64,000 bases of DNA, from NCBI GenBank assembly GCA_020348445.1, contig CP070751.1, forward strand, positions 2,561,767 to 2,625,766. Reading direction: 5' to 3'. This DNA is from Thermoplasmata archaeon (lineage in GTDB: Archaea; Thermoplasmatota; Thermoplasmata; GCA-020350865). The stretch's first letter is position 1. The number at the start of each line of letters is the position of its first letter. The translations under genes were made by a program, and so were the position numbers. Positions 1 through 64,000 of this stretch are shown here, piece by piece. The notes below the pieces were generated by a model. It did no database searches, had not been told where the DNA came from, and saw only the letters and a program-made list of their open reading frames with translations.

Positions 1-126
1 CTTTTATGGCAGTTGGCATACTCAGAACTGTATTTTGCTGACATATACTGGCCTGGATTTAGAAAAGTAGAGTTTCTTAGGGCGATTAGATCTTACCAGA
101 AGAGACAGAGAAGATTTGGTACGTAA
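1..126 (+). CDS. uppS: 3' end of cis-prenyltransferase (undecaprenyl/polyprenyl diphosphate synthase), partial at window edge
   Basis: Frame 1 reads [41 protein letters not shown]-stop (TAA 124-126), the characteristic UppS C-terminus (FLLWQ.AYSELYF...WP.F...RRFG). Not in the ORF track. Confidence 0.9.
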
Positions 127-155
127 ATTGTCCATCAATTTTCATCCCATGACAG

Positions 156-164
156 TTTTTTTTT
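156..164 (+). terminator. Oligo-T tract, possible archaeal terminator between convergent uppS and E3 genes
   Basis: 9 consecutive T, 30 nt after the uppS stop codon. Confidence 0.35.
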
Positions 165-201
165 ATCTTTGTCAATCGCAATATCCCAAAATATGGAGTT
201 T

Positions 202-2286
202 CTAACTCACGATCTGGAAAAGATTCCTTTTCAAAAAATTTCCAAGATCTTTTTGACAATACCCGCATTCTGTAATTCCCTCCTCTATTGAATTGTGTAA
301 ACAATGTACGTGATAAGGCTTTTTGCATTGAATGCAGGGCATCTCGCAAAGGTCCTTGGTTTCCACAACAGGTTGCGTTAAAAGAGGAAGGCCACATACT
401 GGACATTCTTTTTGACCGCATATTAAACATTTGAACAAGGATGTATTCCATAAAGATAAAGAAAGCCTATTTATTGCATCAACTAAAAACATACTGGGGG
501 CCCAAGATTTCAATATATCAGTAAAAAAGGCTTTTACAGATTCCTTAAGTTCTAGATCACCAATATCGACTAAAATCTCGGGGGGAACAAGTGGGTAGGC
601 CTGTGGGACCTTGATATTTAACTGGATCCGTTTAATTTTGGGTGCTGCTTCCCCTAAAATATCTCCCGTAGACGAGGGAACTGGTATTGTAACCTTATAT
701 CCACCATCCACTACCTCAAAATCTTCAGTAACCAATCTCAGTAGTAATTCTTCGAACTCTCTTCTATATATATTATTTATGACCTGGGAGAGGTTCCGAA
801 GAACATCCATTATCCTCTTTTGCGGTTTCTTGGGCCATTTTTTGATTCCCTCCAGTTCCTCTATATCCAAGCCTTTCAGTTCTTTAGGTAAAGTTACCAC
901 AGGGGGAGAGGGGTATCCTCTTAAATCCATATCGATATCGATAAATTTCGGTCCATATGTTGATATCCTTATAAGGAACCTGTTCTTGCTCAATCTTTCG
1001 GCTCGATACTCCCTTTTGATGACCTCGAATTCACTTTCTATCATGGAATCCTCCACCAGCCTAACCTCTATACCCTGTAGAATATCCACGAGATTAGGTG
1101 TAAACACATCCTCCCAGTGCTTCAATTTCTTGAAGATTTCTTCAATACCGCGGATCCTGATCAACAGATCATCAGTGAAGGTTATGGATGGTTTTTTCGG
1201 GAACTCCTTATAATTTATGGTAACGGGATAGATGTTGTAAATCCCAGCATCCAGACATGAAAGGTAGACTACTACATGATACATTTTATCTCCGACCAAC
1301 TCCAAAGAGAAATTGTTGGAAAGGTCCAGATACTGCGAAATCGCCTCCTCGTTCTCGAAGGAATCTTCAGTGGCTTCTGCATCTGGTATCTCAAAATCGT
1401 AAGATGGCTCAATTTCAAAAAATGTTTCAGGAAGAACCTCCTTTACCTCAAACACCTCTTCTGAATCGATATCTGAGGATTGTGGAGTTACCTCGATAAA
1501 TTCCCCCTCAGGTAGAACCTCGACAACCTCTTCATTTTTCTCTTCACTTGACTTTTTACCATTTTCAATTTCCTTTACCTCGGATTGCTTATCCTCCCTC
1601 TCAGGATCTTCTTCCTTTATTTCTTCAGATGGTTTTATCCTGGATTGTATATTATAAAGCACATCCACAAGTCTTGGAGGGGACTTGGGATCCCAGTTGT
1701 TCAGATTTTCAAGCAATTCATCTAAACCGTCGATATTCACAAGGAGCTCATCAGTAAAGGAGAAGGTTGGCTTTTTTGGGTAATATTCAAAATCTATATT
1801 GACAAAGTACTGCTCACCGTCTGGCGAGTTTAAAAACACCGAGATGTCCCTGATGCTGCCGTCGATTAAAGCCAAAGAGAATTCATCACTTAATTCAAGA
1901 TACTGGTTGTAGATCTCTTCAGGTATCAGGCTGACCTCTACAGCGGTCTCTTTACCAGGCTCGAGATCTAAAGGAACGGGAATGTAGCAATGGGGGCATA
2001 TTCTCTCTGCACCGTCGACACCAGATATGGCATTAAAATACTGCTCGATGCAACCCTTATGGAAGGCCACACCGCATATATGTTCGTAATCGGCACCACC
2101 CCGCCTGCAGATAGCACATTCTTTTGTTTTTTGCACAACAGTTCTTAGTTTGTGCTGGAATCCGGATTCCACGTCCTTTTCTGATGATCGAGAAAATTTA
2201 TTTTTTGGTACCCATATGGGAATCATAGGTATAAGAAATGACAAAGCGCAAATTTTTTTAGATAACAAGGATGGGAAACCTATCAT
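202..2286 (-). CDS. FANCL-like putative E3 ubiquitin ligase: N-terminal RING/PHD-type finger, 4 inactive UBC/RWD-like repeats, C-terminal C4HC3 finger
   Basis: N finger: C57-x2-C60..H69-x-C71-x4-H76-x2-C79..C97-x2-C100. C finger: C628-x2-C631..C651-x2-C654-x4-H659-x2-C662..C674-x2-C677. Four ~95-aa repeats each carry a (Y/F)PxxP motif and a W..(L/I)(V/M)D(V/I/A)(L/I) helix, with no HPN or catalytic Cys. Start at 2286 (GAGG upstream) or 2226. Last gene of the Ub cluster. Confidence 0.8.
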   Translation of the reverse strand: MIGFPSLLSKKICALSFLIPMIPIWVPKNKFSRSSEKDVESGFQHKLRTVVQKTKECAICRRGGADYEHICGVAFHKGCIEQYFNAISGVDGAERICPHCYIPVPLDLEPGKETAVEVSLIPEEIYNQYLELSDEFSLALIDGSIRDISVFLNSPDGEQYFVNIDFEYYPKKPTFSFTDELLVNIDGLDELLENLNNWDPKSPPRLVDVLYNIQSRIKPSEEIKEEDPEREDKQSEVKEIENGKKSSEEKNEEVVEVLPEGEFIEVTPQSSDIDSEEVFEVKEVLPETFFEIEPSYDFEIPDAEATEDSFENEEAISQYLDLSNNFSLELVGDKMYHVVVYLSCLDAGIYNIYPVTINYKEFPKKPSITFTDDLLIRIRGIEEIFKKLKHWEDVFTPNLVDILQGIEVRLVEDSMIESEFEVIKREYRAERLSKNRFLIRISTYGPKFIDIDMDLRGYPSPPVVTLPKELKGLDIEELEGIKKWPKKPQKRIMDVLRNLSQVINNIYRREFEELLLRLVTEDFEVVDGGYKVTIPVPSSTGDILGEAAPKIKRIQLNIKVPQAYPLVPPEILVDIGDLELKESVKAFFTDILKSWAPSMFLVDAINRLSLSLWNTSLFKCLICGQKECPVCGLPLLTQPVVETKDLCEMPCIQCKKPYHVHCLHNSIEEGITECGYCQKDLGNFLKRNLFQIVS

Positions 2287-2400
2287 GAAAGTGCCTCTTC
2301 TTTAATCAAAATAACCGCATAAGCGCAATAAAAAGTTTTCCATTGGATTTTACTGCTGTGTTTTAAATATCAGATATAAATTCTTATCTCAAATAAAAAA

Positions 2401-3567
2401 TCAAAGTTCTATCCCGCAGTTTGCGCAGCTTGAATCACCTGGCATTATGGAATCATATCCACAGAATTCGCATTTAGCGGCTTTCTTGCGCTTTTCCTTC
2501 TTATGATCCTTTTTTAGCTTATCAATTGCCTTGTCCGTGGATTTTTGGTGCGACTCCAGTTTAATGCCCACAGATTGCATATCTTTTTGTATCTTCTGGA
2601 CGAACTTACCCATTTCATCGATGGTCTTCTCCAGATTCTCCACCTTTTCAGTTAAAACGTGTTTCGGCCTCGCGTATTCCTCCTTGTACTCAAGAACCAA
2701 TGGATAGCCCTCAGCAAGAAGCATTGTAGCTTCCACCATACAATCCAATACATCCTGTATGATATGCTCTACCTCAACATTCTCTATCTCGACAAACTCC
2801 GATTTCTCCCCCAACTCAGGTGATTTTAACCTGAAAATCTTCAGATATTCATTGAGTTGAATTCCTTCTTTGAATTTAGATGGATCAAAGACTATTGCCA
2901 CGGCTTTGGGATTCAAGGATTGGTAGCCAGAGTGATTGACCCTGTCCACAGGGGATAAAAACAGCCCATGGCCTGGGTGCGTGTGATACCATCCAACAAT
3001 CCAGTTTTCATCTGTCAGGTCTTGGTTTATCTCGTCGGCTTTGGCATAGTGCTCATTTTGGAATTCTACCTCAACCAAACTACCGTGAACAATGGGAATT
3101 GCATCCATTATCTGTACTTTGGAATCGTCCACATTCCCAACGAGAAATCCCATGCATTCCACCCAATCCTTTCGTGGTGCCTTGGGATTGGAAAACCTCA
3201 TTCCATGCCTAAGCACTTTGTTCAAGGCCCTATAACTGATTAAAACCTTTTCCTTTTCTTTTGGGGGGATCTCCTCCTTTTCCTCTAATGCCCCTTTCAT
3301 AGCAACTTCTTGTATATCAGTTTCAGCCAGTTCATCAAGCTCTGATAGATAATCGTCTATTTCTTTCTCTTTCTTTTCCTCCATTTCCTTGGGCCTTTGC
3401 TCGATTTTCTCTTCTTTCTTTTCCTCGATTTCTTTGGGCTCTTTTTCTATCTCTTCCTCAATTTCCCTGGGTTCTTTTTCTATTTCTTCCCTCAATTGGG
3501 AGGACTCCTTTTTGAGCTTCCTTTTAGATTTCTTTCTTTTGACCTTAATCCTCTTTTTCTTAGGCAT
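2401..3567 (-). CDS. JAB/MPN+ (JAMM) metalloprotease, Rpn11/CSN5-like deubiquitinase with charged N-terminus, coiled coil and C-terminal zinc ribbon
   Basis: VECMGFLVG (catalytic Glu) and WYHTHPGHGLFLSPVD (H-x-H-x7-S-x2-D). C-terminal CEFC..CANC. ATG at 3567 overlaps the E2 stop by 8 nt; the ORF track starts at 3606. Confidence 0.9.
   Translation of the reverse strand: MPKKKRIKVKRKKSKRKLKKESSQLREEIEKEPREIEEEIEKEPKEIEEKKEEKIEQRPKEMEEKKEKEIDDYLSELDELAETDIQEVAMKGALEEKEEIPPKEKEKVLISYRALNKVLRHGMRFSNPKAPRKDWVECMGFLVGNVDDSKVQIMDAIPIVHGSLVEVEFQNEHYAKADEINQDLTDENWIVGWYHTHPGHGLFLSPVDRVNHSGYQSLNPKAVAIVFDPSKFKEGIQLNEYLKIFRLKSPELGEKSEFVEIENVEVEHIIQDVLDCMVEATMLLAEGYPLVLEYKEEYARPKHVLTEKVENLEKTIDEMGKFVQKIQKDMQSVGIKLESHQKSTDKAIDKLKKDHKKEKRKKAAKCEFCGYDSIMPGDSSCANCGIEL
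3421..3486. repeat. 33-bp tandem repeat (2 copies, 5 mismatches) encoding an 11-aa EEIEKEP(R/K)EIE-type unit in the JAB N-terminus
   Basis: Copies at 3421-3453 and 3454-3486 compared directly. Confidence 0.7.
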
Positions 3568-4096
3568 AATTCTGTGTCCACTCCTTGGCCTTATTATCGA
3601 ATTCATCTTTATTGTATTTATACTGGGCTCCAGCCTCTCTGTTTAGGGGATCGTCCGGATTGAAGAAAGGAGGATAGCAATGTATCATGAGTTTCAGACA
3701 TTCAATGAGCATGGACAAATCTTTTGTGGGTGTCCATCCCATGGTTTTACTCTCGGGATCCACCTTCCCTATCCTGTCCGGGTTAATGATATCAAAACAT
3801 ACATTGTCCTTCCAAAAGCTCTGTGTCGGAGGGGCTCTGTTGATGTCTATATTGGGATGCCATATTCTGGTATGGCAGAACACGCCTGGTGGATAGAACG
3901 GGTAATTGTTGAAGGTCTTGATCTCGAAAACGAACCTTCCGTCTTCATAGGGTGTTTCCTCTGCGCCATAAATCGTAACCTTCAAATGACCAACGAAAGA
4001 CGCCCCAGGCCAAAGCTCTATTATAACGTATCTATCATTCTGAAAGCGTTGCAAGGCTTCAAAATAATCCCTCTCTATGCGCTCGAAATCCGCCAA
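3560..4096 (-). CDS. Ubiquitin-conjugating enzyme E2 (UBC fold, catalytically intact)
   Basis: TPYEDGRF..YPFYPP..WHPNI..DNVCFDII..WTP..L..LI..NPDDPLNREAG. HPN at 80-82, Cys100 (codon 3799-3797). TTG start with GGAGG ribosome-binding site. Confidence 0.95.
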   Translation of the reverse strand: MADFERIERDYFEALQRFQNDRYVIIELWPGASFVGHLKVTIYGAEETPYEDGRFVFEIKTFNNYPFYPPGVFCHTRIWHPNIDINRAPPTQSFWKDNVCFDIINPDRIGKVDPESKTMGWTPTKDLSMLIECLKLMIHCYPPFFNPDDPLNREAGAQYKYNKDEFDNKAKEWTQNYA

Positions 4097-4098
4097 TA

Positions 4099-5334
4099 CT
4101 AGCCCTCCATCTCAATAATGAACTCAGCTTGTTCTCGCTTCAGTTTGCCGTTTTCATCGACAGATGTGTATGTGGCTCTGAGTATATCACGATTTTGGAT
4201 TGGTAGATCAGACAATCTACTTCCCATGATGTCTTGGCCGGGAGCTGCGATCACTGATCCATCTATGATCTTGGTGATCAAGACCGTCTCTTTCAAATCC
4301 ACTCCTTCTTTTTTAAGCGATGATAACATATCAGCAAAAGTAGAATCACTCTTCATTTTAAGGCTCAATTTCACCCTTTCCTTTCCGCATACAGCACAAT
4401 TCTCATCCTTGGAGATTTCCACAGGGGTGAATATCCCGTAAGAAGAGCTATATTCAAGATATGAGGGTGACATTATCTCACCAATATTAAGGCCCGAAAG
4501 GCGGTGAAGGATTTTCAGCACCTCATGGGAGACTATAGCCGATATGACCGCATTGACAGTCAATATGGAAGGGATTTTGTTCTCTATTATATTCTCCACC
4601 TCATGGGGCATGAATTCTTCGGCCTTCGTATGCGGGGATTCCTTTGAAAGCCTGGATGCGATTTTCGCAATCATATCAAGTTCCTTGTCTGAATATTCTT
4701 TATGAATACCATGCTCTTTTACGAACTCGTCCTCAGCCTTGAGTATACACTGCTCCCGGCTTCGGGGTTCGCCTGGGATAGAACAAGCAACGTACACCTT
4801 TTCATCTGCTGGAGGTATGGGAAAGAAGCATCGAAGACAGGGAGTTGCATCTTTTAAGAGAGGATCACCTTCCGGGATTATCACCTGGACATTTCCCTTG
4901 AAACCAGTTGCAGCTCCATCAACATATGGCTTGCACAATTCATGTGCCAACCTGTTTAAAGCGAACCTTGCGGAAAAAGAGTCCAGGCCTCCTGCAATGA
5001 GATCCACACCCTCGAATACACTCATTGGTAAATCTTGAAATTTTTGGGTATAGGTTTCGATACTAACATCCGGATTTAGAATCTTCAGTTTTTCTTTGGC
5101 TACCTCAGCTTTGAGTCTGCCTCTATCATTGTCAGTAAAAAGCATCTGCCTCGAAAGGTTCGAGGTCTCGATAGTATCCATGTCTATCAAAATTAGATTC
5201 CCAACACCCACTAAAGCAAGGTTCTTTGCAATCTCACAACCCAATGCCCCTATACCAACGATTAGCACATGGGAAGAAGAAATGACGTCTTGGTCCCAAC
5301 CCTCAAGGGAAAGATGTCTGGCATACCTTGCCAT
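4099..5334 (-). CDS. Eukaryote-type ubiquitin-activating enzyme E1 (UBA3/UBA2-like), with catalytic-Cys insert and C-terminal UFD-like extension
   Basis: GIGALG, D.D.IETSNLSRQ, GGLDSFSARFALN, PCLRC..VACSIPGEPRSREQC (aligns with UBA3 PMCTIASMPRLPEHC), CAVC zinc pair, and ~90 extra C-terminal residues. ATG at 5334 is preferred over the ORF-track start at 5421. Confidence 0.93.
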   Translation of the reverse strand: MARYARHLSLEGWDQDVISSSHVLIVGIGALGCEIAKNLALVGVGNLILIDMDTIETSNLSRQMLFTDNDRGRLKAEVAKEKLKILNPDVSIETYTQKFQDLPMSVFEGVDLIAGGLDSFSARFALNRLAHELCKPYVDGAATGFKGNVQVIIPEGDPLLKDATPCLRCFFPIPPADEKVYVACSIPGEPRSREQCILKAEDEFVKEHGIHKEYSDKELDMIAKIASRLSKESPHTKAEEFMPHEVENIIENKIPSILTVNAVISAIVSHEVLKILHRLSGLNIGEIMSPSYLEYSSSYGIFTPVEISKDENCAVCGKERVKLSLKMKSDSTFADMLSSLKKEGVDLKETVLITKIIDGSVIAAPGQDIMGSRLSDLPIQNRDILRATYTSVDENGKLKREQAEFIIEMEG

Positions 5335-5344
5335 ATCTTTTTTA

Positions 5345-5620
5345 TCACTGGAAAATCCAACCACCCGCTTGTTGAGTAATGATGGTAATGGTATCCTTTT
5401 CAGGTTTGTGGCCCAGATCATTCAACTTCTTTGAAAACACATCATTATCGGAAATGGGCTGGCCCTTATAGATTAGCTGAATCACCAAAGCCTGGTGAAT
5501 CTTATAGGCATTTCTTAGGAGGTTCTTTGTGTCCTTGCATGATGCTTCCTTCGGCACGTTTACAGATTTCGTGCCCTGGTTTGGCGGCAAACCCATCATC
5601 CTAAACTTGTATCTTGGCAT
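5345..5620 (-). CDS. Ubiquitin-like modifier precursor (beta-grasp), diglycine at 86-87 followed by a 4-aa tail (WIFQ)
   Basis: IQLIYKGQPISD matches ubiquitin QRLIFAGKQLED; C-terminus TITIITQQAGG-WIFQ; GGTGA ribosome-binding site; directly upstream of E1. Confidence 0.9.
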   Translation of the reverse strand: MPRYKFRMMGLPPNQGTKSVNVPKEASCKDTKNLLRNAYKIHQALVIQLIYKGQPISDNDVFSKKLNDLGHKPEKDTITIITQQAGGWIFQ

Positions 5621-5728
5621 GGTCTCACCTTGATGTTGAATGGGGATAATGATAGATTAAGGTGTCGGTTGGGTGTTTTTCCCACCTATCTATTATTCTT
5701 TGGATGAGGATAAAACCGATATCTGATC

Positions 5729-5736
5729 GTATAAAA
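5729..5736 (-). promoter_or_regulatory. Possible TATA box for the ubiquitin operon
   Basis: Minus strand TTTTATAC about 110 nt upstream of the Ubl ATG; AT-rich motifs arise by chance. Confidence 0.3.
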
Positions 5737-5754
5737 TAAGCGGTTCTTTTGCCT

Positions 5755-6474
5755 TTAGAACTCAGTTTTCTCAGTAATAACCCTTGTTACCTGAAACTCT
5801 CCATCACCATAAAGCAGGGTGTAATAATCTGGACTGTGGTTGGTACTCCTCATCTTAACGCATCTAATTCTTCTTTGTATTGTAACGCCGTCCACGTTCT
5901 CCATTGTCAGGTGGATTATACCATCAGCCAGAAAATCCTCGCCGTATTTCCCGAAGTCCCTTGCACTCTGACTCATTTCTGAGATTAGGATTGTGGTTGA
6001 GTCCAGTTCCTTTAGCCATTCAAAGAGGTGGAAAAGGTCGTTTCTCGGCTCCGCAAAGTTCGCCAAAAGCTCCAAAACGGGTAAGGTGTCTAGGACCAAT
6101 ATATCGTAATCCATGTTCTTTTTGAGATTCTGGGCGTACATCTTGAATATTTGAGCCCAGGTCTGCTGTCCCAGTTTATCCAGATTCTTCCTAATCAGCG
6201 ATAGATCCACCAAACTGATATTATCCTTCACCTCGTTGAAATTTAGTCCCATGGTTGCTATGTGATCCAGAAGACCCTCTCTGCTTTGCTCTAAAGTTAT
6301 GTATGCACCTTTTAAGTTGTTCATTTGAGCGTTTTTGAATATTATGTAAAACGCTACCGAGGATTTCATGGTGCCAGGTTCACCCAAAATGAGAATATTG
6401 TGGCCCCGTGGAATCCCGCCATTCATCTTTTCATCAAATCCCTCAATATAGGTCTTGATACGCTCTTGCACCAT
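5755..6474 (-). CDS. KaiC/RAD55 (aRadC)-family RecA-fold ATPase, single domain
   Basis: MNGGIPRG..GEPGTMKS (Walker A), YITLEQ, LVLDTL (Walker B), E.FLADGIIHL, R.IRCVKMR. Confidence 0.88.
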   Translation of the reverse strand: MVQERIKTYIEGFDEKMNGGIPRGHNILILGEPGTMKSSVAFYIIFKNAQMNNLKGAYITLEQSREGLLDHIATMGLNFNEVKDNISLVDLSLIRKNLDKLGQQTWAQIFKMYAQNLKKNMDYDILVLDTLPVLELLANFAEPRNDLFHLFEWLKELDSTTILISEMSQSARDFGKYGEDFLADGIIHLTMENVDGVTIQRRIRCVKMRSTNHSPDYYTLLYGDGEFQVTRVITEKTEF

Positions 6475-6554
6475 AGAGAATCACCCGCGAGGTCGGTAAA
6501 TTAGATAATAGCTTATAAAATTTATGCAAAAAGAATCAAATAGTAAAAGGAGGG

Positions 6555-6657
6555 GGGGATTCGAGCCGTCGTAGGTGACCTTTGCTCAATGATACTGTTA
6601 TGTGGCCTCCTACTGGTTCGAATCTCCATCAATTTAACGTTGCTTTTAATCCTCAGC
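6555..6657. repeat. Hairpin made of two tRNA T-arm-like copies, plus an inverted copy of the tRNA acceptor 3' strand
   Basis: GGGGATTCGAGCC (6555-6567) pairs over all 13 nt (2 G-U) with GGTTCGAATCTCC (6615-6627); inner stem GTAGG/CCTAC. GTTCGAATCTCC (6616-6627) and TCCTCAGC (6650-6657) are exact matches to tRNA positions 53-64 and 65-72, inverted relative to the tRNA gene. Confidence 0.75.
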
Positions 6658-6680
6658 TCTACTTGAATAAAAATGAAAAA

Positions 6681-6796
6681 CGCTGAGGAGGAGATTCGAA
6701 CTCCCGCGGTGCAGAGCACCACCGGCTATCAGGGTCTTTTTCGTTTCGTTTGAACTCTCAAGGCCGGCGCCGTAAGCCTGGCTTAGCTACCTCAGC
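6681..6796 (-). tRNA. trnS-UGA: tRNA-Ser(UGA) with a 29-nt intron at position 37/38 (6728-6756)
   Basis: Acceptor GCTGAGG/CCTCAGC, discriminator G73, anticodon stem CCGGC/GCCGG with loop CT-TGA-GA after intron removal, long variable arm GGTGC-TCT-GCACC, T-loop TTCGAAT; 87 nt mature. The BHB central helix pairs only 2 of 4. Confidence 0.93.
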
Positions 6797-6813
6797 ATTA
6801 AGCGAATCTCAGT

Positions 6814-6886
6814 CTGGGGGAGATAAGCCCAGGGCAAGTGGGGGCCAAAGGCCACCACGGGGACCTGGCTTAGCTACCTCAGCATT
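6814..6886. repeat. Exact 23-bp direct duplicate of the tRNA 5' end paired with a degenerate inverted copy, forming a GC-rich hairpin
   Basis: CCTGGCTTAGCTACCTCAGCATT occurs at 6777-6799 and 6864-6886 (87 nt apart). CTGGGGGAGATAAGCCCAGG (6814-6833) is an inverted degenerate copy. Inner hairpin GTGGGGGCC-AAA-GGCCACCAC. Confidence 0.85.
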
Positions 6887-6984
6887 CCTGTGCACTTTCA
6901 GCCATATATGGTGGATTGTTATCAAGTTTTCGTTTTTGAAGGAGAGAACCAAAAAACATATTTTCTTAAGGAAGGATTAAAATA

Positions 6985-8631
6985 TCATTCTCTATTTCTA
7001 TGAACCATTAATTTCTCAACATCCAACTCGAATGCAGAAATGGGACTCGACAGATCAAAATTAGTAATGACCTGTGGGTGCAATTCACCGAAAAATCCCA
7101 AGGTCTCATCCCCAATTTCAACAGATGCACATCTTCCTTCTATGTAACTACCCCTATAAAGCGGATTAATGGTGTAAGGAATCCCCAAAGGCCTTAATAT
7201 CCCCTCAACAAGGGATTTCACCTCAGTAAAACTGGCCTTTGGGTGTATTGAGACACCGGCCAGCTTGTACACATTATGTTCTTCTGGGACAGTTATTCCA
7301 ACTTCAAAAATTTTTTGAGGAAGATCCCTGTGTCTATTGGCCTGTAGAGTTCGTAGGAGGCTAGGAAGCAAGGAAACCCTAAGGCAGCTGTGTTCCTCTG
7401 TTAGAGGGTCGTTGGCCAGGGCAACATCAATTGGCTCTACTCCCATTTTTTCGAACTGCTCCTTTATACTAGAGAGGGTGAGGGTCAGCACCTCGAAGAA
7501 TCCATAGCCCACCATTATCATCCTCAATTTCCTACAAAATTCGATTATCTCCATGGGCCTTCCAAATGTCATAGCCGAGGGCAGCTCAGGCTCAAATTTC
7601 ATGTAGCCATAACTAATGGCGATATCCTCCACCAAGTCGATAGGATGTAGAATATCACCCCTGTATGCTGGTACAAGGGTAGTTATTATATCACCTTTTT
7701 TCTCTGCACCAAAGCGCATCTTTTCAAGATGTGAGGCCGCTTCATCCACAGAAATATTAATGCCCAGCATAGAATTGACATATCCCAAATCAAGGTCCAT
7801 TTTCTCTGGTTCTAAGTTTGGGGTATTGATGCTCTCATCCTGATAAACAACCTCAACCTTCTCAATTTTTCCTCCCCGTTCAGCCAGTGCAGTTGCTATT
7901 ATGTTCAATGCCTGGTTTACTGCATTCATGTCGGTGCCTGTTAGGTCTAAGAAGATATCCTTTGTGTCTTCGGTCACTGTAGTCAGAGTGCCATTGATTA
8001 TGGGTGGAAATGAAAGGACCTCGTTGTTAGAATCTAGGATTATGGGATAGCGAGCAAAACCCTCCAATGTCCAGGCATAGTCCCGGCCTTTTTCGTGTTT
8101 TCTCAGAATCTCCTCCAAATCCATGGTCTCATTCTTTCCGAGGGGTACGAACTGGATGCTCTCAGGATCAACAGCCTTATAGGTGAATGGCGGGGTGATA
8201 TCCCGATAGTCGTGGACCCCTATTGCCATCTTGGCTCTCTTTCTTCCCAAAGTGAGGTGCAGTTTCTCCTGCATATCCATTAAGGATGTAATAAAAAAGT
8301 CTGTCATGGTTACGTCGCGAACAAGGCCGCTTACAATATAGGGTCTCACCTCATTTACAGTTGGATCAACTATGAGCTTGACATCAGACTCACCAATTGG
8401 ATACTTCTTGAGTCCGGTCTCTAGTTCCAGATATCCTCTTAATGCTCTGGCCACTCCTTCCACAGAATATAAATCTGGCCTGTCAGGAAAGAATTCGATA
8501 TCCATCTGCGTGTAATCTATCCTCCCAATATCGGCACCCATCATCGGGATGATTTCCTGGAGCTTCTCCATCTCGATTTTGGTGCCGAGAAGGTCTATTA
8601 GATCGTCGTATTCGATGGATATCACTGGCAT
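6985..8631 (-). CDS. pheT: Phenylalanine--tRNA ligase beta subunit (archaeal type)
   Basis: MPVISI..DRPDLYSVEGVARAL, QEKLH.T.GRKR.K.AIGVHD, VP.YR.DILHPIDLVEDIAI.YGY, LR.SLLPSLL, G.FGELHP. Confidence 0.96.
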   Translation of the reverse strand: MPVISIEYDDLIDLLGTKIEMEKLQEIIPMMGADIGRIDYTQMDIEFFPDRPDLYSVEGVARALRGYLELETGLKKYPIGESDVKLIVDPTVNEVRPYIVSGLVRDVTMTDFFITSLMDMQEKLHLTLGRKRAKMAIGVHDYRDITPPFTYKAVDPESIQFVPLGKNETMDLEEILRKHEKGRDYAWTLEGFARYPIILDSNNEVLSFPPIINGTLTTVTEDTKDIFLDLTGTDMNAVNQALNIIATALAERGGKIEKVEVVYQDESINTPNLEPEKMDLDLGYVNSMLGINISVDEAASHLEKMRFGAEKKGDIITTLVPAYRGDILHPIDLVEDIAISYGYMKFEPELPSAMTFGRPMEIIEFCRKLRMIMVGYGFFEVLTLTLSSIKEQFEKMGVEPIDVALANDPLTEEHSCLRVSLLPSLLRTLQANRHRDLPQKIFEVGITVPEEHNVYKLAGVSIHPKASFTEVKSLVEGILRPLGIPYTINPLYRGSYIEGRCASVEIGDETLGFFGELHPQVITNFDLSSPISAFELDVEKLMVHRNRE

Positions 8632-8796
8632 TAATATCGGATAAGGAAAAGGCTTGATGGTATATTTTTGTTTTGATTAAGGGCTTTAATCTTCAGAAAC
8701 AAGGGAATAACTCCTCATTCCCCCAATTTTTAAATATTTTAAATGTGTTAATCATATAGGTCTTATAAAACCCAAACTCTACGGGGAGGTAATTCT

Positions 8797-11334
8797 ATGG
8801 GACGGATAGGTAAGAAATTATATGGTACACAAGATATCAAGCAAGCAAATAATAATTTTCAAATATGGATTGTAATATTTTTGGTTGTATTAAGTTCAAT
8901 ATCCACTCATTGTTTAATAACAAAATCAAAAGCTGCCCCTATCATAATCGATGAGGACAGCAATGGATATTGGGAGGATTATTTTGAGGATAACAAAGGG
9001 ATCGAAACATGGGATAACATAGAACTGAATATGGGTGAGATTCGACTGATGGATATGTTATATGAGAATTTTACAGGACCTACCGGAACATACCCTGATG
9101 ATAAAAAATGGGATATCATCCATCAAGGTGGAACTTTTGAAATAAACAATAACCGCATGAGATCCTCTGATTCCCCTCCCTATGGAACCTGGCACAATAT
9201 GAAGGTCCAGACAAAATCGGATTTTAAACTGCCACACACCCTCACATGGAGGCAGCAGCTTCAGACCGTTGGAGGTGGTATGTATTATCATTTCCGCGTT
9301 CAAAATGCATCAAGTGGTAATTCATTGTTGGGTATCTATCAGAATTATTTGGGAAATTACGGAGTTTATAATTACTATACCTCAAGTGGAACTTCGATGG
9401 GTTCTTCAGTCTCTGGCTGGCACGATTACAAGGTTACCTTCAATGGTGGTTATTTAGAAATTTATATGGATGATGTATTAAAATTTTCTTATGACTATTT
9501 TGATGTGCAATCGGTTAGGTATCAAATCGGTATGGATATACTAGATCCAGCCTCTGCAACAATTTATACTGATGATATTCAAATCACTTCAGGTATCACA
9601 TCTGGCAATCTAACCTCCACAGAAATCGTAATCCCAAAGGATCAGACATGGGAATCCTTGGAGGTCGATAAACTGGAACCGGTAAATGGAAATACTATTA
9701 ATGTGTCGGTTCTTGATGGCATTACCTTCCTTGCAATTCCGGGATTTGATAATCTCAATGCATCTACTATTAATTTATCCTCAATTGACCCGACAACCTA
9801 TCCCACCATACGGTTAAAAGCCCATTTTACAGGATACGACAATCGCACACCAGTTCTTTATGGGTGGAAGGTTACATGGGCCGATACCATAGCGCCCTCG
9901 CCTCCTTCAGGTTTGACTGTAAATGATCCTTATTCTGGTGATTCACTTAATATCAGTTGGGACCCCAACCCGGAGCCTGATGTTGTATATTATTATTTGG
10001 ATTACAGCACCGACAATGTTACATTTTATAGACTTGCCAATATCGATAAGAACACATTCTCATTCATTCATTCAAACCTCTTAACCGGAATTGAATACTA
10101 TTACAAAATTGCAGCTGTAGATGAGATACCGAATCAGTCACCGTTTTCAGAGGTGAAGAGCACCATCTTAGACATCGATTCAGATGGGGATGGTATTGGC
10201 AATAGAATCGATGACGATATCGATGGCGATACAGTACCAAATTCCATTGATGAATACCCTTATAACGAAAATGAGTGGATTGACTCGGATGGTGACGGTA
10301 TCGCTGACAATGCAGATTTGGACGATGACAATGACAGTTATGATGATACCATCGATGATTTTCCATTCAATTCAAGTGAATGGAAGGATACTGATTGCGA
10401 TGGTATAGGAAATAACGCTGATCTCGATGATGATAACGATGGAATCCCTGATATCTCTGATATGTATCCCTTCAATGATGCAAATGATATTGAGGAGAGA
10501 ATCGATGATCTTTCAGCAGAACTTACCAGCGTAAATGACTCCCTTTTTAATAGGATATCTGAGACCGAAATCAACATATTGAATAGGTTGGATAACCTCA
10601 ACTGGAGCCCTATACTGAACTATATCGAAGGGATGAATGATTCTTTATCTTCAGAGATCCAGGATATACTGAACAGTATAACAGATGACGTAATCGAATT
10701 GAACTCTTCTCTTTCAGATGAATTAACTATGCTCCTTGACAGTCTGAAAAACGATAACGATGCTTTAAGAGCATGGCTTGAATTGGTAACCAACGAATTG
10801 AACTCCCAGTTGACTGCTGCAAGCGATATCCTTTATAACCAATCGAATGAACTGGATGACTCTGATAATAATATTGAAATAATCAACAACACCCTGGCGA
10901 ATCTAACAAAGCTTGATAACATATTATCACAGCTTCTTGATCTTGACAGTGCATTGAAGGATGTTAACGATGATTTAAAGACAAAGGCAGAGGATAAATC
11001 AAAAGAAGAGGAAATAGAGGATAGGATTCGATTATTGGAATTTTTCATTTTCATTGTGCTTTTATTATTGATCGTTAATTTAGTAGTGACATCTATCAGT
11101 TTATTAAGAAAGAAAATCCAAAAAGATACCAAGATTTCTGAGAGTTATAACAAAGTCGAACCTGAGCCTTTAGAGTCCTTTACCCTGGCATCAGAACCTG
11201 AGGAACCTAAAGAGATTATCAAGGAGAATAAAATCAAAGAAGAGGAACCTACACCACAAACACAATCTACACCCCCTTTTCCACCTCCCCCACCTCCTCC
11301 TCCACCACCTCCAAATGAAGAGGTGATAGAATGA
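8797..11334 (+). CDS. Membrane-anchored surface protein: signal, lectin/LamG-like region, FN3, thrombospondin type-3 repeats, coiled coil, TM helix, poly-Pro cytoplasmic tail (paralog 1)
   Basis: N-terminal hydrophobic segment; DTIAPSPPSGL..W..YYYKIAAVD (FN3); repeated DSDGDGIG..D.DDDND; heptads; TM FFIFIVLLLLIVNLVV; 11 consecutive Pro; GGAGGT ribosome-binding site. Confidence 0.85.
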   Translation: MGRIGKKLYGTQDIKQANNNFQIWIVIFLVVLSSISTHCLITKSKAAPIIIDEDSNGYWEDYFEDNKGIETWDNIELNMGEIRLMDMLYENFTGPTGTYPDDKKWDIIHQGGTFEINNNRMRSSDSPPYGTWHNMKVQTKSDFKLPHTLTWRQQLQTVGGGMYYHFRVQNASSGNSLLGIYQNYLGNYGVYNYYTSSGTSMGSSVSGWHDYKVTFNGGYLEIYMDDVLKFSYDYFDVQSVRYQIGMDILDPASATIYTDDIQITSGITSGNLTSTEIVIPKDQTWESLEVDKLEPVNGNTINVSVLDGITFLAIPGFDNLNASTINLSSIDPTTYPTIRLKAHFTGYDNRTPVLYGWKVTWADTIAPSPPSGLTVNDPYSGDSLNISWDPNPEPDVVYYYLDYSTDNVTFYRLANIDKNTFSFIHSNLLTGIEYYYKIAAVDEIPNQSPFSEVKSTILDIDSDGDGIGNRIDDDIDGDTVPNSIDEYPYNENEWIDSDGDGIADNADLDDDNDSYDDTIDDFPFNSSEWKDTDCDGIGNNADLDDDNDGIPDISDMYPFNDANDIEERIDDLSAELTSVNDSLFNRISETEINILNRLDNLNWSPILNYIEGMNDSLSSEIQDILNSITDDVIELNSSLSDELTMLLDSLKNDNDALRAWLELVTNELNSQLTAASDILYNQSNELDDSDNNIEIINNTLANLTKLDNILSQLLDLDSALKDVNDDLKTKAEDKSKEEEIEDRIRLLEFFIFIVLLLLIVNLVVTSISLLRKKIQKDTKISESYNKVEPEPLESFTLASEPEEPKEIIKENKIKEEEPTPQTQSTPPFPPPPPPPPPPPNEEVIE

Positions 11335-13778
11335 TAGGCAATATAAATAACAAGAAATCAATGGCAATTGGTGTTCTTTTATTACTCGGTTTTTTAAGTT
11401 TGTCATGCATAACCAATTTAGCAAAGGGAGTACCAGTTATCCATGAGGAGGACAGCTATGGAAGTTGGGAGGATACCTTCAATGATACAACAGGAATAGC
11501 CCTGTGGGATAATATCGAAACCTGCGGGTATGGTCTTAAATTGATGGACATGTTCTACGATAACTTCACAGGTTTGGAAGGAGATCCACCAGACGCCTTG
11601 AAATGGGATATTTTCGATGAAGGATATGTACTATGGAAAAGTGGTAATATACTGAGGGTTGAGGCTAATCCCCCGGGATCATCCTGGAGAGCTGAGATGA
11701 TTCAAACCAATGATTCCTTTACAGAAAATCATACCCTCACATGGTCCCAGGTTCTTCAAACTGTAACCAGCGGGATGTACTACCATTTCTATATTTCTAA
11801 TGCCACTGATGGCAGTTGGCTTCTTTGCCTCTATCAGAACTCAGCAGGACAATACATGGTCTGGAACAACATCACATCATCAGGTGTGCAAATAGGAACC
11901 AGTGTTACCGGATGGCATGATTACAAAGTGGTTTTCACTGATGGTTTCATTGAATTCTATTATGATGGTGTAAAAGAGCACGAATATGATTTCCAGGTGG
12001 ATTCTGTCAGATACCGTTTCGGGATTCTTGTGCAGAGTGCCTGGACCAGATCTCCTCTAGACGAGATCCATATAAGCTCGGGCATCACAACAGGGAATCT
12101 GACATCATCTGAAATCACCCTGCCTTCGGGCTATACCTGGGACTCTCTCTATTTAAATAAAACTGTCATTGGAGATGACAATTTCCTGAATGCGACAATT
12201 TTGGATGGAGTAACATATCAGCCAATTTTAGGATATGAACATCTCACTGGAGCAAATATCGACATCTCTGGGATTGATGAGGGGGTGCACCCTACCATAC
12301 GATTAAGAGCGCATTTTGTTGGCAACGGTACCCACTCGCCCTATCTTTCTGGATGGAAGGTATTATGGACAGATACCATAGCCCCGGAAAAACCAACTGG
12401 TTTTACTGTATCTGATCCAAGGACCGGAAATTCCCTTATTCTTGATTGGAATCCAAATATCGATCCCGATATTGTAAATTATGTTTTGTATTACAGTTTA
12501 GATAATTCAACATTTATCTGGCTTGCTAATGTTATCTTGGGATCGGAATCATTCACACACTACGGACTTTCCACCCATACCACCTACTATTACAAGATCG
12601 CAGCAGCTGATGAGATGCCCAATCAATCACCGTTTTCTGATGTGTCATCAGGAATCCCCGATATCGATACCGATTGTGATGGCATAGGTAACCTCATGGA
12701 TGGCGATGATGACGGTGATACAGTTTTAGATTCTAATGATGACTTTCCATTAAATCCCAATGAAAATATCGATACTGACGGTGATGGAATAGGAAATCAT
12801 GCAGATTATGATGATGACGATGATAGTTATTTGGATGTGAACGATGAATTTCCATTAAATGATACAGAATGGCTGGATACAGATCATGACGGTGTGGGTA
12901 ACAATATGGATCCAGATGACGACAATGACGGCGTACCCGATATATCAGATCCCAACCCGCTCAGCAATATCAATGACCTAGATGCAAAAATCGATGCCCT
13001 TCTTTTACAAATTTCCACCATCAATGCATCCCTTCAAAGCGAAATCTTGGGTGCTGAGTCAGATATCCTGGGTAAAATAGATGAAATCGATAATGCGGAC
13101 ATACTTACCCATTTGAAAGAAACGAATGTTACATTGTATTATGAGTTGCAAAATCTACTGGATAGCATTACAGATGAAGTCATAGAAATAAATAATTCAC
13201 TTTCCCACCAACTTACAGCACTTTTGTTAAACATGACTGATGATAATGATGCACTGAGAATATGGCTTGAAATCATCCTGAACGAGTTAAATACCAATTT
13301 AACTGCAACAAATGATTTCTTGGACAATCAGCTGAAAGATATCCAGGATTCGAATCAAAGATTAAGTATTATCAGGAATACTCTGGATGATCTTCTAAAA
13401 TTGGATAATATTCTTTCGAACATAACATTACTAACTCAAACATTACAGGATGTAAACGATGATCTGTCCGAATCCATTGAAGATAAATCCAAGGAGGAGG
13501 ATATCGAGGATAGGGTACAGTTTTTGGAGTTGTTAATAATCCTGGTTCTGATCTTAGGTAGCGTTAATCTGATACTTTCTGTCCTGGTTGTGATGCTTAA
13601 AAAATCCGAACCCAAAGATTTGGCATTAAATAAGGGACCGAAAGAAGGAGAACAAACTCAGAAAAAGGATTTAGAAACATCGAGAGAAACAAGCAAATCA
13701 TCAGAAAAGATAATTGAAGAGGACAGTCCACCACCTCCACCACCTCCACCACCTCCTCCACTGATAGAATGGGAATGA
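11331..13778 (+). CDS. Membrane-anchored surface protein with the same architecture (paralog 2)
   Basis: Collinear with paralog 1 (SGWHDYKV.F, GNLTS.EI.., YPTIRL.AHF.G, YYKIAA.DE.PNQSPFS); 11 consecutive Pro; ATGA overlap with paralog 1. Confidence 0.85.
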   Translation: MIGNINNKKSMAIGVLLLLGFLSLSCITNLAKGVPVIHEEDSYGSWEDTFNDTTGIALWDNIETCGYGLKLMDMFYDNFTGLEGDPPDALKWDIFDEGYVLWKSGNILRVEANPPGSSWRAEMIQTNDSFTENHTLTWSQVLQTVTSGMYYHFYISNATDGSWLLCLYQNSAGQYMVWNNITSSGVQIGTSVTGWHDYKVVFTDGFIEFYYDGVKEHEYDFQVDSVRYRFGILVQSAWTRSPLDEIHISSGITTGNLTSSEITLPSGYTWDSLYLNKTVIGDDNFLNATILDGVTYQPILGYEHLTGANIDISGIDEGVHPTIRLRAHFVGNGTHSPYLSGWKVLWTDTIAPEKPTGFTVSDPRTGNSLILDWNPNIDPDIVNYVLYYSLDNSTFIWLANVILGSESFTHYGLSTHTTYYYKIAAADEMPNQSPFSDVSSGIPDIDTDCDGIGNLMDGDDDGDTVLDSNDDFPLNPNENIDTDGDGIGNHADYDDDDDSYLDVNDEFPLNDTEWLDTDHDGVGNNMDPDDDNDGVPDISDPNPLSNINDLDAKIDALLLQISTINASLQSEILGAESDILGKIDEIDNADILTHLKETNVTLYYELQNLLDSITDEVIEINNSLSHQLTALLLNMTDDNDALRIWLEIILNELNTNLTATNDFLDNQLKDIQDSNQRLSIIRNTLDDLLKLDNILSNITLLTQTLQDVNDDLSESIEDKSKEEDIEDRVQFLELLIILVLILGSVNLILSVLVVMLKKSEPKDLALNKGPKEGEQTQKKDLETSRETSKSSEKIIEEDSPPPPPPPPPPPLIEWE

Positions 13779-13814
13779 TAACTACACTCGGTCTATTAAA
13801 AGTTTAGGGATGGT

Positions 13815-14372
13815 TCATCCCCATCTCTCGAATAACTCGTTCTCTATACCCATCACATCCAATACCTTCCCAAGAACATGACTCACCATGTCATCAATGG
13901 ATTTTGGCTGTGAATAAAAGGAGAGCACAGGTGGTAAAATAACACCTCCAGCCTTTGTCACACGAGACATGTTCTTTATATGTATCAGGCTCAAAGGGGT
14001 CTCCCTTGCCACCAAAACCAGCTTCCTTCTCTCCTTCAAGCATACATCCGCTGATCTTAACAAGAGATTGTCAGAATATCCTGATGCGATTCCAGCCAGG
14101 GTTTTCATGCTGCAAGGGATTATCACCATTCCATCTGTTTTAAATGAGCCTGATGCACAGGGTGCAAACAAATCCTTATTGTCATAAGCATATGTGGCCA
14201 GTTTTTTTACATCCTCAACCTTGTACTCGGTCTCGTGAGTAATGAGACTTTCAGCTGGGAGGGTGATGATCAAGTGCGTCTCATAGTCATTATCCTTTAA
14301 AAATTCTAGGAGTCTGATTCCCAGGATAGCTCCCGAACTTCCTGAGATACCAACAATAAGGGTCTTACCCAT
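13815..14372 (-). CDS. ubiX: Flavin prenyltransferase UbiX
   Basis: VGISGSSGAILG, APCASGSF, PCSMKTLAGIASGYSDNLL.RSADVCLKERRKLVLVARETPL, PVLSFY. ATG at 14372. Confidence 0.95.
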   Translation of the reverse strand: MGKTLIVGISGSSGAILGIRLLEFLKDNDYETHLIITLPAESLITHETEYKVEDVKKLATYAYDNKDLFAPCASGSFKTDGMVIIPCSMKTLAGIASGYSDNLLLRSADVCLKERRKLVLVARETPLSLIHIKNMSRVTKAGGVILPPVLSFYSQPKSIDDMVSHVLGKVLDVMGIENELFERWG

Positions 14373-14748
14373 GCTCAACTGTCCCCTCGTCAGCATTTAC
14401 TTTCAGCTTGTCTCCAGATTTTATTTGCTCGATATCGATACCATCCACGCATGGAATACCAGCAAGGATAACTCCCGTGGCCACTATTGTCTCTGTTTCC
14501 TTGTTTACGATGGCCTTTGGAGCAACACCGTTTTTCTTTAGACCGTATATCACATAAGAACCCACGGTTGAGCCCTTGCCCATAGGGAATACAAGTATCT
14601 TGTCCTTGACATTCTGCCCTTCGAGCTCGTGCCCTTTTTCTATGACATCCCCTGTTTTGGCATCAATTCCACCGTAGAATCCAATGGGCTCTTTAGATAC
14701 AATGGCCTCCCCTTCTACTGTACCTGGATAAATTGTCCTTCCCTTCAT
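14365..14748 (-). CDS. Aconitase X small (swivel, DUF126) subunit; phosphomevalonate dehydratase small subunit
   Basis: MKGRTI.PG..EGEA.VS.EPI.F.GG.D..TG.V.E.GH.L.G..V...ILVFP.GKGSTVGSYV. ATGA overlap at 14745-14748. Confidence 0.88.
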   Translation of the reverse strand: MKGRTIYPGTVEGEAIVSKEPIGFYGGIDAKTGDVIEKGHELEGQNVKDKILVFPMGKGSTVGSYVIYGLKKNGVAPKAIVNKETETIVATGVILAGIPCVDGIDIEQIKSGDKLKVNADEGTVEHG

Positions 14749-15932
14749 TTTAACGCCCCCTGAATCAGAATATCGATGTCGCGAAATATCACTTCTTGCT
14801 TGCAAAAGCCAGGAAGGTAATTTGCAGCCTTGCCCGAATTAACTCCAGTGGTTTTATATCCCATTTCCTCGATAGGAGAGACAACACAGCAGGTATCGGC
14901 CACTATTTTTCCCCCTGCCTTTTCAATTGTATCGTTGAATCCCATTCTCTGGGCAGCCTCCTTGACCATCCTGGATGTGCATATCCAAACTGGTTTTGTC
15001 AGGTTCTTTCCTTCCACCTTATCTGCCAATGTGGATATCTCTCTAAGGGAGGCATGGGGACAACCCATGATCACTATATCTGGTTCCTTGCCGGTGTTGA
15101 GCTTTTCATACGTTTCATCAAGGTTTTTCTCACCGACATCAATGGTCTCTAGGCCATTGATATCCTGCTGATTGGCCTCAGGAGTTTGATCTTCCACATA
15201 ATAAAGTGCCACTGCACCAGAGGCGGCCATGGCAGCCCCAAGAGCTTTCAGCTGATCTGTGTTTGCATTAGAGAGACCCTTAAACAACGGTATCGCCTTC
15301 TTAACCTGTTTCCCAACATGGTAACCCAGGGCACCGTAATTGGAATTGTACTTTAGATCGGCATCCACGTTTATCACAACACTGGGCTTTCTGTTTTCAT
15401 CAAGATGCAATCCATAGTTGGGGGTCACACCGCATAGTGCAGCTGCAAGTGCAGATGGACCTCCTTCGCGGTTTGTCCTTGCCCCAATTACAGAATTTGC
15501 AAATGACACAGCCGAGGATTCTGACCATGCAATATGCTCCCTGAACCTAGGAAGGTTTCCAGCCAGATAAGGTGTGCACGTGGAAGTAACCACAATTCCC
15601 ATTTTCTTGAATGCGTTCATAATCCTGGTCTGCTTTTCTGCAAATTCCTTTGGAAATCCTAGCTTGTCCCAGTCCTCTAAATCCATTCCAGCGGGATTCA
15701 GATATGTCAGAACCTGGACCTTGGCACCTTTTCCTGCAAAGTCCTCCAGAAACTCCAGTCCTGGATCACCTATTGACTTAAATGATACACCTGCCACCTG
15801 AACCGAGCCTACAGGTATCATCTTGTCAGCACCATAGATATCTCCCAATCGTGTCAAGAGCCTGAACATACGTTCAAGCACCTCTCCCTTCTCACCCTCA
15901 AGAATCTTTTCCTCATCCTTTGTTAGATACAT
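14745..15932 (-). CDS. Aconitase X large (DUF521) subunit; phosphomevalonate dehydratase large subunit
   Basis: MYLT.DEE..L.GE.G, TCTPYL.GN.P..EH.AWSESSAV.FANSV.GARTNREGGP.ALAAAL.G.TP.YGLH, GCPHAS, DTC.VV, NSGKAA.Y. The mevalonate role is inferred from operon context. Confidence 0.9.
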   Translation of the reverse strand: MYLTKDEEKILEGEKGEVLERMFRLLTRLGDIYGADKMIPVGSVQVAGVSFKSIGDPGLEFLEDFAGKGAKVQVLTYLNPAGMDLEDWDKLGFPKEFAEKQTRIMNAFKKMGIVVTSTCTPYLAGNLPRFREHIAWSESSAVSFANSVIGARTNREGGPSALAAALCGVTPNYGLHLDENRKPSVVINVDADLKYNSNYGALGYHVGKQVKKAIPLFKGLSNANTDQLKALGAAMAASGAVALYYVEDQTPEANQQDINGLETIDVGEKNLDETYEKLNTGKEPDIVIMGCPHASLREISTLADKVEGKNLTKPVWICTSRMVKEAAQRMGFNDTIEKAGGKIVADTCCVVSPIEEMGYKTTGVNSGKAANYLPGFCKQEVIFRDIDILIQGALK

Positions 15933-16240
15933 TCTGCCAACTCCTTACAATTTTTTACCAATATATCAATTTCATCTTTGGAGGCCTCATCCACATGAAC
16001 ACCTCCAACAACCACGACTTTTGTATTGTATTTTTCACATGCCTTCTTAGCAATTGGTTCCAGGACAATGTGATCGTAGTGACCCTCCAATTTGATGGTC
16101 TCGGGCTCCTTCCCTGGCTCCATCACCACCACCCCGCCAATATGTGGTCTTTCCCCTCCTCCAAGAATAAACAGTAATTCACCCGAAAGGATCTCCTTTT
16201 TCAACCAAACTTTATATTTACCGCTACCTGCAGTAATCAT
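15923..16240 (-). CDS. LpdD-like prenylated-FMN chaperone candidate
   Basis: GGGE.PHIGGV..., GH.D....., V.GGVHVD.AS..EI..L..N pattern recalled from LpdD-family proteins; overlaps both ubiD-like and acnX genes. Confidence 0.6.
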   Translation of the reverse strand: MITAGSGKYKVWLKKEILSGELLFILGGGERPHIGGVVVMEPGKEPETIKLEGHYDHIVLEPIAKKACEKYNTKVVVVGGVHVDEASKDEIDILVKNCKELAECI

Positions 16241-17531
16241 TTAAATCTACTTCCTTGTATTGAACCTTCACATATTTACTGGGATCCACATGTGATGGTA
16301 TTGTTGCATCCAATCCCACCTTCGTGGTCTTCGTTTTCTTACCAGAATGATCCCCACTTGGATCCAATGAAGAGCCTGGTTGGTCGGTTAGCATCACAAC
16401 ATCTGTGTGGGCCTGGAATCTGGTTGCGAGGGCCCATTCCAGGGCAATGGGATCGTATATATCCACATCTACATCCACGATGGTGACATGCTTCATGCTC
16501 TTATGACCCTTCATCGCCGCCTCGATGGCCTTCTTTCCGTCATCTGCATGCTCCTTTTCAATTTGGACCACACCATGCAACCACGAGCCGCCGCCCATTG
16601 TGACGAGCACGTTCTTGCACTTGCAAACCTTGCTAACCTCATCATAAATTGTAGGCTCCTTTGGCATACCCATAAGCAATTTGTGCTCCATCCTTCCAGG
16701 AATCAGTGCCTGGTACATAGCGCCATTCCTGTGTGTTATGCAGTCCACCGCGAACACGGGCTCCTGTCTTTCAAAATCTCTTGTTTCAGTCAAATCCACA
16801 AAAGGACCTTCCCTGTCAACCTCCCTTGTTATCCTGCCCTCTAAGACTATCTCTGATTCAGCTGGAACCTCCAAATCTTTTGTTACACACTTAGTCAACT
16901 TCGTCTCCATCATTGCATTTGCAATGGATAGCTCATCCACACCTGAAGGAGGTCCCAAAGACGCTGCAACCATCACTGGAACCGAATTTCCGATGCAAAC
17001 TGCCATCTCCAAATCCCCTTCTGTCTTATCGTAGGTTGTCCTGGTCTGCCGCTTTGGTATCAAACGGGCACTGCATCTATTCTTTCCGAGCTGCATTAGT
17101 CGGTGGTAGCAGGCATTTCTGCCTGTCTCTGGATCCTTTATTATGGCAACTGTTGCTGTCGCATATTTTCCACCATCACCAGGTAGATGCATGAGAATTG
17201 GGAGCTTATCCAAATCCGGTTCCTTGTTCACCACTTCCTGACAAGGTGGATTCTCTACGATCTCAGGCTCCTTTGGATTGCGCAATGATTCAACCAACGC
17301 AAAGAGCAATTTCTCCCTTGTGGTGCCAAGACCCGTTGCTATTACATCCCTAGTTGATGTTATTCCACTGAATACTGGAAATTCATACCCCTTCACGTTC
17401 TCGAAAATAACTGGTTGCTCGCAAAGTGTGTTTATCACGTTGGCAATCTCATATTCTGTGCTCACTTCTCTTTTTATTCTAAATAACTTTCCTACTTCCT
17501 CCAGCTTATTTAAAAATTCACGCAAATTCAT
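16224..17531 (-). CDS. UbiD-family decarboxylase; anhydromevalonate phosphate decarboxylase
   Basis: L.KLPI..H..GDGG.Y.TA, N.CYHRL, EIVLEG.I, EGPF.D.T, GGGSWLHGVVQI, HKSMKHV.IVD.DVDI, EWALATRFQ, SSLDPS, K.GLDAT. Confidence 0.9.
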   Translation of the reverse strand: MNLREFLNKLEEVGKLFRIKREVSTEYEIANVINTLCEQPVIFENVKGYEFPVFSGITSTRDVIATGLGTTREKLLFALVESLRNPKEPEIVENPPCQEVVNKEPDLDKLPILMHLPGDGGKYATATVAIIKDPETGRNACYHRLMQLGKNRCSARLIPKRQTRTTYDKTEGDLEMAVCIGNSVPVMVAASLGPPSGVDELSIANAMMETKLTKCVTKDLEVPAESEIVLEGRITREVDREGPFVDLTETRDFERQEPVFAVDCITHRNGAMYQALIPGRMEHKLLMGMPKEPTIYDEVSKVCKCKNVLVTMGGGSWLHGVVQIEKEHADDGKKAIEAAMKGHKSMKHVTIVDVDVDIYDPIALEWALATRFQAHTDVVMLTDQPGSSLDPSGDHSGKKTKTTKVGLDATIPSHVDPSKYVKVQYKEVDLNDYCR

Positions 17532-17542
17532 GTTACCACTTC

Positions 17543-18472
17543 CTATACACCTATTTCTGTCCTCAGGGCTTCAAATCCCTCCTTCTCGATGGCCCTCGCA
17601 ACCCTCTCCTGTATTTCCTCGCCTGGTGTCAAAGCCACCATGTATCCACCCAAACCCCCCCCTGTCATCTTTGCACCGTATGCACCCTGCTCCCTTGCAA
17701 CCTCCACCAAAAAGTCCAGCTCTGTTGAGGACACCTCTATACTCTGTAAAAGTTCATGATTCTTATCCATTAACTTTCCCACGGTCTCAAGATCGTAGGA
17801 TACCAATGCAGATCTTGCATATTTTGCCAGTTCATTGGCTGCACCAAAGAGTCTATCGTATTTTACTGGATCTTTTTGTTTTCTGTCTCTAACACCAGCA
17901 ACAGCTTCTTTGGTGTTTGCTACGATGCCGGTATTACCCATAACTATCTCCACAGGTTGCTTTAAAGTCAATCCCTCCATAATATTGGGTACACCTTTCT
18001 TGAACCATATAAGACCACCGAAAGTTGCTACGGTGTTGTCTATCCCTGATGGAGTACCATGATACCCCTTCTCGCCTTCAAATGCGATCTCGTTGATCTT
18101 CTCATCCAAAAATCCCAGTTTGAATTCTGCAGATAGTGCCCTTGCAATGGCGGCGCAAGAAGCAGCACTTGCTCCAACCCCACTTGCTGCCTTCAGGTCC
18201 CCCACAAGATAGATATTGATAGGGGTTTGATTCACATCGATTGCAGCGGCCTTAAGAATCCTTTCAATTGAATCTCTCTGATGCTCCATCTTCTCCTTTT
18301 TATATCCTGGTGTTGCAGGTCTATCATCATCTAAGGACCATCCCTGGCCTTCGATTTGCTCTACCTTTGCAATGGTTTTTGAACCTATTGCAGATGCTAT
18401 GGCTGGTATACCATACACCACAAAGTGCTCGTTAAATAAAATCACCTTACCATATCCTGAACCTTCACCCAT
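17543..18472 (-). CDS. mvk: Mevalonate kinase (GHMP family)
   Basis: GKVILFNEHFVVYG.PAIA, SGVGASAA, GEKGYHGTPSGIDN, YGAKMTGGGLGG. Confidence 0.92.
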   Translation of the reverse strand: MGEGSGYGKVILFNEHFVVYGIPAIASAIGSKTIAKVEQIEGQGWSLDDDRPATPGYKKEKMEHQRDSIERILKAAAIDVNQTPINIYLVGDLKAASGVGASAASCAAIARALSAEFKLGFLDEKINEIAFEGEKGYHGTPSGIDNTVATFGGLIWFKKGVPNIMEGLTLKQPVEIVMGNTGIVANTKEAVAGVRDRKQKDPVKYDRLFGAANELAKYARSALVSYDLETVGKLMDKNHELLQSIEVSSTELDFLVEVAREQGAYGAKMTGGGLGGYMVALTPGEEIQERVARAIEKEGFEALRTEIGV

Positions 18473-18662
18473 GGGATTACCCCCCAGAACTTTTATTTAA
18501 TCAAATTTCAACTACACTAAAGAACCTGTTTTCTTATCCAGGTTTCGTAATATATTATGAATATATTAAGATTGTGTCCGTCATTTGTCGATAAAACTGG
18601 ACTATATTCTGGATTCATTAAATCAAAACTTATAAAACCATTAAAACACAATCCACACTTCA

Positions 18663-19748
18663 ATGCAAATCAAGAAATTGGAGAAGGGCTCCAAATACAC
18701 TGGTGAACTTCCTGAGGGCTGCAAGTTCTGCAGACAGGGAAGAAAGATGGTTATGTTGGTAACAGGCCTTTGCAAACTATCATGTTTCTACTGTCCTCTT
18801 TCTGCCAAGAAAAAGGGCAATGATGTAATCTACGCAAACGAGAAAAATGTGGAATCGGACGAGGATGTGATTTATGAGGCAAAAACCATAGATGCCCTTG
18901 GAACTGGAATAACTGGTGGGGATCCTCTTGAGGTTCTCGATCGGACATTACATTACATAAAAATCCTGAAAAACGAATTTGGGGATGATCACCATATTCA
19001 CCTTTACACTGGCTACACATCCGACTCAAAAACCTTAGTCAAACTCCAAAATACAGGTCTTAACGAGATCAGGTTTCATATCCCATTCAATTTCTGGACC
19101 AAATTCCAAGACTCCAAATATGAAAATACAATTAATGAAGCCCTGAAAACCAACATGACTGTTGGGGTGGAGCTTCCTGCACTTCCAGATCTAAAGGAGG
19201 AATTGATAGCCCTCACACTCCAACTGGATAACCTGGGTGTGCATTTTCTCAATCTTAACGAGCTGGAATACTCTGAGACAAACTGGGAAGAGCTGATAGG
19301 GAGGCATTATGAAATCAGGCATGAGACATCAAATGCCATAAAAGGCAGCCAGTGGGTGGCAGATGATATCTTAAAAAGGCTTGATACAACAATGGCACTG
19401 CACTATTGTTCGTCCAGATTCAAAGACGGCGTTCAGTTGAAGCGAAGGATAAAAAGAAGGGCCAAGAACACGAAACGTGAAAGCGATATTGTAACTGAAG
19501 AAGGGCTTTTTATCAAAGGTATTGTAGAATGTGACGATCTCGGGGGAGTTTACGAACAACTTAAGGAGAGGTTCAAGATTCCAGGTGAACTCATTTATAT
19601 CGACAAAGAAAAAGAAAGATTGGAAATCGCACCTTGGATCCTCGAAGATATCCACGAAAAGATCGATTACCCCTGTTTTATAGTGGAGGAATACCCCACA
19701 GCGGACAGGCTGGAGGTGGAGAGAAGGCCCCTAAAATGGCCACCATAA
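18663..19748 (+). CDS. Radical SAM protein, conserved archaeal family
   Basis: VTGLCKLSCFYCP (CxxxCxxC), ITGGDP, HLYT, EIRFH, FLNLNELE, LEVER C-terminus. Confidence 0.85.
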   Translation: MQIKKLEKGSKYTGELPEGCKFCRQGRKMVMLVTGLCKLSCFYCPLSAKKKGNDVIYANEKNVESDEDVIYEAKTIDALGTGITGGDPLEVLDRTLHYIKILKNEFGDDHHIHLYTGYTSDSKTLVKLQNTGLNEIRFHIPFNFWTKFQDSKYENTINEALKTNMTVGVELPALPDLKEELIALTLQLDNLGVHFLNLNELEYSETNWEELIGRHYEIRHETSNAIKGSQWVADDILKRLDTTMALHYCSSRFKDGVQLKRRIKRRAKNTKRESDIVTEEGLFIKGIVECDDLGGVYEQLKERFKIPGELIYIDKEKERLEIAPWILEDIHEKIDYPCFIVEEYPTADRLEVERRPLKWPP

Positions 19749-19810
19749 AATACGTACTATATTGGGATAAGGTGTCAACCAGTCAAAAATTAATAATCTT
19801 TTTAGAAATT

Positions 19811-19970
19811 GGAGGAAGGGCGGGTGGAGGGGGATAGGAGGTGGGAAGAGGGAAAGGGAAAAGAGTAAGAAAATGGAGAGAAGAGGGTGGGTGGAGGAAG
19901 ACAGGGGGTAGGAAGAGGGAAAGGGAAAAGAGTGAGAAAATGGAGAGAAGGGGGCAGGTGGAAGGGGAAG
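19811..19970 (+). repeat. Polypurine tract containing a 40-bp direct repeat (period 67)
   Basis: 146 of 160 nt are A/G (counted). GGAAGAGGGAAAGGGAAAAGAGT(A/G)AGAAAATGGAGAGAAG at 19844-19883 and 19911-19950. Confidence 0.9.
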
Positions 19971-20087
19971 GATGACAGAAATTTGGTAATAGGGAAGAGA
20001 GAAGGAGCATACTACATCTCTTTCTTGGGAACAGAAAAACTATTTTACTGCTATTGGGTATATATGTCCCTTTGGATGGTTGTATTT

Positions 20088-22172
20088 ATGAAAGGCAGCA
20101 TAAAAAAATGGGCGTTGATTTTGTTTACATCCTTTGCTCTTGTCACCTTTGATACTATAAGTTTAATAATCGAATTATCAATGACAAGCCAGGGGGATAT
20201 TATTGGGGATTTTCCCCCCTCTGATGATAGTGAATGGATTATCACCCAAGACACTTATGTTTCAAATGAAAATATCACACTACATGGGAATATAATCATC
20301 AATGATGGAGGCATCCTTACATTGGATAATACAGTCTTAAATATCAACGCTAGTAACTATGGAAACGCCATGATTGATGTGAAAAATGGCGGTGAGCTGA
20401 ACATAATCAATGATTCCAGGATCAATCAGGGCCAAACCAAGATTAACTACGATTTCTGGTTTGAAAATGGAAGTGTTGGATTAATTCAAAACAGTACCAT
20501 TAGGGACTGCGGCTGGGATGACGGACAAACAGGCCAGAGCTCCAATGGGATTTTGATTGAATCAAATGACGTGATAATAGAGAATTCCACGCTCACCAAA
20601 AACTACATAGGGATAGTGGCTCTCAGATCATCTCCTATAATAAACAACAACTTGATCCAGGATAACAGGCTCTACGGTGTGATTCTGATAAATAGCTCAG
20701 CACAGCTTACTGGCAATTACATCTCAATCAATCCTGTTGGTGTAATCTCCTATTTCTCTGAGCCCACTCTTTTAGACAATGAGATTGTTGATTGCGGGGA
20801 TGGGGCAAGGTTCTATTTCTCACATATTCATATTAGCGGTGGTAAGGTATCATCCAACAGCCCAAACGACTGCAGTACGGGAGCATGCAGTGCCGAAGAG
20901 AGCGGAAAAGGTATATATGTAAGTGCCTCGAACCTGTCAGTTAAGAATGTGAACATATCAGAGAACAGCGGTGGTATAATTGCCATTTACTCGAGTCTCG
21001 ATGTTCGCAGTTCATTATTCTTGAATAATTATGATGATGGTATCATGGGAGAATACTCTGAAATCGTTCTCCTAAACAATATTTTCACAAGCAATGAGGA
21101 CTACGCCATAAGATGGAGATACACTACTTTTTCAGTTGATGAAACAAATGAATTCATTCAGAATGACGGCCTTGGCAGGGCAATTGTGGAATGGGGAGTA
21201 CAAATCAATGTAACAGACAGCTATGGTGATAAGGTTGCCGGCGCAAATGTGCAATTGGATAATGATGGTGATTCTGACATATCACAGACCACAGATCCCT
21301 CGGGAATTGTATTTGTAGAAGTCCCTGAATATGAAATTTCCAACGACGGCACCCCTAAAAATTACAATCCTTTTACTGTAACTGCATCCAAAACCGCGCC
21401 CTGGGACGGCGTGACTTACAGTAATTCTACACAAATCGAAGTAAAAGATAATTATGCCACAGACCTGAGAATCCCCCTTGTAAAACCCGATCTAAAGGTT
21501 GAGGAAATTGGTTTTTCTGAGGACCCAAGAGTTGAGGACGAGGTGAAGATAAAGGTTATAATATCGAACATAGGAGAAGCAAGAGCCAATAATTTCATGG
21601 TAATAATCTCACAAAAGAATCCCCTTAACAAAACCTTCGTTATCCACAACACTACCATATCTCTTGATCCCAACAACTCCACCGAGATTTCAGTCTCCTG
21701 GACACCGGAAACTGAAGGCGATTCCATTATAAAGGTAAAAATTCAGACCAGTTATGACGAGAAAGATAAGGCCAACAACTTACTTGAGAAAAACGTAAAT
21801 GTTAAGGAGAAAGCCCTTTTATTTTACGAAGAGCCATATTTTATGGCGACTCTCGTATCTATATTGATTATTTTATTAGGAATAGCAATCTATACCCGTA
21901 CTTTGAAGAAAAAAGAGGTGGGGGAAGGAGAGGAACCTTATGATGGTGACAAAGGAGAATTCGAAAGCGGGGAAACCGAGGATCATTATGAGGATGAAGA
22001 AGGCGGAATGAAAAGTGGGGAATCTGAGGTTCATCATGAGGGTGAAAAAGGAGGACTCGAAAGTGGGGATTCTGAGGAACATTTTGGTGGTGAAGAAGGC
22101 TTAATTAAGGATGAAAAAGCAAAAGTTCAAAATGAAGGTGAGGATGTTAAACACGTTGAGAGGGAAGGTTAA
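20088..22172 (+). CDS. Membrane-anchored parallel beta-helix (NosD-like) + CARDB protein with a 16-aa-repeat acidic tail
   Basis: Signal-like N-terminus, repeated I.N..I..N..G.. beta-helix turns, KPDL.VEEI.F..(CARDB), TM FMATLVSILIILLGIAIY. Start 20088 is preferred; the track's 19887 start runs through the purine tract. Confidence 0.8.
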   Translation: MKGSIKKWALILFTSFALVTFDTISLIIELSMTSQGDIIGDFPPSDDSEWIITQDTYVSNENITLHGNIIINDGGILTLDNTVLNINASNYGNAMIDVKNGGELNIINDSRINQGQTKINYDFWFENGSVGLIQNSTIRDCGWDDGQTGQSSNGILIESNDVIIENSTLTKNYIGIVALRSSPIINNNLIQDNRLYGVILINSSAQLTGNYISINPVGVISYFSEPTLLDNEIVDCGDGARFYFSHIHISGGKVSSNSPNDCSTGACSAEESGKGIYVSASNLSVKNVNISENSGGIIAIYSSLDVRSSLFLNNYDDGIMGEYSEIVLLNNIFTSNEDYAIRWRYTTFSVDETNEFIQNDGLGRAIVEWGVQINVTDSYGDKVAGANVQLDNDGDSDISQTTDPSGIVFVEVPEYEISNDGTPKNYNPFTVTASKTAPWDGVTYSNSTQIEVKDNYATDLRIPLVKPDLKVEEIGFSEDPRVEDEVKIKVIISNIGEARANNFMVIISQKNPLNKTFVIHNTTISLDPNNSTEISVSWTPETEGDSIIKVKIQTSYDEKDKANNLLEKNVNVKEKALLFYEEPYFMATLVSILIILLGIAIYTRTLKKKEVGEGEEPYDGDKGEFESGETEDHYEDEEGGMKSGESEVHHEGEKGGLESGDSEEHFGGEEGLIKDEKAKVQNEGEDVKHVEREG

Positions 22173-22193
22173 AATTAACTATTTTATCTAATT

Positions 22194-24209
22194 CTACTGG
22201 TCTTCAGCACCGTTGTGCCATGGATCGTAACTATTTGCGCCCGGACTGTTTTGGGAGGGCATAAAGGCTGGATCTCCGTAACAAACGAACATTGAAACCT
22301 CTTTCCAATCCACTGATGTACCCTGATCAAATGGAGAGGTCTGGGAGGCTTTATTTGGATTGTTGATGTACCTGTTCTCTGCCCATTGATGGGCCTTTCC
22401 AATTGTACCATATTCCTCTTCATGGTTGATTAAGCCGTCCAATGGGAAAGCGTACCAGCAGTTGTTGTTGTCCCACTGGTGATTGTCTTCCTCAAAAATA
22501 AATCCCATTGCATACTCACCTATAAGCGAATCTTTATCCTGAGCTAATTTGCTGTAACTTACCTCGGTGGCGGCAATTAGGCCCACACCACCCGAATAAA
22601 AATAATTGGTGACCCAGAGCATCTCCATATCCAGAACGCCGCCCCACCAGTGGGTTCCCTGGATTTTGGCATTTTCGCAGCATACACTCACAAATACCTG
22701 GGGAGGTAGATAATAATCATATACGCTGTCGGGATGGGTATCATCATGGCCCTCCAACCTTGATTTCCCCTGTGGATCTTCTGCTTCTTCCGGTTCCCAT
22801 ACATAGAAGGTGGCATGCCAGCTACCATGGCCTCTGTATGCCATTATGCTGCTTGATTCAACAATTGGTTTCATCTCAGTCTCTTTCAAAGTCTCTGTGG
22901 CTGAACTGGGATTTTGGACACTTCCCCAAATACCTTCGTTGCCTGTGGTCCTCATGTATTCTGCAACAAAACCCTCATCTTTGAAATCCTCAACTGCGAA
23001 CTTGCCAGGTGTCATCTGCCCTCTTTGATCCGCGACCTCGAAGCCGTTCCATGCAGAGGCGTGGTTTCTCCAGTTTACTATCTGGGTTCCCGAATATGAA
23101 TATGATACCTCTACCTCGTCTACTATCAAGTCATAGGCAAAGGTCCTAGCAATTTGATTGGATGCTCCTTGGACGTTCTTGTTTATTATCCTGCCAACTG
23201 CGGAGTCCATGAAGTACTTGTCGTCACCCAGAAAACCATAAATAGCGTCGCATTCAACTATATGGTCCCCTTCTACAGAGGCTGGATCTGAACTTGATTC
23301 GTCAGGCAGCTTGAACTGGGGAACAGCCTCAGCACTTCCAACTAGACAGATGTACTCTGTAGGACCATATTCCTGGTACACTTCCTTCAACTTGAGATAG
23401 AGACCTATTGCCCTGGAATTTACCTCGGTATCCATGTATCCAATTTCTTCGAAACTGGGCTCGTAATGGGTAAGAACATAGGCCTGATGAAAGGCAGCCA
23501 TCTCTGCAGCCACAGCAGACAAACTGGGGATATGGAATGTTGCATTAAAAGGTGTCCCCTCTGAGGGCTCACCATCATCTTTATAACTTGTGCCCTCTGA
23601 ATAGAATATGTCTGTAAGATAATCCTCGGGATTTGTAACGATAACATAATTTGCATCCACGCCTTTGCTTGCCAGCTCGCCCCATACATCCTCCTGATAT
23701 TTGTAGGTGGATTTACCCATGGTGATCATCTTATTCTCAACATTCGCCAAAGGAGCTACCCAAAGTGCTTCCTCGTAGGAGCCAACACTGATTGTACCGT
23801 CAAATCCCTTGAAGTCCATTAGAACATAATTAGTTCTTTCGTAAACCTCCACGTTGTCCAGTTGGTTGGAGACGGCAGACGAAACACCCTCTGAATTTGT
23901 AAAAAGTAGCTTTGGCACATCCTTGATTGTCATGTGCTCTATTGTCCACAGCTGACGGTCATCTAGACCCTCCTCTCCTATTATGAACATGGGATTGTAG
24001 TTATCGCGTACAACCAGTGAGGACAAAGCTGCAATGAACATCAAATCCTCCTCGTTTTGGGGCTCATCCACAAGTACCATGTATTGGGAAGGAAGATCCA
24101 CTGTGGGAATATGCCTCTTTTTTTCCTCCTCGCCCATTAACAGGTAGGCTAATATTGCAATGAGCAATAACGAGGTGACCACACCTGCGAAAACCTTCTT
24201 TCTGTCCAT
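22194..24209 (-). CDS. Peptidase C25 (gingipain-like) with N-terminal membrane anchor
   Basis: YICLVGSAEAVP, D..YG.L, AVGRI, YRGHG (catalytic His) and SVCCEN (catalytic Cys), YGDP at the C-terminus. Confidence 0.8.
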   Translation of the reverse strand: MDRKKVFAGVVTSLLLIAILAYLLMGEEEKKRHIPTVDLPSQYMVLVDEPQNEEDLMFIAALSSLVVRDNYNPMFIIGEEGLDDRQLWTIEHMTIKDVPKLLFTNSEGVSSAVSNQLDNVEVYERTNYVLMDFKGFDGTISVGSYEEALWVAPLANVENKMITMGKSTYKYQEDVWGELASKGVDANYVIVTNPEDYLTDIFYSEGTSYKDDGEPSEGTPFNATFHIPSLSAVAAEMAAFHQAYVLTHYEPSFEEIGYMDTEVNSRAIGLYLKLKEVYQEYGPTEYICLVGSAEAVPQFKLPDESSSDPASVEGDHIVECDAIYGFLGDDKYFMDSAVGRIINKNVQGASNQIARTFAYDLIVDEVEVSYSYSGTQIVNWRNHASAWNGFEVADQRGQMTPGKFAVEDFKDEGFVAEYMRTTGNEGIWGSVQNPSSATETLKETEMKPIVESSSIMAYRGHGSWHATFYVWEPEEAEDPQGKSRLEGHDDTHPDSVYDYYLPPQVFVSVCCENAKIQGTHWWGGVLDMEMLWVTNYFYSGGVGLIAATEVSYSKLAQDKDSLIGEYAMGFIFEEDNHQWDNNNCWYAFPLDGLINHEEEYGTIGKAHQWAENRYINNPNKASQTSPFDQGTSVDWKEVSMFVCYGDPAFMPSQNSPGANSYDPWHNGAEDQ

Positions 24210-24318
24210 TTTATCACCGGGCTTGATTCTGGCTGATGCTGGATATATTCGTCAAACCTATTAATGCTCTTGTAAATATATAAATATAACTATTTACAGG
24301 CAAATTTGGGCTATGCCT

Positions 24319-24867
24319 TCATCTTGCCACAAAAATATGATATTTCTGATGGGCATCTGAAAGTTCCAGCTCTATTCTCTTGGCCAGATGCTTTTCAGGA
24401 TGATGCATTGTACTTACTCTCTCCTCCAAGTCATCGAAACTCTTAAACGGGCCCTTTTTTCTCTCTTCGATGATGGCCCACATGGTTTTTTTGCCAAGAC
24501 CTGGTATCAGCTCAAGCATGTGCAGTCGTGTCGTGACAGCCTGGGCCTCGTTGTACACCTTTAAAAACCTCTCTGGATCGGCTTTGATGATCTCCAGGAG
24601 AATAAAGGGTAATTCGCTATGGGCTGCATTTGTCAAATCGTTGTATCCGATTCTCCTTTTTACATGGAGTATCTTGTGCCTTTTTTTGGCGTCCTTACCA
24701 ATGTATACCTTTTCACCCACCTGAAGCGTGACATCGGGTTTTGGGCTCAGTTCAAGGAGTTTGAATTGGTAGTTACCGATACCGTATGCCACAGGTCCTC
24801 TTTTATATCTCTTCTCATCAGGCAGTCCTTGTGGTAAGTAATCCAAAATATATGCATAATCCTCCAA
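24319..24867 (-). CDS. DUF655 nucleic-acid-binding HhH protein
   Basis: EDYAYILDYLP.G, P.A..IG...F.LLEL, RI.Y..LT..A..EL, RLH.LELIPGLGKK, F.SF.D...RV; canonical position after rpo4. Confidence 0.9.
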   Translation of the reverse strand: MEDYAYILDYLPQGLPDEKRYKRGPVAYGIGNYQFKLLELSPKPDVTLQVGEKVYIGKDAKKRHKILHVKRRIGYNDLTNAAHSELPFILLEIIKADPERFLKVYNEAQAVTTRLHMLELIPGLGKKTMWAIIEERKKGPFKSFDDLEERVSTMHHPEKHLAKRIELELSDAHQKYHIFVAR

Positions 24868-24879
24868 TGCACTTCCCCC

Positions 24880-25203
24880 TCACCGATATTTTTCCACAAT
24901 ATCCAGGATCTTCTTAATCTCTTTATCCTCTAAAGTGAATCTTTCCTTTGCAAATATTGCCCGTACTTCCTCTGGGTGCATTGGGAGAATATCCACGATC
25001 TTATAGGCGAAAGGTTCGGTTATTCTCTCGATTTCTAGTAGCTCTTTGGCCATCTGTTTCGTTTTCGTTACTCCGATTTGTGCAAAATGCTTGGCATGTT
25101 CCAAGGCCAGTTTTTGCTCATAGGTGAGCTCCCTTTTCTTCTGCTCCTTTTCTAGAAGATTTTTGACCTCGGATAATGATACGTACCTGACCTCTTCTTC
25201 CAC
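24880..25203 (-). CDS. rpo4: RNA polymerase subunit Rpo4 (RpoF)
   Basis: YVSLSEVK.LL, LTYEQ..ALEHA..F, KIVDILP....EVRAIFAKER; synteny with rpl21e and DUF655. Confidence 0.93.
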   Translation of the reverse strand: MEEEVRYVSLSEVKNLLEKEQKKRELTYEQKLALEHAKHFAQIGVTKTKQMAKELLEIERITEPFAYKIVDILPMHPEEVRAIFAKERFTLEDKEIKKILDIVEKYR

Positions 25204-25212
25204 AAAATCACC

Positions 25213-25509
25213 TTATGCCAACTGTTTTCTTAGATGTTCAGGCCTTACAATCAGGGTCTTTTTTTTATTGCCGCATTTCACATCCAACAGGTAAGCTTCT
25301 CCCTGTTTTCCAACGATGGTGCCTGTTAATCCATAGAACCTTCTGTGTGGCTGACCCTTATGTATGCTGGGATCGATTATTATACTGGCCTTCTCCCCCT
25401 CTTCGAAGGTCTGTAGTATTCTAGTGGTTGGGGGTTGCCCCCTTTCTCTGGGCCTCTTTCTGAGTACCTGTCTTGTTTTCGAGCGTGTGCCCTTGGATCT
25501 TCTCACCAT
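25213..25509 (-). CDS. rpl21e: 50S ribosomal protein L21e
   Basis: RSKG.R..TR..L.K..RE.G, F..G.K..I.IDPS.HKG.PH.RF.G.TG, K.L...PEHL. Confidence 0.96.
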   Translation of the reverse strand: MVRRSKGTRSKTRQVLRKRPRERGQPPTTRILQTFEEGEKASIIIDPSIHKGQPHRRFYGLTGTIVGKQGEAYLLDVKCGNKKKTLIVRPEHLRKQLA

Positions 25510-25511
25510 TT

Positions 25512-26771
25512 CTATTTGCCTCCATCCTCATCATGGATATGCATAACATCCAAAGTTTTTATATTACATTTTACATCCAGGTATTCCGCGATACTGGGTT
25601 TTGTTCGTCCCTCATCCCCGTGTACCAACTCCTTCACATAGATGCCGCTTTCACCTGTAATTGTGAATTTTGCCTTTTTATCATCAACAGTTTCAATATC
25701 AATATCTTTTACCATTCTCTTTCTTGTTTTGTCAGCTCTTCTGTGCAGAACTCTTTTTGGGGTTTTTTGCTCGATAGTCCTATCCTTGAATGCACGAACT
25801 ACCTCTTTAAGTTTTGCATGTTTTATGGGCTCTGCAAATTCAACCTCCACATCGTACGTTTTTAACACTTTTGCGTCTTTGATGGCTACAACTTCTTCCT
25901 TCGAGGACTTGCGTATATCTGATACCTCCACCATTCCTTCCGAATGTAAATTGATACGTTTTTCAAGCTTTTTAAGTTCAAGATGACGTTTTATTGGGAT
26001 TTTTATTTCAAGTATGAAAGGTCTTCCATTTCCCAGCATCCTTGCATCTATATCCTCCCTACCCATCCCGTGAAAACTGTGGTCAGCTCCCTTTGTATCG
26101 TCCATTACCACCTTGGCTATGATCTCCTCAATACTGGTATCGTACATCTTGCCCGTGTAGTTGCATTTTTCGCATCCTTTTCCCCAGCAGTCCTTGCAGT
26201 CCCACCGCGTCTGCGGTATTCCTCTTATCAATTTTTTGTACCTACCATAAAGGAATAAGGGTGTGATTTGCAGTTCCACAGAATCGAATCTCGTGTCAAT
26301 TACAGCCGTGATATCAGGATTTTCGAAATTGACTGTTTTTTTGACCTTGGCCTCAACGAGTTTACCCACCTCTCTATTGATTTCCGCCTTGATGGGTTCA
26401 TAGTGTTGGTTTCCCAGTTCCCCCCAGAGCCTCTCTTCCCTATCCATTATCTCGGCGTCTATCTTGGAGCCTATGAGGAATGTATCGTATTGATATGGAT
26501 CAAGTTTTTTTATAACAATCTCCGAAAATTTCGGAAGCTCGTTAAAAAGGCCACTGCAGAGCCAGCACTCAGAGGGTTCCCGAACCACCTTCTGCTTGGC
26601 TGATTCATCCGCAAGATGAGAAATCAGTGCATTTCGTAGATAAAAGCCTCTCTCCTTGTTGCTCATGCCATGGCCATGTTTTGCGAACTGGCGACCCAAA
26701 CAATGGTAGCATAATCCCTTGGAGGCTGCCTTTTCAGCCAGATCTAGGTCCACCAAATCCGATATTTCCAT
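25512..26771 (-). CDS. pus10: tRNA pseudouridine(54/55) synthase Pus10
   Basis: LC.HCLGRQF, C.LC, GRY.KL.RGIPQT.W.C..C.G.GC..C, FHG.GRED.DARMLG.GRPF, G.Y.KELV.GD.GRT.PS. ATG at 26771 with GGTGA ribosome-binding site. Confidence 0.94.
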   Translation of the reverse strand: MEISDLVDLDLAEKAASKGLCYHCLGRQFAKHGHGMSNKERGFYLRNALISHLADESAKQKVVREPSECWLCSGLFNELPKFSEIVIKKLDPYQYDTFLIGSKIDAEIMDREERLWGELGNQHYEPIKAEINREVGKLVEAKVKKTVNFENPDITAVIDTRFDSVELQITPLFLYGRYKKLIRGIPQTRWDCKDCWGKGCEKCNYTGKMYDTSIEEIIAKVVMDDTKGADHSFHGMGREDIDARMLGNGRPFILEIKIPIKRHLELKKLEKRINLHSEGMVEVSDIRKSSKEEVVAIKDAKVLKTYDVEVEFAEPIKHAKLKEVVRAFKDRTIEQKTPKRVLHRRADKTRKRMVKDIDIETVDDKKAKFTITGESGIYVKELVHGDEGRTKPSIAEYLDVKCNIKTLDVMHIHDEDGGK

Positions 26772-26961
26772 AGATTCACCTATATTTGTAAGTTGAAGGG
26801 AAAATGTTGCCAGTATAAGAGGTTTGCGGGAGTGTAATGGCTTTTCGGTTGGTAGATGACCATTAATAATCGGTTTTTGAGCAATTATTAAACTTAGTGA
26901 TTGTTGACAATTATAAGAAATCAAAACCAAGTTGTAAATTGAAATGCCCAACATACAAATC

Positions 26962-27105
26962 TTAGGGAAATCGTTTTCGATTTCGTAAAATCTCACCTAT
27001 GTATGCGATAGCACATTTCTCATCAAGATACCAGGCACAATCAAGGGGATTGCATTTTTCAGGCTTACCAGAGGAAAAGGTCATGGGGCACATCCTATTC
27101 TCCAA
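26962..27105 (-). CDS. Small 47-aa Cys4 protein (not in ORF track)
   Basis: MENRMCPMTFSSGKPEKCNPLDCAWYLDEKCAIAYIGEILRNRKRFP; TTG start at 27105 after GGTGA, with TTATATA about 30 nt further upstream. Confidence 0.65.
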   Translation of the reverse strand: MENRMCPMTFSSGKPEKCNPLDCAWYLDEKCAIAYIGEILRNRKRFP

Positions 27106-27291
27106 TTTATCACCTGCAACTAATACACCGAATATCGGTATATAAGAATTTATTTCAGAAATTATTCATTATTGATAATTTTGATGATGAAAAGATACCA
27201 GGTAAATTTGATGGAAAATATTAGATTAGCCTTAAATATTGATATAAGAGGTACGGTAATCAGCATAATCATCCAAAAGGTGTGTGTTATC

Positions 27292-28302
27292 ATGAACACT
27301 TTAATACAAAAATTGATAGATAAACTTGAGGAAGCTCCATCACGTGAATTCAAAATCGTTGTTATGCCCCACTTTTGCATAGATAACTTCATAGAATATG
27401 GAGGAAGTTATGAATCATTTATAGAGATGTTTGGGAAAATCGCGAAACAAGGGGGAGGGAACCTCACAATCTCCCAAACATTCCACATGGGAGGTAAGGC
27501 AGCAAACTGTGCTAGCGCCCTGGCGTCTTTGGGAATCCAAACGTATCTTGTCGCAAGGACAAACGAACTGGGCCTTAAATTAATGGAATATTTTACCAAA
27601 GAGAAGAATATGGATCTTACTCATGTAGGCGCTTTAGGGAAATTAGCTTACACTACAACAATTGAGCTTGAGGGTGCTAATGTCATGATAAGTGACCCAG
27701 GTTCCCTTTCCAAATTTGGCCCTGATTATCTCTCAGAAGAAGATATAAAATTGATTAGAGAAGCAGATATTGTCTATATCTCGGATTGGGGATTGAATGA
27801 AAAGGGTACAGAACTGGCACAGTATGTCTTCGGCTTTGCCAAGGAAAATAAGGGATGTAAAACCTTCTTTGATCCAGGAGACCCATCCCCTAAGAGGGAG
27901 AGGGAAAAGGAAGATATTGCCAGATTAAAACAAGATGTATTTGATAAAGGTCTCGTGGATATAATCAGTTTGAATCTGGATGAACTCAGAAGATACGGTG
28001 ATTTAGAATATCTTCGCAAGGTGGCAAGGGTGGATTTACATACATATAGATATGCAAGATGTTATTTTAAGGTTGAAGAAACTGAAAAAATACCCACTTT
28101 TAATGTAACACCAAAAAGACTCACCGGAGCTGGTGATGCGTGGAATGCCGGCGATATATATGGTAAGGTATTGGAGTCTACCCCTGAGGAGAGCCTCCTA
28201 CTTGCGAATGCAAATGCTGCATATTATATATCAAATTCTGAATCAAGACATCCCCAAAGACAGGATTTGATAGAATTCTTAAAGGATAAATTGACCATAT
28301 GA
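27292..28302 (+). CDS. PfkB/ribokinase-family carbohydrate kinase
   Basis: GGKAANCA.ALA.LG, FFDPG, IISLN.DE, LTGAGDAWNAG signature. Confidence 0.85.
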   Translation: MNTLIQKLIDKLEEAPSREFKIVVMPHFCIDNFIEYGGSYESFIEMFGKIAKQGGGNLTISQTFHMGGKAANCASALASLGIQTYLVARTNELGLKLMEYFTKEKNMDLTHVGALGKLAYTTTIELEGANVMISDPGSLSKFGPDYLSEEDIKLIREADIVYISDWGLNEKGTELAQYVFGFAKENKGCKTFFDPGDPSPKREREKEDIARLKQDVFDKGLVDIISLNLDELRRYGDLEYLRKVARVDLHTYRYARCYFKVEETEKIPTFNVTPKRLTGAGDAWNAGDIYGKVLESTPEESLLLANANAAYYISNSESRHPQRQDLIEFLKDKLTI

Positions 28303-28463
28303 ATTCTCTTCAATGGATCATCATGTTCAGGAGGAAGAAGGGGAATTTATGGACCATTATCTCGGTTTTCCGAAAGACATGTGATCTTCTAATTTAATCT
28401 TAGAAAATTTCATATAACAAATATGCGATAACATATCAAAAGCATATTGTGGGAGGTAAGTAA

Positions 28464-28823
28464 ATGAAAAAGCATTCAGTATGTCATATAGAATGGTCTT
28501 GCACAGATTTAGAGCGAACCAAAACGTTTTTATCGAGCCTATTTGGATGGAAATTTACTCCCTGGGGAGATGACTACCTGCTTTTCAACACCCCGGAGGG
28601 ACCCAATGGAGGCATCATGAAGGTGGATTCAGTTATTCCTGGGAAATCTCCGTATATCTATATCGAGGTGGATGAAATCGAGCCGTACCTTGAAAAGGCC
28701 AAAGAAATGGGCGGAGGTATAGATACACCAAAAAAGGAAATCCCCAAGGTAGGCTGGTTTGCCCATATCACTGATCCAGACGACAATATCATCGGTCTTT
28801 TTGAAAGCCCGAAAAAAGAATAA
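28464..28823 (+). CDS. VOC/glyoxalase-family protein
   Basis: HIEW...DLER...F...LFGW.F, NGGI, YIEVDEI...LEKA...GG, P..EIP.VGWFA...DPD.N..GL. Confidence 0.9.
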   Translation: MKKHSVCHIEWSCTDLERTKTFLSSLFGWKFTPWGDDYLLFNTPEGPNGGIMKVDSVIPGKSPYIYIEVDEIEPYLEKAKEMGGGIDTPKKEIPKVGWFAHITDPDDNIIGLFESPKKE

Positions 28824-28923
28824 GACCTGGGATCACTCTGATATTTGAGTAGAATTCGCAAAAGCCAAGTTCAATGCGAACAATAAAGAAAGATTTAATA
28901 AACAAAAAGGGTTTCTTAAAAAT

Positions 28924-29757
28924 ATGAGAATCAAGATTTTAGGGTCTGGACAGGATGCAGGCATACCGCATACTGGTTGTAATTGTGAGGTCTGCGATAA
29001 AGCAAGGGATCATAACGAGAATCGAAGATTGGGACCCTCGATAGCAATCCTAGATGACAATGGGGATTTTTGCTACCTAATCGATGCATCACCTGATTTT
29101 AAATATCAATTGGATATGATCAGAGGGGAGATAAACGAGAAAAAGAGAAATGGAAGATTGCCCATAAGCGGAATATTATTAACCCATGCCCATCTCGGTC
29201 ATTTCTCTGGACTATGGCAGCTTGGCAGAGAGGCTGTAAATGAAAATGAACTTCCCGTGTTTTGCACTCTTAAAATGAAACATGTTCTTTTGGATAATTA
29301 TCCGTTCAATCTCCTAATCCAAAATAAGAATATAGAAGTTGTGGAAATTCACCTCCAAAAAGAGTTCAAATTAAATGGATTGACGGGCATACCAATTAAG
29401 GTTCCTCATAGAGACGAGGTTGGCGATACAGTTGGATATATTTTCCAATCAAAGAAGAGAATTATCTATATACCAGACATTGACAGTTGGACAGATGAGG
29501 TATTAAATGAAATTAGAAATTCCGATATTGCTATAATCGATGGAACTTTTTATTCAAAGGGTGAAATACCTGAACATGATGAGGTTCCACATCCTTCTAT
29601 TCTCGAAACAATTACGTTATTGGGGGATATCAGAAATGAAATTTATTTCACCCATATCAACCATACAAACCCAATAAACATAAAGGGGCAGGAAAGAAAG
29701 GAACTCGAAAGAAAAGGTTATAAGATCGCATACGACGGTATGACAATAGAAATATAA
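28924..29757 (+). CDS. PqqB-like metallo-beta-lactamase-fold protein
   Basis: ILGSGQDAG.PH.GC.C..C, LIDASPD, LTHAHLGH, VPHRDE, YIPDID, IDGTF, THINHTN. Confidence 0.85.
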   Translation: MRIKILGSGQDAGIPHTGCNCEVCDKARDHNENRRLGPSIAILDDNGDFCYLIDASPDFKYQLDMIRGEINEKKRNGRLPISGILLTHAHLGHFSGLWQLGREAVNENELPVFCTLKMKHVLLDNYPFNLLIQNKNIEVVEIHLQKEFKLNGLTGIPIKVPHRDEVGDTVGYIFQSKKRIIYIPDIDSWTDEVLNEIRNSDIAIIDGTFYSKGEIPEHDEVPHPSILETITLLGDIRNEIYFTHINHTNPINIKGQERKELERKGYKIAYDGMTIEI

Positions 29758-29778
29758 AATTCCAAGTTTGGAATCTCA

Positions 29779-30513
29779 GTGAAGGTAATTGAGATGCAGG
29801 ACATAAAATCGAAAATAGAAAAGATCATACAGCGCAACACTAAAAATGAATACATTATAGATTTTTCATTTTTGGAAGGCTTAGTACCTAAGAAATTTAA
29901 AAAATTGAAATATGGTATCACAATCGGTATCAAATTGGATGATAGAATCGTAGATGATATCGCATCCGGCCCCACCTTGGAATATGCTGAACATTATCAC
30001 CAGCTAAATACTACGCTGAACAAGATCGCAGGTAATACAAAAAATATGTTAAAAAGACAAGGATATGAAGCCGAAGTTATCAAATCCACTCTTAGAACAA
30101 AGGAGGAGAAAAAATATCCTAACTACTTTAAGACATTAGCGGTCGAGTTCCCCCACAAAACAGCGGCAACAAGAAGCGGTCTTGGTTGGATAGGAAAGAG
30201 TGCACTTTTTATTTCGTACGAATTCGGCCCTCGAGTGAGACTTGTAACTGTGCTAACAAATAAATCCTTGGATTGTGGTCAACCAATTAAAACCGGTTTG
30301 TGCGGAACCTGCGACATCTGTATAAAAAAATGCCCTGCAAAAGCCTCAAATGGAAGAACCTGGACTGCGGGTATGAAAAGGGAGGATTTTTATGATGCGC
30401 ATAAATGCAGAGAAACAGCCAAAGAATTGTCAATGGTGCGTATGGGAATAGACGAGATCATGTGTGGAATCTGCATTGCCGCATGTCCTATTGGAAAGAG
30501 GGAGGGTGGGTAG
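29779..30513 (+). CDS. Epoxyqueuosine reductase (QueG)-like cobalamin/Fe-S protein
   Basis: PHKTAA..SGLGWIGKS.L, GPRVRL.TVLT, CGTCDICIKKCPAKA, C......CGICIAACP. Confidence 0.75.
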   Translation: MKVIEMQDIKSKIEKIIQRNTKNEYIIDFSFLEGLVPKKFKKLKYGITIGIKLDDRIVDDIASGPTLEYAEHYHQLNTTLNKIAGNTKNMLKRQGYEAEVIKSTLRTKEEKKYPNYFKTLAVEFPHKTAATRSGLGWIGKSALFISYEFGPRVRLVTVLTNKSLDCGQPIKTGLCGTCDICIKKCPAKASNGRTWTAGMKREDFYDAHKCRETAKELSMVRMGIDEIMCGICIAACPIGKREGG

Positions 30514-30515
30514 AA

Positions 30516-30974
30516 GTGGAAATTTCAAAGGGGGATCAAAAGGATATTGATTCCTGTCTTTCTATTGCCAAGGAACTTAAACAATACTTTACTGAAGAAG
30601 CGATTTTGAAAATGGGTGAAGACCTGAAATCCCATGTATTATATGTCGCTCTGGATTCAGTTGCGGTTGTGGGTTTCGTCACTATTTATAATAAAAACAA
30701 ACATGTAGCAGAGATATCATGGATTGGTGTTAAACTAGATTTTCAGCATCAGGGAATTGGTTCTGCATTGATTGATCATATTACCTTTGATCTAAAATCT
30801 CAAGGAATCAAACTTCTGGAGGTAAAGACACTTGCAGAGGATGGAAAATATAAACCCTATGAGATAACACGAAGGTTCTATGAGAAGATGGGATTTGTAC
30901 ATCTGGATACCATAGACCATTATCCTGGATGGGGGCCTGAAAATCCCTGCGCAATTTATATCAAGGTTTTGTAG
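30516..30974 (+). CDS. GNAT acetyltransferase
   Basis: AEISWIGV....Q.QGIGSALI, L.VKTL, TRRFYEKMGF; GTG start at 30516. Confidence 0.88.
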   Translation: MEISKGDQKDIDSCLSIAKELKQYFTEEAILKMGEDLKSHVLYVALDSVAVVGFVTIYNKNKHVAEISWIGVKLDFQHQGIGSALIDHITFDLKSQGIKLLEVKTLAEDGKYKPYEITRRFYEKMGFVHLDTIDHYPGWGPENPCAIYIKVL

Positions 30975-31093
30975 TGCAATCTTTCCTGAGAGAAGCATTT
31001 TTTGGGTCATTAATTCATTAAACCCATATCCACTAAATTCATATACCAGCACACCAATACCAGTAATTAGTGACGAAAGGGGAGAGGACCCCC

Positions 31094-31783
31094 ATGAAAC
31101 ATGATGCAGTCATCTTCGATCTATTTGGTACACTTGTGGACAACTTCTCTTTCCAAGAGCACCTGGATGTCCTTGAAGAAATGGCAAAGACTCTTTCTGT
31201 TCCATCGGAAGATTTTATGAGCCTATGGCTTTATACCTTCGATGAACGGGTTAAAGGTGTGTACAAGAATCCTGAGTCAAATATTGTATATATTTGCAAA
31301 GAACTCGGGATTAAGTTAGATAAACAAAGAATTTTAAAAGCCGGTAAGATAAGACGCAACTTCACACGCCGCACCTTAAAACCACGGCAAGATGCTGTGA
31401 AAACCATGGAGCAACTGAAGGTAAAAGGATACAAAATCGGATTGATAACAGATTGCTCCTCAGAGGTACCATCCTATTGGAAAGACCTGCCCTTTGCCAA
31501 ACTGGTGGATGTTCCAGTATTCTCATGCTTAACAGGATTAAAGAAGCCAGATCCACGAATATACAAGCTCGCCTGCAATCGTCTGGGTGTGAGCCCTGAA
31601 AAATGTTTTTATGTGGGCGATGGTAGCAGCTATGAACTGTCTGGAGCTTCCAAAGTTGGCATGAAACCAGTTCTGATTCATACGCCTTCCGAGGATGAAA
31701 ACGATTCCTATCAGGTAAATCCAGAAAGATGGTATGGGGATAAGGTTACAGGATTAAAAGAAATCCTGAGTCTTATCGAATGA
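31094..31783 (+). CDS. HAD-superfamily hydrolase
   Basis: IFDLFGTL, GLITD, KKPDPRIY, YVGDG..Y.L.GA..VGM. Confidence 0.9.
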   Translation: MKHDAVIFDLFGTLVDNFSFQEHLDVLEEMAKTLSVPSEDFMSLWLYTFDERVKGVYKNPESNIVYICKELGIKLDKQRILKAGKIRRNFTRRTLKPRQDAVKTMEQLKVKGYKIGLITDCSSEVPSYWKDLPFAKLVDVPVFSCLTGLKKPDPRIYKLACNRLGVSPEKCFYVGDGSSYELSGASKVGMKPVLIHTPSEDENDSYQVNPERWYGDKVTGLKEILSLIE

Positions 31784-31889
31784 CACTATTTTTCAGAGGC
31801 GTATCTTCCATATCTTTAGGTCATTTCCCTTCCAAAAACTTCGTATAGTAAAAAATACAATATATATTATCAGATAGGAGGATACGTCC

Positions 31890-32258
31890 ATGAAAGGCAG
31901 ATTATACTTGATTCATTGGCACCCCTTTGAAGCGCAGGAATACGCTATAAATCTACGTGCTGAAGGATGGCAGGTTGATGTTGAATCCAAGGACGGAGCC
32001 CAGGCAGGTAGAAAGATATTATCGGAAATACCAGATGCAGTTGTTATTTACCTGTCACGTTTACCTTCCCACGGATGTGTTACTGCTCGCAGCCTAAGGG
32101 CATATAAGGAAGGCCGAGACCTACCCATTGTTTTCGTGGATGGAAAGGAGGAAGCCATAGAAATGACCAAGATTAAGGTTCCTGATTGTGTATTCACCAC
32201 CTCAGATGAATTGGAAAATGTTTTATCGAGGGTCTCAAAGATCGGGAAAATAGAATGA
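31890..32258 (+). CDS. CheY-like pseudo-receiver domain protein
   Basis: Receiver-like pattern (L...GW.V......G......PDAVVIYLSRLPSHG....L......LPIVFV); Tyr stands at the usual phospho-Asp position. Confidence 0.55.
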   Translation: MKGRLYLIHWHPFEAQEYAINLRAEGWQVDVESKDGAQAGRKILSEIPDAVVIYLSRLPSHGCVTARSLRAYKEGRDLPIVFVDGKEEAIEMTKIKVPDCVFTTSDELENVLSRVSKIGKIE

Positions 32259-32383
32259 GCACTCATTCATGACTTCATGAAAATATGTATCACAAATTTT
32301 CTATAGCACTATGTCTTTTCTCATATACGCATTGTTATGCATTAGAAAATATATCATATAGGTGGTATTATTTGATAAGGAGA

Positions 32384-32803
32384 GTGAAAATACAAGATCA
32401 TTCTGAGATTATAACATTGCTAAAACAATTATGGCCAAATGCTCCACCGAATCCCGAAGAACTTGGTGGCTTGGTTGACCAGTACATCCAAAACGAGAAT
32501 TATGATATTTACTGTTATGAGGAAGATAAAATATTGGGAATCATTACCTTTAGCAAAAGACATGCTTTCTTCTATCAGGGGAAAGTGGCCATCATCGAGG
32601 ATCTTGTAATAGATGAACCACACAGGGGAAAGGGAATAGGAAAGGAGCTTGTGGAATACGTTGAGGAAGAACTTAAGAGGCAGGGGATACTGAACATTGA
32701 GTTATCATCTGATTTACAAAGAACCGGTGCCCATGAATTCTGGGAAAAGATGGGATATACAAAATCAGGTTATCATTTCAGAAAAATCTTCAACAACAGG
32801 TAA
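32384..32803 (+). CDS. GNAT acetyltransferase
   Basis: IEDLVIDE.HRGKGIGK.L, L.S...R..AH.FWEK.GY; GTG start at 32384 after AAGGAG. Confidence 0.88.
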   Translation: MKIQDHSEIITLLKQLWPNAPPNPEELGGLVDQYIQNENYDIYCYEEDKILGIITFSKRHAFFYQGKVAIIEDLVIDEPHRGKGIGKELVEYVEEELKRQGILNIELSSDLQRTGAHEFWEKMGYTKSGYHFRKIFNNR

Positions 32804-32812
32804 ACAGGGATT

Positions 32813-33856
32813 ATGATGATACACACAAAACATTCAAAGGCAAGTAAAGTAAGCAATTGGAAATCATTTTTAAAAAACGATCCTGTACAATGGTTGCTGG
32901 AACCCGATAATCCATCAGTCAGATATTTTACCCTACGGGATATTCAAGGAATATCAGATAAGAATAAAGATGTAATTACTGCTAAAAAAGAAATAATGAC
33001 AGAAGGACTGGTTCCCAAAATCCTGGCCAAGCAAAAGGCTGGAGGTTATTGGGGAAAACCTGAAGATTTCTACGAGAGATCGAAGTACAGGGGTACAGTA
33101 TGGAATTTCATAATACTAGCGGAGTTAGGTGCGGATGGGAATGACAAGCGTATAAAATTGACGAGTGAGTTCATTTTAAAATGGTCCCAGGACAAAAGAA
33201 GTGGGGGATTTGCCCATCAGGGGTCAAAGTATAATGGTGGACAACATAGCGGGGTTATTCCATGTCTTACCGGTAATTTGTTATGGAGCCTCATCCGGTT
33301 CGGCTACCTAAACGATCCCAGGATCAAAAAAGGTATCAGGTGGATCACCACCTATCAGAGGTTCGATGATAAGATAAAGGTGGCACCAACCGGGTGGCCC
33401 TATGACAGGTGGAAGAACTGCTGGGGAAGGCACTCATGCCATATGGGAGTTGTCAAGATAATGAAAGCACTTGCCGAGATTCCGAAAAGTAAAAGGACCA
33501 AAGCGGTAAATAGAACAATCGAGGAGGGGGCAGAGTATCTTTTAAAACACCATATCTACAAGCGTAGCCGCAACCTTAAAAAGGTCTCTAAGCCTCAATG
33601 GGTAAAATTCGGTTTTCCCTTGATGTACCAGTCTGATGCCATGGAAGTCATGGGAATATTGACAAGATTGGGTTTTCGGGATGATAGAATGCAGGAGGCC
33701 TTGGATCTTATACTTTCCAAACAGAATGAAGAGGGCAAATGGAATCTTGAGAATACCTTCAATGGACGCTATTTAGTGAATATCGAACACAAGGATAAAC
33801 CAAGCAAATGGGTCACCATGAATGCAATAAAGGTTTTGAAGCAGTATTACGGATAG
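32813..33856 (+). CDS. Terpene-cyclase/prenyltransferase-like (alpha/alpha) barrel protein, function unknown (paralog A)
   Basis: WLLE.DNPSVRY, QW-like motifs QKAGGYW and QNEEGKW, W..F.FP..Y..D.ME, SKWVT.NA..VL. Confidence 0.7.
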   Translation: MMIHTKHSKASKVSNWKSFLKNDPVQWLLEPDNPSVRYFTLRDIQGISDKNKDVITAKKEIMTEGLVPKILAKQKAGGYWGKPEDFYERSKYRGTVWNFIILAELGADGNDKRIKLTSEFILKWSQDKRSGGFAHQGSKYNGGQHSGVIPCLTGNLLWSLIRFGYLNDPRIKKGIRWITTYQRFDDKIKVAPTGWPYDRWKNCWGRHSCHMGVVKIMKALAEIPKSKRTKAVNRTIEEGAEYLLKHHIYKRSRNLKKVSKPQWVKFGFPLMYQSDAMEVMGILTRLGFRDDRMQEALDLILSKQNEEGKWNLENTFNGRYLVNIEHKDKPSKWVTMNAIKVLKQYYG

Positions 33857-33877
33857 AACTATACATTTGGCCGAGGA

Positions 33878-35062
33878 TTGGATAATTTGATAGAAATCAA
33901 TGAGGGGAAAATAAACAGTTTCTGTTTAAAAAAGCAACATCTTACTGACGACTCGAAAATCAATGACATAGTAAAAATCACAAAGGACATTGGCGGTTTA
34001 CATGCCACTTCATCTGCCACAACCTACCTATCACTTTTTGTTAGGACAAATAAATTTCAAAGAGATTACCTAAATAAAGAATTATATGTAAAGAGAAACC
34101 TGGGGAAGGTAAGATATGTGAGGGGAACTATTTACGTTCTTCCGAAAGATAAGATACCTTTTGCATATTCGGCCATACGAAGCTATATTTATCCTCTTTC
34201 CTGCAAATATGCAGAATATCATGGGATATCTGATGGGGATTACAGAAGAATATCTAAACAGATTTTAAAAGCCCTTGACAGAAAAGCCATGACCGCCAAG
34301 GAAATAAAAAAGGCCGCGGGAATAAAATCCAAGATCTCACAAATTCTAAATCTCATGTGTGATGATGGACAATTGATCCGCGCAAAACCAAAAGGAGAAT
34401 GGAAAAGCAATCTGCATACCTACTGCAGAATGGACCAATATTTTCCTGGCCTTGAACTTTTTACTCTGGATGAATCAGAAGCAAAGAAACAGGTGATACT
34501 ACAGTACATCAATTCCTTTGGACCTGTGACCTTAAATGATATAACGTGGTGGACAAAATTTCATAAGACGAAGATAAGGGCGATATTGCCAGATATTGAA
34601 GATGAGATAATCCAGGTAAAAGTTACGGAAAATAATGAACCTCATTATATCTTGACCACCCAAAAAAAAGCTCTCCAATCAACGAGAGTCAAAAAGAAAC
34701 CCATGGTAAATCTGCTCCCTACTCTCGATACATATATAATGGGCTATAAAGACAGGGAAAGATACATTGATTTGGAATATTATGATTATGTGTTCGACCG
34801 GTCTGGAAATGGAGTATCTTCTATTTTCATCGATGGAAAGATACATGGAGTGTGGGATTTTGCAGAAAAACCTGAACCCATTGTTAAACTATTCTACTTT
34901 AAGGATGTAAAAAAGGTACACGAAAAACAGATTCAATCAAAAGCAAAAAATATTGGAAAATTCATAGCGGGATGCGAAGTAGGAATTAGAAAATGTAAAC
35001 ACATGGCCCCATTATCAAAAAGGACTGCTGGGGGCTTTATGTCACCCCTTAAGGATTGTTGA
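33878..35062 (+). CDS. AlkZ/YcaQ-like (HTH_42) winged-helix DNA glycosylase-family protein
   Basis: GGLHAT....YLSL..R, RGT...LP, Y...FGP.T..D..WW, LLP..D.Y.MGY..R, I..DG...G.W. Confidence 0.8.
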
Positions 35063-35087
35063 GTTAACACATAGGAAAGGGATTTAT

Positions 35088-35561
35088 ATGGAAAAAGCCA
35101 TGTTTGGAGCAGGATGTTTCTGGGGAGTGGAAGCAGCATTTCGCAAGGTAAAAGGCGTGGTATCCGCAGCAGTGGGCTACATGGGGGGAACTTTGGAAAA
35201 TCCAACATACAAGGATGTGTGCACAGACAAAACCGGTCATGCCGAGGTTGTCCAAGTTGAGTTCGATCCTAAAGTGATTTCATATGAGGAGCTTTTGAAA
35301 GTGTTTTGGGATATACATGATCCTACCCAGTTAAACAGGCAGGGACCTGATTTCGGCACCCAATACAGGTCCGTTATCTTTTACCACAATGAGGAGCAGA
35401 ATAAATTGGCAATTGCTTCAAAGGAGCAACTTCAACAATCTGGAAAATATGAGGGGGAAATTGTAACAGAAATAACTCCTGCTACTGTATTTTACAGGGC
35501 CGAAGAGTACCATCAAAGATACCATGAAAAACATGGGATTGATAGTTGCGGTATTAGGTGA
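35088..35561 (+). CDS. msrA: Peptide-methionine (S)-S-oxide reductase
   Basis: [14 protein letters not shown]....PTY..VC...[28 protein letters not shown]. Confidence 0.96.
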
Positions 35562-36061
35562 GGTATGTGAATTCCGATTATATCTACGAAGAAAAGATAT
35601 TTGCCAAGGTAATCGGAGGTTTACTTGGTGGGATTTCGGTTATAATGCTGATCATATTACTCTATCAGATTACGGTGAGCCCACTTGGTGATGATCCAAC
35701 ACCTACAATCTTCTTCTTGATTATGTTCATTATCTTCATTATACTTACGCTCATGTTCTCCAGACTTATTATAAGAATATCATTTCAATCCATTACAGTT
35801 GGATTTGGCATTATAAAAAAAAGAATTCCCTTGGAAAATATCGAGAACTGCGAAATTGATAAAACATCTGCCATAAGATATGGAGGAGCGGGCATACGCA
35901 CAGCCAGGGTAAAGGGAGAATGGGTATTGGTCTACAATGTTGTTGGAGGGGCAAGATGTGTGCTAAAGTTAAAAGAGGGGAGATTTAAAAAGTTCGTGTT
36001 CTCCACAAAAAATCCCGAGGAAATTGTAAATATTGTCAAAGGACAACTTGCTTTGGGATGA
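35558..36061 (+). CDS. Two-TM membrane protein with a PH-like C-terminal region, function unknown
   Basis: Two hydrophobic segments followed by I.L..I..C, YGG.GIR, FST.NPE; GTGA overlap with msrA. Confidence 0.7.
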
Positions 36062-36265
36062 ATCCTAAATAGGAGATGAAAAATAGTTAAACCGTCAGTT
36101 TTCGACACATAATTGATGGGTAATATCGGCTTTTCGAAATATCTTTATTTATTCATCAAAAGTCCCTTTCCAATTCGATGACTAAAATTACAAGGGCATT
36201 TTTAAAAATTTAATATATTTACTTTATAAATGAACTAATAAATTTTAATTAGTTTTATTGTTCTC

Positions 36266-37207
36266 TTATCCATAATTGGAATAGCCTTTAGTGCTCGATT
36301 GAAATACCCAATCGCTATCTGAATCTGTATCAGCACCATCAGGAATTCGTTGCCATGTATTATCATCATCGTAACTATCTGTTTTAACAAGAGTTGAATC
36401 AACTTCAAAAGAAGAAGGATTCATGAGAATTACTTTTTCCTTTGAGTTATTTAGCCATTCACCACTTAATAAAATAATCTCATATCCTCCAGGATCTATT
36501 GATCCGGCTAGTGAAAGACCATTATCATCTTTATTCAATAAATACCAACTAGTAAAATTTATGGAGTTATTAGTCGGATTAAAAAGCTCTACCCATTCGT
36601 TATCACTATCCGAACCAGTAGGGTTGAGTTCAATTTCATTGATTATTAATCGACCTTGTGATTCGTTATTCGAACGTCCTCTTGTACCATGGACGAATGC
36701 CCAATCACTATCTGAATCAGTATCCATTGCATTTGGTATTCTTGACCAAGTGTAGTGATTATCTGAAATGTCTGTTAAGATTGGAGTGGAATCTATTATC
36801 ACACGATTCTCATTTAAAAGGATCAGCCTTTCGGCACTATTATCAAGCCATGGACCTGAAATAAACCACACCACATAACGATAAGGAGATATTGTAGATG
36901 AGAGTGAATGACGATCCCCCTTATTATTTTGTATAGCCCAATCCATTACCCATAAAGTTTGGTTCGTTGGATTATAAAGTTCGACATATTCATTTACACT
37001 ATCTGGACCCTTAGGATTAGGTTCAAATTCATTGATTATTAATTGGTTTTCTGGGTATTTTGCTGGGGGTTTCTCAGTGGATTCATCTGAACTAGATTCA
37101 TCTTTATTATATCTCTCATCAATAACAAAATACAAACCTAATACACCAATCAAAATGAAACAAACAATTAATAATACTAATATAATTTTCTTTATTTCCC
37201 TCGACAT
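36266..37207 (-). CDS. Membrane-anchored protein with two tandem lamin-tail (LTD)-like domains
   Basis: N-terminal TM; two repeats of LIINE.E.NP.G.DS..E.VEL.NPTN.......W...N......L...I.P..Y, W.N....., D.T....D..D...TW.RIP...DTDSDSDW.F...T.G.SN. Confidence 0.8.
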   Translation of the reverse strand: MSREIKKIILVLLIVCFILIGVLGLYFVIDERYNKDESSSDESTEKPPAKYPENQLIINEFEPNPKGPDSVNEYVELYNPTNQTLWVMDWAIQNNKGDRHSLSSTISPYRYVVWFISGPWLDNSAERLILLNENRVIIDSTPILTDISDNHYTWSRIPNAMDTDSDSDWAFVHGTRGRSNNESQGRLIINEIELNPTGSDSDNEWVELFNPTNNSINFTSWYLLNKDDNGLSLAGSIDPGGYEIILLSGEWLNNSKEKVILMNPSSFEVDSTLVKTDSYDDDNTWQRIPDGADTDSDSDWVFQSSTKGYSNYG

Positions 37208-37453
37208 ATTTTTGGGGCCTCCCTGTTAATGCATTTTTTTAGAGTTTGAACCGCCCTTCACATCCGAAGCTTAATTTTCTACAATTTTAGATTGAATTAT
37301 TGACATATAAACCTTTTCTTAATGGATGTTACCCTATATTTCCCATTTAAGTTAACTATGATAAATAAAATTCAAATATTTTCATTTCAAAAAATTATTT
37401 AATCTTCAACCCCTTACAATGTATTACTAACTATCCAATAATGGAGGTATATC

Positions 37454-38350
37454 ATGCTAACCCAAATTCACTTTCTTCTGACCTATCTATGCAATATGGA
37501 ATGCGACCATTGTTTTGTATATAGTAATCCAAATGCAAAAGGTACCTTTTCTCTAAATCAGATTAAAAATGTCCTCGATGAGCTGGATAAAATCGGAACA
37601 ATTGAATGGGTGTATTTTGAAGGTGGAGAACCATTTATGTTCTATCCCCTTATGGTGGAGGGGATTAAACTAGCAAAAAACAGAGGATATAAGATTGGAG
37701 TGGTGACAAACGCATACTGGGTGACATCAGAGGAAGATGCTTTACTTTGGTTAAAACCACTTCATGAACTGGGAATATCTGATTTGAGTATCAGCGACGA
37801 TGAATTCCATTATGAGAATGAGAAGGACAATTTCACCAAACTCGCGTATGCTGCCGCAAAAAACTTGGGAATGCCTGTTGGGTCAATATGCATAGATAAA
37901 CCGGAAGTTCATACAGAAATAACAAGATCCAAGGGGGAGTCTGTAGTAGATGGAGGAGCACTACTTAAAGGAAGAGCAGTAGAAAAACTGACAGAAAATC
38001 TTCCCAGAAGAAAAAGCGAGGAGTTCACAGAATGTCCTGAGGAGGATTTAAAAAATCCAAAGAGAGTTCATGTGGATCCATACGGATATGTTCACATATG
38101 CCAGGGATTGGTAATGGGCAACATGTGGGAGACACCCCTTTCTGAAATGGTGAAGAACTATGATGCAGAGACCCATGCAATTTGCGGCTCTTTGCTCTCA
38201 GGCGGGCCAGCACTATTGGCTAAAAAGTATGATGTTGAACATGAAAAAGAATATGCCAGCGCATGTCATTTTTGCTATGAAGTGCGAAAAACTCTCTTGG
38301 ATAGATTCCCAAAATATCTTGCACCGAGGCAGATTTACGGATTAGAATAA
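37454..38350 (+). CDS. Radical SAM protein with C-terminal Cys-rich auxiliary region
   Basis: LTYLCNMECDHCF, FEGGEPF, VTNAYW, LSISDD, GRA, C...ICQG..CHFC. Confidence 0.85.
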   Translation: MLTQIHFLLTYLCNMECDHCFVYSNPNAKGTFSLNQIKNVLDELDKIGTIEWVYFEGGEPFMFYPLMVEGIKLAKNRGYKIGVVTNAYWVTSEEDALLWLKPLHELGISDLSISDDEFHYENEKDNFTKLAYAAAKNLGMPVGSICIDKPEVHTEITRSKGESVVDGGALLKGRAVEKLTENLPRRKSEEFTECPEEDLKNPKRVHVDPYGYVHICQGLVMGNMWETPLSEMVKNYDAETHAICGSLLSGGPALLAKKYDVEHEKEYASACHFCYEVRKTLLDRFPKYLAPRQIYGLE

Positions 38351-38416
38351 TAAAGGATTGTCACATTAAATCATTAAACAAAAGCAGGGATATCATAAGA
38401 TTTAGGGGGACAGGAA

Positions 38417-39094
38417 GTGCAATACAAAGAAGTTATGAAAAAATTAGAATCTCTTTCAAATCCAGATTCAGTTAGGGGGATGGCAAAGTACGGGATCAAC
38501 TCAAATAACAATTTGGGAATAAATGTCACAACTTTGAGAAAGCTGGCAAAAGAAATTGGATGCGATCATGAACTTGCCCTTAAACTTTGGGCTTCAGGAA
38601 TCAGGGATGCACGTTTTCTTGCAGCCACAATCGATGATCCCGAGAAAGTTACAGAAGAGCAACTGGAGAGCATGGTTCTGGATCTGAATTCCTGGGATAT
38701 CTGCGACCATTGTGCAAGTGATATCTTCCTTAACAGCAAATTCGCGTATAAGAAGGCGGTGGAATGGAGTGCAAGGGATGAAGAATTCGTTAAAAGGGCT
38801 GGTTTTTCTTTGATGGCAAGATTGGCTGTCCGTGACAAAAAAGCAGAAGATAGAAAATTCGAGAGATTCCTCCCAATAATCAAAAGGGAGGCTTGCGATG
38901 AGAGAAACTATGTTAAGAAGGCTGTGAATTGGGCATTGAGACAGATAGGAAAACGAAACCTTCACCTTAACAAGATGGCCATCAAGACTGCAAAGGATAT
39001 TCAGAAGATGGATTCGAAGAGCGCAAATTGGATAGCCTCAGATGCCTTACGGGAATTGACAGGTGATAAGATACAAAAGAGGTTTAAAAAATGA
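38417..39094 (+). CDS. AlkD-like DNA alkylation repair protein (HEAT-like)
   Basis: G.....LRKLAKEIG.DHELAL.LW.SG..DAR.LA, SWD.CD, W....EEF..RAGF.L, DERNYVKKAVNWALRQIGKRN. Confidence 0.9.
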   Translation: MQYKEVMKKLESLSNPDSVRGMAKYGINSNNNLGINVTTLRKLAKEIGCDHELALKLWASGIRDARFLAATIDDPEKVTEEQLESMVLDLNSWDICDHCASDIFLNSKFAYKKAVEWSARDEEFVKRAGFSLMARLAVRDKKAEDRKFERFLPIIKREACDERNYVKKAVNWALRQIGKRNLHLNKMAIKTAKDIQKMDSKSANWIASDALRELTGDKIQKRFKK

Positions 39095-40065
39095 AGAGCC
39101 AGAATAAAGAAATCATAGATAGAATGCTCGATTCAGGGGAGCCCTCGATTCGTTTCAAGATTCTGACCAAAGTTCTTGGAAGGAGCTTAGAATCATCTGA
39201 AGTTAAAGAAATTCAGGAGGATATAAAGTCATCCAAGAGAGTAAAATTACTTCTTTCAGAAAGAAAAAAAGACGGAAAAATACACCATAGACCATATGCA
39301 AAATGGTATGGAGCTCATTGGGTGTTAACATATCTTGCTGACAATGGCTATCCACCAGGGGATGATTCACTTGTCCCACTCAGGGAACAGGTTTACGAAT
39401 GGCTGTTTTCAGAGGAGCATGAAAAGAAGATCATATCCATATCCGGGCGAACGAGAAGATGCGCGTCCCAGGAAGGGAATGCCCTTTATTATCTTCTTGC
39501 CCTCGGTCTTGCTGATGATGGAACTGAAAAGTTGGCAAAACGGCTCTCTTCTTGGCAGTGGCCAGACGGGGGATGGAATTGTGATAAGAAATCCGATGCC
39601 GTAAATTCCTCTTTCTTCGAGAGTCTTATTCCCCTTCGGGGATTGACGCTACATGCTAAATTGACTGGTGATAAGAATTCCAAAGAAGCGGCAAAACATG
39701 CTGCTGAGATTTTCTTAAAACGGAGATGTTATAAAAGCCAAAAGGATGGAAGTACAATAATGGATGATTTTGTGAAGCTGCATTATCCATGCTATTGGCA
39801 TTACGATATACTATTTGGATTGAAGGTCTTGGCTGAAGCTGGATTTATTAAGGATAAACGTTGTCATGATGCCATGGATATACTGGAATCAAAGCGTTTG
39901 CCTGATGGGGGGTTCCCAGCAGAAAAGAAGTATTATCGACTGGCAAATGAGAAAATATCTGGGCGCTCTCTTGTTGACTGGGGAGGGGCCAGCAAAAGGA
40001 AAATGAATGAGTTCGTAACTGCAGATGCTCTGTTTGTACTTAAAAAATCAGGACGACTTAATTGA
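39091..40065 (+). CDS. Terpene-cyclase/prenyltransferase-like barrel protein (paralog B)
   Basis: L....EPSIRF, Y.KW.G.HW.L..LA..G, CASQEGN, QWPDGGWNC, L.YP.YW.YD.L.GL.VL, RLPDGGF, FVT..AL.VL; ATGA overlap with the AlkD-like gene. Confidence 0.7.
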   Translation: MKSQNKEIIDRMLDSGEPSIRFKILTKVLGRSLESSEVKEIQEDIKSSKRVKLLLSERKKDGKIHHRPYAKWYGAHWVLTYLADNGYPPGDDSLVPLREQVYEWLFSEEHEKKIISISGRTRRCASQEGNALYYLLALGLADDGTEKLAKRLSSWQWPDGGWNCDKKSDAVNSSFFESLIPLRGLTLHAKLTGDKNSKEAAKHAAEIFLKRRCYKSQKDGSTIMDDFVKLHYPCYWHYDILFGLKVLAEAGFIKDKRCHDAMDILESKRLPDGGFPAEKKYYRLANEKISGRSLVDWGGASKRKMNEFVTADALFVLKKSGRLN

Positions 40066-40150
40066 TATGGGGAAATTGCAGAAGCCTGTCGAAAATTTCT
40101 TTTATATGAAAGACGTTATGCTATCAGTTCTTAAAATAAGGGGGAGAGGT

Positions 40151-40906
40151 ATGGACATGATAAATGTAGAACATCACGAAAAAGTGGCAATATTGAGATT
40201 AAACAATGGTGTAACAAACCCATTGAACCTTGAATTTCTAGAAGAAATTTCCAAAAATCTGAAAAAATTGAAACAGGATCCTTCTGTACGCAGTGTGGTT
40301 GTGACCAGTGCAAACGATAAATTCTTTTCAATAGGCTTTGATATCCCAAAACTCTACGATCTTTCCCGGGAGGAGGTTAGCATCTTTTACCAGGCATACA
40401 ACCGTGTTTGCATGGATCTGTATACTTTTCCTAAACCCACTATCGCAGCGATAACTGGTCATGCGATTGCAGGGGGTTGCATTTTAACGCTTTGCTGCGA
40501 TCTGCGATTCATTGCCGAGGGGAAAAAACTAATGGGACTTAACGAGATCAAACTTGGAGTGCCAGTTCCATATCCTGGGGATCGCATTTTAACACAACTT
40601 GTGGGAACCAGATACGCCAGTGATATTATGAACTCAGGTGAGTTTTATTCTACAAGCGAGCAACTTCGAATGGGTATGGTGGATTTCGTTTTACCCCTCA
40701 AACAGGTGGTGCCCGAATCTATTGATAGGATTAGAATAATGGGTGCAATGCCCAATGAGGGTTTCAGAATGATAAAACGTAATAGAGTGGAGCCAGTGGA
40801 AGAGCAGGTTTTTGCAAACTTGGCAGAAAAAGAGCAGTACTTCTTAGGATGTTGGTTTTCGGATGAAGCCCGAAAAAGATTAAAAGAGGCTATATCGAAG
40901 TTCTAG
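40151..40906 (+). CDS. Enoyl-CoA hydratase/isomerase family protein
   Basis: FFSIGFD, PKPTIAAITGHAIAGGC.L.L.CD.R, GLNEI.LG; ATG at 40151 after GGAGAGG. Confidence 0.9.
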   Translation: MDMINVEHHEKVAILRLNNGVTNPLNLEFLEEISKNLKKLKQDPSVRSVVVTSANDKFFSIGFDIPKLYDLSREEVSIFYQAYNRVCMDLYTFPKPTIAAITGHAIAGGCILTLCCDLRFIAEGKKLMGLNEIKLGVPVPYPGDRILTQLVGTRYASDIMNSGEFYSTSEQLRMGMVDFVLPLKQVVPESIDRIRIMGAMPNEGFRMIKRNRVEPVEEQVFANLAEKEQYFLGCWFSDEARKRLKEAISKF

Positions 40907-40908
40907 TT

Positions 40909-41442
40909 TTGATGGGAGGATATCCCTTGAGCCAGATATTACAAAAACTCAAAGGAGGAGATCTCCGATCCATTGGTAGGGCAGATGAGGTTGTAGAGGA
41001 TATTCTAAAGAATCCGTCCCTTTTTGGAGAGGTATTCAAAGGTATGAGCCACGATGATCCAAAAGTGCGGATGCGAAGCGCCGATGCACTGGAGAAGGTA
41101 TCATCCAAGCATCCTGAGTACCTCCAGCCCTATAAAAAAAGGCTCATTTCTGAGGTATCGGTAAGTGATCAGCAGGAAGTGCAATGGCATGTGGCCCAGA
41201 TGTTTTCTTATTTAAAACTTACAAGAAAAGAAAGGGAGAAGGTCGTTTCGATTCTTTTTTCCTATATTGATGGTACCAAGAGCAACATCGTCAAGGTATT
41301 TTCCATGGAAACGCTGACCGAGCTTGCAGAAAGTGACGATAACTTAAAACCTAGGGTCATAGGAAAGATAAAAAAGGAAATTAAAAGCGGAAGTTCTGCT
41401 GTAGTAAACAGAGGTCGGAAACTGATCAAATTATTGGAATAA
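40909..41442 (+). CDS. HEAT-repeat protein, function unknown
   Basis: GGDLRSIG, D..VRMR.ADALEK, Q.EV.WHVAQ, S.IV.VF.M..L; exact start uncertain. Confidence 0.7.
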   Translation: MMGGYPLSQILQKLKGGDLRSIGRADEVVEDILKNPSLFGEVFKGMSHDDPKVRMRSADALEKVSSKHPEYLQPYKKRLISEVSVSDQQEVQWHVAQMFSYLKLTRKEREKVVSILFSYIDGTKSNIVKVFSMETLTELAESDDNLKPRVIGKIKKEIKSGSSAVVNRGRKLIKLLE

Positions 41443-41469
41443 AAATAAACAACCCAAGGAGGTATTTAC

Positions 41470-42639
41470 CTGAGAGAAATATATGCAGTTTTAGGTGCTG
41501 GACGACAGGGAGTAGCAGCAGCATATGATCTGGCAAAATTCGGAGATGCCAAGGAGATCAGATTGGTAGATTTGAATGATGAGCTGGCAAAAGAGTCTTC
41601 AAAATACGTTAATAACCTTATTGACAGGGATGTTGTCATTCCGGTTCAGGCAGATGTTGAAAATGAGAAAGAGTTGGACTCATTTATTGAGGATATCACC
41701 ACTATAATAAGCGCGGTCCCTTACAATTTCAACCTAGCTCTGACAAAAACGGCTGTGAAAAATGGAGTGAATATGTGTGATTTGGGGGGCAATACAGCCA
41801 TTATCAAACAACAAATTGAATTCGACTCAGAGGCAAAATTAAAAGGAATAACCATTGTTCCTGACTGCGGTATGGGACCGGGCATGAACATCTCACTTGC
41901 CGTTTATGCAATGTCACTTCTTGAAAAACCACAGGAGATTTATATATGGGATGGCGGTCTTCCTCAAAATCCCAAACAACCTTGGAATTATGTTTTAACC
42001 TTCAACATCGGTGGCTTGACCAATGAATACTATGGCAAGGCTCACTTCCTTCGAAATGGAAAGATCTCCGAGGTTCCGTGCTTTGATGGATACGAAGAAC
42101 TTGACTTTCCTCCACCACTCAACAAACTGGAGGCCTTTGTTACCTCAGGGGGACTTTCCACCATGCCCTGGTCCTTTGAGGGAAAACTAAAATGCCTTGA
42201 AAATAAGACTTTGCGGTATCCTGGCCACTGGGCGCAATTTAGGGCCTTCTCAGAACTTGGTTTATTGGGACTTGAACCCATAGAAGTTGGTAATGTCAAG
42301 GTTACACCAAGGGATTTCTTTCATGTCCTTCTTGAACCAGAACTTACACAGGATGATGTACGCGATGTTGGGTTGATTAGGGTAAAGTGCATAGGAGAGA
42401 AAGAGGGAAAACATACTGAGGTAATTGTTGATCTAATGGATTATTACGATGAGAAAATAGGTTTTACAGCAATGCAAAGAATGACAGGCTGGCATGCCTC
42501 CATCGTAGCTATCATGGCATCACAGGATAGAATTCGAAAAGGAGTTGTTCCTGTGGAGTTTATCCCAGGCGCTGCAGTGGTTAAAGAGGCGCGAAGAAGA
42601 GGATTTGTAATTGAGGAAAAGGTTGAGGTGAAGGAATAA
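41470..42639 (+). CDS. Saccharopine dehydrogenase-family oxidoreductase, apparently CTG-initiated
   Basis: The Rossmann motif YAVLGAGRQG lies upstream of the ORF-track start (41563) in the same frame. CTG at 41470 follows GGAGGT by 6 nt; in-frame TAA at 41446. Body: DLGGN, PDCG..PG, GGLP, F...GL..EY, EAF.T.GG, KTLRYPGH, AM.R.TG. Confidence 0.85.
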   Translation: MREIYAVLGAGRQGVAAAYDLAKFGDAKEIRLVDLNDELAKESSKYVNNLIDRDVVIPVQADVENEKELDSFIEDITTIISAVPYNFNLALTKTAVKNGVNMCDLGGNTAIIKQQIEFDSEAKLKGITIVPDCGMGPGMNISLAVYAMSLLEKPQEIYIWDGGLPQNPKQPWNYVLTFNIGGLTNEYYGKAHFLRNGKISEVPCFDGYEELDFPPPLNKLEAFVTSGGLSTMPWSFEGKLKCLENKTLRYPGHWAQFRAFSELGLLGLEPIEVGNVKVTPRDFFHVLLEPELTQDDVRDVGLIRVKCIGEKEGKHTEVIVDLMDYYDEKIGFTAMQRMTGWHASIVAIMASQDRIRKGVVPVEFIPGAAVVKEARRRGFVIEEKVEVKE

Positions 42640-42724
42640 TAGAGAACATTTTGTATCATGATGGATTAATTTTCTTAAAAGCTAATATCTTTATAAACCA
42701 CAGCGAATATACACCATATAGAGG

Positions 42725-43747
42725 ATGATGATGCAAAAGAAACAAGTAAGCAGATATTCCAGACATATCATACTTGAGGAGATCGGGGAGATTGGGCAGA
42801 AACTGCTTCGAGAATCCACTGTCGCTGTCGTAGGCTGTGGAGCCCTAGGCAATGTTATTGCCAATCACCTTGTAAGGGCAGGCATTGGAAGACTGAGGAT
42901 AATAGACAGGGATTTAGTTGAGCTCGATAATCTTCAGAGACAGATATTGTTTGACGAGCAGGATGTGGGATCTCCCAAATCCTTAGCTGCACAGAAGAAA
43001 CTGGAGAATGTCAACTCGGAAGTTGAAATTGAAGGTGTGGTAAAGGATTTGAATCCCAACAATGCAGAGAAAATTCTAGGTGATGTGAACCTCATCCTCG
43101 ATGGAACCGACAACATGGAGACCCGATATCTCGTAAATGATGTTTGTGTTAAGAAAAACATTCCATGGGTGTACGGCGGAGCTGTATCAACATATGGAAT
43201 GAGCATGAATATCGTCCCACAAGATACGGCCTGCCTAGTTTGTGCCTTTCCATACCTGCCAAGAGCGGGTTCCCTTCCAACATGCGATACAGTTGGCGTC
43301 CTTAACACTGTGCCGAGCATAATAGCCTCCATTCAAACCACCGAGGCATTGAAGATACTTATGAAAAAAGAGTACAACAAGGAATTGATCGTATATGACG
43401 TCTGGAACCATGATTTTAAAAATATCAAGCTAAAAAGAAATTCTCAATGCAAATGTTGTACAGATAGAAACTTCGAATATCTAAGTGCGAAAAAATCAGA
43501 GCGCACCACGGTATTGTGCGGCCGAAATTCAGTTCAGATAATCCCAGCTTTAGAAAGTGATATCGATCTGCAACACTTGGCGGCCCGCCTTAAAAAAGTG
43601 GGCAACGTGAAGCTAAGTCCTGTTCATCTGGTCTTCGAGACAAAAGAAGCGGCAATCAATATATTCAAGGATGGAAGAGCCATTGTTAAAGGAACAGACA
43701 ACGAAACCCAGGCTCGAACAATATATGCAAAATATATAGGCAACTAA
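42725..43747 (+). CDS. MoeB/ThiF (UbaA-type) adenylyltransferase with C-terminal extension
   Basis: RYSRH..L.EIG..GQ..L, VVGCGALG, DRD.VE..NLQRQ, DGTDN..TRY..ND, CLVC..P.LP...LPTCDTVGV, C.CC, IFKDGRA...GT. Confidence 0.9.
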   Translation: MMMQKKQVSRYSRHIILEEIGEIGQKLLRESTVAVVGCGALGNVIANHLVRAGIGRLRIIDRDLVELDNLQRQILFDEQDVGSPKSLAAQKKLENVNSEVEIEGVVKDLNPNNAEKILGDVNLILDGTDNMETRYLVNDVCVKKNIPWVYGGAVSTYGMSMNIVPQDTACLVCAFPYLPRAGSLPTCDTVGVLNTVPSIIASIQTTEALKILMKKEYNKELIVYDVWNHDFKNIKLKRNSQCKCCTDRNFEYLSAKKSERTTVLCGRNSVQIIPALESDIDLQHLAARLKKVGNVKLSPVHLVFETKEAAINIFKDGRAIVKGTDNETQARTIYAKYIGN

Positions 43748-43930
43748 TAGAAGTTTAAGTTGATTAAACATTTAAGATAATACATGTTAACTACTTTAAA
43801 ACGTTTGAATTTTACCCAAATATTAATGAATAGCTTCTTATATGGTTCTATATATATAGGAAAATAACAACCCACAGTGAGCACTCTTGTACTTGACCTT
43901 GAGGTTAGTACGGACGATTGGGGGGAGTGT

Positions 43931-46900
43931 ATGAAAGCAATTCAGAAATTCAGTTATGGAATTATACAGAATATTAGTGTAATGAGCCTGGCCCTGATTA
44001 TGGTAATGGCCAGCTTTGGTGGAACCATCGAGAACACCATGAACGTCACACAGCACGAAGGTGCGCAGGTATTATCCACAGGGACGGATTATTCTGCATT
44101 TCCTGATGAGGATCCGGACAGCGGAAAATTTTTAGGTGTTGCTGGTTCAGGAACCCTTGTCAATGTTCCAATAATATGTCATATCGGTGTTCCTGCAGAT
44201 GAGGATAGCTTCGAGGTTGACATATTCGACGGCGACCTTGGCGGACATTGGGATCAATACTATGATAACAGCGATTACATGGATTTTAAACTCTATGAGG
44301 ATCCGAAAAAAGATGGCACTGGAACCTCCCTTGTTGCCTCTTGGACACATAGTGTCATGAGCGATGATAATTGGTATCACCGTGTCTTTAATACAACATC
44401 TGGAGCAAAGGCGCTCAGCGGCAACTACTTCTACAGAATGACTGTCCAGTGGCGAAGTCCTGGGACATCTTCAAGCAATAACTATTTCAAGATCCGAACA
44501 ACAGGTCAAATAAGTGTTGCCAAGGGAAACCAATTTGCTTTAATGGCAGGTCCACTGAGGATCCCTTACCCAAGCAACTACGGCCCCAAACCCTGGGAAA
44601 GTAAGAATCTCGATCCTCCAGAATGGGCAGGGGATAGTGACCCAGATACCAATAATGTTGATGCAAATTCCTATGATGGTGACTGGAATTTCTATTTCTA
44701 TGTTCCCAAAACCCGCAACATGGTTTCCTTCAAGGACGGTGATGCAGATATCGTAGTAGACGATGATGATGCAAACACTCCTTTTCCCGAGGGGATAAGT
44801 CACGGTGCTCCAAAAGATGGTCCCAGCCCCTACAATGGTTGCGATGTGGCGCCCAACGTCAAGTACACCATCACAGATCCTGATGGTAACTCCTATGTAA
44901 ATTCGAATCCCTCAGGAAATCTGGAATGGGAAAATTTCATCATCTCCAAGGATTCTGCTGATAATCCCGATCATCTGGTGAGTTACGACCTTTCCGCAGG
45001 TTTATGGAACATGCATATCCAAGGACTTGACTCCCACAATATGTATTTTATCGAGGCATCATTTGAGATCTTCACAACAACCAAACCACCACTTCCTGTG
45101 AGTCCACCACCAACACTGGTTCCACCTTTGGCTGCATCTGTATCTCCCGGAACGAATGTGAACTATGCCCACAAGCTCACCAACAAGGGCTTAAGTGATG
45201 TTTTTGATTTGAGTGCAATTTCCAGTCGCGGATGGACGACGAGGATCTATCACGATGCCGACGGCGATGGTGCACTGGATTCCTCGGAAGTAACAGCTGG
45301 TGAAATTTCTGATACAGGTACCCTTGCCAAGGATGAGGCTTTTGATATGATAGTGCAGGTTGAGGTTCCTTCTAGTTCGAAAGATGCAATAGATTATACG
45401 AAGGTGACAGGGGCTTCACAGACAGAATGGAACATTCAAGCCTCCCTGACTGACACGACAACTGTGAAGTCAAATCAACCTCCTGTTGCCGATGCCAATG
45501 GACCATATTTTGGAGATGAGGGCAGTACCATACAACTCGACGGATCCGGTACACAAGATCCCGATGGGGACTACTTGTGGTACTTCTGGGATTTGGATAA
45601 TGATGGATACTACGATGATTCCACAGATATCAAACCAAAATATTTCTGGGGTGAGGACGGAATTTACCCTGTTAAACTTGCTGTTTATGACGGAGAAGTG
45701 TACGATTTTAATAGTACGACCGTGTATGTTGGAAATCTAGCACCCGAGATTTACTCCACCAGCTACGTATACACACTCACACAAGGAAGCAATAGCTGGA
45801 CCATTCCCGCAGTAGAGAGCACCCTCTCACCAAAAGACTTCTACAATTACTACAGCGCAAGTGCACATACAGGTTTTGAGATACCATATCAGAGCTTCTT
45901 GTATTTGTATAGGGACATAGATGATCCCTCAAACGAAGTGGGCCTTTTCATTATCCATGATATCGACGGTGATATTGGTCCGCCGTACGGTTCTCCAGAT
46001 GCACAATGCTGGATGGACCTTTCAGGTATTCCCTCTGGAACATACCTTGCCCAAAGTGATGATCCCGGTGAGTTCAAAATCAATTATCCAAGTGCAGGTA
46101 AGGCCCGGGGCAGATGGCACTGGTGGTACAACACAGATGGTGGTGCCATCGGAGGATTGTCAACCACAAGTTCCTGGGCAATCACAATCGAGCCTCTTTT
46201 TTGGGACGATGTAAGCACATGGGCCTACTACTACGCTGGTGGGAGTAATATCAACTTGAACATGAACCAACCCATCACAATCTCGTACTCTGCACAAACA
46301 GAGCCTACCACCGTCTCAACGAACGAGGGGACATCTATAACATTGGGTGCGTTTGCAAGGGATTGGGGTCTTGATGATGAACCTTTGGGTTATAAATTCT
46401 ATTGGAATGATCCATATGATCCTGGAGCCTCAAGCACAGGTTCCACCCCCTGGGATACTCTATTTACGGCATCACATACATACTACGAGAATGGGGCATA
46501 TTCCCCACAATTGACTGTTACAGACAGCGACGGTGCAACAGACACCCTTACCTTTACTGTGAACGTCGCTAATGTGGCACCTAATGTTGATGCAGGATCA
46601 AACCAAGTGGTCAATGAAGGAACACCTGTCAGCGTTTCAGGTACATTCTCTGATCCCGGTGCTTACGATTCTCATTCTGCAACCTGGAGTTGGGGTGATA
46701 GTAACACAAGTCCTGGCTCAGTTTCCGAGGAAAATATACCTCCCTATTCCACAGGAACGGTATCAGGCTCTCATATCTACATGGACCAGGGAACATACAT
46801 TGTGATTTTGACTGTAACAGATGATGATGGTGATTCAGGTAAGGATAGGTTGACTGTTACAGTTTTAGACTTGGCCCCAACTGCAGAGTTCAGCTGGTCC

Positions 46901-49267
46901 CCACCTCTCCCTGATGAAGGAAAACCCGTACAATTTACTGACCTTTCCTTCTCATATCCCGATCTCCTTTCGTCATGGGCCTGGGACTTCGGGGGGCTAG
47001 GAACCAGCATCTCACAGAATCCAAAGTTCATCTTTATGGATGATGGTACTTACACTGTTTATTTGACTGTAACCGACGATGATGGCTCAACAGATTCGAT
47101 TTCCCACGATATAGAAATCCTAGATCTTGCTCCAATAGCCAATTTCTCTTGGTCGCCTGATCCTCGATATGAAGGCTCACCTGTGCAGTTTACAGACTTA
47201 TCTTATTCGTACCCTGATGCAATCGTGAGTTGGGATTGGAAATTCGGAGATGGTGGTACAAGTACATTTCAGAATCCAAGCCATACCTACGGTGATAACG
47301 GGGATTACAATGTGACCTTGACTGTAAAAGATGATGACGGCTCCGTCAGTGTTATCACATATACCGTTACAATTCTCAACGCAGATCCCATAGTGAATGC
47401 AGGAAATGACCAGTCAACATATGAGGGTACCAGTGTATCGTTCTCGGGAGCCTTTACAGATCCTGGTTGGCTGGATACCCACACCATCGAATGGGACTTC
47501 GGTGATGGAGGCAAAGCCTACGGTACCTTGACACCCACGCACACATACGGCGATAACGGGGATTTTGTTGTAACCCTCAAAATAACAGATGATGACGGTG
47601 GTGTTGGATACGATTATCTTACTGTCCATGTCGAAAATGTCCCACCAATGGTAAGTCCTGCTGATGATCAGGTAATAGACGAGGGAACCACTATCTCCCT
47701 TGTGGTTGCTACCTTCGTTGATGTAGGTTGGCTGGACACCCATACAGCAACCATTGACTGGGGAGATGGAACAAACGATGCCGGTTCAGTTACTGAAACA
47801 AATGGCAGCGGTTCTGTCTCAGGAAGCCATACATACGGTGACAACGGTGTTTATACAGTCACAGTAACTGTCACAGATGACGATGGTGGCGAAGGCTCAG
47901 CACAATTCAATATCACTGTGAACAACCTGGCACCTGAAGTTGAACCATTGGAGCCTGTGATAATAGATGAAGGAGCACCATTTACCTTGACAGGAATTGC
48001 AGAGGATCCAGGCAGTGACGATCTGACATTTACCTGGAAATTCGAATTTGGACCAACACTGGTTACCATATATTACAACAATGGCCTGACACCAGATCCA
48101 TATCCAAGCTCTTGGGGGGCATTTCCCTTTGCTGCAACTGATGTTGTTACCCACACATACGGTGATAACGGAAATTATACTGTCACTTTGACTGTAGAGG
48201 ATGATGACGGTGCAAAGATCGTGGTTACCACATATGTCATCGTGAACAATGTTGCGCCTTCAGTTGATCTAGGTGGACCTTATATTGTTAATGAAAATTC
48301 GCCTTTGGTTTTAAATGGACACGCAACAGACCCGGGAAGTGATGATCTGACATTTTCTTGGGTAATAGAATATGGACCCATTGTGACAACCATCTATTAT
48401 AATGATGGTGAAAATCCTGATCCATTTCCAAGTCCAGAGGTAAATCCAAGGGATATAATCGATAATGTTGCTCATACCTATGGTGACAACGGAGTGTTTA
48501 CTGTTACCCTCACAGTGACTGATGATGACGGGGCGACAACAACAGTGACCGTAAATGTTACAGTGAACAATGTGGCCCCAACAGTGGTGAACCTTGAGGC
48601 CTATATGTATGTGAACTTTTCATTGAGGGTTGCGGGAGAGAAATGGCATTCTGTTGGAATCCTCCTTCTTGAAGATGATAAGCAGATATGGGCTGATACA
48701 ATCACAAGATATCCCGGAAGTCCGGATGAACAGATGGCCACAAAGGCAAATGTCAAGGTTGACATGACAAAAAGCTATACTGCGTTGGTTGATTATTTGC
48801 CCAATGATCCAAGGGTAAACGGCAATGTTTGGGGTGGAAATCCCGTTTGGATAATAATGACGTTTGAGGACGGTTCAGAGACACGATTGCATCACACTTT
48901 TAATGTAAGACAATCTGATTGGAACAGCGACCACTGGAATCACATCGATCCATGGGAAGTTGAATTTGCACCATATCTTGGAGGGCACAACATAACCTTT
49001 GAGGCACATGCCGAAGATCCCGGCAGCGATGATCTCACCTTTTTCTGGAATTTTGACGACGGCAACTTCTCTGGACCAAATATTTATTACAATAACGGAT
49101 TAAGCCCGGATCCATTCCCAAGTACAGAGATCAATCCAATGACTGCAACTGAAACAACAGTTCACAGATATGCTACATCTGGCACTTATACGATAACACT
49201 AACAGTAACGGATGATGATGGTGGAACAGTAACTGTCACATTATCACTTGCGGTGGTTGTGGGCTAA
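43931..49267 (+). CDS. Giant secreted multi-PKD/Ig-domain protein (1778 aa from ATG 43931)
   Basis: Signal-like N-terminus; PVADANGPY; five HTYGDNG motifs and repeated VTLTV.DDDG; no C-terminal TM helix seen. Confidence 0.88.
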   Translation: MKAIQKFSYGIIQNISVMSLALIMVMASFGGTIENTMNVTQHEGAQVLSTGTDYSAFPDEDPDSGKFLGVAGSGTLVNVPIICHIGVPADEDSFEVDIFDGDLGGHWDQYYDNSDYMDFKLYEDPKKDGTGTSLVASWTHSVMSDDNWYHRVFNTTSGAKALSGNYFYRMTVQWRSPGTSSSNNYFKIRTTGQISVAKGNQFALMAGPLRIPYPSNYGPKPWESKNLDPPEWAGDSDPDTNNVDANSYDGDWNFYFYVPKTRNMVSFKDGDADIVVDDDDANTPFPEGISHGAPKDGPSPYNGCDVAPNVKYTITDPDGNSYVNSNPSGNLEWENFIISKDSADNPDHLVSYDLSAGLWNMHIQGLDSHNMYFIEASFEIFTTTKPPLPVSPPPTLVPPLAASVSPGTNVNYAHKLTNKGLSDVFDLSAISSRGWTTRIYHDADGDGALDSSEVTAGEISDTGTLAKDEAFDMIVQVEVPSSSKDAIDYTKVTGASQTEWNIQASLTDTTTVKSNQPPVADANGPYFGDEGSTIQLDGSGTQDPDGDYLWYFWDLDNDGYYDDSTDIKPKYFWGEDGIYPVKLAVYDGEVYDFNSTTVYVGNLAPEIYSTSYVYTLTQGSNSWTIPAVESTLSPKDFYNYYSASAHTGFEIPYQSFLYLYRDIDDPSNEVGLFIIHDIDGDIGPPYGSPDAQCWMDLSGIPSGTYLAQSDDPGEFKINYPSAGKARGRWHWWYNTDGGAIGGLSTTSSWAITIEPLFWDDVSTWAYYYAGGSNINLNMNQPITISYSAQTEPTTVSTNEGTSITLGAFARDWGLDDEPLGYKFYWNDPYDPGASSTGSTPWDTLFTASHTYYENGAYSPQLTVTDSDGATDTLTFTVNVANVAPNVDAGSNQVVNEGTPVSVSGTFSDPGAYDSHSATWSWGDSNTSPGSVSEENIPPYSTGTVSGSHIYMDQGTYIVILTVTDDDGDSGKDRLTVTVLDLAPTAEFSWSPPLPDEGKPVQFTDLSFSYPDLLSSWAWDFGGLGTSISQNPKFIFMDDGTYTVYLTVTDDDGSTDSISHDIEILDLAPIANFSWSPDPRYEGSPVQFTDLSYSYPDAIVSWDWKFGDGGTSTFQNPSHTYGDNGDYNVTLTVKDDDGSVSVITYTVTILNADPIVNAGNDQSTYEGTSVSFSGAFTDPGWLDTHTIEWDFGDGGKAYGTLTPTHTYGDNGDFVVTLKITDDDGGVGYDYLTVHVENVPPMVSPADDQVIDEGTTISLVVATFVDVGWLDTHTATIDWGDGTNDAGSVTETNGSGSVSGSHTYGDNGVYTVTVTVTDDDGGEGSAQFNITVNNLAPEVEPLEPVIIDEGAPFTLTGIAEDPGSDDLTFTWKFEFGPTLVTIYYNNGLTPDPYPSSWGAFPFAATDVVTHTYGDNGNYTVTLTVEDDDGAKIVVTTYVIVNNVAPSVDLGGPYIVNENSPLVLNGHATDPGSDDLTFSWVIEYGPIVTTIYYNDGENPDPFPSPEVNPRDIIDNVAHTYGDNGVFTVTLTVTDDDGATTTVTVNVTVNNVAPTVVNLEAYMYVNFSLRVAGEKWHSVGILLLEDDKQIWADTITRYPGSPDEQMATKANVKVDMTKSYTALVDYLPNDPRVNGNVWGGNPVWIIMTFEDGSETRLHHTFNVRQSDWNSDHWNHIDPWEVEFAPYLGGHNITFEAHAEDPGSDDLTFFWNFDDGNFSGPNIYYNNGLSPDPFPSTEINPMTATETTVHRYATSGTYTITLTVTDDDGGTVTVTLSLAVVVG

Positions 49268-49305
49268 ATAAAACTCTTTATACCCAAAATCCATTAGCTC
49301 GTAGT

Positions 49306-49929
49306 ATGAAATTGATTTCTCTTATCTCAGGTGGTATAGATTCACCTGTTGCGACACAGATGATGTTGGACAGGGGAGCTGATGTTGTTGTCCTTCATTT
49401 TGACAACAGGCCATTTACAGGCGAGGGTCAAATAAATAAAATGAAGGCTCTTATCGCTCATCTGGAGAAATTAAACAAAAGGGACATAGAAGCATACGTT
49501 GTTCCCCATAAGGACAGCCATATCGCATTTACCCAGAACTGCATTCGTAATCTCCATTGTGTTCTATGTAGAAGGATGATGCTGAGGGTTGCTGAAAAGC
49601 TCGCTCAAAAAGAGGGGGCAGAGGCCTTACTTACAGGAGAATCATTGGGTCAAGTGGCATCCCAAACCCTAAGGAACATAAAAACAGAATCTGAGGCAGT
49701 AAATATCCAGATATTGAGACCTTTGATCGGAATGGACAAGTTAGAGATCGAGGGCATAGCAAAAAAAATAGGCACCTACGAGATTTCGATTCTCCCTGGA
49801 ATGTGCTGTGAGATAGTTCCTAAAAGACCCTCGACATATTCTAAGTTGGAGATTATTTTAGAGGAAGAGAAGAAGGTTGACATACAGGAACTTGTTGATA
49901 AAGCCATAAAAGGTCTAAAGAGATTTTAA
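49306..49929 (+). CDS. ThiI-like sulfurtransferase, catalytic PP-loop domain only (no THUMP)
   Basis: LISGGIDSPVA, CVLCRRMM, TGESLGQVASQTL.N, RPL.GMDK.EI..IA..IGTYEIS, CC. Only 207 aa; apparently leaderless (TTTATA about 25 nt upstream). Confidence 0.8.
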   Translation: MKLISLISGGIDSPVATQMMLDRGADVVVLHFDNRPFTGEGQINKMKALIAHLEKLNKRDIEAYVVPHKDSHIAFTQNCIRNLHCVLCRRMMLRVAEKLAQKEGAEALLTGESLGQVASQTLRNIKTESEAVNIQILRPLIGMDKLEIEGIAKKIGTYEISILPGMCCEIVPKRPSTYSKLEIILEEEKKVDIQELVDKAIKGLKRF

Positions 49930-50023
49930 TTACGTTCCAGATTTTAGTTTCCAAATAAATATAACGCCGTTAAGTTTATAAGGTAAGACCCTAATTATCT
50001 TTATTGAAAGAGGTGATTATAAC

Positions 50024-50416
50024 TTGAAACCGCCTTGCGAAATCGTGGTAAGCAAGATGCTCCCCCACCTAAGAGCAGGAATAGTAAAGAGCCTAATTCA
50101 GGACCACAATATGAAGCAAATAGAAGTGGCAAAGAGATTGGGTATTACCCAGGCCTCGGTAAGCCAATATCTCTCCTCGACAAGAGGGGAAGATGAGGAA
50201 TTCCAAAAACTCTTTCCTGAGATAGGTGAATATGCAAAATCCATTGCCGAGAAAATCGCATCAGGGGAGGATAAGGAGCATCAAGTGGCCCTATTATGCG
50301 AGATGTGCTCCACGATTAGGGAAGAGGGTAAATTCTGTGAATACCACAGGAATTTTCTGCAGATTGACGAATGCGGCATATGCCTCAAAACCTCAACCGA
50401 CAAGGCGGATCCTTAA
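50024..50416 (+). CDS. HTH transcriptional regulator with Cys/His-rich C-terminus
   Basis: MKPPCE......LP.LR......L......KQ.EVA..LGITQASVSQYL...RG; C-terminal CEMC..FCEYH..CGIC. Confidence 0.85.
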   Translation: MKPPCEIVVSKMLPHLRAGIVKSLIQDHNMKQIEVAKRLGITQASVSQYLSSTRGEDEEFQKLFPEIGEYAKSIAEKIASGEDKEHQVALLCEMCSTIREEGKFCEYHRNFLQIDECGICLKTSTDKADP

Positions 50417-50445
50417 GAAATATTACAAAATTATGGAGGGGTAAT

Positions 50446-51660
50446 TTGGCTGGTGTGGACGCCTTTGATTTACATTTACTTCTACCAAAATTCGATTGCG
50501 GCCTTTGCGGCAATCCGATATGTATGACCCTGGCAAGAAATATATTGAGTAACATACAAAAGCCCGTGGATTGTCCATTCATAACTTTAGAAAATATGAA
50601 AAAAATAAATGAACTTATACCCACAAAGGATGTGGTGAGAAAACATCCACATCCAAATGTAGAAGATGACATAATCGAGATACATCCCTGCACAGAAGAT
50701 GGTAAGGTAACGTTGGAGACTCAGCTTAAATCAAAAACCATGAATAGAGATTTTTACAGCGATATTTTCGATTCTCTCCAACTGTGTAAATCATTATCTG
50801 AAGTTGAGATATTTGATAACAGGAACTGCTCCAAAAGAATGGGCTACGGTCTTGTTGAGATAAAAGGGAAAAGGGTGCACATCTTTAAAACAGGCAGAAT
50901 AATTATGAGGCGGGCCGATGACAGGGAAGATGCTCTGGGGACATTCTCAAGGCTATCGAATTTATTATTACCTGCAAGAATATGCTCGTGCGGTAACATC
51001 CTGGCAGATTGCTTTGGCGGTTCATGCGAAACCTGCTCAAAGGATGTTTGCGCAGCCCATCTTGACCATCTTGAGATGACCGAAGCAAAGGACGGAATAA
51101 TCACAGCAGAGAAAATCTTGGATAAATATGATAATAAGAAAAACGAAAAACTTGCTAATAATTTCGAGGATCTGCGAAATATCGTTGACATCATCAGAAA
51201 TATCCATGAAGAACTAAATGCTGGCCATGAAATTGACAAGGAATCGTACAAAGAAGAAATCGACAAAATCGCAGACAACATAAATAAAATATGCATGGAA
51301 AATATCCTGAATAACAAAGAAAAAGATGAAACTGAAATTGCCCTCATACAGTACGGTCTTGCTAGGGATCTGATCAGAGCTAGGGATGGTTTTCTAAGTC
51401 TAGAATCCATAGAAGATAATAAAACTTACAAAACCGCAGCAGAGCTGTTCTTCGATTCCTATGAGGCCTTTGAGAAAAAAGATGTGAAAGCCTCTAAGGA
51501 CGTTATTAAAAGGTATGAAGAATTCAAATCGACATTAGAGACCAATTCTGAAGATGTGGGAATTGCTAAAATTGCTACAAATGGTTTTTATATCTCTAGG
51601 ATATTTGGTAAACCCTTGCCTAGAATAAAGTTGCATGATGTGAATAAGAAGATATCGTAG
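50446..51660 (+). CDS. Fe-S-binding-domain protein of unknown function
   Basis: LLPKFDCGLCG.P.C..LA.......K..DCP (RnfB/CdhE-type FeS motif); HPC; later CSC..DC..SC..C...C; helical C-terminus. TTG at 50446 after GGAGGGG. Confidence 0.7.
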   Translation: MAGVDAFDLHLLLPKFDCGLCGNPICMTLARNILSNIQKPVDCPFITLENMKKINELIPTKDVVRKHPHPNVEDDIIEIHPCTEDGKVTLETQLKSKTMNRDFYSDIFDSLQLCKSLSEVEIFDNRNCSKRMGYGLVEIKGKRVHIFKTGRIIMRRADDREDALGTFSRLSNLLLPARICSCGNILADCFGGSCETCSKDVCAAHLDHLEMTEAKDGIITAEKILDKYDNKKNEKLANNFEDLRNIVDIIRNIHEELNAGHEIDKESYKEEIDKIADNINKICMENILNNKEKDETEIALIQYGLARDLIRARDGFLSLESIEDNKTYKTAAELFFDSYEAFEKKDVKASKDVIKRYEEFKSTLETNSEDVGIAKIATNGFYISRIFGKPLPRIKLHDVNKKIS

Positions 51661-51678
51661 ATATCGGATGGTGGTTGA

Positions 51679-52056
51679 ATGTACAGCGAAAAGGTTATGG
51701 AGATGTTTCGGAATCCGAAAAACATGGGAGAGATAGAAAACCCGGACGGAGTCGGTACCGTGGGCAATCCAAAATGCGGTGATCTTATGGAATTGTACAT
51801 AAAAGTGGAGGACAATATCATAACAGATATAAAATTCAAGACCTTTGGATGTGCCGCGGCAATTGCAACAAGCAGCATGATAACTGAAATGGCAAAGGGC
51901 AAGACCCTGGAAGAAGCCGAGAAGATAACAAGGCAGGATGTAGCAGACGAGCTGGAGGGGCTGCCGCCAATTAAAATGCACTGCTCAAACCTGGCTGCTG
52001 ATGCGCTTCGGGCCGCAATTGAGGATTATCGAAAAAAGAAGGGTGAATCCACATAA
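51679..52056 (+). CDS. iscU: Fe-S cluster scaffold IscU/NifU-N
   Basis: YSEKVM..F.NP.N.G, GNP.CGD.M, KFKTFGC.AAIA.SS, LPPIKMHCS.LA. Confidence 0.94.
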   Translation: MYSEKVMEMFRNPKNMGEIENPDGVGTVGNPKCGDLMELYIKVEDNIITDIKFKTFGCAAAIATSSMITEMAKGKTLEEAEKITRQDVADELEGLPPIKMHCSNLAADALRAAIEDYRKKKGEST

Positions 52057-52059
52057 TCG

Positions 52060-53298
52060 GTGAGCGGTTTTGGGGGCAGACCTTTGGATTTAGCGAAGAT
52101 AAGATCCGATTTTCCTGTTTTTTCCTACGAGATCTACGGTAAGCCCTTTATCTATCTTGACAGCGCGTGCATGGCATTAAAACCGAAACAGGTTATCGAG
52201 GTCATGAACGAATATTACTATGAGCACCCAGCCTGCGGTGGAAGAAGCGTCCACAAGCTGGGTACGAAGGTCACGATTCGATGCGACTCTGCAAGAGACA
52301 GGATAAGGGACTTTCTTTCGGCAGAAAACTCAAATGAGATAATTTTTACGAGAAACACAACAGAGGGTATAAATCTCGTGGCCAGATGTTTCGATTTTCA
52401 AAAAAATGATGTGGTGCTCACAACAGACAGGGAGCATAACTCCAATCTTGCGCCTTGGCATTTACTAAAGGATTTAAAAGGTATCAAACACGAGGTTCTG
52501 CCCTCCAACGAGGACAACACATTCAATTTGGAGGCATTTGAGGAGCGCATGGGAAAGGATGTGAAGATGGTAAGTATGGTTCATACCTCCAATCTGGAGG
52601 GTTATACAATACCCGCCAAGGAGATTATTAAAATAGCACATGATCATGGTGCGTTGGTTATGCTGGATGCTTCTCAAAGCACGGCTCATAAAAAGGTAAA
52701 CGTGACAGACCTAGATGTGGATTTCTTTTGCTTTTCCATTCATAAGATGTGCGGCCCTACGGGAATGGGGATTTTGTACGGAAAATACGAGCAGCTAAAG
52801 AAACTCTCGCCATTTATTGTGGGAGGGGACACGGTGGCCGAAACATCTTATGAAACCACGAAGTATCTTGATCCGCCCCATCGATTCGAAGCAGGTTTGC
52901 AGAATTATTCAGGTATAATGGGAAGTGGTGCCGCAATCCAGTATGTGGGAAATATAGGAATGGACAATATTGCAAAGCACGAGACAAAGCTCAACAGAAT
53001 CATGACTTCAAAACTGGATGGAATACCTCAGGTTCATATTTTAGGGCCCAAGGAGCCCGAGAAAAGGGCTGGGATCGTTTCTTTTACAGTTGATGAAATG
53101 GACTCCCACGATATTGCCATGATTCTTGATGAGATGGCAAATATAATGATCAGATCAGGGATGCACTGCGTGCACAGCTGGTTCCAGTCAAGGGGTTTAA
53201 ACGGATCTGCCAGAGCTTCTGCCTATTTCTACAACACCGAAGAGGAGGCCAAGATATTTGGAGACACCTTGCAGGAGATCGTAGAAAAAGTTGGATAG
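52060..53298 (+). CDS. Cysteine desulfurase, class II (SufS/CsdA-like)
   Basis: R.DFP, YLDSA...KP..V, FTRNTTE.IN, EHNSN..PW, HTSN, DASQS..H, FS.HKMCGPTG.G, FEAG, IRSGMHC. Confidence 0.9.
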   Translation: MSGFGGRPLDLAKIRSDFPVFSYEIYGKPFIYLDSACMALKPKQVIEVMNEYYYEHPACGGRSVHKLGTKVTIRCDSARDRIRDFLSAENSNEIIFTRNTTEGINLVARCFDFQKNDVVLTTDREHNSNLAPWHLLKDLKGIKHEVLPSNEDNTFNLEAFEERMGKDVKMVSMVHTSNLEGYTIPAKEIIKIAHDHGALVMLDASQSTAHKKVNVTDLDVDFFCFSIHKMCGPTGMGILYGKYEQLKKLSPFIVGGDTVAETSYETTKYLDPPHRFEAGLQNYSGIMGSGAAIQYVGNIGMDNIAKHETKLNRIMTSKLDGIPQVHILGPKEPEKRAGIVSFTVDEMDSHDIAMILDEMANIMIRSGMHCVHSWFQSRGLNGSARASAYFYNTEEEAKIFGDTLQEIVEKVG

Positions 53299-53398
53299 GA
53301 TATTTTCAGAATCCATTCTTTTTTATAAGGTGTGCTTTTACTGATAAAACAAAAACAATATATCCTATCATAATCATTTATTTCTTGGTGAAATAAAT

Positions 53399-53803
53399 AT
53401 GTTAGAAAGAAGATCATTGGTAAATAAGGTGAAAGTGCCCCTGCTTTTGATGCTGATCACGTTACTTCTGAGCTTTTTAGTGCCCGGAATTTTAGCACAG
53501 CCAGACAACTCCGAAAAGAGGGATGAACCCCCTGTGAATTCTGATTTGGCATTAGGTTTTGATGCGTATTTTGCGATCGTGAATTACAATGAACCTCACA
53601 ATCCCTGGGTCCAGGTTAATTACTACTATGAAAACGGCTCGTACATAACCATGATCTATGGGATTGAAAGAAGTGTTTTACCATCTTTAAGTCTTAATTA
53701 TCAAAGCGGTGCTGTCCAGGTTTTTGACAGGAAAGGAAAATTGACTGGCCTTGGTTTTAAAACAAGGACCAAATCAAATCTTTTTGTTTTTGTTCCTGCT
53801 TAG
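53399..53803 (+). CDS. Hypothetical secreted protein
   Basis: Hydrophobic signal-like segment followed by a short beta-rich domain; no motif recognised. Confidence 0.5.
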   Translation: MLERRSLVNKVKVPLLLMLITLLLSFLVPGILAQPDNSEKRDEPPVNSDLALGFDAYFAIVNYNEPHNPWVQVNYYYENGSYITMIYGIERSVLPSLSLNYQSGAVQVFDRKGKLTGLGFKTRTKSNLFVFVPA

Positions 53804-53822
53804 CAAAAACATATTTGCATAG

Positions 53823-54332
53823 CTATCTCTTCAAAACCAGCTCACCCATCATCCTGTACTCCTGATTCCAATAGCTTAATGCCCTCTCCCTATCGTAGTC
53901 TTCTTCTTCATGGGCAGCCACCACTTCCCCAATGAACCAGTCATGGGATCCTCCGAAGCTCAATTCTTTGACTATCTTGCATTCAATGTTTACTGGAAAT
54001 TCCTGGATGAGCACGGATTTTATAATCTTAGGTTTCATTGGAGTCAGGCCAAACTTCTCGAACTTGTTCACATCTCTTCCCGATATATCGCCGCACCCAT
54101 CAACCTTATCCACAAGCTCTTTTGTGGGTATGTTCACTCCAAAGTCCCCCACTTCCTTGAGAAGTCCGTAGGAATATCTTTTTGGGTGGACACCTATTCC
54201 GAGCATTGGAGGGGTGAAGGAAAATGCGTGGATCAGTCCTATTGCAATTATGTTCTCTCCCACTGTCACGGCTGTAACTGGAAATGCGGGAAACCTGCGC
54301 CGAGCTTCCTTAGGTTCAATTTCCTTTTTCAT
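53823..54332 (-). CDS. Flavin reductase-like FMN-binding protein
   Basis: P.FPV..VT, PP.L.I.V...RYSY.L....G.F.VN.P, G..SGRD.NKF, P.I.E..V.IEC, G.HD.FIGEV. Confidence 0.88.
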   Translation of the reverse strand: MKKEIEPKEARRRFPAFPVTAVTVGENIIAIGLIHAFSFTPPMLGIGVHPKRYSYGLLKEVGDFGVNIPTKELVDKVDGCGDISGRDVNKFEKFGLTPMKPKIIKSVLIQEFPVNIECKIVKELSFGGSHDWFIGEVVAAHEEEDYDRERALSYWNQEYRMMGELVLKR

Positions 54333-54602
54333 GGTATCAGGCCTCATTAAGGTTTATCTTGCCTCTTGGTAATGGAATTAGGTGGTTATTAGTTATTGGG
54401 GGAGTTTTATTTGAGGAGAGGGAATTGTGTCCTTCACACGATACATTGTAATCGTCTTTTAAATAAGGGCAGCTCTCCTTATCTATTTTAGGGCGTTATC
54501 TACAGAACAATTATAAAGTTATATATGCTAACAAGTGTGTTTAAATTCAAAGAAGCAATCGATAGAAGCGATCTTTGTATGGAAAAACTTGAAGGGTAAA
54601 AT

Positions 54603-55649
54603 ATGTTAAAGAAATTCTATGATTCTAATAAAAAATTAGTCGTTATTATAGTCATATTATTAATTTCATTATATCTCTTACCATTTCTTTCCCAGAGACC
54701 CTGTAAAATGAATATAAGTGTACCTATTCGTAATAAAATTGGTAAAGCGGGAGAAACAGTGGAATTTAAAATGATTTTTGAACAGAAAAATGGATTTGAA
54801 AGACATTATGTAATAAGAGATGTAGTTATATATGAAGGAGATTGGGAATTCAGTATTGAAGGAACATCGATTTATGTTCCACCTGATTCAACAGTTAAAA
54901 TATATATAACGATTAAAATACCAGAGGATGCCCAAAATGGGGATGAGTATTATTTGTATTTTGATTGTTATGAAAAAAAAGATGAAGCGAAAAAAGTTAA
55001 TCCTCATGGGGGTAGTTTTACAGTAACAGTGGACAATCGTGAACCACCAGTAATTGAAGTAAGACCTGGCCATGGATATTCAAACTCGACCAGTAGTTGT
55101 TTTTATTTGTCTCCTTTTTTATTCATACCTCTTGGCGTTATTATATTTTGTGTCTTTTTATTAATAATGGCCTTATTCTACTATAGTAAAAAGGGAATAG
55201 GAATAAACCAATTAAAAGCCAAAGGATATAAGCGTAATAATTTATTATTGTCTTTATTAATAGTAAATATTTTATTAACAATATTTTCCATTTCATTTGC
55301 CCCTTTAATATGGTATTTTATGATCCAAGAATTTAATTTTTGGCACTCGATATTTCTTTTTATTTGGGTTACTAACATCTTAAATCTCATCATACGATTA
55401 TTAAGCGTCATTTTTGTATATATTGATGCAAAAAATATTAACGCTGGGAGGGTATCGTCATTTAAAAAAAGGGACTTTAGAATAGTATCATGGCCCCCTC
55501 TTCTCTGGGCAATCCTTGTATTAATTTTTGGATTTATTGCACTTGCACTTTATATCTACAAACGAAAAGAAATTTTTGATGTTAATTATCATAAACATAA
55601 ATATAAATTAATAAGAAAAAAAAAGAAAGATAAAAGTTTTTCAACTTAA
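54603..55649 (+). CDS. AT-rich hypothetical membrane protein (Ig-like ectodomain plus several TM helices)
   Basis: Long ORF with multiple hydrophobic segments; lines 55201 and 55261 contain only 13/60 and 12/60 G+C. Confidence 0.65.
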   Translation: MLKKFYDSNKKLVVIIVILLISLYLLPFLSQRPCKMNISVPIRNKIGKAGETVEFKMIFEQKNGFERHYVIRDVVIYEGDWEFSIEGTSIYVPPDSTVKIYITIKIPEDAQNGDEYYLYFDCYEKKDEAKKVNPHGGSFTVTVDNREPPVIEVRPGHGYSNSTSSCFYLSPFLFIPLGVIIFCVFLLIMALFYYSKKGIGINQLKAKGYKRNNLLLSLLIVNILLTIFSISFAPLIWYFMIQEFNFWHSIFLFIWVTNILNLIIRLLSVIFVYIDAKNINAGRVSSFKKRDFRIVSWPPLLWAILVLIFGFIALALYIYKRKEIFDVNYHKHKYKLIRKKKKDKSFST

Positions 55650-55690
55650 ATTCTTATACTTTCGGGAGAAAAAGGTAGCAAATATTCTTC

Positions 55691-56326
55691 TTATCTCCCC
55701 TTCAATCTAAACCACATCTGTTGAATCTTATCCCCGAATATCTCTTCTGGATAAGTGCAAGATTCAAGTTCCTCAAAATCCAACTTGGAAAATATATCTC
55801 CCATCTCCTCTTCTGAATAATAAGCAAAATACCTGGGTGATCCCGAGTAGGACCTGGGATTTGCCTCCATTCCCTCTCCCTCCCCCAATTTGAAATTCAC
55901 AGCGATTATGCCCTGTTCCTTTAGAATCCTTTTGAATTCTAATATCACATCCTCTACTTCTGATTTAGGAACATGATAAATGCATCCGCTGGCCCATATT
56001 CCATCAAAGTGTCCATCTTCAAAGTCCAACTTCCGCATGTCCATCTTTCGAAAGCTTCCTTTGGGATACAGCTTCTTAGCTTCATTTAACATACCATCTG
56101 ACAAGTCAACTCCTTCTGCCCTTCCCCCGTTCTTTTCGATTATTAAACAATGCCGCCCGTCCCCGCATCCCACATCAAGAATAAGGGGATTTGATGCTGA
56201 AATGTAGGACAGCATCTTCATTATATAATTCTCCTCCCAATCCAAGAATTTCTGCTGTCTTGTCTTAATACAATATTCCGATGCAATTTGGTCGTATGTT
56301 TTAATGGTTTGCTGCACAAATTCCAT
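55691..56326 (-). CDS. Class I SAM-dependent methyltransferase
   Basis: TI..YD..A..Y, ILDVGCGDGR, G.D.S..ML, DMR.L.F....FDGIWA. Confidence 0.9.
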   Translation of the reverse strand: MEFVQQTIKTYDQIASEYCIKTRQQKFLDWEENYIMKMLSYISASNPLILDVGCGDGRHCLIIEKNGGRAEGVDLSDGMLNEAKKLYPKGSFRKMDMRKLDFEDGHFDGIWASGCIYHVPKSEVEDVILEFKRILKEQGIIAVNFKLGEGEGMEANPRSYSGSPRYFAYYSEEEMGDIFSKLDFEELESCTYPEEIFGDKIQQMWFRLKGR

Positions 56327-56430
56327 TTTCTTGTCCTCTGTGACAGAAAAGAATGTATGTATGATATATAACTTTACCCTCCTTTTCTCTCAAAACATTT
56401 ATCCATTTCCTTTTCATACACCCCATCATC

Positions 56431-57879
56431 ATGGCCCAACTTTTGAGCAAGGCAAAGGAGATAGCAGATTACATCGATAAAAAGGACGATGTTCTAATAA
56501 TAACCCATATCGACGCGGACGGAATTGCAGCGGGAAGCATAGCGTCCTTGGCACTCAAACGAAAGGGCATTGAGCATGAGATCAGGTTCGTTAAAAAGCT
56601 GGATGAGAGCGAGGTTGAAAGGGTAAAAAACGACAATCCAGATTTGGTATGGTTCACAGATTTGGGAAGCGGATCTCTGCCAATTCTGGATGGACTGGAT
56701 GCCGTGATCACTGATCATCACGTTCCCGCTAAAACAGAACTTACCAGGGAGGATCGAATCGACATTCTTAAGTTCGCATCTGCAATTCAGAATGGCTCCA
56801 ACCTCAACAATAACCTGCACCTAAATCCACATCTTATTGGTTTGGATGGGGCAAATGATCTCTCAGGAGCTGGCTCAACCTATTTAGTTGCTAAGATGAT
56901 GGACAAGAAGAATACTGATTTATCTGCACTTGCAATAGTTGGAGCAGTTGGTGATCTCCAAGATGCAAAGCATTTGAAGCTTGTTGGAACCAACAGAGAT
57001 GTACTTCAGGACGGGAAGGATGCGGGTGTCCTTCTCTGGAAAAAGGATATCAGGTACTTTGGAAGGGAAACAAGACCTGTATTTAAATTACTCCAGTACG
57101 CAAACGACCCCATAATTCCATACTTAACCGGTAAAGAAGATGCATGCATCAATTTCCTATTGGAGCTTGGGATAAGTCTGAAAATCGAAGAGGAGTGGCG
57201 AAGGTGGATCGACCTAACATTGGAGGAGAAGCGGGAAATCTCCTCCGAGATAGTAAAATTGTTGCTATCCAAAGGATTTGGTCATGAAATTGCTAAGCGG
57301 TTGATAGGAGAGGTTTATATCCTCAATCAAGAAGAAGAAGGCACAGAGCTTCGGGATGCCAAGGAATATGCCACACTCCTTAATTCCTGTGGAAGATATG
57401 AAAAGGCCGAAGTTGGTTACAACGTCTGCCTCGGAGACAGGGAAGAATGGCTGGATCGGGCGTTGGTTTTATTACGGGGTCACAGAAGGACCCTTGTTGA
57501 TATGCTGCTTTTGATAAAAGAAAGCGGGATAACAGAAATGGGCCACATCCAGTATTTTCATGGACACGATAAGATACCCGAGAACATCGTGGGAACACTG
57601 GCAGGTATGCTTCTTGGGGGTCAAGAGGTAAGAGGTGATCTGCCAATTTTCGGCTTTGCCCTCACATCTGAAGGAGACATCAAGGTGTCCGCCAGGGGAA
57701 CCAGGATCCTTGTTAACAAAGGCCTTGACCTATCTGTTGTTATGAAAGAATCCTCGGAGAAGTTGGGAGGGGTGGGAGGGGGGCACAATATCGCTTCCGG
57801 TGCCACAATACCAAAGGGTAGCGAGGAAGAGTTTTTAAAAATGGCTAATAAGCTTGTGAAGAAGCAGATATCGGGCTAG
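56431..57879 (+). CDS. DHH/DHHA1 phosphoesterase, archaeal RecJ/Cdc45-like
   Basis: THIDADG, F.DLGSG, DHH, D.SGAG..Y, A.VGA.GD.Q, E.A..LN.CGR, K.S.R, GGGH..A.GA. Confidence 0.92.
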   Translation: MAQLLSKAKEIADYIDKKDDVLIITHIDADGIAAGSIASLALKRKGIEHEIRFVKKLDESEVERVKNDNPDLVWFTDLGSGSLPILDGLDAVITDHHVPAKTELTREDRIDILKFASAIQNGSNLNNNLHLNPHLIGLDGANDLSGAGSTYLVAKMMDKKNTDLSALAIVGAVGDLQDAKHLKLVGTNRDVLQDGKDAGVLLWKKDIRYFGRETRPVFKLLQYANDPIIPYLTGKEDACINFLLELGISLKIEEEWRRWIDLTLEEKREISSEIVKLLLSKGFGHEIAKRLIGEVYILNQEEEGTELRDAKEYATLLNSCGRYEKAEVGYNVCLGDREEWLDRALVLLRGHRRTLVDMLLLIKESGITEMGHIQYFHGHDKIPENIVGTLAGMLLGGQEVRGDLPIFGFALTSEGDIKVSARGTRILVNKGLDLSVVMKESSEKLGGVGGGHNIASGATIPKGSEEEFLKMANKLVKKQISG

Positions 57880-57895
57880 GTGGCCGAGATAGTAC

Positions 57896-58693
57896 TTATT
57901 GTAACGGGGTCTCTCCAATTACCTCAGTGGGACTTCCTTCCATTGTCAATTTGAACTTGTCACCGTCATTGATTCCCATGGAGCCCGTTAGATCATCTTT
58001 TACTAGGAAATTATCGTTCTCACTTAGGTTGCCATCCCCATTAGCGTCATTATAATCCACATATATTGGAGGAGTAGGAGTCTCATAGGCTGCAACATTA
58101 CCTTCAATAATTACCGTATCGGTATCACCGTCGATCACATAGAAATGGACCAACTCAGCATCTATCGATGTGGTGATACTGGTAATGGTAACAGTATATG
58201 AAGGTGGAGTGGGTGACAATTTCTGAACATTAAATTCGGTTGCGGGAATATCCCTCACATTGATGGTAACTGTATCATGATCAGGTTCATCATGCTCATC
58301 TTTCACAGTCAAATTGACAGTATACTCCCCTGTAGCCGTATAAATATGTGTTGTGTTTGCCTCAGTTGATGACTCACCGTCTCCGAAATCCCATTCATGG
58401 GTGAGGGTGTCCCCGTCAGGATCTTTGCTTGTTGAATTGAAATAAACGATCTGGTTCACAAAAAAATCATTTTGCGAGAGTGATATTTCCGCGATGGGAG
58501 GACGATTGTCTCCGTCACCGTCTCCATTTCCATTATCCTCACCTTCTTGGGCTATAAAATAATAAGCAGCGATAGCTATTATTACCACGACTACAACCAC
58601 GATTGCGATGATTTTCATTTTGCCCGATGAATCGCCTTCAACCGATGGTTTTGGTTTTTCATCCTCAACTTTCTCTTCCTTATCCTTGGCCAT
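57896..58693 (-). CDS. Membrane-anchored PKD-domain protein
   Basis: TM IIAIVVVVVVIIAIAAYYFI; NRPP.A..S.DPDGD.LT..WDFGDG..HIY...G.Y.V.LTV.D; C-terminal D...DG.LS..D.F. Confidence 0.8.
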   Translation of the reverse strand: MAKDKEEKVEDEKPKPSVEGDSSGKMKIIAIVVVVVVIIAIAAYYFIAQEGEDNGNGDGDGDNRPPIAEISLSQNDFFVNQIVYFNSTSKDPDGDTLTHEWDFGDGESSTEANTTHIYTATGEYTVNLTVKDEHDEPDHDTVTINVRDIPATEFNVQKLSPTPPSYTVTITSITTSIDAELVHFYVIDGDTDTVIIEGNVAAYETPTPPIYVDYNDANGDGNLSENDNFLVKDDLTGSMGINDGDKFKLTMEGSPTEVIGETPLQ

Positions 58694-58807
58694 GGTATCA
58701 CACAGGCTATCATATCAATCACAGTTTATTAATCTTTCGAAAATGTGAATTTGGGTTTTATTTGCGAAAAGGACAAAAAAGAAGGTGATAATCCCGAAAT
58801 CTGGGAA

Positions 58808-59161
58808 TTAACTTTTTTCGCTCATCAGCTTGATTATGGCCTCGGCAGGCTCACCCCCGCACTCCTCCAGGGCTCGCTTTGCCTCTTCCTCAGAGACTCC
58901 GGCCTGCTGGGCAACAAGCTCTATGTCCTCCTGGGGTATTCCCGTATCAGATGTGATTTCCTCTGGATTGCCTACTACTTGATAGGTCTTCTGACCCTGA
59001 ACATCCATCAATGTAACTGCGGCATCCCTGAAAACCAGGGTTTTGCTCGAGGTCTTGATTATGACCTCCTCTACATCCTCCATCTCCTCGATGTTGATAC
59101 CGTGCTTCTTCATCATGGATTTCATGTGCTTGGGATTAAGACCCCGACCGCCGGGTATCAT
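58808..59161 (-). CDS. nac: Nascent polypeptide-associated complex protein
   Basis: NP..M..MMKK.GI..EE..DVEEVII, V..M...GQ.TYQV.G, EDI.LVA.Q.GVS.EEA..AL....G..AEAI. Confidence 0.95.
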   Translation of the reverse strand: MIPGGRGLNPKHMKSMMKKHGINIEEMEDVEEVIIKTSSKTLVFRDAAVTLMDVQGQKTYQVVGNPEEITSDTGIPQEDIELVAQQAGVSEEEAKRALEECGGEPAEAIIKLMSEKS

Positions 59162-59275
59162 GATTTCACCAAGGGTATATCTTTTTTGTTCTGTTTAAAT
59201 ATTGTGGCTGAATGTCCCCCCTCTGAAAGTTGTTGATCCTGAATAATCAGTGATAATGGGGAGTTAAGGGTGGGA

Positions 59276-59321
59276 GCCCTTAGGCTTAAGATATCAGTTA
59301 ATAACTACATAACCTAAGGGC
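59276..59321. repeat. Perfect 9-bp inverted repeat with 28-nt spacer between divergent nac and dph5
   Basis: GCCCTTAGG (59276-59284) and CCTAAGGGC (59313-59321). Confidence 0.6.
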
Positions 59322-59492
59322 AAAGTGGACTATGAATTAGTCTCATAGGAAATGGAATAGGCCACGATGGAGGGGGCATGGTGGTGGGAATGGAGGATGA
59401 ATACGGAGAAGTAGGTAAGGAGAAAGGGAATTCACGGGAAAAAATATCTATCACATTCCCTATTACCCTTGAGGAAATCAGGGAATGAGAGT

Positions 59493-60287
59493 ATGGGCGA
59501 GTTGATATTCATTGGCCTTGGATTGTTCGACGAGAAGGATATATCTGTAAATGGATTGGAAGCGGCAAGAGAGTGCGATGTACTTTTTGCAGAGTTCTAC
59601 ACAGCCAAACTCACAGGCACAACCGTAGGAAAAATTGAAAATCTGATTGGTAAGAACATCACGGTTTTGGACAGGGAAAAAATGGAAAAGCAGGATATCA
59701 TCATCGAGACTGCTAGTAATAAAAAGGTGGGTGTGCTTGTTGCCGGGGATCCAATGGCCGCCACGACCCATTTAGCCCTTAGATTGAGGGCAAAGGAGAA
59801 TAGAATCAAGACAAGGATCATTCACGGAACCTCCATTATCGCCTCTGCACCTGCATTGTCCGGGCTTCATATCTATAAATTCGGAAAGACGGCGAGCATT
59901 CCCTATCCCAGGGAGAATTACTTTCCCACCAGTCCGTATGAAATTTTAAAAGAGAATCTAAAAAATGAATTGCATACACTGATATTGCTTGATATCGACG
60001 AAAAAGAAGAGAAATACATGCGTGCCAACGAAGCTCTTAAATTGCTTTTGGAAATGGAAAAAGAGAGAAAGGAAAAAGTGGTATCCAATAAAACACTGGT
60101 GTGTGTATTGGGCAGTGTGGGTTCAAAGATACCAAAACTAAGAGCAGGTTATCTGAAGGACTTAAGCAAGGAGGATTTTGGAGAGGGATTGCACTGCCTA
60201 ATCATCCCAGGAAAACTGCACTTCATGGAGGCCGAGGCATTGGTGGAGCTCGCCGGGGCGCCAAGAGGGATTATTGAGGAGATTTAG
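59493..60287 (+). CDS. dph5: Diphthine synthase
   Basis: L.FIGLGL.DE.DIS..GLE, .AEFYT, LV.GDP..ATTH..L, GL..YKFG.T.SIP, LHTL.LLDI, H.LIIPG.LHF.E. Confidence 0.96.
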   Translation: MGELIFIGLGLFDEKDISVNGLEAARECDVLFAEFYTAKLTGTTVGKIENLIGKNITVLDREKMEKQDIIIETASNKKVGVLVAGDPMAATTHLALRLRAKENRIKTRIIHGTSIIASAPALSGLHIYKFGKTASIPYPRENYFPTSPYEILKENLKNELHTLILLDIDEKEEKYMRANEALKLLLEMEKERKEKVVSNKTLVCVLGSVGSKIPKLRAGYLKDLSKEDFGEGLHCLIIPGKLHFMEAEALVELAGAPRGIIEEI

Positions 60288-60306
60288 TCGAGTGATATTT
60301 CCTAAA

Positions 60307-60331
60307 TATTAACATAATAACATTGTTAATA
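60307..60331. promoter_or_regulatory. 8-bp inverted repeat just upstream of a TATA-like element; possible operator
   Basis: TATTAACA-N9-TGTTAATA followed by TTTATAAC at about 60340; AT-rich, so chance cannot be excluded. Confidence 0.4.
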
Positions 60332-60516
60332 GAAATCATTTTATAACTATACCACAATCCAGTAAACTGGGAGGAGGCGCTGGGAGTGAGTGGAATAAGA
60401 GCGGCGAGAACTGTTCTTAAAATGTTGCGTGTGGCAATATAGCACGGCATCCACTTCTTTTGAGCACTTCCTTTTGGCCGGAATCCCGGAGAGAGAAATA
60501 TAGGAGGGAGACGAAT

Positions 60517-63500
60517 ATGAGTTCAAAGACTAAAAGCTGTATTTTGTGTGTAGTGATGTTGATGAGTGTCCTTCTCGTGGGATTTCCTGTGATGGAATCT
60601 TCCGAGGAAAGCAGAATTCCCGAGGCTGAAAAGGAAGAAGGCCCAATGTCGGGGCCCGGCACGCTGTCATCCACGTATTCAGCGAGCATAGTGATCGGGG
60701 CTGATAATGATCAATATGATGGTCAGGGCATGGGCAGGCTTTATAAATCCAGCTCAAGGTATTATTCATATGACTATCCATATTGGTATATTTATAAAAG
60801 TGGTACAAATTATGAATCCAGGCCTTTCGCAGTATATGATCTAAGCGATCTTGCGCAATACGAGAATGTGAACATTGTCAGCGGTACAATACATTATTGG
60901 AGATATTATCGATACTACATAAAAACCTTTGATGTTTATACCATGAATTCGATTCCTTACGATACCACTACCTCAAGTTCAACTGTTGAGGGCTGGTTCA
61001 ACGAAATCGGCGGTAGTGGGTCTGTAAGATTGGGCACCGAAACATATACAGGCAGTTCTGACCCCTCGTCTGCACGAACTGACAGATGGATCACCATAAC
61101 CTCAAATGGTATCGACGAGCTTAATCAGAAGTTGAATACCAATAGTTATGATTTTTCCATGGGAGCGTTAATCACATCATTTTATTCTGGAACATATGGA
61201 TATGCTTACTGTGGAGACGTCCGGCTGGAATTGGATTTCACCTACACAGCCGAGCCCGATGAGGCCAAAGGCGAGATTGCCGTGGGTGATGAGCTGGCCG
61301 GGTACGGATATTCAACAACAAAATATGATTATTATAACTATGTGTATTTATATTCTAGTTCATCATATGTTGGTTATGCTACCTGGGATGCGGATCTGTT
61401 CAATGATCTAATACCCACTTCCGGTCCAGAAGGCGAAACAGTAACCCTAACCGGTGTTTACCTAAGAGCAAACTCAGACTATATTGGTGGCTCACCGACC
61501 GTGACCATAAATGATTTGTTTAAGAATCCAAAAACTGACAGCTGGTCATCTGTATACGATGACGCGGGCGACGGAAAATACTGTTCTCATCTATTAAAGA
61601 GCCCATATCCTGCAGAGTACGAATGGGACCTCGGTCCTGATGCATTGGACGATTTCAGCGACGCACTTGACGGCACTCCGAACTTCTTTGGAGTTGGCTT
61701 CACAAGCACTGGATACGGACGGCTGGTATCGCCAAAATTGGTTATCAAGTGGACTATCGACTATGGACCGCGCAAGACCTTACAGCTCGGCCCTGATAAT
61801 CCTGAGTATGGCGGACATGCACAGGGGTACACATATCAATATGGAACAAATACACCCTCTTGTTATTCGCGATATTATTCATATATGTACAAATCTTCCT
61901 CCTCTGAGCAGCATGGCTGGGCCGTGTTCGATCTAAAGGATTTGACCCAGTGGCCAGGTGTGAGCGTCAAGAAGGCCAAATTGGTTGTTCATAATTACTA
62001 TAATTATTATGCAAATGTGATAAATATCAATGCTCTTCAGACAACACCCTTCGATAGTCCAGGATCCGCGATTTCTAATGCCGTGCATACAGAATCTGGT
62101 TCCACTGGTATTCAGATCGGTTCGTACACCACTTTAACTTCCACTGATACCACATACAAACGCATTGAAATACCTCTAAATTCAGCTGCTGTAACCGCAC
62201 TTAATGACAAATTGAGTAGCTCGCCAACATACTATACATTTGGGGTAGGTATGTATATAGATAAATTATATGGTACTCGCACCTATGGCTATGCCCGCTG
62301 GACTGACGTCCGGCTTGCTGTAACTTTCGATTGTGACAGCGAGCTTGAGTCAACACCACAAGATGATGGTGTTGCCTTTGGTGACGATTGGTCAGGGTAT
62401 GTGTACAAGCGTACCTCAGCCGAAGATCGGCCGTATGGATACCAATACCTTAGAAAGTATACCGCCTACGAATACCGCAGTTATGCTCAATGGGATGTCT
62501 GGCGGATACGAGATGTGTTCCCCGAGGACATCTCAGATATCAAGATAACAAAGGTAGGCCTGCGGTTCAATCATTACATGTCCCGTTTATCGAACATCTA
62601 TATCTATCAGATGATTCATGATGTAACAACAGCCTCAGACTCTGATATATTCACGGACTGCGGTGACGGGACACAGTATTTCGGCCCAGGCAGCTACTCC
62701 AGTACCTATCGTGAGGAATACGAATTTGACATGGGGGAAGATGCTGTGAACGATTTTCAGGATGCGTTCGAGGATAACGATCCAACTTTCTTTGGGCTTG
62801 GTATGGTCACGACATCCACAAGCGGTTCTGCATATGATTACGGCCCGAAATTGGTATTGGAATGGACGACGGCTGTCCCTCCGGTGGCTGACGCAGGCCC
62901 AGATCAAACTGTGAATGAAGGTGATGTCGTAACGTTGGATGGCACGGCCTCATACCATCCCATGGGTACAATAGAAACCTATGAATGGGATTACGAAAGC
63001 GACGGGACCTACGATTACCAGGAGACCTCAAGCAGTGCCCCCGACGGGGCTTTCGATGGAAAAACCACGCACATCTACGGGGACGATGGTGTGTACACCG
63101 CGACCTTGAGAGTTATAGATGGAATCGATGTCGAGGATACAGATACATGCACAGTAACTGCGAACAATGTCGCACCTATTATTAACTCAGTGGTTGCAGA
63201 AACCATCCCAACACCGCCTTTGAATTTGCCGGGTCAGAAAGTATGGTATGTGGATGATGTGCCTGGAAGCGGGCCTGGAAATCCTTCTGAGGACTTCACT
63301 AGTATTCAATCTGCTATAAATGCTGCAAGCCAAAACGATATTGTTTATGTATACAGCGGGACGTATTCCCCATCCACAAATGGTGAGGCCTTCCCAATTG
63401 TGATGAAAAACGGTATCTCACTAATTGGAGAAAGGGCATCCAGCACAATTTTGAATGCAGAGAGTACAGACAGGGTGATACACTGCGAGGGGATAACAGA

Positions 63501-64000
63501 TTCTTCAACAAGAATCGAGGGATTCAAAATCACAGGCGGATTGGAGCAGGGCGGTGGTATCTATTGTGAAGAGTCCTCTTTGACCATCATCAACAACATC
63601 ATAACCAATAACCGCGCCTTTGGCGGCGAGGTATTATACCCATTCGAGAAGACCGAGGCAGCCAAAGGTTGGAGTATCACTAGCGGAAATAATTATGTGC
63701 GCGGTCACAGGATCACTTGTATGAGTGACAATATCTATGTCACCGAGCTTGGCGTGTTCCTCCCACCATCAGTGGTTGACAAGAGCGATAGATATGTCAC
63801 GCTGTTTGAATTCACCTCAAAGAAGAAGTTAGCGCAGGTGCAGATTCCAAGACCATTTCCTGGCGATACATGGAACTTTGTAAAGTTGGATTCTCCTGTT
63901 CCGTTGACAAAAGGTACAGATTATGTTGTTGCTGAGTGGGGTTATGGTTACTATTGGCGTTATGTGGGCGGGAGTTATCCCCCTACCTGGGATGGTGACA
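60517..64000 (+). CDS. Large secreted modular protein, open at the right edge (>1160 aa): four tandem beta-sandwich repeats, PKD, parallel beta-helix region, further module
   Basis: ATG at 60517 after GGAGGGAG. The frame was checked at 62881 (PVADAGPDQTVNEG) and 63961 (YVGGSYPPTWDGD) with no stop read. Absent from the ORF track, consistent with no stop inside the window. Confidence 0.88.
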   Translation, partial: MSSKTKSCILCVVMLMSVLLVGFPVMESSEESRIPEAEKEEGPMSGPGTLSSTYSASIVIGADNDQYDGQGMGRLYKSSSRYYSYDYPYWYIYKSGTNYESRPFAVYDLSDLAQYENVNIVSGTIHYWRYYRYYIKTFDVYTMNSIPYDTTTSSSTVEGWFNEIGGSGSVRLGTETYTGSSDPSSARTDRWITITSNGIDELNQKLNTNSYDFSMGALITSFYSGTYGYAYCGDVRLELDFTYTAEPDEAKGEIAVGDELAGYGYSTTKYDYYNYVYLYSSSSYVGYATWDADLFNDLIPTSGPEGETVTLTGVYLRANSDYIGGSPTVTINDLFKNPKTDSWSSVYDDAGDGKYCSHLLKSPYPAEYEWDLGPDALDDFSDALDGTPNFFGVGFTSTGYGRLVSPKLVIKWTIDYGPRKTLQLGPDNPEYGGHAQGYTYQYGTNTPSCYSRYYSYMYKSSSSEQHGWAVFDLKDLTQWPGVSVKKAKLVVHNYYNYYANVININALQTTPFDSPGSAISNAVHTESGSTGIQIGSYTTLTSTDTTYKRIEIPLNSAAVTALNDKLSSSPTYYTFGVGMYIDKLYGTRTYGYARWTDVRLAVTFDCDSELESTPQDDGVAFGDDWSGYVYKRTSAEDRPYGYQYLRKYTAYEYRSYAQWDVWRIRDVFPEDISDIKITKVGLRFNHYMSRLSNIYIYQMIHDVTTASDSDIFTDCGDGTQYFGPGSYSSTYREEYEFDMGEDAVNDFQDAFEDNDPTFFGLGMVTTSTSGSAYDYGPKLVLEWTTAVPPVADAGPDQTVNEGDVVTLDGTASYHPMGTIETYEWDYESDGTYDYQETSSSAPDGAFDGKTTHIYGDDGVYTATLRVIDGIDVEDTDTCTVTANNVAPIINSVVAETIPTPPLNLPGQKVWYVDDVPGSGPGNPSEDFTSIQSAINAASQNDIVYVYSGTYSPSTNGEAFPIVMKNGISLIGERASSTILNAESTDRVIHCEGITDSSTRIEGFKITGGLEQGGGIYCEESSLTIINNIITNNRAFGGEVLYPFEKTEAAKGWSITSGNNYVRGHRITCMSDNIYVTELGVFLPPSVVDKSDRYVTLFEFTSKKKLAQVQIPRPFPGDTWNFVKLDSPVPLTKGTDYVVAEWGYGYYWRYVGGSYPPTWDGD

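What the first reader, a model, noticed from the sequence alone, without database searches (positions are those of the whole stretch)
202..5620. Complete eukaryote-type ubiquitin cascade (Ubl-E1-E2-JAMM-RING E3) in a Thermoplasmatota-looking genome
Seen: five co-oriented genes; the first four are tightly coupled (Ubl stop to E1 ATG 10 nt, E1 to E2 2 nt, E2/JAB overlap 8 nt) and the E3 starts 114 nt later. Every catalytic motif is intact: GG, E1 Cys (4785-4783), E2 HPN+Cys100, JAMM H-T-H-x7-S-x2-D and C4HC3 fingers. Known: most archaea use only SAMP/UbaA conjugation; E1-E2-RING-Rpn11 cascades are established for Ca. Caldiarchaeum subterraneum and Asgard archaea. Inference: the flanking genes look Thermoplasmatota-like, so this would be a full Ub system outside the lineages where it is characterised. 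From memory the Ubl resembles Lokiarchaeia Ubls, hinting at transfer from Asgard. The genes use host-style GGAGG/GGTGA sites and sampled lines show no obvious GC shift. No ESCRT or proteasome genes are nearby in the window, so the substrate class is open.
Basis: partly seen in the sequence, partly recalled or inferred. Interest (0 to 1): 0.93.

Follow-up and report, generated by a model that had tools for sequence, protein, structure and literature searches.

The report
Ubiquitin-like tagging operon, Thermoplasmata archaeon

Summary
Window 202-5620 (minus strand) holds Ubl, E1, E2, a JAMM protease and a RING protein, with the stated spacings and intact catalytic motifs.

The host is a Thermoplasmata archaeon, not Asgard. 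The operon lies between housekeeping genes, and relatives of the same genus keep this order.

The E1 resembles UBA3, and the protease resembles Rpn11. The Ubl is predicted to be a beta-grasp ending in GG plus a variable 0-4-residue tail.

The 694-residue E3 reads RING, four inactive E2-fold (RWD) domains, then a C4HC3-type RING. Its last ~385 residues match FANCL's domain order.

For all five proteins, the nearest relatives outside the phylum are in Helarchaeota or Lokiarchaeota. Those genomes have an E3-E1-E2-JAB operon and an unlinked Ubl. In the E1 tree the Thermoplasmatota clade is sister to that Asgard clade, not nested in it, so the direction of transfer is open.

Two points lower the novelty. 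UBC-type E2 genes occur in 78 of 301 sampled Thermoplasmatota genomes, although this E1 subfamily occurs in only 3 of 301. Earlier notes from this scan had already described the RWD-RING ligase family on other DNA, mostly Asgard.

I found no paper describing this operon or its E3. No biochemistry exists. Verdict: a new variant of a known kind; interest 0.6.

The parts
5345..5620 (-). Ubl precursor, 91 aa. It is a beta-grasp with Gly86-Gly87 (5360-5365) followed by a 4-residue tail WIFQ (5348-5359).
   Evidence: Translation. The AlphaFold model has pLDDT 87.8, and its best Foldseek matches are ubiquitin, ISG15, SUMO2, NEDD8 and Caldiarchaeum Ub. In relatives the tail after GG varies from 0 to 4 residues.
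4099..5334 (-). E1 activating enzyme, 411 aa, resembling UBA3. It has an adenylation domain, two CxxC pairs (C166/C169, C313/C316), catalytic Cys184 (4783-4785) and a C-terminal ~80-residue domain that I infer to be a ubiquitin-fold domain.
   Evidence: Pfam ThiF 1.9e-58. The best PDB matches are Uba1, and UBA3 over residues 17-327. The Cys-domain region matches only UBA3, with Cys184 on its catalytic Cys.
3560..4096 (-). E2 conjugating enzyme, 178 aa, TTG start, with HPN80-82 and Cys100 (3797-3799). Family-specific loops flank the Cys.
   Evidence: Pfam UQ_con 2.6e-22. PDB UBE2T/UBE2D at about 3e-16. HPN is invariant and the Cys nearly invariant in 16 homologues.
2401..3567 (-). Rpn11-like JAMM/MPN+ metalloprotease, 388 aa. 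It has a Lys/Glu-rich N-terminal tail, an MPN core with H195-T-H-x7-S-x2-D208 (2944-2985), a coiled coil and a C-terminal CxxC...CxxC zinc ribbon.
   Evidence: Pfam JAB 8.7e-15. PDB Rpn11 4e-15, Caldiarchaeum Rpn11-like 8e-13, CSN5 1e-9. Motif located.
202..2286 (-). E3 candidate, 694 aa. In order: a conserved hydrophobic N-terminal motif; RING1 (res 57-100; 1987-2118); four inactive UBC/RWD-fold domains (res 121-613; 448-1926), with a disordered acidic linker at res 224-307; then RING2 with a C4HC3 core and 12 conserved Cys/His (res 620-677; 256-429).
   Evidence: Alignment of 21 homologues. Model m8e01ad83eec3. Foldseek gives FANCL first at 2.3e-7. VIA gives RWD/UBC Z about 10 and the FANCL double RWD Z 8.7. 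Pfam RING_2 hits 20/21 members, RWD 19/21 and UQ_con 16/21.
5621..5754 (-). Intergenic region upstream of the Ubl. It holds an AT-rich TATA-like stretch (about 5729-5739) and GGTGA 6 nt before the ATG. I propose it as the operon promoter and leader by inference only.
   Evidence: Sequence read. No transcript data were available.

Best explanation
This is a genuine, self-contained ubiquitin-like conjugation operon in a Thermoplasmata archaeon. The proposed mechanism has five steps, all inferred.

1. The Ubl is made as a precursor. The Rpn11-like JAMM protease trims the short tail (WIFQ here) to expose Gly-Gly, as the Caldiarchaeum Rpn11 homologue does with pro-ubiquitin.
2. The UBA3-like E1 adenylates the Ubl and takes it as a thioester on Cys184.
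3. The Ubl passes to Cys100 of the canonical UBC-fold E2.
4. The 694-residue RING-(RWD)4-RING protein acts as the E3. A RING, most likely the ancestral C-terminal one, binds E2~Ubl. The array of four dead E2-fold domains holds substrate and/or Ubl, as the ELF and double-RWD domains of FANCL do.
5. The same JAMM protease can remove the tag.

What is shown: the genes, the intact motifs, the predicted folds, the conservation, the synteny and the co-occurrence of core and E3.

What is not shown: every chemical step and the substrates.

On origin, all five proteins belong to one system type shared with Helarchaeota and Lokiarchaeota. The set has crossed between the two phyla as a whole. I think Asgard to Thermoplasmatota is the more likely direction, but this is not proven.
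For: Catalytic residues are intact and the genes are tightly coupled.

The E1 Cys domain and both Zn pairs align with UBA3. The E2 matches UBE2T/UBE2D, and its HPN and Cys are conserved. The JAB is Rpn11-type. The Ubl is a beta-grasp with GG and a variable tail; one relative ends exactly at GG.

The E3 has two RING-type fingers and four RWD/UBC folds with a FANCL-like order.

Synteny PheT-KaiC-Ubl-E1-E2-JAB-E3 is kept in the genus, and uppS lies beside the E3.

Core and E3 co-occur. Both are found in 4/4 genomes of the genus, and in G042 and G053 of other classes, where the E3 is unlinked. No E3 relative beyond a weak RING match turned up in 36 other genomes of the class, and this E1 type was not found in 298 other genomes of the phylum.

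Asgard sister operons read E3-E1-E2-JAB with an unlinked Ubl. Identities to the window's proteins are Ubl 40%, E1 46%, E2 54%, JAB 42% and E3 27%.

In the E1 tree the Thermoplasmatota clade has 100% SH-aLRT support and is sister to the Asgard ~415-aa clade.
Against: There are no biochemical or expression data, and the host is uncultured.

The Ubl and the RINGs fall below Pfam's curated cut-offs as single sequences.

In one relative (CP070739.1) the E1 is split by a ~2.9-kb insertion and the E3 lies about 185 kb away. The system can therefore decay or work in trans.

The E3 may have its own promoter: the gap before it is 114 nt and AT-rich.

Which RING binds the E2 is unknown.

The E1 tree is a quick search, rooted only on another Asgard E1 family, and contains no eukaryotic or TACK sequences.
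Confidence: 0.8

Rival explanations
1. It is a conflict or antiviral Ubl system, like the bacterial Bil (Ubl/E1/E2/JAB) or CBASS Cap2/Cap3 modules. In that reading it tags viral or host proteins during infection rather than serving housekeeping regulation.
For: Distribution in the phylum is patchy and the set appears to move between phyla as a cassette. A variable accessory gene sits between JAB and E3 in two relatives. An earlier scan note links a different Ubl set in Poseidoniales to Cas10/CARF genes (untested here).
Against: PADLOC models match only the Rossmann part of the E1 (best 74.7 bits, against 197.9 bits for the Pfam ThiF model). They give nothing for E2, Ubl or E3 and only a weak JAB hit. 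The operon sits among housekeeping genes (PheT, uppS, purD), with no neighbouring defence genes in the stretches read and no GC shift. The E2 is a canonical UBC rather than a prokaryotic E2 family.
Confidence: 0.1
2. It is a decaying or non-conjugating relic. The genes are kept, but the pathway no longer transfers the Ubl to targets in this genome.
For: In the relative CP070739.1 the E1 is interrupted and the E3 is displaced. The genome has a second Ubl-E2/JAB/Ub/E1 cluster that could carry the function.
Against: In this genome all five reading frames are open and every catalytic residue is present. Within the genus the proteins are 75-92% identical for Ubl, E1 and E2, which points to purifying selection.
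Confidence: 0.05
3. It is a SAMP/UbaA-type or sulfur-carrier system, with a MoaD/ThiS-like carrier and a MoeB-like E1, mislabelled as ubiquitin-type.
For: The E1 adenylation domain also matches the ThiF/MoeB/UbaA models.
Against: All NCBIfam ThiF/MoeB/UbaA scores are far below their cut-offs; UbaA scores 117 against a cut-off of 450. The E1 carries a UBA3-type Cys domain. A UBC E2, a RING protein and an Rpn11-type protease are present. No MoaE, ThiG or rhodanese genes were seen in the adjacent stretches read.
Confidence: 0.03
4. It is an assembly chimera or Asgard contamination inside a Thermoplasmata contig.
For: The nearest outside relatives are Asgard. Read coverage could not be checked.
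Against: The same operon lies next to the same PheT and KaiC genes on independent assemblies of four relatives, and the E3 lies next to uppS in a closed 3.2-Mb relative. GC is uniform. Identity to Asgard proteins is only 27-54%.
Confidence: 0.02

Closest known systems
Caldiarchaeum subterraneum ubiquitylation operon (Ub, E2, E1, small RING finger protein, Rpn11 homologue; PMC3082918, PMC5654768, PMC6043591)
   Same: It has the same five functional roles in one locus. These are a pro-Ubl with a C-terminal extension after GG, a single-chain E1 with a catalytic Cys, a UBC E2, a RING-type E3 and an Rpn11-like JAMM protease. That protease processes the precursor in Caldiarchaeum (read). The Caldiarchaeum Ub and Rpn11 homologue appear among the structure and sequence matches.
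   Different: The E3 here is a 694-residue RING-(RWD)4-RING protein, not a small RING finger protein. The Ubl is only about 13-20% identical to ubiquitin-family structures. The gene order differs. The host is Thermoplasmata, not Caldarchaeales or Asgard. Nothing has been reconstituted.
Helarchaeota/Lokiarchaeota E3(3xRWD-RING)-E1-E2-JAB operons
   Same: All five proteins are the closest relatives outside the phylum. The E3's residues 300-682 align with the whole Asgard protein (E 2e-39 and 7e-42). The JAB in both has a Lys/Glu-rich N-terminal tail. The Ubl in both ends in QAGG.
   Different: In Asgard the E3 comes first and the Ubl is unlinked. The Asgard E3 lacks the N-terminal RING and has three RWD folds. 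Here the first RWD is duplicated, an acidic linker is inserted, and all five genes lie in one co-oriented locus.
FANCL (Fanconi anaemia E3: ELF, double RWD, C4HC3 RING; PDB 3k1l, 3zqs, 7kzp_L)
   Same: The domain order of residues ~311-694 is one UBC-like fold, then a double RWD, then a C-terminal C4HC3-type RING. FANCL is the best Foldseek match (2.3e-7 over 419 columns). The double RWD scores Z 8.7 over 172 residues. FANCL clusters appear among the Atlas look-alikes.
   Different: There is no significant sequence match to the FANCL Pfam families; FANCL_C is weak in 3 of 21 members. The archaeal protein has an extra N-terminal RING, an extra RWD and four additional conserved Zn ligands. No Fanconi core complex is involved. 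Shared ancestry is not shown, and RNF25 and Listerin (also RWD plus RING) are alternative look-alikes.
SAMP/UbaA conjugation of Haloferax and other archaea
   Same: It uses a beta-grasp modifier ending in GG, activated by a ThiF-family E1 and removed by a JAMM protease.
   Different: SAMPylation has no E2 and no RING E3. Its E1 lacks the UBA3-type Cys domain, and its desampylase is a minimal JAMM. The UbaA and desampylase models score far below cut-off here.

Membership tests
Archaeal eukaryote-type ubiquitylation operon (Caldiarchaeum/Asgard type) | Small beta-grasp modifier with a C-terminal Gly-Gly, often made as a precursor | tested here: met
   GG at residues 86-87 plus a 4-residue tail. 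The model has pLDDT 87.8 and its best matches are ubiquitin, SUMO, NEDD8 and Caldiarchaeum Ub. The tail varies from 0 to 4 residues among relatives.
Archaeal eukaryote-type ubiquitylation operon (Caldiarchaeum/Asgard type) | E1 with an adenylation domain and a catalytic-Cys domain | tested here: met
   ThiF 1.9e-58. UBA3 aligns over residues 17-327. Cys184 aligns with the UBA3 catalytic Cys, and both CxxC pairs align.
Archaeal eukaryote-type ubiquitylation operon (Caldiarchaeum/Asgard type) | UBC-fold E2 with HPN and an active-site Cys | tested here: met
   UQ_con 79.4 bits against a cut-off of 27. HPN80 and Cys100 are present and conserved in 16 homologues.
Archaeal eukaryote-type ubiquitylation operon (Caldiarchaeum/Asgard type) | RING-type E3 | tested here: met
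   Eight conserved Zn ligands lie at residues 57-100 and twelve at 620-677. zf-RING_2 hits 20 of 21 family members, but below the curated cut-off in the window's own protein. The structure matches RING E3s. Ligase activity was not tested.
Archaeal eukaryote-type ubiquitylation operon (Caldiarchaeum/Asgard type) | Rpn11-like JAMM/MPN+ protease with an intact metal site | tested here: met
   JAB 55 bits against a cut-off of 22.5. HTH-x7-S-x2-D is present. The best PDB matches are Rpn11 and the Caldiarchaeum Rpn11-like protein.
Archaeal eukaryote-type ubiquitylation operon (Caldiarchaeum/Asgard type) | E1~Ubl and E2~Ubl thioesters, and E3-dependent isopeptide formation | not testable with these tools
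   Needs recombinant proteins.
FANCL family | Domain order: UBC-like ELF, double RWD, C-terminal C4HC3 RING | tested here: met
   Residues ~311-694 have this order. Foldseek gives 7kzp_L 2.3e-7 and 3k1l_B 8.8e-4. VIA gives 3zqs_A Z 8.7 and 7kzp_L Z 9.8. The C4HC3 core is C628, C631, C651, C654, H659, C662, C674, C677.
FANCL family | Sequence membership in Pfam FANCL_C or FANCL_d1-d3 | tested here: not met
   Only FANCL_C appears, in 3 of 21 members, at best E 0.037 and below cut-off. The protein is therefore FANCL-shaped but is not filed as FANCL.
FANCL family | Acts with UBE2T within a Fanconi core complex on FANCD2/FANCI | not testable with these tools
   I did not search for Fanconi components. 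UBE2T is marginally the best PDB match of the E2 (62.7 bits against 61 for UBE2D), which is not discriminating.
SAMP/UbaA system | UbaA-type E1 equivalog acting without an E2 | tested here: not met
   NF047750 scores 117 bits against a cut-off of 450. An E2 and a RING protein are present.
Bacterial CBASS Cap2/Cap3 or other catalogued defence Ubl modules | Matches to the defence-system E1-E2 fusion and JAB models | tested here: not met
   The PADLOC E1-E2 models match only E1 residues 15-133. The E2, E3 and Ubl have no hit, and the JAB is weak at 8.4e-5. PADLOC 2.0.0 may lack the Bil models.

The most novel reading that the evidence does not exclude
The RWD-array-plus-RING ligase may be a true archaeal relative of eukaryotic FANCL, and perhaps of Listerin and RNF25. 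If so, this class of E3, so far treated as a eukaryotic radiation of dead E2 folds (PMC6601020), arose in archaea as the dedicated ligase of one Ubl/E1/E2/Rpn11 system. The whole five-part system then moved between Asgard and Thermoplasmatota. The Thermoplasmata operon would be its most compact version, with all five genes in one locus, and so the natural set to reconstitute.
Probability: 0.3. Interest if true: 0.8.

Novelty: new variant of a known kind. Interest (0 to 1): 0.6.

Why it matters
Ubiquitin-type cascades with an E2 and a RING E3 have been tested in only one archaeon, Caldiarchaeum. They are otherwise discussed mainly for Asgard archaea, in the context of the origin of eukaryotes.

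This operon shows that a complete cascade of this kind is kept, with intact catalytic residues and as one locus, in a distant phylum. That includes a large multi-domain ligase. The cascade has evidently crossed between phyla as a set, so it appears to be useful outside the Asgard setting.

The ligase puts tandem dead-E2 (RWD) domains next to a C4HC3 RING. In the one paper I found that addresses the question (PMC6601020), that layout is treated as a eukaryotic invention.

Because all five genes sit together and are short, they form a practical set for in vitro reconstitution and for asking what the RWD array binds.

Tried and rejected
- Complex prediction of E3 residues 311-694 with the E2 gave no verdict: score 0.05 against a mark of 0.32. 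It counts neither for nor against binding.
Reads were therefore never laid on the window.
- The sigma-70 promoter and terminator scan found no more sites than shuffled sequence and does not suit archaea. I read the intergenic regions by eye instead.
- tblastn found no Ubl next to the Asgard sister operons. A profile search of four Helarchaeota genomes then found the Ubl unlinked.
- The 280-residue zinc-ribbon membrane protein that lies between JAB and E3 in two relatives has no match in this genome. It is not a core part.
- KaiC, upstream of the Ubl, is syntenic only within the genus and was not found beside the operon in the other two lineages. I do not count it as part of the system.
- My second literature query was too loose and returned only eukaryotic papers.
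- I considered filing the E3 as FANCL and rejected that, because sequence-level membership is not met.

Full report
**What is there.**
Five co-oriented minus-strand genes fill window 202-5620. They encode:
- a 91-residue Ubl ending QQAGG-WIFQ;
- a 411-residue E1;
- a 178-residue E2, which starts with TTG;
- a 388-residue JAMM protease;
- a 694-residue two-finger protein, the E3 candidate.

The spacings are 10 nt, 2 nt, an 8-nt overlap and 114 nt. E1 Cys184 lies at 4785-4783. The E2 has HPN80 and Cys100. The JAMM motif is H195-T-H-x7-S-x2-D208. Pfam gives ThiF 1.9e-58, UQ_con 2.6e-22 and JAB 8.7e-15. The Ubl and the RING are weak as single sequences. GC content across the operon is like the rest of the window.

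**The host and the contig.**
The window lies in a 5.16-Mb single-contig genome. PheT lies 1.3 kb from the operon. Its closest named relatives are 'Thermoplasmata archaeon' at 77-90% identity, then Methanomassiliicoccus and Methanomassiliicoccales at 52-57%. uppS converges on the E3, with purD beyond it.

Independent assemblies of the same genus keep the gene order. One contig reads PheT-KaiC-Ubl-E1-E2-JAB-E3, and in a closed 3.2-Mb genome (CP070739.1) the E3 lies next to uppS. A chimera or Asgard contamination is therefore very unlikely.

**The parts.**
- *E1.* It is of the eukaryotic kind. Its best solved relatives are Uba1, and UBA3 over residues 17-327, ahead of MoeB and ThiF. The segment that carries the catalytic Cys matches only UBA3. 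Cys184 falls on the UBA3 catalytic Cys, and both CxxC pairs align. The UbaA, MoeB and ThiF equivalog models score far below their cut-offs.
- *E2.* It matches UBE2T and UBE2D at about 3e-16. HPN is invariant and the Cys nearly invariant in 16 homologues.
- *Protease.* It is Rpn11-type: Rpn11 4e-15, the Caldiarchaeum Rpn11 homologue 8e-13, CSN5 1e-9.
- *Ubl.* It has no sequence match among solved structures. Its model, at pLDDT 87.8, is a beta-grasp whose best matches are ubiquitin, ISG15, SUMO2, NEDD8 and Caldiarchaeum ubiquitin. Among seven relatives the residues after GG are WIFQ, WIRV, WIRA, WIFK, R, I or nothing. That pattern is what a removable pro-peptide would show, as in Caldiarchaeum (PMC5654768, read).

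**The ligase.**
Twenty further homologues at 41-62% identity were aligned with the window's protein. Only a few carry organism names: Thermoplasmata or Methanomassiliicoccales MAGs. The conserved features are:
- a hydrophobic N-terminal motif;
- an eight-ligand finger, C-x2-C-x8-H-x-C-x4-H-x2-C-x17-C-x2-C;
- four 'YP..P' domains that lack both HPN and Cys;
- a C-terminal finger with a C4HC3 core plus four more Cys/His.

The model (pLDDT 70.6) shows four UBC/RWD folds and a disordered acidic linker at 224-307. FANCL is the best Foldseek match (7kzp_L, 2.3e-7 over 419 columns), followed by BRE and the Knl1 double RWD. VIA-align gives Z of about 10 for single RWD/UBC domains and Z 8.7 for the FANCL double RWD. 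Across the family, Pfam RING_2, RWD and UQ_con hit 20, 19 and 16 of 21 members. FANCL_C is only faint. The Atlas look-alikes are Promethearchaeota RWD proteins first, then eukaryotic RWD-RING proteins, FANCL and Listerin.

I therefore call the protein FANCL-shaped. I do not call it a FANCL family member.

**Relatives and origin.**
After its own clade (62-78% identity), the E1 has relatives at 51-55%. Two of these lie in Thermoplasmatota genomes of other classes, G042 and G053. Next come Helarchaeota, Lokiarchaeota and Hodarchaeota at 43-49%.

G042 and G053 have Ubl-E1-E2-JAB in the same order. Each also has an unlinked RING-(RWD)3-RING protein.

Lokiarchaeota and Helarchaeota loci read E3-E1-E2-JAB, with a ~430-450-residue E3. 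That Asgard E3 aligns along its whole length with residues 300-682 of the window's E3 (E 2e-39 and 7e-42). The window's first RWD is a duplicate of the next one. Four Helarchaeota genomes encode an unlinked Ubl homologue ending TQAGG (E 1e-19 to 1e-21).

In a quick IQ-TREE analysis, the Thermoplasmatota E1s form one clade (100% SH-aLRT, long stem). That clade is sister to the Asgard ~415-residue clade when rooted on a second, 527-residue Asgard E1 family. Kinship with Asgard is therefore clear for all five parts. The direction of transfer is not settled. The patchy distribution in Thermoplasmatota makes an Asgard source the more economical reading.

**How common it is.**
This E1 subfamily was found in 3 of 301 evenly sampled genomes of the phylum. 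The E2 and the E3 were found in 4 of 4 other genomes of the genus but not in the sister family's one genome.

UBC-type E2 genes as such are far from rare. Pfam UQ_con scores over its cut-off in 78 of 301 sampled Thermoplasmatota genomes, spread over 48 of 138 genera.

This genome itself has a second cluster about 410 kb away. It holds a Ubl-E2 fusion, a membrane JAB, an 83-residue ubiquitin-family protein and a ThiF E1.

**Prior record.**
Public records already name close homologues automatically, for example 'ubiquitin-conjugating enzyme E2 [Thermoplasmata archaeon]'. In the searchable literature I found only a passing mention of a 'Ca. Thermoplasmatota E2' clade. I found no paper on an archaeal RWD-RING ligase. 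One paper treats tandem RWDs and FANCL as eukaryotic radiations and cites a single Asgard RWD-like sequence (PMC6601020).

Earlier notes of this scan had already described the FANCL-shaped ligase family, mostly in Asgard genomes. They had also described E2-type cassettes in other archaeal phyla. Other first-stage readings exist for this same stretch.

**Rivals.**
- A defence role is possible but has little support. PADLOC matches only the generic E1 core, and the neighbours are housekeeping genes.
- A sulfur-carrier reading fails on the E1's Cys domain and the presence of an E2, a RING protein and an Rpn11-type protease.
- Decay is seen in one relative, whose E1 is split by a ~2.9-kb insertion. 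It is not seen here.

**Verdict.**
The finding is a new variant of a known kind. Its weight lies in two things: the ligase architecture, and a whole cascade shared across two phyla. The mere presence of ubiquitin-type genes in Thermoplasmatota is not what makes it notable.

Noticed in passing
outside the window: G000:C1:2148500-2158500 (locus L114), about 410 kb before the window: This is a second ubiquitin-like cluster in the same genome. It holds a 157-aa zinc-ribbon membrane protein, a 229-aa Ubl-E2 fusion, a 428-aa JAB protein with a membrane segment and Ig-like domains, an 83-aa protein that passes Pfam's ubiquitin cut-off, a 322-aa ThiF E1, and a second ThiF on the other strand. No RING was seen. 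Its E2 matches Pfam over the same span (positions ~46-126) as most of the phylum's E2 hits, so it may be the type common in the phylum.
   Followed up: partly
locus L026 (CP070739.1, Methanomassiliicoccales archaeon bin396), 7001-11285: In this closed 3.2-Mb genome of the same genus, the E1 gene is split by a ~2.9-kb insertion. The insertion carries small winged-helix-like genes and a repeat-rich surface protein, and about 50 E1 codons are duplicated at the joint. The E3 sits about 185 kb away, next to uppS. Some bases there are withheld as N.
   Followed up: partly
loci L011 3857-4699 and L013 930-1787: Two relatives carry an extra ~280-residue gene between JAB and E3. It encodes an N-terminal zinc ribbon followed by several membrane helices. 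The gene is absent from the operon of this genome and of G004, and it has no match anywhere in this genome.
   Followed up: partly
window 42755-43456 (+): This is another ThiF-family gene and the best ThiF match in the genome (250 bits over the full model). It is probably the MoeB/UbaA-type enzyme. The genome has five ThiF-family genes in all.
   Followed up: no
window 2401-3567 (N-terminal 100 residues of JAB) and L032 9021-10439: The Rpn11-like protease has a long Lys/Glu-rich N-terminal tail both here and in the Helarchaeota counterpart. The G042 version has a Lys/Pro-rich tail. No function is known; the tail could be an acceptor of the tag or a nucleic-acid or ribosome contact.
   Followed up: no
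loci L034 and L063 (DATKTP01, 'Candidatus Deferrimicrobium sp.' MAG): A MAG labelled as a bacterium carries two Asgard-type E1 genes, one of them 50% identical to the window's E1. Asgard contigs have probably been binned into it by mistake.
   Followed up: no
window 8797-11334 (+): This 845-residue secreted or membrane protein has calcium-binding-like Asp-rich repeats, a fibronectin-like segment, a coiled-coil part, a membrane helix and a 15-proline run near the C-terminus.
   Followed up: no
loci L020 2819-4000 and L032 11418-12602: In the Asgard sister loci, a ~393-residue VWA/Ssl1-like protein ending in a RING-like finger and a small second ThiF gene lie near the E3-E1-E2-JAB operon. An Arf/Roc-type GTPase is also adjacent in the Lokiarchaeota locus.
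   Followed up: no
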